Source of the DNA: Escherichia phage T7
Length of the DNA stretch: 38,112 nucleotides
Sequence record: MZ375238.1
Strand: one strand, 5' to 3'
In this document: positions 1 through 38,112 of the stretch, one piece after another
Layout: the number at the start of each line of letters is the position of its first letter
Numbering within the stretch: position 1 is the stretch's first letter
Notes under the pieces: model-generated
Told to the model about the DNA's origin: nothing
Database searches by the model: none
The model's input: the letters and a program-made list of their open reading frames with translations, nothing else
Made by a program: the position numbers and the translations under genes

Positions 1-8640: not shown

Positions 8641-9070
8641 AGGAATCCGAAAGGTTGGAGCGTTTCGCTCTGGCCTAGAGGACAAGGTTTCAAAGCAGTT
8701 GGAATCAAAAGGTATTAAATTCGAGTATGAAGAGTGGAAAGTGCCTTATGTAATTCCGGCGAGCAATCACACTTACACTCCAGACTTCTTACTTCCAAAC
8801 GGTATATTCGTTGAGACAAAGGGTCTGTGGGAAAGCGATGATAGAAAGAAGCACTTATTAATTAGGGAGCAGCACCCCGAGCTAGACATCCGTATTGTCT
8901 TCTCAAGCTCACGTACTAAGTTATACAAAGGTTCTCCAACGTCTTATGGAGAGTTCTGCGAAAAGCATGGTATTAAGTTCGCTGATAAACTGATACCTGC
9001 TGAGTGGATAAAGGAACCCAAGAAGGAGGTCCCCTTTGATAGATTAAAAAGGAAAGGAGGAAAGAAATAA
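8621..9070 (+). CDS. Endonuclease I (gene 3, Holliday junction resolvase)
   Basis: 149 aa from ATG 8621 (MAGYGAKGIRKVGAFRSGLEDKV...). The ORF track 8573-9070 is the same frame with an upstream extension. Confidence 0.9.
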   Translation: MAGYGAKGIRKVGAFRSGLEDKVSKQLESKGIKFEYEEWKVPYVIPASNHTYTPDFLLPNGIFVETKGLWESDDRKKHLLIREQHPELDIRIVFSSSRTKLYKGSPTSYGEFCEKHGIKFADKLIPAEWIKEPKKEVPFDRLKRKGGKK

Positions 9071-9525
9071 TGGCTCGTGTACAGTTTAAACAACGTGAAT
9101 CTACTGACGCAATCTTTGTTCACTGCTCGGCTACCAAGCCAAGTCAGAATGTTGGTGTCCGTGAGATTCGCCAGTGGCACAAAGAGCAGGGTTGGCTCGA
9201 TGTGGGATACCACTTTATCATCAAGCGAGACGGTACTGTGGAGGCAGGACGAGATGAGATGGCTGTAGGCTCTCACGCTAAGGGTTACAACCACAACTCT
9301 ATCGGCGTCTGCCTTGTTGGTGGTATCGACGATAAAGGTAAGTTCGACGCTAACTTTACGCCAGCCCAAATGCAATCCCTTCGCTCACTGCTTGTCACAC
9401 TGCTGGCTAAGTACGAAGGCGCTGTGCTTCGCGCCCATCATGAGGTGGCGCCGAAGGCTTGCCCTTCGTTCGACCTTAAGCGTTGGTGGGAGAAGAACGA
9501 ACTGGTCACTTCTGACCGTGGATAA
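9070..9525 (+). CDS. Lysozyme / N-acetylmuramoyl-L-alanine amidase (gene 3.5), also an inhibitor of T7 RNA polymerase
   Basis: 151-aa ORF MARVQFKQRESTDAIFVHCSATK...; start overlaps the gene 3 stop. Confidence 0.95.
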   Translation: MARVQFKQRESTDAIFVHCSATKPSQNVGVREIRQWHKEQGWLDVGYHFIIKRDGTVEAGRDEMAVGSHAKGYNHNSIGVCLVGGIDDKGKFDANFTPAQMQSLRSLLVTLLAKYEGAVLRAHHEVAPKACPSFDLKRWWEKNELVTSDRG

Positions 9526-9526
9526 T

Positions 9527-9549
9527 TAATTGAACTCACTAAAGGGAGA
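9527..9549 (+). promoter_or_regulatory. T7 promoter phi3.8
   Basis: taattgaactcactaaagggagaccac; +1 at 9544. Confidence 0.8.
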
Positions 9550-9588
9550 CCACAGCGGTTTCCCTTTGTTCGCATTGGAGGTCAAATA

Positions 9589-11687
<2,099 letters not shown>

Positions 11688-11690
<3 letters not shown>

Positions 11691-11710
11691 TACGACTCAC
11701 TAAAGGAGAC
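11688..11710 (+). promoter_or_regulatory. T7 promoter phi4.3
   Basis: taatacgactcactaaaggagacac; +1 at 11705. Confidence 0.85.
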
Positions 11711-11715
11711 ACACC

Positions 11716-11928
11716 ATGTTCAAACTGATTAAGAAGTTAGGCCAACTGCTGGTTCGTATGTACAACGTGGAAGCCAAGCGACTGAACGATGAGGCTCGTA
11801 AAGAGGCCACACAGTCACGCGCTCTGGCGATTCGCTCCAACGAACTGGCTGACAGTGCATCCACTAAAGTTACCGAGGCTGCCCGTGTGGCAAACCAAGC
11901 TCAACAGCTTTCCAAATTCTTTGAGTAA
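11716..11928 (+). CDS. Gene 4.3 protein
   Basis: 70-aa ORF MFKLIKKLGQLLVRMYNVEAKRLN... Confidence 0.85.
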   Translation: MFKLIKKLGQLLVRMYNVEAKRLNDEARKEATQSRALAIRSNELADSASTKVTEAARVANQAQQLSKFFE

Positions 11929-11947
11929 TCAAACAGGAGAAACCATT

Positions 11948-12217
11948 ATGTCTAACGTAGCTGAAACTATCCGTCTATCCGATACAGCTGACCAGTGGAA
12001 CCGTCGAGTCCACATCAACGTTCGCAACGGTAAGGCGACTATGGTTTACCGCTGGAAGGACTCTAAGTCCTCTAAGAATCACACTCAGCGTATGACGTTG
12101 ACAGATGAGCAAGCACTGCGTCTGGTCAATGCGCTTACCAAAGCTGCCGTGACAGCAATTCATGAAGCTGGTCGCGTCAATGAAGCTATGGCTATCCTCG
12201 ACAAGATTGATAACTAA
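11948..12217 (+). CDS. Gene 4.5 protein
   Basis: 89 aa from ATG 11948 with RBS aggaga (MSNVAETIRLSDTADQWNRRVHINV...). Confidence 0.85.
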   Translation: MSNVAETIRLSDTADQWNRRVHINVRNGKATMVYRWKDSKSSKNHTQRMTLTDEQALRLVNALTKAAVTAIHEAGRVNEAMAILDKIDN

Positions 12218-12261
12218 GAGTGGTATCCTCAAGGTCGCCAAAGTGGTGGCCTTCATGAATA

Positions 12262-12284
12262 CTATTCGACTCACTATAGGAGAT
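12262..12284 (+). promoter_or_regulatory. T7 promoter phi4.7
   Basis: ctattcgactcactataggagat; +1 at 12279. Confidence 0.8.
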
Positions 12285-12290
12285 ATTACC

Positions 12291-12698
12291 ATGCGTGACC
12301 CTAAAGTTATCCAAGCAGAAATCGCTAAACTGGAAGCTGAACTGGAGGACGTTAAGTACCATGAAGCTAAGACTCGCTCCGCTGTTCACATCTTGAAGAA
12401 CTTAGGCTGGACTTGGACAAGACAGACTGGCTGGAAGAAACCAGAAGTTACCAAGCTGAGTCATAAGGTGTTCGATAAGGACACTATGACCCACATCAAG
12501 GCTGGTGATTGGGTTAAGGTTGACATGGGAGTTGTTGGTGGATACGGCTACGTCCGCTCAGTTAGTGGCAAATATGCACAAGTGTCATACATCACAGGTG
12601 TTACTCCACGCGGTGCAATCGTTGCCGATAAGACCAACATGATTCACACAGGTTTCTTGACAGTTGTTTCATATGAAGAGATTGTTAAGTCACGATAA
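12291..12698 (+). CDS. Gene 4.7 protein
   Basis: 135 aa from ATG 12291 (MRDPKVIQAEIAKLEAELEDVKYHEAK...). Confidence 0.85.
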   Translation: MRDPKVIQAEIAKLEAELEDVKYHEAKTRSAVHILKNLGWTWTRQTGWKKPEVTKLSHKVFDKDTMTHIKAGDWVKVDMGVVGGYGYVRSVSGKYAQVSYITGVTPRGAIVADKTNMIHTGFLTVVSYEEIVKSR

Positions 12699-12716
12699 TC
12701 AATAGGAGAAATCAAT

Positions 12717-14831
12717 ATGATCGTTTCTGACATCGAAGCTAACGCCCTCTTAGAGAGCGTCACTAAGTTCCACTGCGGGGTTATCTACGACTACTCCACC
12801 GCTGAGTACGTAAGCTACCGTCCGAGTGACTTCGGTGCGTATCTGGATGCGCTGGAAGCCGAGGTTGCACGAGGCGGTCTTATTGTGTTCCACAACGGTC
12901 ACAAGTATGACGTTCCTGCATTGACCAAACTGGCAAAGTTGCAATTGAACCGAGAGTTCCACCTTCCTCGTGAGAACTGTATTGACACCCTTGTGTTGTC
13001 ACGTTTGATTCATTCCAACCTCAAGGACACCGATATGGGTCTTCTGCGTTCCGGCAAGTTGCCCGGAAAACGCTTTGGGTCTCACGCTTTGGAGGCGTGG
13101 GGTTATCGCTTAGGCGAGATGAAGGGTGAATACAAAGACGACTTTAAGCGTATGCTTGAAGAGCAGGGTGAAGAATACGTTGACGGAATGGAGTGGTGGA
13201 ACTTCAACGAAGAGATGATGGACTATAACGTTCAGGACGTTGTGGTAACTAAAGCTCTCCTTGAGAAGCTACTCTCTGACAAACATTACTTCCCTCCTGA
13301 GATTGACTTTACGGACGTAGGATACACTACGTTCTGGTCAGAATCCCTTGAGGCCGTTGACATTGAACATCGTGCTGCATGGCTGCTCGCTAAACAAGAG
13401 CGCAACGGGTTCCCGTTTGACACAAAAGCAATCGAAGAGTTGTACGTAGAGTTAGCTGCTCGCCGCTCTGAGTTGCTCCGTAAATTGACCGAAACGTTCG
13501 GCTCGTGGTATCAGCCTAAAGGTGGCACTGAGATGTTCTGCCATCCGCGAACAGGTAAGCCACTACCTAAATACCCTCGCATTAAGACACCTAAAGTTGG
13601 TGGTATCTTTAAGAAGCCTAAGAACAAGGCACAGCGAGAAGGCCGTGAGCCTTGCGAACTTGATACCCGCGAGTACGTTGCTGGTGCTCCTTACACCCCA
13701 GTTGAACATGTTGTGTTTAACCCTTCGTCTCGTGACCACATTCAGAAGAAACTCCAAGAGGCTGGGTGGGTCCCGACCAAGTACACCGATAAGGGTGCTC
13801 CTGTGGTGGACGATGAGGTACTCGAAGGAGTACGTGTAGATGACCCTGAGAAGCAAGCCGCTATCGACCTCATTAAAGAGTACTTGATGATTCAGAAGCG
13901 AATCGGACAGTCTGCTGAGGGAGACAAAGCATGGCTTCGTTATGTTGCTGAGGATGGTAAGATTCATGGTTCTGTTAACCCTAATGGAGCAGTTACGGGT
14001 CGTGCGACCCATGCGTTCCCAAACCTTGCGCAAATTCCGGGTGTACGTTCTCCTTATGGAGAGCAGTGTCGCGCTGCTTTTGGCGCTGAGCACCATTTGG
14101 ATGGGATAACTGGTAAGCCTTGGGTTCAGGCTGGCATCGACGCATCCGGTCTTGAGCTACGCTGCTTGGCTCACTTCATGGCTCGCTTTGATAACGGCGA
14201 GTACGCTCACGAGATTCTTAACGGCGACATCCACACTAAGAACCAGATAGCTGCTGAACTACCTACCCGAGATAACGCTAAGACGTTCATCTATGGGTTC
14301 CTCTATGGTGCTGGTGATGAGAAGATTGGACAGATTGTTGGTGCTGGTAAAGAGCGCGGTAAGGAACTCAAGAAGAAATTCCTTGAGAACACCCCCGCGA
14401 TTGCAGCACTCCGCGAGTCTATCCAACAGACACTTGTCGAGTCCTCTCAATGGGTAGCTGGTGAGCAACAAGTCAAGTGGAAACGCCGCTGGATTAAAGG
14501 TCTGGATGGTCGTAAGGTACACGTTCGTAGTCCTCACGCTGCCTTGAATACCCTACTGCAATCTGCTGGTGCTCTCATCTGCAAACTGTGGATTATCAAG
14601 ACCGAAGAGATGCTCGTAGAGAAAGGCTTGAAGCATGGCTGGGATGGGGACTTTGCGTACATGGCATGGGTACATGATGAAATCCAAGTAGGCTGCCGTA
14701 CCGAAGAGATTGCTCAGGTGGTCATTGAGACCGCACAAGAAGCGATGCGCTGGGTTGGAGACCACTGGAACTTCCGGTGTCTTCTGGATACCGAAGGTAA
14801 GATGGGTCCTAATTGGGCGATTTGCCACTGA
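12717..14831 (+). CDS. DNA polymerase (gene 5)
   Basis: 704-aa [28 protein letters not shown]... with 3'-5' exonuclease and family A polymerase motifs. Confidence 0.97.
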
Positions 14832-14846
14832 TACAGGAGGCTACTC

Positions 14847-15203
14847 ATGAACGAAAGACACTTAACAGGTGCTGCTTCTGAAATGCTAGTAGCCTACAAA
14901 TTTACCAAAGCTGGGTACACTGTCTATTACCCTATGCTGACTCAGAGTAAAGAGGACTTGGTTGTATGTAAGGATGGTAAATTTAGTAAGGTTCAGGTTA
15001 AAACAGCCACAACGGTTCAAACCAACACAGGAGATGCCAAGCAGGTTAGGCTAGGTGGATGCGGTAGGTCCGAATATAAGGATGGAGACTTTGACATTCT
15101 TGCGGTTGTGGTTGACGAAGATGTGCTTATTTTCACATGGGACGAAGTAAAAGGTAAGACATCCATGTGTGTCGGCAAGAGAAACAAAGGCATAAAACTA
15201 TAG
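14847..15203 (+). CDS. Gene 5.3 protein
   Basis: 118-aa ORF at the canonical position; the segment KEDLVVCKDGKFSKVQVK resembles a nuclease-like D..(E)xK arrangement (inference). Confidence 0.8.
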   Translation: MNERHLTGAASEMLVAYKFTKAGYTVYYPMLTQSKEDLVVCKDGKFSKVQVKTATTVQTNTGDAKQVRLGGCGRSEYKDGDFDILAVVVDEDVLIFTWDEVKGKTSMCVGKRNKGIKL

Positions 15204-15214
15204 GAGAAATTATT

Positions 15215-15514
15215 ATGGCTATGACAAAGAAATTTAAAGTGTCCTTCGACGTTACCGCAAAGATGTCGTCTGACGTTCAGGCAATCTTAGAGAAAGATAT
15301 GCTGCATCTATGTAAGCAGGTCGGCTCAGGTGCGATTGTCCCCAATGGTAAACAGAAGGAAATGATTGTCCAGTTCCTGACACACGGTATGGAAGGATTG
15401 ATGACATTCGTAGTACGTACATCATTTCGTGAGGCCATTAAGGACATGCACGAAGAGTATGCAGATAAGGACTCTTTCAAACAATCTCCTGCAACAGTAC
15501 GGGAGGTGTTCTGA
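15215..15514 (+). CDS. Gene 5.5 protein (H-NS-binding)
   Basis: 99 aa from ATG 15215 (MAMTKKFKVSFDVTAKMSSDVQAILEKD...). Confidence 0.85.
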   Translation: MAMTKKFKVSFDVTAKMSSDVQAILEKDMLHLCKQVGSGAIVPNGKQKEMIVQFLTHGMEGLMTFVVRTSFREAIKDMHEEYADKDSFKQSPATVREVF

Positions 15515-15723
15515 TGTCTGACTACCTGAAAGTGCTGCAAGCAATCAAAAGTTGCCCTAAGACTTTCCAGTCCAACTATGTACGGAACAATGCGAGCCTC
15601 GTAGCGGAGGCCGCTTCCCGTGGTCACATCTCGTGCCTGACTACTAGTGGACGTAACGGTGGCGCTTGGGAAATCACTGCTTCCGGTACTCGCTTTCTGA
15701 AACGAATGGGAGGATGTGTCTAA
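15514..15723 (+). CDS. Gene 5.7 protein
   Basis: 69-aa ORF; start overlaps the gene 5.5 stop. Confidence 0.8.
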   Translation: MSDYLKVLQAIKSCPKTFQSNYVRNNASLVAEAASRGHISCLTTSGRNGGAWEITASGTRFLKRMGGCV

Positions 15724-15881
15724 TGTCTCGTGACCTTGTGACTATTCCACGCGATGTGTGGAACGATATACAGGGCTACATCGACTCTCTGGAACGTGAG
15801 AACGATAGCCTTAAGAATCAACTAATGGAAGCTGACGAATACGTAGCGGAACTAGAGGAGAAACTTAATGGCACTTCTTGA
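15723..15881 (+). CDS. Gene 5.9 protein (RecBCD inhibitor)
   Basis: 52 aa from ATG 15723 (MSRDLVTIPRDVWNDIQGYIDSLEREN...), acidic. Confidence 0.8.
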   Translation: MSRDLVTIPRDVWNDIQGYIDSLERENDSLKNQLMEADEYVAELEEKLNGTS

Positions 15882-16770
15882 CCTTAAACAATTCTATGAG
15901 TTACGTGAAGGCTGCGACGACAAGGGTATCCTTGTGATGGACGGCGACTGGCTGGTCTTCCAAGCTATGAGTGCTGCTGAGTTTGATGCCTCTTGGGAGG
16001 AAGAGATTTGGCACCGATGCTGTGACCACGCTAAGGCCCGTCAGATTCTTGAGGATTCCATTAAGTCCTACGAGACCCGTAAGAAGGCTTGGGCAGGTGC
16101 TCCAATTGTCCTTGCGTTCACCGATAGTGTTAACTGGCGTAAAGAACTGGTTGACCCGAACTATAAGGCTAACCGTAAGGCCGTGAAGAAACCTGTAGGG
16201 TACTTTGAGTTCCTTGATGCTCTCTTTGAGCGCGAAGAGTTCTATTGCATCCGTGAGCCTATGCTTGAGGGTGATGACGTTATGGGAGTTATTGCTTCCA
16301 ATCCGTCTGCCTTCGGTGCTCGTAAGGCTGTAATCATCTCTTGCGATAAGGACTTTAAGACCATCCCTAACTGTGACTTCCTGTGGTGTACCACTGGTAA
16401 CATCCTGACTCAGACCGAAGAGTCCGCTGACTGGTGGCACCTCTTCCAGACCATCAAGGGTGACATCACTGATGGTTACTCAGGGATTGCTGGATGGGGT
16501 GATACCGCCGAGGACTTCTTGAATAACCCGTTCATAACCGAGCCTAAAACGTCTGTGCTTAAGTCCGGTAAGAACAAAGGCCAAGAGGTTACTAAATGGG
16601 TTAAACGCGACCCTGAGCCTCATGAGACGCTTTGGGACTGCATTAAGTCCATTGGCGCGAAGGCTGGTATGACCGAAGAGGATATTATCAAGCAGGGCCA
16701 AATGGCTCGAATCCTACGGTTCAACGAGTACAACTTTATTGACAAGGAGATTTACCTGTGGAGACCGTAG
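15868..16770 (+). CDS. 5'-3' exonuclease (gene 6)
   Basis: 300-aa ORF MALLDLKQFYELREGCDDKGILVMDGDWLVFQAM... Confidence 0.95.
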   Translation: MALLDLKQFYELREGCDDKGILVMDGDWLVFQAMSAAEFDASWEEEIWHRCCDHAKARQILEDSIKSYETRKKAWAGAPIVLAFTDSVNWRKELVDPNYKANRKAVKKPVGYFEFLDALFEREEFYCIREPMLEGDDVMGVIASNPSAFGARKAVIISCDKDFKTIPNCDFLWCTTGNILTQTEESADWWHLFQTIKGDITDGYSGIAGWGDTAEDFLNNPFITEPKTSVLKSGKNKGQEVTKWVKRDPEPHETLWDCIKSIGAKAGMTEEDIIKQGQMARILRFNEYNFIDKEIYLWRP

Positions 16771-16871
16771 CGTATATTGGTCTGGGTCTTTGTGTTCTCG
16801 GAGTGTGCCTCATTTCGTGGGGCCTTTGGGACTTAGCCAGAATAATCAAGTCGTTACACGACACTAAGTGA
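16758..16871 (+). CDS. Gene 6.3 protein (37 aa), GTG start
   Basis: GTG at 16758 overlapping the gene 6 end; VETVAYIGLGLCVLGVCLISWGLWDLARIIKSLHDTK; position and length fit T7 gene 6.3. Confidence 0.6.
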   Translation: METVAYIGLGLCVLGVCLISWGLWDLARIIKSLHDTK

Positions 16872-16891
16872 TAAACTCAAGGTCCCTAAAT

Positions 16892-16914
16892 TAATACGAC
16901 TCACTATAGGGAGA
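16892..16914 (+). promoter_or_regulatory. T7 promoter phi6.5 (class III consensus)
   Basis: taatacgactcactatagggagatagg; +1 at 16909. Confidence 0.9.
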
Positions 16915-16968
16915 TAGGGGCCTTTACGATTATTACTTTAAGATTTAACTCTAAGAGGAATCTTTATT

Positions 16969-17223
16969 ATGTTAACACCTATTAACCAATTACTTAAGAA
17001 CCCTAACGATATTCCAGATGTACCTCGTGCAACCGCTGAGTATCTACAGGTTCGATTCAACTATGCGTACCTCGAAGCGTCTGGTCATATAGGACTTATG
17101 CGTGCTAATGGTTGTAGTGAGGCCCACATCTTGGGTTTCATTCAGGGCCTACAGTATGCCTCTAACGTCATTGACGAGATTGAGTTACGCAAGGAACAAC
17201 TAAGAGATGATGGGGAGGATTGA
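16969..17223 (+). CDS. Gene 6.5 protein
   Basis: 84-aa [30 protein letters not shown]... Confidence 0.85.
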
Positions 17224-17227
17224 CACT

Positions 17228-17494
17228 ATGTGTTTCTCACCGAAAATTAAAACTCCGAAGATGGATACCAATCAGATTCGAGCCGTTGAGCCAGCGCCTC
17301 TGACCCAAGAAGTGTCAAGCGTGGAGTTCGGTGGGTCTTCTGATGAGACGGATACCGAGGGCACCGAAGTGTCTGGACGCAAAGGCCTCAAGGTCGAACG
17401 TGATGATTCCGTAGCGAAGTCTAAAGCCAGCGGCAATGGCTCCGCTCGTATGAAATCTTCCATCCGTAAGTCCGCATTTGGAGGTAAGAAGTGA
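17228..17494 (+). CDS. Gene 6.7 protein (virion/head protein)
   Basis: 88 aa from ATG 17228 (MCFSPKIKTPKMDTNQIRAVEPAPL...). Confidence 0.85.
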   Translation: MCFSPKIKTPKMDTNQIRAVEPAPLTQEVSSVEFGGSSDETDTEGTEVSGRKGLKVERDDSVAKSKASGNGSARMKSSIRKSAFGGKK

Positions 17495-17895
17495 TGTCTG
17501 AGTTCACATGTGTGGAGGCTAAGAGTCGCTTCCGTGCAATCCGGTGGACTGTGGAACACCTTGGGTTGCCTAAAGGATTCGAAGGACACTTTGTGGGCTA
17601 CAGCCTCTACGTAGACGAAGTGATGGACATGTCTGGTTGCCGTGAAGAGTACATTCTGGACTCTACCGGAAAACATGTAGCGTACTTCGCGTGGTGCGTA
17701 AGCTGTGACATTCACCACAAAGGAGACATTCTGGATGTAACGTCCGTTGTCATTAATCCTGAGGCAGACTCTAAGGGCTTACAGCGATTCCTAGCGAAAC
17801 GCTTTAAGTACCTTGCGGAACTCCACGATTGCGATTGGGTGTCTCGTTGTAAGCATGAAGGCGAGACAATGCGTGTATACTTTAAGGAGGTATAA
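17494..17895 (+). CDS. Gene 7 protein (host-range)
   Basis: 133-aa ORF; canonical start at the second Met (17494) of ORF track 17491-17895. Confidence 0.8.
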   Translation: MSEFTCVEAKSRFRAIRWTVEHLGLPKGFEGHFVGYSLYVDEVMDMSGCREEYILDSTGKHVAYFAWCVSCDIHHKGDILDVTSVVINPEADSKGLQRFLAKRFKYLAELHDCDWVSRCKHEGETMRVYFKEV

Positions 17896-17898
17896 GTT

Positions 17899-18198
17899 AT
17901 GGGTAAGAAAGTTAAGAAGGCCGTGAAGAAAGTCACCAAGTCCGTTAAGAAAGTCGTTAAGGAAGGGGCTCGTCCGGTTAAACAGGTTGCTGGCGGTCTA
18001 GCTGGTCTGGCTGGTGGTACTGGTGAAGCACAGATGGTGGAAGTACCACAAGCTGCCGCACAGATTGTTGACGTACCTGAGAAAGAGGTTTCCACTGAGG
18101 ACGAAGCACAGACAGAAAGCGGACGCAAGAAAGCTCGTGCTGGCGGTAAGAAATCCTTGAGTGTAGCCCATAGCTCCGGTGGCGGTATCAACATTTAA
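17899..18198 (+). CDS. Gene 7.3 protein (tail-associated)
   Basis: 99-aa ORF MGKKVKKAVKKVTKSVKKVVKEGARPVKQ..., lysine-rich. Confidence 0.9.
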   Translation: MGKKVKKAVKKVTKSVKKVVKEGARPVKQVAGGLAGLAGGTGEAQMVEVPQAAAQIVDVPEKEVSTEDEAQTESGRKKARAGGKKSLSVAHSSGGGINI

Positions 18199-18211
18199 TC
18201 AGGAGGTTATC

Positions 18212-18604
18212 GTGGAAGACTGCATTGAATGGACCGGAGGTGTCAACTCTAAGGGTTATGGTCGTAAGTGGGTTAATGGTAAACTTGTGACTCCACATAG
18301 GCACATCTATGAGGAGACATATGGTCCAGTTCCAACAGGAATTGTGGTGATGCATATCTGCGATAACCCTAGGTGCTATAACATAAAGCACCTTACGCTT
18401 GGAACTCCAAAGGATAATTCCGAGGACATGGTTACCAAAGGTAGACAGGCTAAAGGAGAGGAACTAAGCAAGAAACTTACAGAGTCAGACGTTCTCGCTA
18501 TACGCTCTTCAACCTTAAGCCACCGCTCCTTAGGAGAACTGTATGGAGTCAGTCAATCAACCATAACGCGAATACTACAGCGTAAGACATGGAGACACAT
18601 TTAA
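18212..18604 (+). CDS. Gene 7.7 protein (HNH endonuclease-like)
   Basis: 130 aa from GTG 18212; HICDNPRCYNIKHLTLGTPKDN is paralogous to gene 2.8. Confidence 0.8.
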   Translation: MEDCIEWTGGVNSKGYGRKWVNGKLVTPHRHIYEETYGPVPTGIVVMHICDNPRCYNIKHLTLGTPKDNSEDMVTKGRQAKGEELSKKLTESDVLAIRSSTLSHRSLGELYGVSQSTITRILQRKTWRHI

Positions 18605-20214
18605 TGGCTGAGAAACGAACAGGACTTGCGGAGGATGGCGCAAAGTCTGTCTATGAGCGTTTAAAGAACGACCGTGCTCCCTATGAGACACGCGCTCAGA
18701 ATTGCGCTCAATATACCATCCCATCATTGTTCCCTAAGGACTCCGATAACGCCTCTACAGATTATCAAACTCCGTGGCAAGCCGTGGGCGCTCGTGGTCT
18801 GAACAATCTAGCCTCTAAGCTCATGCTGGCTCTATTCCCTATGCAGACTTGGATGCGACTTACTATATCTGAATATGAAGCAAAGCAGTTACTGAGCGAC
18901 CCCGATGGACTCGCTAAGGTCGATGAGGGCCTCTCGATGGTAGAGCGTATCATCATGAACTACATTGAGTCTAACAGTTACCGCGTGACTCTCTTTGAGG
19001 CTCTCAAACAGTTAGTCGTAGCTGGTAACGTCCTGCTGTACCTACCGGAACCGGAAGGGTCAAACTATAATCCCATGAAGCTGTACCGATTGTCTTCTTA
19101 TGTGGTCCAACGAGACGCATTCGGCAACGTTCTGCAAATGGTGACTCGTGACCAGATAGCTTTTGGTGCTCTCCCTGAGGACATCCGTAAGGCTGTAGAA
19201 GGTCAAGGTGGTGAGAAGAAAGCTGATGAGACAATCGACGTGTACACTCACATCTATCTGGATGAGGACTCAGGTGAATACCTCCGATACGAAGAGGTCG
19301 AGGGTATGGAAGTCCAAGGCTCCGATGGGACTTATCCTAAAGAGGCTTGCCCATACATCCCGATTCGGATGGTCAGACTAGATGGTGAATCCTACGGTCG
19401 TTCGTACATTGAGGAATACTTAGGTGACTTACGGTCCCTTGAAAATCTCCAAGAGGCTATCGTCAAGATGTCCATGATTAGCTCTAAGGTTATCGGCTTA
19501 GTGAATCCTGCTGGTATCACCCAGCCACGCCGACTGACCAAAGCTCAGACTGGTGACTTCGTTACTGGTCGTCCAGAAGACATCTCGTTCCTCCAACTGG
19601 AGAAGCAAGCAGACTTTACTGTAGCTAAAGCCGTAAGTGACGCTATCGAGGCTCGCCTTTCGTTTGCCTTTATGTTGAACTCTGCGGTTCAGCGTACAGG
19701 TGAACGTGTGACCGCCGAAGAGATTCGGTATGTAGCTTCTGAACTTGAAGATACTTTAGGTGGTGTCTACTCTATCCTTTCTCAAGAATTACAATTGCCT
19801 CTGGTACGAGTGCTCTTGAAGCAACTACAAGCCACGCAACAGATTCCTGAGTTACCTAAGGAAGCCGTAGAGCCAACCATTAGTACAGGTCTGGAAGCAA
19901 TTGGTCGAGGACAAGACCTTGATAAGCTGGAGCGGTGTGTCACTGCGTGGGCTGCACTGGCACCTATGCGGGACGACCCTGATATTAACCTTGCGATGAT
20001 TAAGTTACGTATTGCCAACGCTATCGGTATTGACACTTCTGGTATTCTACTCACCGAAGAACAGAAGCAACAGAAGATGGCCCAACAGTCTATGCAAATG
20101 GGTATGGATAATGGTGCTGCTGCGCTGGCTCAAGGTATGGCTGCACAAGCTACAGCTTCACCTGAGGCTATGGCTGCTGCCGCTGATTCCGTAGGTTTAC
20201 AGCCGGGAATTTAA
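18604..20214 (+). CDS. Head-to-tail connector (portal) protein (gene 8)
   Basis: 536 aa from ATG 18604 (MAEKRTGLAEDGAKSVYERLKNDRAPYETRAQN...). Confidence 0.95.
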   Translation: MAEKRTGLAEDGAKSVYERLKNDRAPYETRAQNCAQYTIPSLFPKDSDNASTDYQTPWQAVGARGLNNLASKLMLALFPMQTWMRLTISEYEAKQLLSDPDGLAKVDEGLSMVERIIMNYIESNSYRVTLFEALKQLVVAGNVLLYLPEPEGSNYNPMKLYRLSSYVVQRDAFGNVLQMVTRDQIAFGALPEDIRKAVEGQGGEKKADETIDVYTHIYLDEDSGEYLRYEEVEGMEVQGSDGTYPKEACPYIPIRMVRLDGESYGRSYIEEYLGDLRSLENLQEAIVKMSMISSKVIGLVNPAGITQPRRLTKAQTGDFVTGRPEDISFLQLEKQADFTVAKAVSDAIEARLSFAFMLNSAVQRTGERVTAEEIRYVASELEDTLGGVYSILSQELQLPLVRVLLKQLQATQQIPELPKEAVEPTISTGLEAIGRGQDLDKLERCVTAWAALAPMRDDPDINLAMIKLRIANAIGIDTSGILLTEEQKQQKMAQQSMQMGMDNGAAALAQGMAAQATASPEAMAAAADSVGLQPGI

Positions 20215-20234
20215 TACGACTCACTATAGGGAGA
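20212..20234 (+). promoter_or_regulatory. T7 promoter phi9
   Basis: taatacgactcactatagggagacctc; +1 at 20229. Confidence 0.9.
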
Positions 20235-20313
20235 CCTCATCTTTGAAATGAGCGATGACAAGAGGTTGGAGTCCTCGGTCTTCCTGTAGTTCAACTTTAA
20301 GGAGACAATAATA

Positions 20314-21237
20314 ATGGCTGAATCTAATGCAGACGTATATGCATCTTTTGGCGTGAACTCCGCTGTGATGTCTGGTGGTTCCGTTGAGGAACATGAGCAG
20401 AACATGCTGGCTCTTGATGTTGCTGCCCGTGATGGCGATGATGCAATCGAGTTAGCGTCAGACGAAGTGGAAACAGAACGTGACCTGTATGACAACTCTG
20501 ACCCGTTCGGTCAAGAGGATGACGAAGGCCGCATTCAGGTTCGTATCGGTGATGGCTCTGAGCCGACCGATGTGGACACTGGAGAAGAAGGCGTTGAGGG
20601 CACCGAAGGTTCCGAAGAGTTTACCCCACTGGGCGAGACTCCAGAAGAACTGGTAGCTGCCTCTGAGCAACTTGGTGAGCACGAAGAGGGCTTCCAAGAG
20701 ATGATTAACATTGCTGCTGAGCGTGGCATGAGTGTCGAGACCATTGAGGCTATCCAGCGTGAGTACGAGGAGAACGAAGAGTTGTCCGCCGAGTCCTACG
20801 CTAAGCTGGCTGAAATTGGCTACACGAAGGCTTTCATTGACTCGTATATCCGTGGTCAAGAAGCTCTGGTGGAGCAGTACGTAAACAGTGTCATTGAGTA
20901 CGCTGGTGGTCGTGAACGTTTTGATGCACTGTATAACCACCTTGAGACGCACAACCCTGAGGCTGCACAGTCGCTGGATAATGCGTTGACCAATCGTGAC
21001 TTAGCGACCGTTAAGGCTATCATCAACTTGGCTGGTGAGTCTCGCGCTAAGGCGTTCGGTCGTAAGCCAACTCGTAGTGTGACTAATCGTGCTATTCCGG
21101 CTAAACCTCAGGCTACCAAGCGTGAAGGCTTTGCGGACCGTAGCGAGATGATTAAAGCTATGAGTGACCCTCGGTATCGCACAGATGCCAACTATCGTCG
21201 TCAAGTCGAACAGAAAGTAATCGATTCGAACTTCTGA
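20314..21237 (+). CDS. Capsid assembly (scaffolding) protein (gene 9)
   Basis: 307-aa highly acidic ORF MAESNADVYASFGVNSAVMSGGSVEEHEQN... Confidence 0.95.
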   Translation: MAESNADVYASFGVNSAVMSGGSVEEHEQNMLALDVAARDGDDAIELASDEVETERDLYDNSDPFGQEDDEGRIQVRIGDGSEPTDVDTGEEGVEGTEGSEEFTPLGETPEELVAASEQLGEHEEGFQEMINIAAERGMSVETIEAIQREYEENEELSAESYAKLAEIGYTKAFIDSYIRGQEALVEQYVNSVIEYAGGRERFDALYNHLETHNPEAAQSLDNALTNRDLATVKAIINLAGESRAKAFGRKPTRSVTNRAIPAKPQATKREGFADRSEMIKAMSDPRYRTDANYRRQVEQKVIDSNF

Positions 21238-21250
21238 TAGACTTCGAAAT

Positions 21251-21273
21251 TAATACGACTCACTATAGGGAGA
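21251..21273 (+). promoter_or_regulatory. T7 promoter phi10 (strong class III) with the gene 10 leader and RBS
   Basis: taatacgactcactatagggagaccacaacggtttccc..., then aagaaggagatatacat ATG. Confidence 0.95.
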
Positions 21274-21330
21274 CCACAACGGTTTCCCTCTAGAAATAAT
21301 TTTGTTTAACTTTAAGAAGGAGATATACAT

Positions 21331-22368
21331 ATGGCTAGCATGACTGGTGGACAGCAAATGGGTACTAACCAAGGTAAAGGTGTAGTTGCTGCTGGAGATA
21401 AACTGGCGTTGTTCTTGAAGGTATTTGGCGGTGAAGTCCTGACTGCGTTCGCTCGTACCTCCGTGACCACTTCTCGCCACATGGTACGTTCCATCTCCAG
21501 CGGTAAATCCGCTCAGTTCCCTGTTCTGGGTCGCACTCAGGCAGCGTATCTGGCTCCGGGCGAGAACCTCGACGATAAACGTAAGGACATCAAACACACC
21601 GAGAAGGTAATCACCATTGACGGTCTCCTGACGGCTGACGTTCTGATTTATGATATTGAGGACGCGATGAACCACTACGACGTTCGCTCTGAGTATACCT
21701 CTCAGTTGGGTGAATCTCTGGCGATGGCTGCGGATGGTGCGGTTCTGGCTGAGATTGCCGGTCTGTGTAACGTGGAAAGCAAATATAATGAGAACATCGA
21801 GGGCTTAGGTACTGCTACCGTAATTGAGACCACTCAGAACAAGGCCGCACTTACCGACCAAGTTGCGCTGGGTAAGGAGATTATTGCGGCTCTGACTAAG
21901 GCTCGTGCGGCTCTGACCAAGAACTATGTTCCGGCTGCTGACCGTGTGTTCTACTGTGACCCAGATAGCTACTCTGCGATTCTGGCAGCACTGATGCCGA
22001 ACGCAGCAAACTACGCTGCTCTGATTGACCCTGAGAAGGGTTCTATCCGCAACGTTATGGGCTTTGAGGTTGTAGAAGTTCCGCACCTCACCGCTGGTGG
22101 TGCTGGTACCGCTCGTGAGGGCACTACTGGTCAGAAGCACGTCTTCCCTGCCAATAAAGGTGAGGGTAATGTCAAGGTTGCTAAGGACAACGTTATCGGC
22201 CTGTTCATGCACCGCTCTGCGGTAGGTACTGTTAAGCTGCGTGACTTGGCTCTGGAGCGCGCTCGCCGTGCTAACTTCCAAGCGGACCAGATTATCGCTA
22301 AGTACGCAATGGGCCACGGTGGTCTTCGCCCAGAAGCTGCTGGTGCAGTGGTTTTCAAAGTGGAGTAA
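21331..22368 (+). CDS. Major capsid protein 10A
   Basis: 345-aa ORF MASMTGGQQMGTNQGKGVVAAGDKLALFLKVFGG...VVFKVE. Confidence 0.97.
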   Translation: MASMTGGQQMGTNQGKGVVAAGDKLALFLKVFGGEVLTAFARTSVTTSRHMVRSISSGKSAQFPVLGRTQAAYLAPGENLDDKRKDIKHTEKVITIDGLLTADVLIYDIEDAMNHYDVRSEYTSQLGESLAMAADGAVLAEIAGLCNVESKYNENIEGLGTATVIETTQNKAALTDQVALGKEIIAALTKARAALTKNYVPAADRVFYCDPDSYSAILAALMPNAANYAALIDPEKGSIRNVMGFEVVEVPHLTAGGAGTAREGTTGQKHVFPANKGEGNVKVAKDNVIGLFMHRSAVGTVKLRDLALERARRANFQADQIIAKYAMGHGGLRPEAAGAVVFKVE

Positions 22369-22526
22369 TGCTGGGGGTGGCCTCAACGGTCGCTGCTAGT
22401 CCCGAAGAGGCGAGTGTTACTTCAACAGAAGAAACCTTAACGCCAGCACAGGAGGCCGCACGCACCCGCGCTGCTAACAAAGCCCGAAAGGAAGCTGAGT
22501 TGGCTGCTGCCACCGCTGAGCAATAA
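21331..22526 (+). CDS. Minor capsid protein 10B, made by a -1 ribosomal frameshift near the end of 10A
   Basis: Slippery g-gtt-ttc at 22350-22356 just before the 10A stop; the -1 frame stays open to TAA at 22524-22526. Known T7 biology. Confidence 0.6.
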
Positions 22527-22530
22527 CTAG

Positions 22531-22576
22531 CATAACCCCTTGGGGCCTCTAAACGGGTCTTGAGGGGTTTTTTGCT
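22531..22576 (+). terminator. T7 RNA polymerase terminator Tphi
   Basis: aaccccttggggcctctaaacgggtcttgaggggtt hairpin followed by ttttttg. Confidence 0.92.
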
Positions 22577-22591
22577 GAAAGGAGGAACTAT

Positions 22592-23182
22592 ATGCGCTCA
22601 TACGATATGAACGTTGAGACTGCCGCTGAGTTATCAGCTGTGAACGACATTCTGGCGTCTATCGGTGAACCTCCGGTATCAACGCTGGAAGGTGACGCTA
22701 ACGCAGATGCAGCGAACGCTCGGCGTATTCTCAACAAGATTAACCGACAGATTCAATCTCGTGGATGGACGTTCAACATTGAGGAAGGCATAACGCTACT
22801 ACCTGATGTTTACTCCAACCTGATTGTATACAGTGACGACTATTTATCCCTAATGTCTACTTCCGGTCAATCCATCTACGTTAACCGAGGTGGCTATGTG
22901 TATGACCGAACGAGTCAATCAGACCGCTTTGACTCTGGTATTACTGTGAACATTATTCGTCTCCGCGACTACGATGAGATGCCTGAGTGCTTCCGTTACT
23001 GGATTGTCACCAAGGCTTCCCGTCAGTTCAACAACCGATTCTTTGGGGAACCGGAAGTAGAGGGTGTACTCCAAGAAGAGGAAGATGAGGCTAGACGTCT
23101 CTGCATGGAGTATGAGATGGACTACGGTGGGTACAATATGCTGGATGGAGATGCGTTCACTTCTGGTCTACTGACTCGCTAA
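22592..23182 (+). CDS. Tail tubular protein A (gene 11)
   Basis: 196-aa [32 protein letters not shown]... Confidence 0.95.
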
Positions 23183-23205
23183 CATTAATAAATAAGGAGG
23201 CTCTA

Positions 23206-25590
23206 ATGGCACTCATTAGCCAATCAATCAAGAACTTGAAGGGTGGTATCAGCCAACAGCCTGACATCCTTCGTTATCCAGACCAAGGGTCACGCCAAGT
23301 TAACGGTTGGTCTTCGGAGACCGAGGGCCTCCAAAAGCGTCCACCTCTTGTTTTCTTAAATACACTTGGAGACAACGGTGCGTTAGGTCAAGCTCCGTAC
23401 ATCCACCTGATTAACCGAGATGAGCACGAACAGTATTACGCTGTGTTCACTGGTAGCGGAATCCGAGTGTTCGACCTTTCTGGTAACGAGAAGCAAGTTA
23501 GGTATCCTAACGGTTCCAACTACATCAAGACCGCTAATCCACGTAACGACCTGCGAATGGTTACTGTAGCAGACTATACGTTCATCGTTAACCGTAACGT
23601 TGTTGCACAGAAGAACACAAAGTCTGTCAACTTACCGAATTACAACCCTAATCAAGACGGATTGATTAACGTTCGTGGTGGTCAGTATGGTAGGGAACTA
23701 ATTGTACACATTAACGGTAAAGACGTTGCGAAGTATAAGATACCAGATGGTAGTCAACCTGAACACGTAAACAATACGGATGCCCAATGGTTAGCTGAAG
23801 AGTTAGCCAAGCAGATGCGCACTAACTTGTCTGATTGGACTGTAAATGTAGGGCAAGGGTTCATCCATGTGACCGCACCTAGTGGTCAACAGATTGACTC
23901 CTTCACGACTAAAGATGGCTACGCAGACCAGTTGATTAACCCTGTGACCCACTACGCTCAGTCGTTCTCTAAGCTGCCACCTAATGCTCCTAACGGCTAC
24001 ATGGTGAAAATCGTAGGGGACGCCTCTAAGTCTGCCGACCAGTATTACGTTCGGTATGACGCTGAGCGGAAAGTTTGGACTGAGACTTTAGGTTGGAACA
24101 CTGAGGACCAAGTTCTATGGGAAACCATGCCACACGCTCTTGTGCGAGCCGCTGACGGTAATTTCGACTTCAAGTGGCTTGAGTGGTCTCCTAAGTCTTG
24201 TGGTGACGTTGACACCAACCCTTGGCCTTCTTTTGTTGGTTCAAGTATTAACGATGTGTTCTTCTTCCGTAACCGCTTAGGATTCCTTAGTGGGGAGAAC
24301 ATCATATTGAGTCGTACAGCCAAATACTTCAACTTCTACCCTGCGTCCATTGCGAACCTTAGTGATGACGACCCTATAGACGTAGCTGTGAGTACCAACC
24401 GAATAGCAATCCTTAAGTACGCCGTTCCGTTCTCAGAAGAGTTACTCATCTGGTCCGATGAAGCACAATTCGTCCTGACTGCCTCGGGTACTCTCACATC
24501 TAAGTCGGTTGAGTTGAACCTAACGACCCAGTTTGACGTACAGGACCGAGCGAGACCTTTTGGGATTGGGCGTAATGTCTACTTTGCTAGTCCGAGGTCC
24601 AGCTTCGCGTCCATCCACAGGTACTACGCTGTGCAGGATGTCAGTTCCGTTAAGAATGCTGAGGACATTACATCACACGTTCCTAACTACATCCCTAATG
24701 GTGTGTTCAGTATTTGCGGAAGTGGTACGGAAAACTTCTGTTCGGTACTATCTCACGGGGACCCTAGTAAAATCTTCATGTACAAATTCCTGTACCTGAA
24801 CGAAGAGTTAAGGCAACAGTCGTGGTCTCATTGGGACTTTGGGGAAAACGTACAGGTTCTAGCTTGTCAGAGTATCAGCTCAGATATGTATGTGATTCTT
24901 CGCAATGAGTTCAATACGTTCCTAGCTAGAATCTCTTTCACTAAGAACGCCATTGACTTACAGGGAGAACCCTATCGTGCCTTTATGGACATGAAGATTC
25001 GATACACGATTCCTAGTGGAACATACAACGATGACACATTCACTACCTCTATTCATATTCCAACAATTTATGGTGCAAACTTCGGGAGGGGCAAAATCAC
25101 TGTATTGGAGCCTGATGGTAAGATAACCGTGTTTGAGCAACCTACGGCTGGGTGGAATAGCGACCCTTGGCTGAGACTCAGCGGTAACTTGGAGGGACGC
25201 ATGGTGTACATTGGGTTCAACATTAACTTCGTATATGAGTTCTCTAAGTTCCTCATCAAGCAGACTGCCGACGACGGGTCTACCTCCACGGAAGACATTG
25301 GGCGCTTACAGTTACGCCGAGCGTGGGTTAACTACGAGAACTCTGGTACGTTTGACATTTATGTTGAGAACCAATCGTCTAACTGGAAGTACACAATGGC
25401 TGGTGCCCGATTAGGCTCTAACACTCTGAGGGCTGGGAGACTGAACTTAGGGACCGGACAATATCGATTCCCTGTGGTTGGTAACGCCAAGTTCAACACT
25501 GTATACATCTTGTCAGATGAGACTACCCCTCTGAACATCATTGGGTGTGGCTGGGAAGGTAACTACTTACGGAGAAGTTCCGGTATTTAA
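23206..25590 (+). CDS. Tail tubular protein B (gene 12)
   Basis: 794-aa ORF MALISQSIKNLKGGISQQPDILRYPDQGS... Confidence 0.95.
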   Translation: MALISQSIKNLKGGISQQPDILRYPDQGSRQVNGWSSETEGLQKRPPLVFLNTLGDNGALGQAPYIHLINRDEHEQYYAVFTGSGIRVFDLSGNEKQVRYPNGSNYIKTANPRNDLRMVTVADYTFIVNRNVVAQKNTKSVNLPNYNPNQDGLINVRGGQYGRELIVHINGKDVAKYKIPDGSQPEHVNNTDAQWLAEELAKQMRTNLSDWTVNVGQGFIHVTAPSGQQIDSFTTKDGYADQLINPVTHYAQSFSKLPPNAPNGYMVKIVGDASKSADQYYVRYDAERKVWTETLGWNTEDQVLWETMPHALVRAADGNFDFKWLEWSPKSCGDVDTNPWPSFVGSSINDVFFFRNRLGFLSGENIILSRTAKYFNFYPASIANLSDDDPIDVAVSTNRIAILKYAVPFSEELLIWSDEAQFVLTASGTLTSKSVELNLTTQFDVQDRARPFGIGRNVYFASPRSSFASIHRYYAVQDVSSVKNAEDITSHVPNYIPNGVFSICGSGTENFCSVLSHGDPSKIFMYKFLYLNEELRQQSWSHWDFGENVQVLACQSISSDMYVILRNEFNTFLARISFTKNAIDLQGEPYRAFMDMKIRYTIPSGTYNDDTFTTSIHIPTIYGANFGRGKITVLEPDGKITVFEQPTAGWNSDPWLRLSGNLEGRMVYIGFNINFVYEFSKFLIKQTADDGSTSTEDIGRLQLRRAWVNYENSGTFDIYVENQSSNWKYTMAGARLGSNTLRAGRLNLGTGQYRFPVVGNAKFNTVYILSDETTPLNIIGCGWEGNYLRRSSGI

Positions 25591-25620
25591 TTAAATATTC
25601 TCCCTGTGGTGGCTCGAAAT

Positions 25621-25643
25621 TAATACGACTCACTATAGGGAGA
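25621..25643 (+). promoter_or_regulatory. T7 promoter phi13
   Basis: taatacgactcactatagggagaacaa; +1 at 25638. Confidence 0.9.
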
Positions 25644-25670
25644 ACAATACGACTACGGGAGGGTTTTCTT

Positions 25671-26087
25671 ATGATGACTATAAGACCTACTAAAAGTACA
25701 GACTTTGAGGTATTCACTCCGGCTCACCATGACATTCTTGAAGCTAAGGCTGCTGGTATTGAGCCGAGTTTCCCTGATGCTTCCGAGTGTGTCACGTTGA
25801 GCCTCTATGGGTTCCCTCTAGCTATCGGTGGTAACTGCGGGGACCAGTGCTGGTTCGTTACGAGCGACCAAGTGTGGCGACTTAGTGGAAAGGCTAAGCG
25901 AAAGTTCCGTAAGTTAATCATGGAGTATCGCGATAAGATGCTTGAGAAGTATGATACTCTTTGGAATTACGTATGGGTAGGCAATACGTCCCACATTCGT
26001 TTCCTCAAGACTATCGGTGCGGTATTCCATGAAGAGTACACACGAGATGGTCAATTTCAGTTATTTACAATCACGAAAGGAGGATAA
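25671..26087 (+). CDS. Gene 13 protein (internal virion protein A)
   Basis: 138-aa ORF MMTIRPTKSTDFEVFTPAHHDILEAK... Confidence 0.9.
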   Translation: MMTIRPTKSTDFEVFTPAHHDILEAKAAGIEPSFPDASECVTLSLYGFPLAIGGNCGDQCWFVTSDQVWRLSGKAKRKFRKLIMEYRDKMLEKYDTLWNYVWVGNTSHIRFLKTIGAVFHEEYTRDGQFQLFTITKGG

Positions 26088-26091
26088 CCAT

Positions 26092-26682
26092 ATGTGTTGG
26101 GCAGCCGCAATACCTATCGCTATATCTGGCGCTCAGGCTATCAGTGGTCAGAACGCTCAGGCCAAAATGATTGCCGCTCAGACCGCTGCTGGTCGTCGTC
26201 AAGCTATGGAAATCATGAGGCAGACGAACATCCAGAATGCTGACCTATCGTTGCAAGCTCGAAGTAAACTTGAGGAAGCGTCCGCCGAGTTGACCTCACA
26301 GAACATGCAGAAGGTCCAAGCTATTGGGTCTATCCGAGCGGCTATCGGAGAGAGTATGCTTGAAGGTTCCTCAATGGACCGCATTAAGCGAGTCACAGAA
26401 GGACAGTTCATTCGGGAAGCCAATATGGTAACTGAGAACTATCGCCGTGACTACCAAGCAATCTTCGCACAGCAACTTGGTGGTACTCAAAGTGCTGCAA
26501 GTCAGATTGACGAAATCTATAAGAGCGAACAGAAACAGAAGAGTAAGCTACAGATGGTTCTGGACCCACTGGCTATCATGGGGTCTTCCGCTGCGAGTGC
26601 TTACGCATCCGGTGCGTTCGACTCTAAGTCCACAACTAAGGCACCTATTGTTGCCGCTAAAGGAACCAAGACGGGGAGGTAA
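26092..26682 (+). CDS. Internal virion protein B (gene 14)
   Basis: 196 aa from ATG 26092 (MCWAAAIPIAISGAQAISGQNAQAKMIAAQ...). The ORF track shows an in-frame upstream extension overlapping gene 13. Confidence 0.9.
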   Translation: MCWAAAIPIAISGAQAISGQNAQAKMIAAQTAAGRRQAMEIMRQTNIQNADLSLQARSKLEEASAELTSQNMQKVQAIGSIRAAIGESMLEGSSMDRIKRVTEGQFIREANMVTENYRRDYQAIFAQQLGGTQSAASQIDEIYKSEQKQKSKLQMVLDPLAIMGSSAASAYASGAFDSKSTTKAPIVAAKGTKTGR

Positions 26683-26688
26683 TGAGCT

Positions 26689-28932
26689 ATGAGTAAAATT
26701 GAATCTGCCCTTCAAGCGGCACAACCGGGACTCTCTCGGTTACGTGGTGGTGCTGGAGGTATGGGCTATCGTGCAGCAACCACTCAGGCCGAACAGCCAA
26801 GGTCAAGCCTATTGGACACCATTGGTCGGTTCGCTAAGGCTGGTGCCGATATGTATACCGCTAAGGAACAACGAGCACGAGACCTAGCTGATGAACGCTC
26901 TAACGAGATTATCCGTAAGCTGACCCCTGAGCAACGTCGAGAAGCTCTCAACAACGGGACCCTTCTGTATCAGGATGACCCATACGCTATGGAAGCACTC
27001 CGAGTCAAGACTGGTCGTAACGCTGCGTATCTTGTGGACGATGACGTTATGCAGAAGATAAAAGAGGGTGTCTTCCGTACTCGCGAAGAGATGGAAGAGT
27101 ATCGCCATAGTCGCCTTCAAGAGGGCGCTAAGGTATACGCTGAGCAGTTCGGCATCGACCCTGAGGACGTTGATTATCAGCGTGGTTTCAACGGGGACAT
27201 TACCGAGCGTAACATCTCGCTGTATGGTGCGCATGATAACTTCTTGAGCCAGCAAGCTCAGAAGGGCGCTATCATGAACAGCCGAGTGGAACTCAACGGT
27301 GTCCTTCAAGACCCTGATATGCTGCGTCGTCCAGACTCTGCTGACTTCTTTGAGAAGTATATCGACAACGGTCTGGTTACTGGCGCAATCCCATCTGATG
27401 CTCAAGCCACACAGCTTATAAGCCAAGCGTTCAGTGACGCTTCTAGCCGTGCTGGTGGTGCTGACTTCCTGATGCGAGTCGGTGACAAGAAGGTAACACT
27501 TAACGGAGCCACTACGACTTACCGAGAGTTGATTGGTGAGGAACAGTGGAACGCTCTCATGGTCACAGCACAACGTTCTCAGTTTGAGACTGACGCGAAG
27601 CTGAACGAGCAGTATCGCTTGAAGATTAACTCTGCGCTGAACCAAGAGGACCCAAGGACAGCTTGGGAGATGCTTCAAGGTATCAAGGCTGAACTAGATA
27701 AGGTCCAACCTGATGAGCAGATGACACCACAACGTGAGTGGCTAATCTCCGCACAGGAACAAGTTCAGAATCAGATGAACGCATGGACGAAAGCTCAGGC
27801 CAAGGCTCTGGACGATTCCATGAAGTCAATGAACAAACTTGACGTAATCGACAAGCAATTCCAGAAGCGAATCAACGGTGAGTGGGTCTCAACGGATTTT
27901 AAGGATATGCCAGTCAACGAGAACACTGGTGAGTTCAAGCATAGCGATATGGTTAACTACGCCAATAAGAAGCTCGCTGAGATTGACAGTATGGACATTC
28001 CAGACGGTGCCAAGGATGCTATGAAGTTGAAGTACCTTCAAGCGGACTCTAAGGACGGAGCATTCCGTACAGCCATCGGAACCATGGTCACTGACGCTGG
28101 TCAAGAGTGGTCTGCCGCTGTGATTAACGGTAAGTTACCAGAACGAACCCCAGCTATGGATGCTCTGCGCAGAATCCGCAATGCTGACCCTCAGTTGATT
28201 GCTGCGCTATACCCAGACCAAGCTGAGCTATTCCTGACGATGGACATGATGGACAAGCAGGGTATTGACCCTCAGGTTATTCTTGATGCCGACCGACTGA
28301 CTGTTAAGCGGTCCAAAGAGCAACGCTTTGAGGATGATAAAGCATTCGAGTCTGCACTGAATGCATCTAAGGCTCCTGAGATTGCCCGTATGCCAGCGTC
28401 ACTGCGCGAATCTGCACGTAAGATTTATGACTCCGTTAAGTATCGCTCGGGGAACGAAAGCATGGCTATGGAGCAGATGACCAAGTTCCTTAAGGAATCT
28501 ACCTACACGTTCACTGGTGATGATGTTGACGGTGATACCGTTGGTGTGATTCCTAAGAATATGATGCAGGTTAACTCTGACCCGAAATCATGGGAGCAAG
28601 GTCGGGATATTCTGGAGGAAGCACGTAAGGGAATCATTGCGAGCAACCCTTGGATAACCAATAAGCAACTGACCATGTATTCTCAAGGTGACTCCATTTA
28701 CCTTATGGACACCACAGGTCAAGTCAGAGTCCGATACGACAAAGAGTTACTCTCGAAGGTCTGGAGTGAGAACCAGAAGAAACTCGAAGAGAAAGCTCGT
28801 GAGAAGGCTCTGGCTGATGTGAACAAGCGAGCACCTATAGTTGCCGCTACGAAGGCCCGTGAAGCTGCTGCTAAACGAGTCCGAGAGAAACGTAAACAGA
28901 CTCCTAAGTTCATCTACGGACGTAAGGAGTAA
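26689..28932 (+). CDS. Internal virion protein C (gene 15)
   Basis: 747-aa ORF MSKIESALQAAQPGLSRLRGGAGGMGYRAATTQ... Confidence 0.95.
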   Translation: MSKIESALQAAQPGLSRLRGGAGGMGYRAATTQAEQPRSSLLDTIGRFAKAGADMYTAKEQRARDLADERSNEIIRKLTPEQRREALNNGTLLYQDDPYAMEALRVKTGRNAAYLVDDDVMQKIKEGVFRTREEMEEYRHSRLQEGAKVYAEQFGIDPEDVDYQRGFNGDITERNISLYGAHDNFLSQQAQKGAIMNSRVELNGVLQDPDMLRRPDSADFFEKYIDNGLVTGAIPSDAQATQLISQAFSDASSRAGGADFLMRVGDKKVTLNGATTTYRELIGEEQWNALMVTAQRSQFETDAKLNEQYRLKINSALNQEDPRTAWEMLQGIKAELDKVQPDEQMTPQREWLISAQEQVQNQMNAWTKAQAKALDDSMKSMNKLDVIDKQFQKRINGEWVSTDFKDMPVNENTGEFKHSDMVNYANKKLAEIDSMDIPDGAKDAMKLKYLQADSKDGAFRTAIGTMVTDAGQEWSAAVINGKLPERTPAMDALRRIRNADPQLIAALYPDQAELFLTMDMMDKQGIDPQVILDADRLTVKRSKEQRFEDDKAFESALNASKAPEIARMPASLRESARKIYDSVKYRSGNESMAMEQMTKFLKESTYTFTGDDVDGDTVGVIPKNMMQVNSDPKSWEQGRDILEEARKGIIASNPWITNKQLTMYSQGDSIYLMDTTGQVRVRYDKELLSKVWSENQKKLEEKAREKALADVNKRAPIVAATKAREAAAKRVREKRKQTPKFIYGRKE

Positions 28933-28958
28933 CTAAAGGCTACATAAGGAGGCCCTAA

Positions 28959-31900
28959 ATGGATAAGTACGATAAGAACGTACCAAGTGATTATGATGGT
29001 CTGTTCCAAAAGGCTGCTGATGCCAACGGGGTCTCTTATGACCTTTTACGTAAAGTCGCTTGGACAGAATCACGATTTGTGCCTACAGCAAAATCTAAGA
29101 CTGGACCATTAGGCATGATGCAATTTACCAAGGCAACCGCTAAGGCCCTCGGTCTGCGAGTTACCGATGGTCCAGACGACGACCGACTGAACCCTGAGTT
29201 AGCTATTAATGCTGCCGCTAAGCAACTTGCAGGTCTGGTAGGGAAGTTTGATGGCGATGAACTCAAAGCTGCCCTTGCGTACAACCAAGGCGAGGGACGC
29301 TTGGGTAATCCACAACTTGAGGCGTACTCTAAGGGAGACTTCGCATCAATCTCTGAGGAGGGACGTAACTACATGCGTAACCTTCTGGATGTTGCTAAGT
29401 CACCTATGGCTGGACAGTTGGAAACTTTTGGTGGCATAACCCCAAAGGGTAAAGGCATTCCGGCTGAGGTAGGATTGGCTGGAATTGGTCACAAGCAGAA
29501 AGTAACACAGGAACTTCCTGAGTCCACAAGTTTTGACGTTAAGGGTATCGAACAGGAGGCTACGGCGAAACCATTCGCCAAGGACTTTTGGGAGACCCAC
29601 GGAGAAACACTTGACGAGTACAACAGTCGTTCAACCTTCTTCGGATTCAAAAATGCTGCCGAAGCTGAACTCTCCAACTCAGTCGCTGGGATGGCTTTCC
29701 GTGCTGGTCGTCTCGATAATGGTTTTGATGTGTTTAAAGACACCATTACGCCGACTCGCTGGAACTCTCACATCTGGACTCCAGAGGAGTTAGAGAAGAT
29801 TCGAACAGAGGTTAAGAACCCTGCGTACATCAACGTTGTAACTGGTGGTTCCCCTGAGAACCTCGATGACCTCATTAAATTGGCTAACGAGAACTTTGAG
29901 AATGACTCCCGCGCTGCCGAGGCTGGCCTAGGTGCCAAACTGAGTGCTGGTATTATTGGTGCTGGTGTGGACCCGCTTAGCTATGTTCCTATGGTCGGTG
30001 TCACTGGTAAGGGCTTTAAGTTAATCAATAAGGCTCTTGTAGTTGGTGCCGAAAGTGCTGCTCTGAACGTTGCATCCGAAGGTCTCCGTACCTCCGTAGC
30101 TGGTGGTGACGCAGACTATGCGGGTGCTGCCTTAGGTGGCTTTGTGTTTGGCGCAGGCATGTCTGCAATCAGTGACGCTGTAGCTGCTGGACTGAAACGC
30201 AGTAAACCAGAAGCTGAGTTCGACAATGAGTTCATCGGTCCTATGATGCGATTGGAAGCCCGTGAGACAGCACGAAACGCCAACTCTGCGGACCTCTCTC
30301 GGATGAACACTGAGAACATGAAGTTTGAAGGTGAACATAATGGTGTCCCTTATGAGGACTTACCAACAGAGAGAGGTGCCGTGGTGTTACATGATGGCTC
30401 CGTTCTAAGTGCAAGCAACCCAATCAACCCTAAGACTCTAAAAGAGTTCTCCGAGGTTGACCCTGAGAAGGCTGCGCGAGGAATCAAACTGGCTGGGTTC
30501 ACCGAGATTGGCTTGAAGACCTTGGGGTCTGACGATGCTGACATCCGTAGAGTGGCTATCGACCTCGTTCGCTCTCCTACTGGTATGCAGTCTGGTGCCT
30601 CAGGTAAGTTCGGTGCAACAGCTTCTGACATCCATGAGAGACTTCATGGTACTGACCAGCGTACTTATAATGACTTGTACAAAGCAATGTCTGACGCTAT
30701 GAAAGACCCTGAGTTCTCTACTGGCGGCGCTAAGATGTCCCGTGAAGAAACTCGATACACTATCTACCGTAGAGCGGCACTAGCTATTGAGCGTCCAGAA
30801 CTACAGAAGGCACTCACTCCGTCTGAGAGAATCGTTATGGACATCATTAAGCGTCACTTTGACACCAAGCGTGAACTTATGGAAAACCCAGCAATATTCG
30901 GTAACACAAAGGCTGTGAGTATCTTCCCTGAGAGTCGCCACAAAGGTACTTACGTTCCTCACGTATATGACCGTCATGCCAAGGCGCTGATGATTCAACG
31001 CTACGGTGCCGAAGGTTTGCAGGAAGGGATTGCCCGCTCATGGATGAACAGCTACGTCTCCAGACCTGAGGTCAAGGCCAGAGTCGATGAGATGCTTAAG
31101 GAATTACACGGGGTGAAGGAAGTAACACCAGAGATGGTAGAGAAGTACGCTATGGATAAGGCTTATGGTATCTCCCACTCAGACCAGTTCACCAACAGTT
31201 CCATAATAGAAGAGAACATTGAGGGCTTAGTAGGTATCGAGAATAACTCATTCCTTGAGGCACGTAACTTGTTTGATTCGGACCTATCCATCACTATGCC
31301 AGACGGACAGCAATTCTCAGTGAATGACCTAAGGGACTTCGATATGTTCCGCATCATGCCAGCGTATGACCGCCGTGTCAATAGTGACATCGCCATCATG
31401 GGGTCTACTGGTAAAACCACTAAGGAACTTAAGGATGAGATTTTGGCTCTCAAAGCGAAAGCTGAGGGAGACGGTAAGAAGACTGGCGAGGTACATGCTT
31501 TAATGGATACCGTTAAGATTCTTACTGGTCGTGCTAGACGCAATCAGGACACTGTGTGGGAAACCTCACTGCGTGCCATCAATGACCTAGGGTTCTTCGC
31601 TAAGAACGCCTACATGGGTGCTCAGAACATTACGGAGATTGCTGGGATGATTGTCACTGGTAACGTTCGTGCTCTAGGGCATGGTATCCCAATTCTGCGT
31701 GATACACTCTACAAGTCTAAACCAGTTTCAGCTAAGGAACTCAAGGAACTCCATGCGTCTCTGTTCGGGAAGGAGGTGGACCAGTTGATTCGGCCTAAAC
31801 GTGCTGACATTGTGCAGCGCCTAAGGGAAGCAACTGATACCGGACCTGCCGTGGCGAACATCGTAGGGACCTTGAAGTATTCAACACAGGAACTGGCTGC

Positions 31901-32915
31901 TCGCTCTCCGTGGACTAAGCTACTGAACGGAACCACTAACTACCTTCTGGATGCTGCGCGTCAAGGTATGCTTGGGGATGTTATTAGTGCCACCCTAACA
32001 GGTAAGACTACCCGCTGGGAGAAAGAAGGCTTCCTTCGTGGTGCCTCCGTAACTCCTGAGCAGATGGCTGGCATCAAGTCTCTCATCAAGGAACATATGG
32101 TACGCGGTGAGGACGGGAAGTTTACCGTTAAGGACAAGCAAGCGTTCTCTATGGACCCACGGGCTATGGACTTATGGAGACTGGCTGACAAGGTAGCTGA
32201 TGAGGCAATGCTGCGTCCACATAAGGTGTCCTTACAGGATTCCCATGCGTTCGGAGCACTAGGTAAGATGGTTATGCAGTTTAAGTCTTTCACTATCAAG
32301 TCCCTTAACTCTAAGTTCCTGCGAACCTTCTATGATGGATACAAGAACAACCGAGCGATTGACGCTGCGCTGAGCATCATCACCTCTATGGGTCTCGCTG
32401 GTGGTTTCTATGCTATGGCTGCACACGTCAAAGCATACGCTCTGCCTAAGGAGAAACGTAAGGAGTACTTGGAGCGTGCACTGGACCCAACCATGATTGC
32501 CCACGCTGCGTTATCTCGTAGTTCTCAATTGGGTGTTCCTTTGGCTATGGTTGACCTAGTTGGTGGTGTTTTAGGGTTCGAGTCCTCCAAGATGGCTCGC
32601 TCTACGATTCTACCTAAGGACACCGTGAAGGAACGTGACCCAAACAAACCGTACACCTCTAGAGAGGTAATGGGCGCTATGGGTTCAAACCTTCTGGAAC
32701 AGATGCCTTCGGCTGGCTTTGTGGCTAACGTAGGGGCTACCTTAATGAATGCTGCTGGCGTGGTCAACTCACCTAATAAAGCAACCGAGCAGGACTTCAT
32801 GACTGGTCTTATGAACTCCACAAAAGAGTTAGTACCGAACGACCCATTGACTCAACAGCTTGTGTTGAAGATTTATGAGGCGAACGGTGTTAACTTGAGG
32901 GAGCGTAGGAAATAA
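28959..32915 (+). CDS. Internal virion protein D (gene 16) with N-terminal lytic transglycosylase domain
   Basis: 1318-aa ORF; N-terminal region (...AWTESRFVPTAKSKTGPLGMMQFTKATA...) has the SLT-type catalytic Glu-Ser motif. Confidence 0.95.
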   Translation: MDKYDKNVPSDYDGLFQKAADANGVSYDLLRKVAWTESRFVPTAKSKTGPLGMMQFTKATAKALGLRVTDGPDDDRLNPELAINAAAKQLAGLVGKFDGDELKAALAYNQGEGRLGNPQLEAYSKGDFASISEEGRNYMRNLLDVAKSPMAGQLETFGGITPKGKGIPAEVGLAGIGHKQKVTQELPESTSFDVKGIEQEATAKPFAKDFWETHGETLDEYNSRSTFFGFKNAAEAELSNSVAGMAFRAGRLDNGFDVFKDTITPTRWNSHIWTPEELEKIRTEVKNPAYINVVTGGSPENLDDLIKLANENFENDSRAAEAGLGAKLSAGIIGAGVDPLSYVPMVGVTGKGFKLINKALVVGAESAALNVASEGLRTSVAGGDADYAGAALGGFVFGAGMSAISDAVAAGLKRSKPEAEFDNEFIGPMMRLEARETARNANSADLSRMNTENMKFEGEHNGVPYEDLPTERGAVVLHDGSVLSASNPINPKTLKEFSEVDPEKAARGIKLAGFTEIGLKTLGSDDADIRRVAIDLVRSPTGMQSGASGKFGATASDIHERLHGTDQRTYNDLYKAMSDAMKDPEFSTGGAKMSREETRYTIYRRAALAIERPELQKALTPSERIVMDIIKRHFDTKRELMENPAIFGNTKAVSIFPESRHKGTYVPHVYDRHAKALMIQRYGAEGLQEGIARSWMNSYVSRPEVKARVDEMLKELHGVKEVTPEMVEKYAMDKAYGISHSDQFTNSSIIEENIEGLVGIENNSFLEARNLFDSDLSITMPDGQQFSVNDLRDFDMFRIMPAYDRRVNSDIAIMGSTGKTTKELKDEILALKAKAEGDGKKTGEVHALMDTVKILTGRARRNQDTVWETSLRAINDLGFFAKNAYMGAQNITEIAGMIVTGNVRALGHGIPILRDTLYKSKPVSAKELKELHASLFGKEVDQLIRPKRADIVQRLREATDTGPAVANIVGTLKYSTQELAARSPWTKLLNGTTNYLLDAARQGMLGDVISATLTGKTTRWEKEGFLRGASVTPEQMAGIKSLIKEHMVRGEDGKFTVKDKQAFSMDPRAMDLWRLADKVADEAMLRPHKVSLQDSHAFGALGKMVMQFKSFTIKSLNSKFLRTFYDGYKNNRAIDAALSIITSMGLAGGFYAMAAHVKAYALPKEKRKEYLERALDPTMIAHAALSRSSQLGVPLAMVDLVGGVLGFESSKMARSTILPKDTVKERDPNKPYTSREVMGAMGSNLLEQMPSAGFVANVGATLMNAAGVVNSPNKATEQDFMTGLMNSTKELVPNDPLTQQLVLKIYEANGVNLRERRK

Positions 32916-32935
32916 TACGACTCACTATAGGGAGA
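32913..32935 (+). promoter_or_regulatory. T7 promoter phi17
   Basis: taatacgactcactatagggagaggcg; +1 at 32930. Confidence 0.9.
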
Positions 32936-32987
32936 GGCGAAATAATCTTCTCCCTGTAGTCTCTTAGATTTACTTTAAGGAGGTCAA

Positions 32988-34649
32988 ATGGCTAACGTAA
33001 TTAAAACCGTTTTGACTTACCAGTTAGATGGCTCCAATCGTGATTTTAATATCCCGTTTGAGTATCTAGCCCGTAAGTTCGTAGTGGTAACTCTTATTGG
33101 TGTAGACCGAAAGGTCCTTACGATTAATACAGACTATCGCTTTGCTACACGTACTACTATCTCTCTGACAAAGGCTTGGGGTCCAGCCGATGGCTACACG
33201 ACCATCGAGTTACGTCGAGTAACCTCCACTACCGACCGATTGGTTGACTTTACGGATGGTTCAATCCTCCGCGCGTATGACCTTAACGTCGCTCAGATTC
33301 AAACGATGCACGTAGCGGAAGAGGCCCGTGACCTCACTACGGATACTATCGGTGTCAATAACGATGGTCACTTGGATGCTCGTGGTCGTCGAATTGTGAA
33401 CCTAGCGAACGCCGTGGATGACCGCGATGCTGTTCCGTTTGGTCAACTAAAGACCATGAACCAGAACTCATGGCAAGCACGTAATGAAGCCTTACAGTTC
33501 CGTAATGAGGCTGAGACTTTCAGAAACCAAGCGGAGGGCTTTAAGAACGAGTCCAGTACCAACGCTACGAACACAAAGCAGTGGCGCGATGAGACCAAGG
33601 GTTTCCGAGACGAAGCCAAGCGGTTCGAGAATACGGCTGGTCAATACGCTACATCTGCTGGGAACTCTGCTTCCGCTGCGCATCAATCTGAGGTAAACGC
33701 TGAGAACTCTGCCACAGCATCCGCTAACTCTGCTCATTTGGCAGAACAGCAAGCAGACCGTGCGGAACGTGAGGCAGACAAGCTGGAAAATTACAATGGA
33801 TTGGCTGGTGCAATTGATAAGGTAGATGGAACCAATGTGTACTGGAAAGGAAATATTCACGCTAACGGGCGCCTTTACATGACCACAAACGGTTTTGACT
33901 GTGGCCAGTATCAACAGTTCTTTGGTGGTGTCACTAATCGTTACTCTGTCATGGAGTGGGGAGATGAGAACGGATGGCTGATGTATGTTCAACGTAGAGA
34001 GTGGACAACAGCGATAGGCGGTAACATCCAGTTAGTAGTAAACGGACAGATCATCACCCAAGGTGGAGCCATGACCGGTCAGCTAAAATTGCAGAATGGG
34101 CATGTTCTTCAATTAGAGTCCGCATCCGACAAGGCGCACTATATTCTATCTAAAGATGGTAACAGGAATAACTGGTACATTGGTAGAGGGTCAGATAACA
34201 ACAATGACTGTACCTTCCACTCCTATGTACATGGTACGACCTTAACACTCAAGCAGGACTATGCAGTAGTTAACAAACACTTCCACGTAGGTCAGGCCGT
34301 TGTGGCCACTGATGGTAATATTCAAGGTACTAAGTGGGGAGGTAAATGGCTGGATGCTTACCTACGTGACAGCTTCGTTGCGAAGTCCAAGGCGTGGACT
34401 CAGGTGTGGTCTGGTAGTGCTGGCGGTGGGGTAAGTGTGACTGTTTCACAGGATCTCCGCTTCCGCAATATCTGGATTAAGTGTGCCAACAACTCTTGGA
34501 ACTTCTTCCGTACTGGCCCCGATGGAATCTACTTCATAGCCTCTGATGGTGGATGGTTACGATTCCAAATACACTCCAACGGTCTCGGATTCAAGAATAT
34601 TGCAGACAGTCGTTCAGTACCTAATGCAATCATGGTGGAGAACGAGTAA
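32988..34649 (+). CDS. Tail fiber protein (gene 17)
   Basis: 553-aa ORF MANVIKTVLTYQLDGSNRDFNIPFEYLARKF... Confidence 0.97.
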   Translation: MANVIKTVLTYQLDGSNRDFNIPFEYLARKFVVVTLIGVDRKVLTINTDYRFATRTTISLTKAWGPADGYTTIELRRVTSTTDRLVDFTDGSILRAYDLNVAQIQTMHVAEEARDLTTDTIGVNNDGHLDARGRRIVNLANAVDDRDAVPFGQLKTMNQNSWQARNEALQFRNEAETFRNQAEGFKNESSTNATNTKQWRDETKGFRDEAKRFENTAGQYATSAGNSASAAHQSEVNAENSATASANSAHLAEQQADRAEREADKLENYNGLAGAIDKVDGTNVYWKGNIHANGRLYMTTNGFDCGQYQQFFGGVTNRYSVMEWGDENGWLMYVQRREWTTAIGGNIQLVVNGQIITQGGAMTGQLKLQNGHVLQLESASDKAHYILSKDGNRNNWYIGRGSDNNNDCTFHSYVHGTTLTLKQDYAVVNKHFHVGQAVVATDGNIQGTKWGGKWLDAYLRDSFVAKSKAWTQVWSGSAGGGVSVTVSQDLRFRNIWIKCANNSWNFFRTGPDGIYFIASDGGWLRFQIHSNGLGFKNIADSRSVPNAIMVENE

Positions 34650-34707
34650 TTGGTAAATCACAAGGAAAGACGTGTAGTCCACGGATGGACTCTCAAGGAG
34701 GTACAAG

Positions 34708-34911
34708 GTGCTATCATTAGACTTTAACAACGAATTGATTAAGGCTGCTCCAATTGTTGGGACGGGTGTAGCAGATGTTAGTGCTCGACTGTTCTTTGGG
34801 TTAAGCCTTAACGAATGGTTCTACGTTGCTGCTATCGCCTACACAGTGGTTCAGATTGGTGCCAAGGTAGTCGATAAGATGATTGACTGGAAGAAAGCCA
34901 ATAAGGAGTGA
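34708..34911 (+). CDS. Holin (gene 17.5)
   Basis: 67-aa ORF with one hydrophobic transmembrane segment (WFYVAAIAYTVVQIGAKVV). Confidence 0.88.
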   Translation: MLSLDFNNELIKAAPIVGTGVADVSARLFFGLSLNEWFYVAAIAYTVVQIGAKVVDKMIDWKKANKE

Positions 34912-34916
34912 TATGT

Positions 34917-35186
34917 ATGGAAAAGGATAAGAGCCTTATTACATTCTTAGAGATGTTGGACACTGCGATGGCTCAGCGTATGCTTGCGGACCTTTCGGAC
35001 CATGAGCGTCGCTCTCCGCAACTCTATAATGCTATTAACAAACTGTTAGACCGCCACAAGTTCCAGATTGGTAAGTTGCAGCCGGATGTTCACATCTTAG
35101 GTGGCCTTGCTGGTGCTCTTGAAGAGTACAAAGAGAAAGTCGGTGATAACGGTCTTACGGATGATGATATTTACACATTACAGTGA
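34917..35186 (+). CDS. Terminase small subunit (gene 18)
   Basis: 89 aa from ATG 34917 (MEKDKSLITFLEMLDTAMAQRMLADL...). Confidence 0.88.
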   Translation: MEKDKSLITFLEMLDTAMAQRMLADLSDHERRSPQLYNAINKLLDRHKFQIGKLQPDVHILGGLAGALEEYKEKVGDNGLTDDDIYTLQ

Positions 35187-35280
35187 TATACTCAAGGCCA
35201 CTACAGATAGTGGTCTTTATGGATGTCATTGTCTATACGAGATGCTCCTACGTGAAATCTGAAAGTTAACGGGAGGCATT

Positions 35281-35712
35281 ATGCTAGAATTTTTACGTAA
35301 GCTAATCCCTTGGGTTCTCGCTGGGATGCTATTCGGGTTAGGATGGCATCTAGGGTCAGACTCAATGGACGCTAAATGGAAACAGGAGGTACACAATGAG
35401 TACGTTAAGAGAGTTGAGGCTGCGAAGAGCACTCAAAGAGCAATCGATGCGGTATCTGCTAAGTATCAAGAAGACCTTGCCGCGCTGGAAGGGAGCACTG
35501 ATAGGATTATTTCTGATTTGCGTAGCGACAATAAGCGGTTGCGCGTCAGAGTCAAAACTACCGGAACCTCCGATGGTCAGTGTGGATTCGAGCCTGATGG
35601 TCGAGCCGAACTTGACGACCGAGATGCTAAACGTATTCTCGCAGTGACCCAGAAGGGTGACGCATGGATTCGTGCGTTACAGGATACTATTCGTGAACTG
35701 CAACGTAAGTAG
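35281..35712 (+). CDS. Gene 18.5 protein (Rz-like inner-membrane spanin)
   Basis: 143-aa ORF with N-terminal transmembrane segment (LIPWVLAGMLFGLGWHLG) and a coiled-coil-like remainder. Confidence 0.88.
   Translation: MLEFLRKLIPWVLAGMLFGLGWHLGSDSMDAKWKQEVHNEYVKRVEAAKSTQRAIDAVSAKYQEDLAALEGSTDRIISDLRSDNKRLRVRVKTTGTSDGQCGFEPDGRAELDDRDAKRILAVTQKGDAWIRALQDTIRELQRK
35396..35647 (+). CDS. Gene 18.7 protein (Rz1-like outer-membrane lipoprotein spanin), nested in +1 frame inside gene 18.5
   Basis: 83-aa ORF with lipobox-like LICVATISGCAS and a proline-rich tail; embedded-gene arrangement typical of Rz/Rz1. Confidence 0.8.
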   Translation: MSTLRELRLRRALKEQSMRYLLSIKKTLPRWKGALIGLFLICVATISGCASESKLPEPPMVSVDSSLMVEPNLTTEMLNVFSQ

Positions 35713-35733
35713 GAAATCAAGTAAGGAGGCAAT

Positions 35734-37494
35734 GTGTCTACTCAATCCAATCGTAATGCGCTCGTAGTGGCGCAACTGAAAGGAGACTTCGTGGCGTTCC
35801 TATTCGTCTTATGGAAGGCGCTAAACCTACCGGTGCCCACTAAGTGTCAGATTGACATGGCTAAGGTGCTGGCGAATGGAGACAACAAGAAGTTCATCTT
35901 ACAGGCTTTCCGTGGTATCGGTAAGTCGTTCATCACATGTGCGTTCGTTGTGTGGTCCTTATGGAGAGACCCTCAGTTGAAGATACTTATCGTATCAGCC
36001 TCTAAGGAGCGTGCAGACGCTAACTCCATCTTTATTAAGAACATCATTGACCTGCTGCCATTCCTATCTGAGTTAAAGCCAAGACCCGGACAGCGTGACT
36101 CGGTAATCAGCTTTGATGTAGGCCCAGCCAATCCTGACCACTCTCCTAGTGTGAAATCAGTAGGTATCACTGGTCAGTTAACTGGTAGCCGTGCTGACAT
36201 TATCATTGCGGATGACGTTGAGATTCCGTCTAACAGCGCAACTATGGGTGCCCGTGAGAAGCTATGGACTCTGGTTCAGGAGTTCGCTGCGTTACTTAAA
36301 CCGCTGCCTTCCTCTCGCGTTATCTACCTTGGTACACCTCAGACAGAGATGACTCTCTATAAGGAACTTGAGGATAACCGTGGGTACACAACCATTATCT
36401 GGCCTGCTCTGTACCCAAGGACACGTGAAGAGAACCTCTATTACTCACAGCGTCTTGCTCCTATGTTACGCGCTGAGTACGATGAGAACCCTGAGGCACT
36501 TGCTGGGACTCCAACAGACCCAGTGCGCTTTGACCGTGATGACCTGCGCGAGCGTGAGTTGGAATACGGTAAGGCTGGCTTTACGCTACAGTTCATGCTT
36601 AACCCTAACCTTAGTGATGCCGAGAAGTACCCGCTGAGGCTTCGTGACGCTATCGTAGCGGCCTTAGACTTAGAGAAGGCCCCAATGCATTACCAGTGGC
36701 TTCCGAACCGTCAGAACATCATTGAGGACCTTCCTAACGTTGGCCTTAAGGGTGATGACCTGCATACGTACCACGATTGTTCCAACAACTCAGGTCAGTA
36801 CCAACAGAAGATTCTGGTCATTGACCCTAGTGGTCGCGGTAAGGACGAAACAGGTTACGCTGTGCTGTACACACTGAACGGTTACATCTACCTTATGGAA
36901 GCTGGAGGTTTCCGTGATGGCTACTCCGATAAGACCCTTGAGTTACTCGCTAAGAAGGCAAAGCAATGGGGAGTCCAGACGGTTGTCTACGAGAGTAACT
37001 TCGGTGACGGTATGTTCGGTAAGGTATTCAGTCCTATCCTTCTTAAACACCACAACTGTGCGATGGAAGAGATTCGTGCCCGTGGTATGAAAGAGATGCG
37101 TATTTGCGATACCCTTGAGCCAGTCATGCAGACTCACCGCCTTGTAATTCGTGATGAGGTCATTAGGGCCGACTACCAGTCCGCTCGTGACGTAGACGGT
37201 AAGCATGACGTTAAGTACTCGTTGTTCTACCAGATGACCCGTATCACTCGTGAGAAAGGCGCTCTGGCTCATGATGACCGATTGGATGCCCTTGCGTTAG
37301 GCATTGAGTATCTCCGTGAGTCCATGCAGTTGGATTCCGTTAAGGTCGAGGGTGAAGTACTTGCTGACTTCCTTGAGGAACACATGATGCGTCCTACGGT
37401 TGCTGCTACGCATATCATTGAGATGTCTGTGGGAGGAGTTGATGTGTACTCTGAGGACGATGAGGGTTACGGTACGTCTTTCATTGAGTGGTGA
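35734..37494 (+). CDS. Terminase large subunit (gene 19)
   Basis: 586-aa ORF, GTG start (translated [24 protein letters not shown]...), with ATPase and nuclease regions. Confidence 0.95.
36368..36637 (+). CDS. Possible gene 19.2-type ORF embedded in gene 19 (alternate frame)
   Basis: 89-aa ORF in the ORF track at about the position where T7 annotates gene 19.2; exact start uncertain and expression not demonstrable from sequence. Confidence 0.3.
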
Positions 37495-37575
37495 TTTATG
37501 CATTAGGACTGCATAGGGATGCACTATAGACCACGGATGGTCAGTTCTTTAAGTTACTGAAAAGACACGATAAAT

Positions 37576-37598
37576 TAATACGACTCACTATAGGGAGA
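37576..37598 (+). promoter_or_regulatory. T7 promoter phiOR
   Basis: taatacgactcactatagggagaggag; +1 at 37593. Confidence 0.9.
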
Positions 37599-37752
37599 GG
37601 AGGGACGAAAGGTTACTATATAGATACTGAATGAATACTTATAGAGTGCATAAAGTATGCATAATGGTGTACCTAGAGTGACCTCTAAGAATGGTGATTA
37701 TATTGTATTAGTATCACCTTAACTTAAGGACCAACATAAAGGGAGGAGACTC

Positions 37753-37800
37753 ATGTTCCGCTTATTGTTGAACCTACTGCGGCATAGAGTCAAGTCCTAA
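37753..37800 (+). pseudogene. Truncated gene 19.5 (15 codons; deletion junction inside the ORF)
   Basis: RBS gggaggagact then ATG at 37753; MFRLLLNLLRHRV matches the gp19.5 N-terminus, then reads KS-stop instead of continuing TYRFLVVL... as recalled for T7. Confidence 0.75.
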
Positions 37801-37952
37801 GGTATACCCATAAAGAGCCTCTAATGGTCTATCCTAAGGTCTATACCTAAAGATAGGCCATCCTATCAGTGTCACCTAAAGAGGGTCTTAGAGAGGGCCT
37901 ATGGAGTTCCTATAGGGTCCTTTAAAATATACCATAAAAATCTGAGTGACTA

Positions 37953-38112
37953 TCTCACAGTGTACGGACCTAAAGTTCCCCCATAGGGGGTACCTAAAGC
38001 CCAGCCAATCACCTAAAGTCAACCTTCGGTTGACCTTGAGGGTTCCCTAAGGGTTGGGGATGACCCTTGGGTTTGTCTTTGGGTGTTACCTTGAGTGTCT
38101 CTCTGTGTCCCT
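37953..38112 (+). repeat. Right direct terminal repeat (160 bp)
   Basis: Identical to bases 1-160. Confidence 0.95.

What the first reader, a model, noticed from the sequence alone, without database searches (positions are those of the whole stretch)
37753..37952. 189-bp right-end deletion truncating gene 19.5 at a short direct repeat
The segment from the end of gene 19 (37494) to the genome end is 618 bp, against 807 bp in the reference as recalled. Gene 19.5 starts normally at 37753 but stops after 15 codons; the reading switches at catagagtca (37783-37792) into sequence that in T7 lies downstream of 19.5 (agtcctaaggtatacccataaagagcc...). My recollection is that T7 carries a second copy of atagagtca ~190 bp downstream, so this looks like recombination between direct repeats. 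The right-end repeat array and terminal repeat used in concatemer processing are retained.
Basis: partly seen in the sequence, partly recalled or inferred. Interest (0 to 1): 0.5.

Follow-up and report, generated by a model that had tools for sequence, protein, structure and literature searches.

The report
Known lab deletion in T7 gene 19.5
The window is a laboratory genome-reduced phage T7, and the finding is a real 189-bp deletion between two 9-bp direct repeats that removes most of the small gene 19.5 and a conserved DNA hairpin next to it; the same deletion is already deposited and published, so it is ordinary.

Summary
Against T7 (NC_001604), the window lacks T7 39429-39617, which is 189 bp. 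This lies between the only two copies of ATAGAGTCA in the genome (39420 and 39609), and one copy remains at window 37784-37792. Gene 19.5 is cut to 15 codons. The repeat array and terminal repeat are identical to T7.

First, the deletion also removes 79 non-coding bp holding a hairpin conserved across three Studiervirinae genera, probably the T7 "M-hairpin". Second, the genome is an engineered one. It also carries an exact deletion of the gene 1.4 CDS and a 1480-bp early-region deletion.

The identical junction occurs in 41 GenBank records. All are CiPGr (Cas9-based genome reduction) T7 clones from Yuan et al. 2022, who list gp19.5 loss as an undesigned large-fragment deletion and suggest such losses are probably CRISPR escape. 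It appears nowhere else that I searched.

The most likely mechanism is annealing of the 9-bp repeats after a Cas9 cut in gene 19.5, or replication slippage, followed by selection because the target is gone. This step is inferred.

In that series the deletion tracks small plaques at transfers 40-170 and is in every clone sequenced from transfer 180 on. Already known; low interest.

The parts
37784..37792 (+). Deletion junction: the single remaining copy of the 9-bp direct repeat ATAGAGTCA. It corresponds to T7 39420-39428 and 39609-39617; the 189 bp between the copies are missing.
37753..37800 (+). Truncated gene 19.5: 13 wild-type codons, then K, S and a stop (MFRLLLNLLRHRVKS*). Wild-type residues 14-49 are lost. 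These include the predicted membrane-spanning segment and the whole DUF5465 match.
   Evidence: transmembrane prediction from PMC2680503
37793..37952 (+). Right-end short-repeat array (T7 39618-39777), identical to the reference. It now sits directly after the junction, and the hairpin that precedes it in T7 (39568-39608) is absent.
37953..38112 (+). Right copy of the 160-bp terminal repeat. It is identical to window 1-160 and to T7 39778-39937.
37576..37598 (+). T7 promoter phiOR (start site T7 39229 = window 37593), intact upstream of the truncated gene.
35734..37494 (+). Gene 19 (large terminase / DNA maturation protein), full length. It marks the left limit of the right-end non-essential region.
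1244..1256 (+). Companion deletion J1: one copy of the 13-bp repeat AGGAAGTCGAGGA, with T7 1257-2736 (1480 bp) missing. It creates an in-frame fusion of gene 0.3 to the end of gene 0.7 (ORF 925-1620).
6127..6128 (+). Companion deletion J2: exact removal of the gene 1.4 CDS (T7 7608-7763, ATG through TAA) with no repeat at the junction. This is the designed 'cassette-gene' type of edit.

Best explanation
[quoted passage not shown] 2022. It is most probably clone T7_30S. The feature is a 189-bp deletion formed by recombination between the only two copies of ATAGAGTCA in the genome. The left copy lies in codons 11-14 of gene 19.5. The right copy lies directly after a conserved hairpin, 71 bp downstream of the gene's stop codon.

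Shown: the deletion, its repeat-bounded structure, its identity with 41 deposited CiPGr clones, and what it removes. It removes the membrane-spanning and C-terminal parts of gp19.5, plus the conserved hairpin that is the likely M-hairpin.

Inferred mechanism: Cas9 guided to gene 19.5 cut between the repeats. The ends were resected, with T7 gene 6 exonuclease as the likely agent. The 9-bp repeats then annealed, as in single-strand annealing or microhomology repair of the kind Kong and Masker 1994 described for T7. The product lacks most candidate protospacers and so escapes further cutting.

Inferred consequence: a null for gp19.5 and loss of the hairpin give a viable but weaker phage with small plaques. 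Continued Cas9 pressure nevertheless carried it into every clone sequenced from transfer 180 on.
For: Structure of the deletion.

Same 41-nt junction: it is found in 41 records, all MZ3752xx 'Mutant Escherichia phage T7 clone T7_nL/S'. It has no hits in IMG/VR, GTDB genomes or JGI metagenomes.

Published description: the paper lists gp19.5 among three 'large fragments' lost in T7 that were not part of the design, and says some such losses are probably CRISPR-escape mutations (PMC9825161).

Designed versus undesigned edits: the designed edits remove whole genes using 50-bp arms. That fits J2 (gene 1.4, exact CDS, no repeat) and does not fit this junction.

Loss of Cas9 targets: 14 of the 17 SpCas9 NGG sites overlapping gene 19.5 are destroyed by the deletion.

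Choice of repeat: ATAGAGTCA is the longest exact direct repeat between the gene 19 stop and the terminal repeat whose recombination removes part of 19.5.

Other undesigned deletions in the series are also repeat-bounded: J1 by 13 bp, and the 0.4-0.6 deletion in T7_40S by a 12-bp overlap.

Lineage: the window shares J1 and 7 of its 8 SNPs with T7_20S. The accession that would be T7_30S (MZ375238) is the one missing from the collection. The length fits: 39937-1480-156-189 = 38112.

Phenotype link: at transfers 40-170 the junction is in 13 of 14 small-plaque clones and 2 of 14 large-plaque clones (Fisher p = 7e-5). A T7 deleted for 19.5 plus the M-hairpin was reported to make small plaques and lyse late (Kim and Chung 1996, as cited in PMC2680503).

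No OL9647xx clone carries the junction. I assign that accession series, by clone name (T7_1t1), to the paper's screen for fast killers on Cas9-free hosts.
Against: The spacer sequences used against gene 19.5 are in supplementary tables that I could not read, so the claim that the cut lay inside the deleted segment is not verified. Three candidate sites near the 5' end of the gene survive the deletion.

The sequence cannot tell break-induced annealing from a rare pre-existing slippage mutant that Cas9 merely selected.

The plaque-size association is confounded by other deletions carried by the same clones and by shared ancestry.

Identifying the window as T7_30S is an inference from the numbering of the deposit.

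The position of the M-hairpin at T7 39568-39608 rests on my reading of the computed conserved inverted repeat and on the word 'adjacent' in PMC2680503. The primary papers were not available.
Confidence: 0.8

Rival explanations
1. The deletion arose spontaneously by replication slippage (copy-choice) between the 9-bp repeats, without a break. The hairpin next to the right copy may have helped. Cas9 then only selected a pre-existing mutant.
For: T7 deletions between short direct repeats are classical and arise without nucleases (Studier et al. 1979 and Kong and Masker 1994, as cited in PMC5630979). The same J1 junction, differing by one missing base, occurs in clones named differently and grown on a different host (PV223881, 'recombinant T7-B-G', BL21(DE3)). 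An imperfect palindrome (T7 39568-39608) lies inside the deleted segment next to the right repeat.
Against: The junction is absent from every T7 record outside the Cas9 series, including other passaged or evolved T7 lines, and from three large public collections. This is also what one would expect if the mutant is simply unfit without Cas9, so it does not decide the matter.
Confidence: 0.3
2. The deletion is a designed CiPGr edit, copied from a homology template on the targeting plasmid.
For: The genome does contain one designed edit (gene 1.4), and gene 19.5 was among the non-essential genes targeted.
Against: The designs remove either whole genes or 100 bp. This deletion is 189 bp, starts inside codon 14, ends 79 bp past the stop and is bounded by a native 9-bp repeat. 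The authors themselves class the gp19.5 loss as not designed. The junction I predicted for an exact 19.5 CDS deletion is in no record.
Confidence: 0.03
3. Assembly or sequencing artefact: a collapse between repeats.
For: The junction lies in a repeat-rich end of the genome.
Against: A 9-bp repeat is far shorter than any read or k-mer used in assembly. 41 separately deposited clones carry the identical junction, while other clones of the same study have the intact sequence. The authors detected the loss in population sequencing as well.
Confidence: 0.02
4. Natural polymorphism: a wild T7 relative that never had the full gene 19.5 and hairpin.
For: None found.
Against: The rest of the genome is T7 at over 99.97% identity with only 8 substitutions. 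Gene 19.5 and the hairpin are present in all 12 phages aligned, which span Teseptimavirus, Teetrevirus and Przondovirus. The hairpin is also present in 75 T7-like IMG/VR contigs.
Confidence: 0.01

Closest known systems
CiPGr genome-reduced T7 clones (Yuan, Shi, Jiang, Ma 2022, Nucleic Acids Res 50:13183; GenBank MZ375233-MZ375294, e.g. T7_40S MZ375240)
   Same: The 41-nt junction of the 189-bp deletion is identical. The exact gene 1.4 deletion is identical. J1 is as in T7_20L/S, and 7 of the window's 8 SNPs are shared with T7_20S.
   Different: No deposited record in the collection combines J1, J2 and J3 or has 38112 bp. The likely source, MZ375238, is not in the collection.
[quoted passage not shown]
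   Same: It removes gene 19.5 together with the adjacent hairpin. The phage is viable, makes small plaques and lyses late (as summarised in PMC2680503). This fits the small-plaque association seen here.
   Different: The end points of that mutant could not be checked because the papers are not held, so identity of the deletion is unknown. That mutant was isolated without Cas9.
[quoted passage not shown]
   Same: One repeat copy is retained, the missing length equals the repeat spacing, and the repeats are 9-13 bp. A double-strand break between the repeats is a known stimulus.
   Different: The classical cases are in the early region (as J1 is here) or in test constructs. This one is at the right end, and the break is presumed to come from Cas9. 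The mechanism is taken from the cited titles and my own knowledge and was not tested here.
CRISPR-escape deletion mutants of phages
   Same: Loss of the targeted region under continued Cas9 pressure. The authors offer this explanation for undesigned losses in general.
   Different: The actual protospacer is not known to me. Escape here costs a conserved cis element as well as the gene.

Membership tests
Escherichia phage T7 (Teseptimavirus T7) | Collinear near-identity to the reference genome, including the 160-bp terminal repeats | tested here: met
   Four collinear blocks at 99.84-100% identity. There are 8 substitutions in all, and the terminal repeats are identical.
Deletion between short direct repeats | The parent has two copies of the repeat, the product keeps exactly one, and the missing length equals the copy spacing | tested here: met
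   ATAGAGTCA lies at T7 39420 and 39609 only. One copy remains at window 37784-37792, and 189 bp are missing, equal to the spacing.
Deletion between short direct repeats | The repeat is the best available microhomology for that interval | tested here: met
   It is the longest exact repeat between the gene 19 stop and the terminal repeat whose recombination touches gene 19.5.
CiPGr T7 mutant series (Yuan et al. 2022) | Carries designed whole-gene deletions with junctions exactly at CDS boundaries | tested here: met
   T7 7608-7763, the gene 1.4 CDS, is removed exactly. The junction is shared with 63 records, all from accession series MZ3752xx or OL9647xx where listed.
CiPGr T7 mutant series (Yuan et al. 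2022) | Shares the undesigned gp19.5 large-fragment loss reported for that series | tested here: met
   Exact junction match to 41 MZ3752xx records and to nothing else.
CiPGr T7 mutant series (Yuan et al. 2022) | Identity with one deposited clone (expected MZ375238, T7_30S) | not testable with these tools
   The accession is not in the collection. The numbering scheme was verified at six other accessions.
CRISPR-escape mutation | The mutation removes or alters the protospacer or PAM actually targeted | tested here: inconclusive
   14 of 17 candidate NGG sites overlapping gene 19.5 are lost and 3 survive. The spacers actually used are in supplements that are not held.
Kim and Chung 1996 T7 delta-19.5/m mutant | Loss of both gene 19.5 and the M-hairpin | tested here: inconclusive
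   Most of gene 19.5 and the only strong inverted repeat downstream of it (T7 39568-39608) are lost. That this repeat is the M-hairpin is inferred from 'adjacent'/'nearby' in PMC2680503.
Kim and Chung 1996 T7 delta-19.5/m mutant | Same deletion end points | not testable with these tools
   The papers are not held.

The most novel reading that the evidence does not exclude
Among the CiPGr T7 clones in the collection, gene 19.5 is lost only through this repeat-mediated deletion, which also takes out the conserved hairpin. The junction I predicted for an exact CDS deletion that would keep the hairpin is in no record, whereas the designed deletion of gene 1.4 is in 63 records. The most novel reading not excluded is a genetic interaction: a hairpin without gp19.5 is worse for the phage than losing both. 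This would fit the suggestion of Kim et al. [quoted passage not shown] The simpler reading is that intramolecular annealing outcompetes plasmid-templated repair, or that my guess at the designed junction is wrong.
Probability: 0.08. Interest if true: 0.3.

Novelty: already known. Interest (0 to 1): 0.08.

Why it matters
It matters little as a discovery. The deletion is deposited in 41 GenBank records and is mentioned in the paper that produced them, and a T7 lacking gene 19.5 and the neighbouring hairpin was described in 1996. The value of the check is practical in three ways. It shows the window is an engineered, genome-reduced T7 and not a natural variant. It corrects the impression that all right-end processing elements are intact, because a hairpin conserved across three genera is gone. 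It also gives a clean example of a 9-bp microhomology deletion that serves as the route by which T7 loses a Cas9-targeted gene.

Tried and rejected
1. I looked for the junction outside the CiPGr series. A 41-nt megablast against 50,697 phage records found only MZ3752xx records. An exact 30-mer scan of IMG/VR, GTDB genomes and JGI metagenomes found nothing. A natural origin is rejected.

2. I looked for a designed exact deletion of the gene 19.5 CDS using a synthetic junction query and found none. My junction assumes the same ATG-to-stop design as seen for gene 1.4.

3. I tried to read Kim and Chung 1996, Kim et al. 1997 and Kong and Masker 1994. They are not held. The supplements of Yuan et al. 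are not held either, and a search for the accession number in papers found nothing.

4. Thermodynamic folding of the T7 hairpin region as single-stranded DNA was unremarkable (z = -1.7 and -1.3). Stability alone therefore does not single it out; conservation and compensatory changes do.

5. Rfam has no family for the right-end region. The only hit was far below threshold.

6. Pfam and PHROGs place gp19.5 only in families of unknown function, DUF5465 and phrog_2193.

7. Literature searches for the exact M-hairpin coordinates found only the Heineman 2009 mention.

Full report
**What the window is.** A megablast of the whole window against the T7 reference (NC_001604, fetched) gives four collinear blocks at 99.84-100% identity. 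Extending each block base by base shows that the window is T7 with three deletions and eight substitutions.
- J1 removes T7 1257-2736 (1480 bp) between two copies of AGGAAGTCGAGGA.
- J2 removes T7 7608-7763, which is exactly the gene 1.4 coding sequence, with no repeat at the junction.
- J3, the finding, removes 189 bp near the right end.
- The arithmetic fits the window length: 39937 - 1480 - 156 - 189 = 38112.

**The observation.** Window 37700-37792 follows T7 with an offset of 1636, up to T7 39428. Window 37784 onward follows T7 with an offset of 1825, from T7 39609. The 9 bp shared by both alignments are ATAGAGTCA.
- This 9-mer occurs only twice in T7, at 39420 and 39609. The missing length (189 bp) equals the spacing of the copies, and one copy remains.
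- The distance from the gene 19 stop to the genome end is 618 bp here and 807 bp in T7.
- Gene 19.5 starts at 37753 and now reads MFRLLLNLLRHRVKS*, against the 49-residue wild type.
- Window 37793-38112 is identical to T7 39618-39937, so the short-repeat array and the 160-bp terminal repeat are untouched.
The only correction is that the shared repeat is 9 bp, not 10.

**What was removed.** The deleted 189 bp are the last 110 bp of gene 19.5 (codons 14-49 and the stop) plus 79 bp of non-coding DNA.
- gp19.5 matches only families of unknown function (DUF5465 over residues 31-49; phrog_2193). Heineman et al. 2009 (PMC2680503) describe it as a short predicted membrane-spanning protein with a possible secondary role in lysis. 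What remains cannot include that segment.
- The non-coding part contains the strongest inverted repeat of the right end: T7 39568-39586 / 39590-39608, with 19-nt arms and a 3-nt loop.
- An alignment of 12 phages from Teseptimavirus, Teetrevirus and Przondovirus shows this element is conserved well beyond the end of the gene. AGGGATTC and ACACCA..CATCCCT are invariant, and they are followed by a conserved TA(G/T)AGTCA, which is the right-hand repeat copy.
- A pattern scan of IMG/VR found 78 stretches. Of these, 75 are in T7-like contigs and fall into a few sequence types.
- Between types, four base pairs change on both sides while staying paired: AG:CT, GT:AC and AC:GT in one helix, and TGAT:ATCA versus TAGT:ACTA in the other. 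The Przondovirus type replaces the inner stem with a different 5-bp stem.
- The sample is small, and the search pattern fixed the outer stem, so this is supportive and not conclusive. Folding energy alone is unremarkable (z = -1.7).
- Heineman et al. place the T7 'M-hairpin' next to gene 19.5 and report, citing Kim and Chung 1996 and Kim et al. 1997, that a mutant lacking both lyses late and makes small plaques. The 1997 title links the M-hairpin region to concatemer processing. I infer that the conserved element at 39568-39608 is that hairpin. I could not read the primary papers to confirm the coordinates.

**Where it comes from.** A 41-nt query centred on the junction cannot match wild-type T7 by megablast. 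It hits 41 records, all MZ3752xx 'Mutant Escherichia phage T7 clone T7_nL/S'.
- The gene 1.4 junction hits 63 records; those listed are from MZ3752xx and OL9647xx.
- J1 hits T7_20L/S, three OL9647xx clones and, with one base fewer, four PV22388x clones.
- The clone names fit Yuan et al. 2022 (PMC9825161). They passaged T7 on cells carrying Cas9 and a library of guide-plus-template cassettes designed to delete whole genes or 100 bp. They picked large and small plaques every 10 transfers and sequenced 60 of them.
- They state that loss of three large fragments in T7 (gp0.3-0.6, gp4.3-4.7 and gp19.5) was not part of the design, and that some such losses are probably CRISPR-escape mutations.
- The accession numbering was checked at six points: 236 = 20S, 240 = 40S, 249 = 90L, 252 = 100S, 265 = 170L and 292 = 300S. 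MZ375238 should therefore be T7_30S. It is absent from the collection.
- The window shares J1 and 7 of its 8 substitutions with T7_20S. The window is therefore probably T7_30S. This is an inference.
- The junction is absent from IMG/VR, from one genome per GTDB species and from JGI metagenomes.

**How it most likely arose.** The repeat-bounded structure is shown. The steps that follow are inferred.
- The designed edit for gene 19.5 would remove the CDS exactly, as for gene 1.4. The junction I predicted for that edit is in no record.
- Of the 17 SpCas9 NGG sites that overlap gene 19.5, 14 are destroyed by the 189-bp deletion.
- ATAGAGTCA is the longest exact direct repeat between the gene 19 stop and the terminal repeat whose recombination removes part of gene 19.5.
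- The other undesigned deletions I examined in the series are also repeat-bounded: 13 bp for J1 and a 12-bp overlap for the 0.4-0.6 deletion of T7_40S.
- Deletions between short direct repeats in T7, and their stimulation by double-strand breaks placed between the repeats, are established (Studier et al. 1979 and Kong and Masker 1994, cited in PMC5630979). The roles of gene 6 exonuclease and gp2.5 are from my own knowledge.
- The best account is a Cas9 cut inside gene 19.5, resection, annealing of the 9-bp repeats, and survival because the target is gone.
- The main rival is slippage without a break, followed by selection. Sequence alone cannot separate the two.
- The deletion sits on at least two different genetic backgrounds: with J1 in the window, and with a 0.4-0.6 deletion and different alleles in T7_40S. 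That means either recurrence or recombination in mixed infections.

**Consequence.** In the 60-clone series the junction is absent at transfers 10 and 20.
- At transfers 40-170 it is in 13 of 14 small-plaque clones and only 2 of 14 large-plaque clones (Fisher p = 7e-5).
- From transfer 180 on it is in every clone sequenced.
- No OL9647xx clone carries it. I assign that accession series, by clone name (T7_1t1), to the paper's screen for fast killers on Cas9-free hosts.
- This fits the small-plaque, late-lysis phenotype reported for the 1996 mutant, and a cost that is outweighed only while Cas9 targets the gene.
- The association is confounded by shared ancestry and by other deletions in the same clones, so it is suggestive only.

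**Verdict.** I add that the deletion also removes a conserved hairpin and that the genome is a published laboratory construct. The feature is already known and of low interest.

Noticed in passing
window 925-1620 (junction 1244-1256): The 1480-bp early-region deletion J1 is in frame. It fuses Ocr (gp0.3) residues 1-111 to the last 120 residues of the gp0.7 kinase/shut-off protein. The 13-bp repeat encodes EEVEE in both genes. The fusion is annotated 'protein kinase' in T7_20S.
   Followed up: partly
window 1244-1256 versus L099 (PV223881.1 828-1671): The same J1 junction, differing only by one missing A (a frameshift), occurs in four clones named 'recombinant T7-B-G' and similar, grown on BL21(DE3) (PV223880-83). 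The 13-bp repeat therefore looks like a recurrent deletion hot spot, unless these clones share a common laboratory ancestor.
   Followed up: partly
window 6125-6147: The exact deletion of gene 1.4 removes the gene's TAA stop, which is also the first three bases of promoter phi1.5. The promoter now begins TTTTACGACTCAC instead of TAATACGACTCAC, a change at positions -16 and -15. The effect on transcription of genes 1.5-1.8 is unknown.
   Followed up: no
window 1145, 18170, 23049, 24607, 31383, 32536, 33627: All seven coding substitutions relative to NC_001604 change an amino acid: gp0.3 D74G, gp7.3 R91H, gp11 A153E, gp12 T468A, gp16 G809S and A1193V, gp17 K214E. Six are in tail, core or fibre proteins. 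Six of the seven are shared with T7_20S, and four of these also with T7_40S, so some probably come from the laboratory stock or from early adaptation.
   Followed up: partly
window 162: There is a T-to-C change two bases after the left terminal repeat. It is shared with T7_20S but not with T7_40S.
   Followed up: no
L001 39568-39617 and alignments A1/A2: The hairpin downstream of gene 19.5 and the motif TA(G/T)AGTCA that follows it are conserved in Teseptimavirus, Teetrevirus and Przondovirus, with compensatory changes in four pairs. No Rfam family covers it. This is a conserved right-end element that annotation of these phages usually omits.
   Followed up: partly
L001 39420-39428 and 39609-39617; alignment A1 columns 42-52 and 289-298: The direct repeat itself is partly conserved. 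T3-group phages and the Klebsiella phages K10PH82C1 and TVB03 have TAGAGTCA at both positions, while the KP32-like phages and avDM11 do not. It may be a coincidence of two separately constrained sequences (codons His-Arg-Val, and the hairpin flank). If not, those phages would be prone to the same deletion.
   Followed up: no
L004 (MZ375240.1, T7_40S) 1341-1352 and 12631-12633: T7_40S carries the same 189-bp deletion on a different background. It has a 551-bp loss of genes 0.4-0.6 bounded by a 12-bp overlap, and a 195-bp loss in gene 4.3. The right-end deletion was therefore either formed more than once or moved by recombination.
   Followed up: partly
L021, L061, L096: Three of the 78 IMG/VR pattern hits have unrelated inner sequence and different flanks. 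One of them is in a 70-kb contig. These are chance matches to the search pattern, not hairpin homologues.
   Followed up: yes
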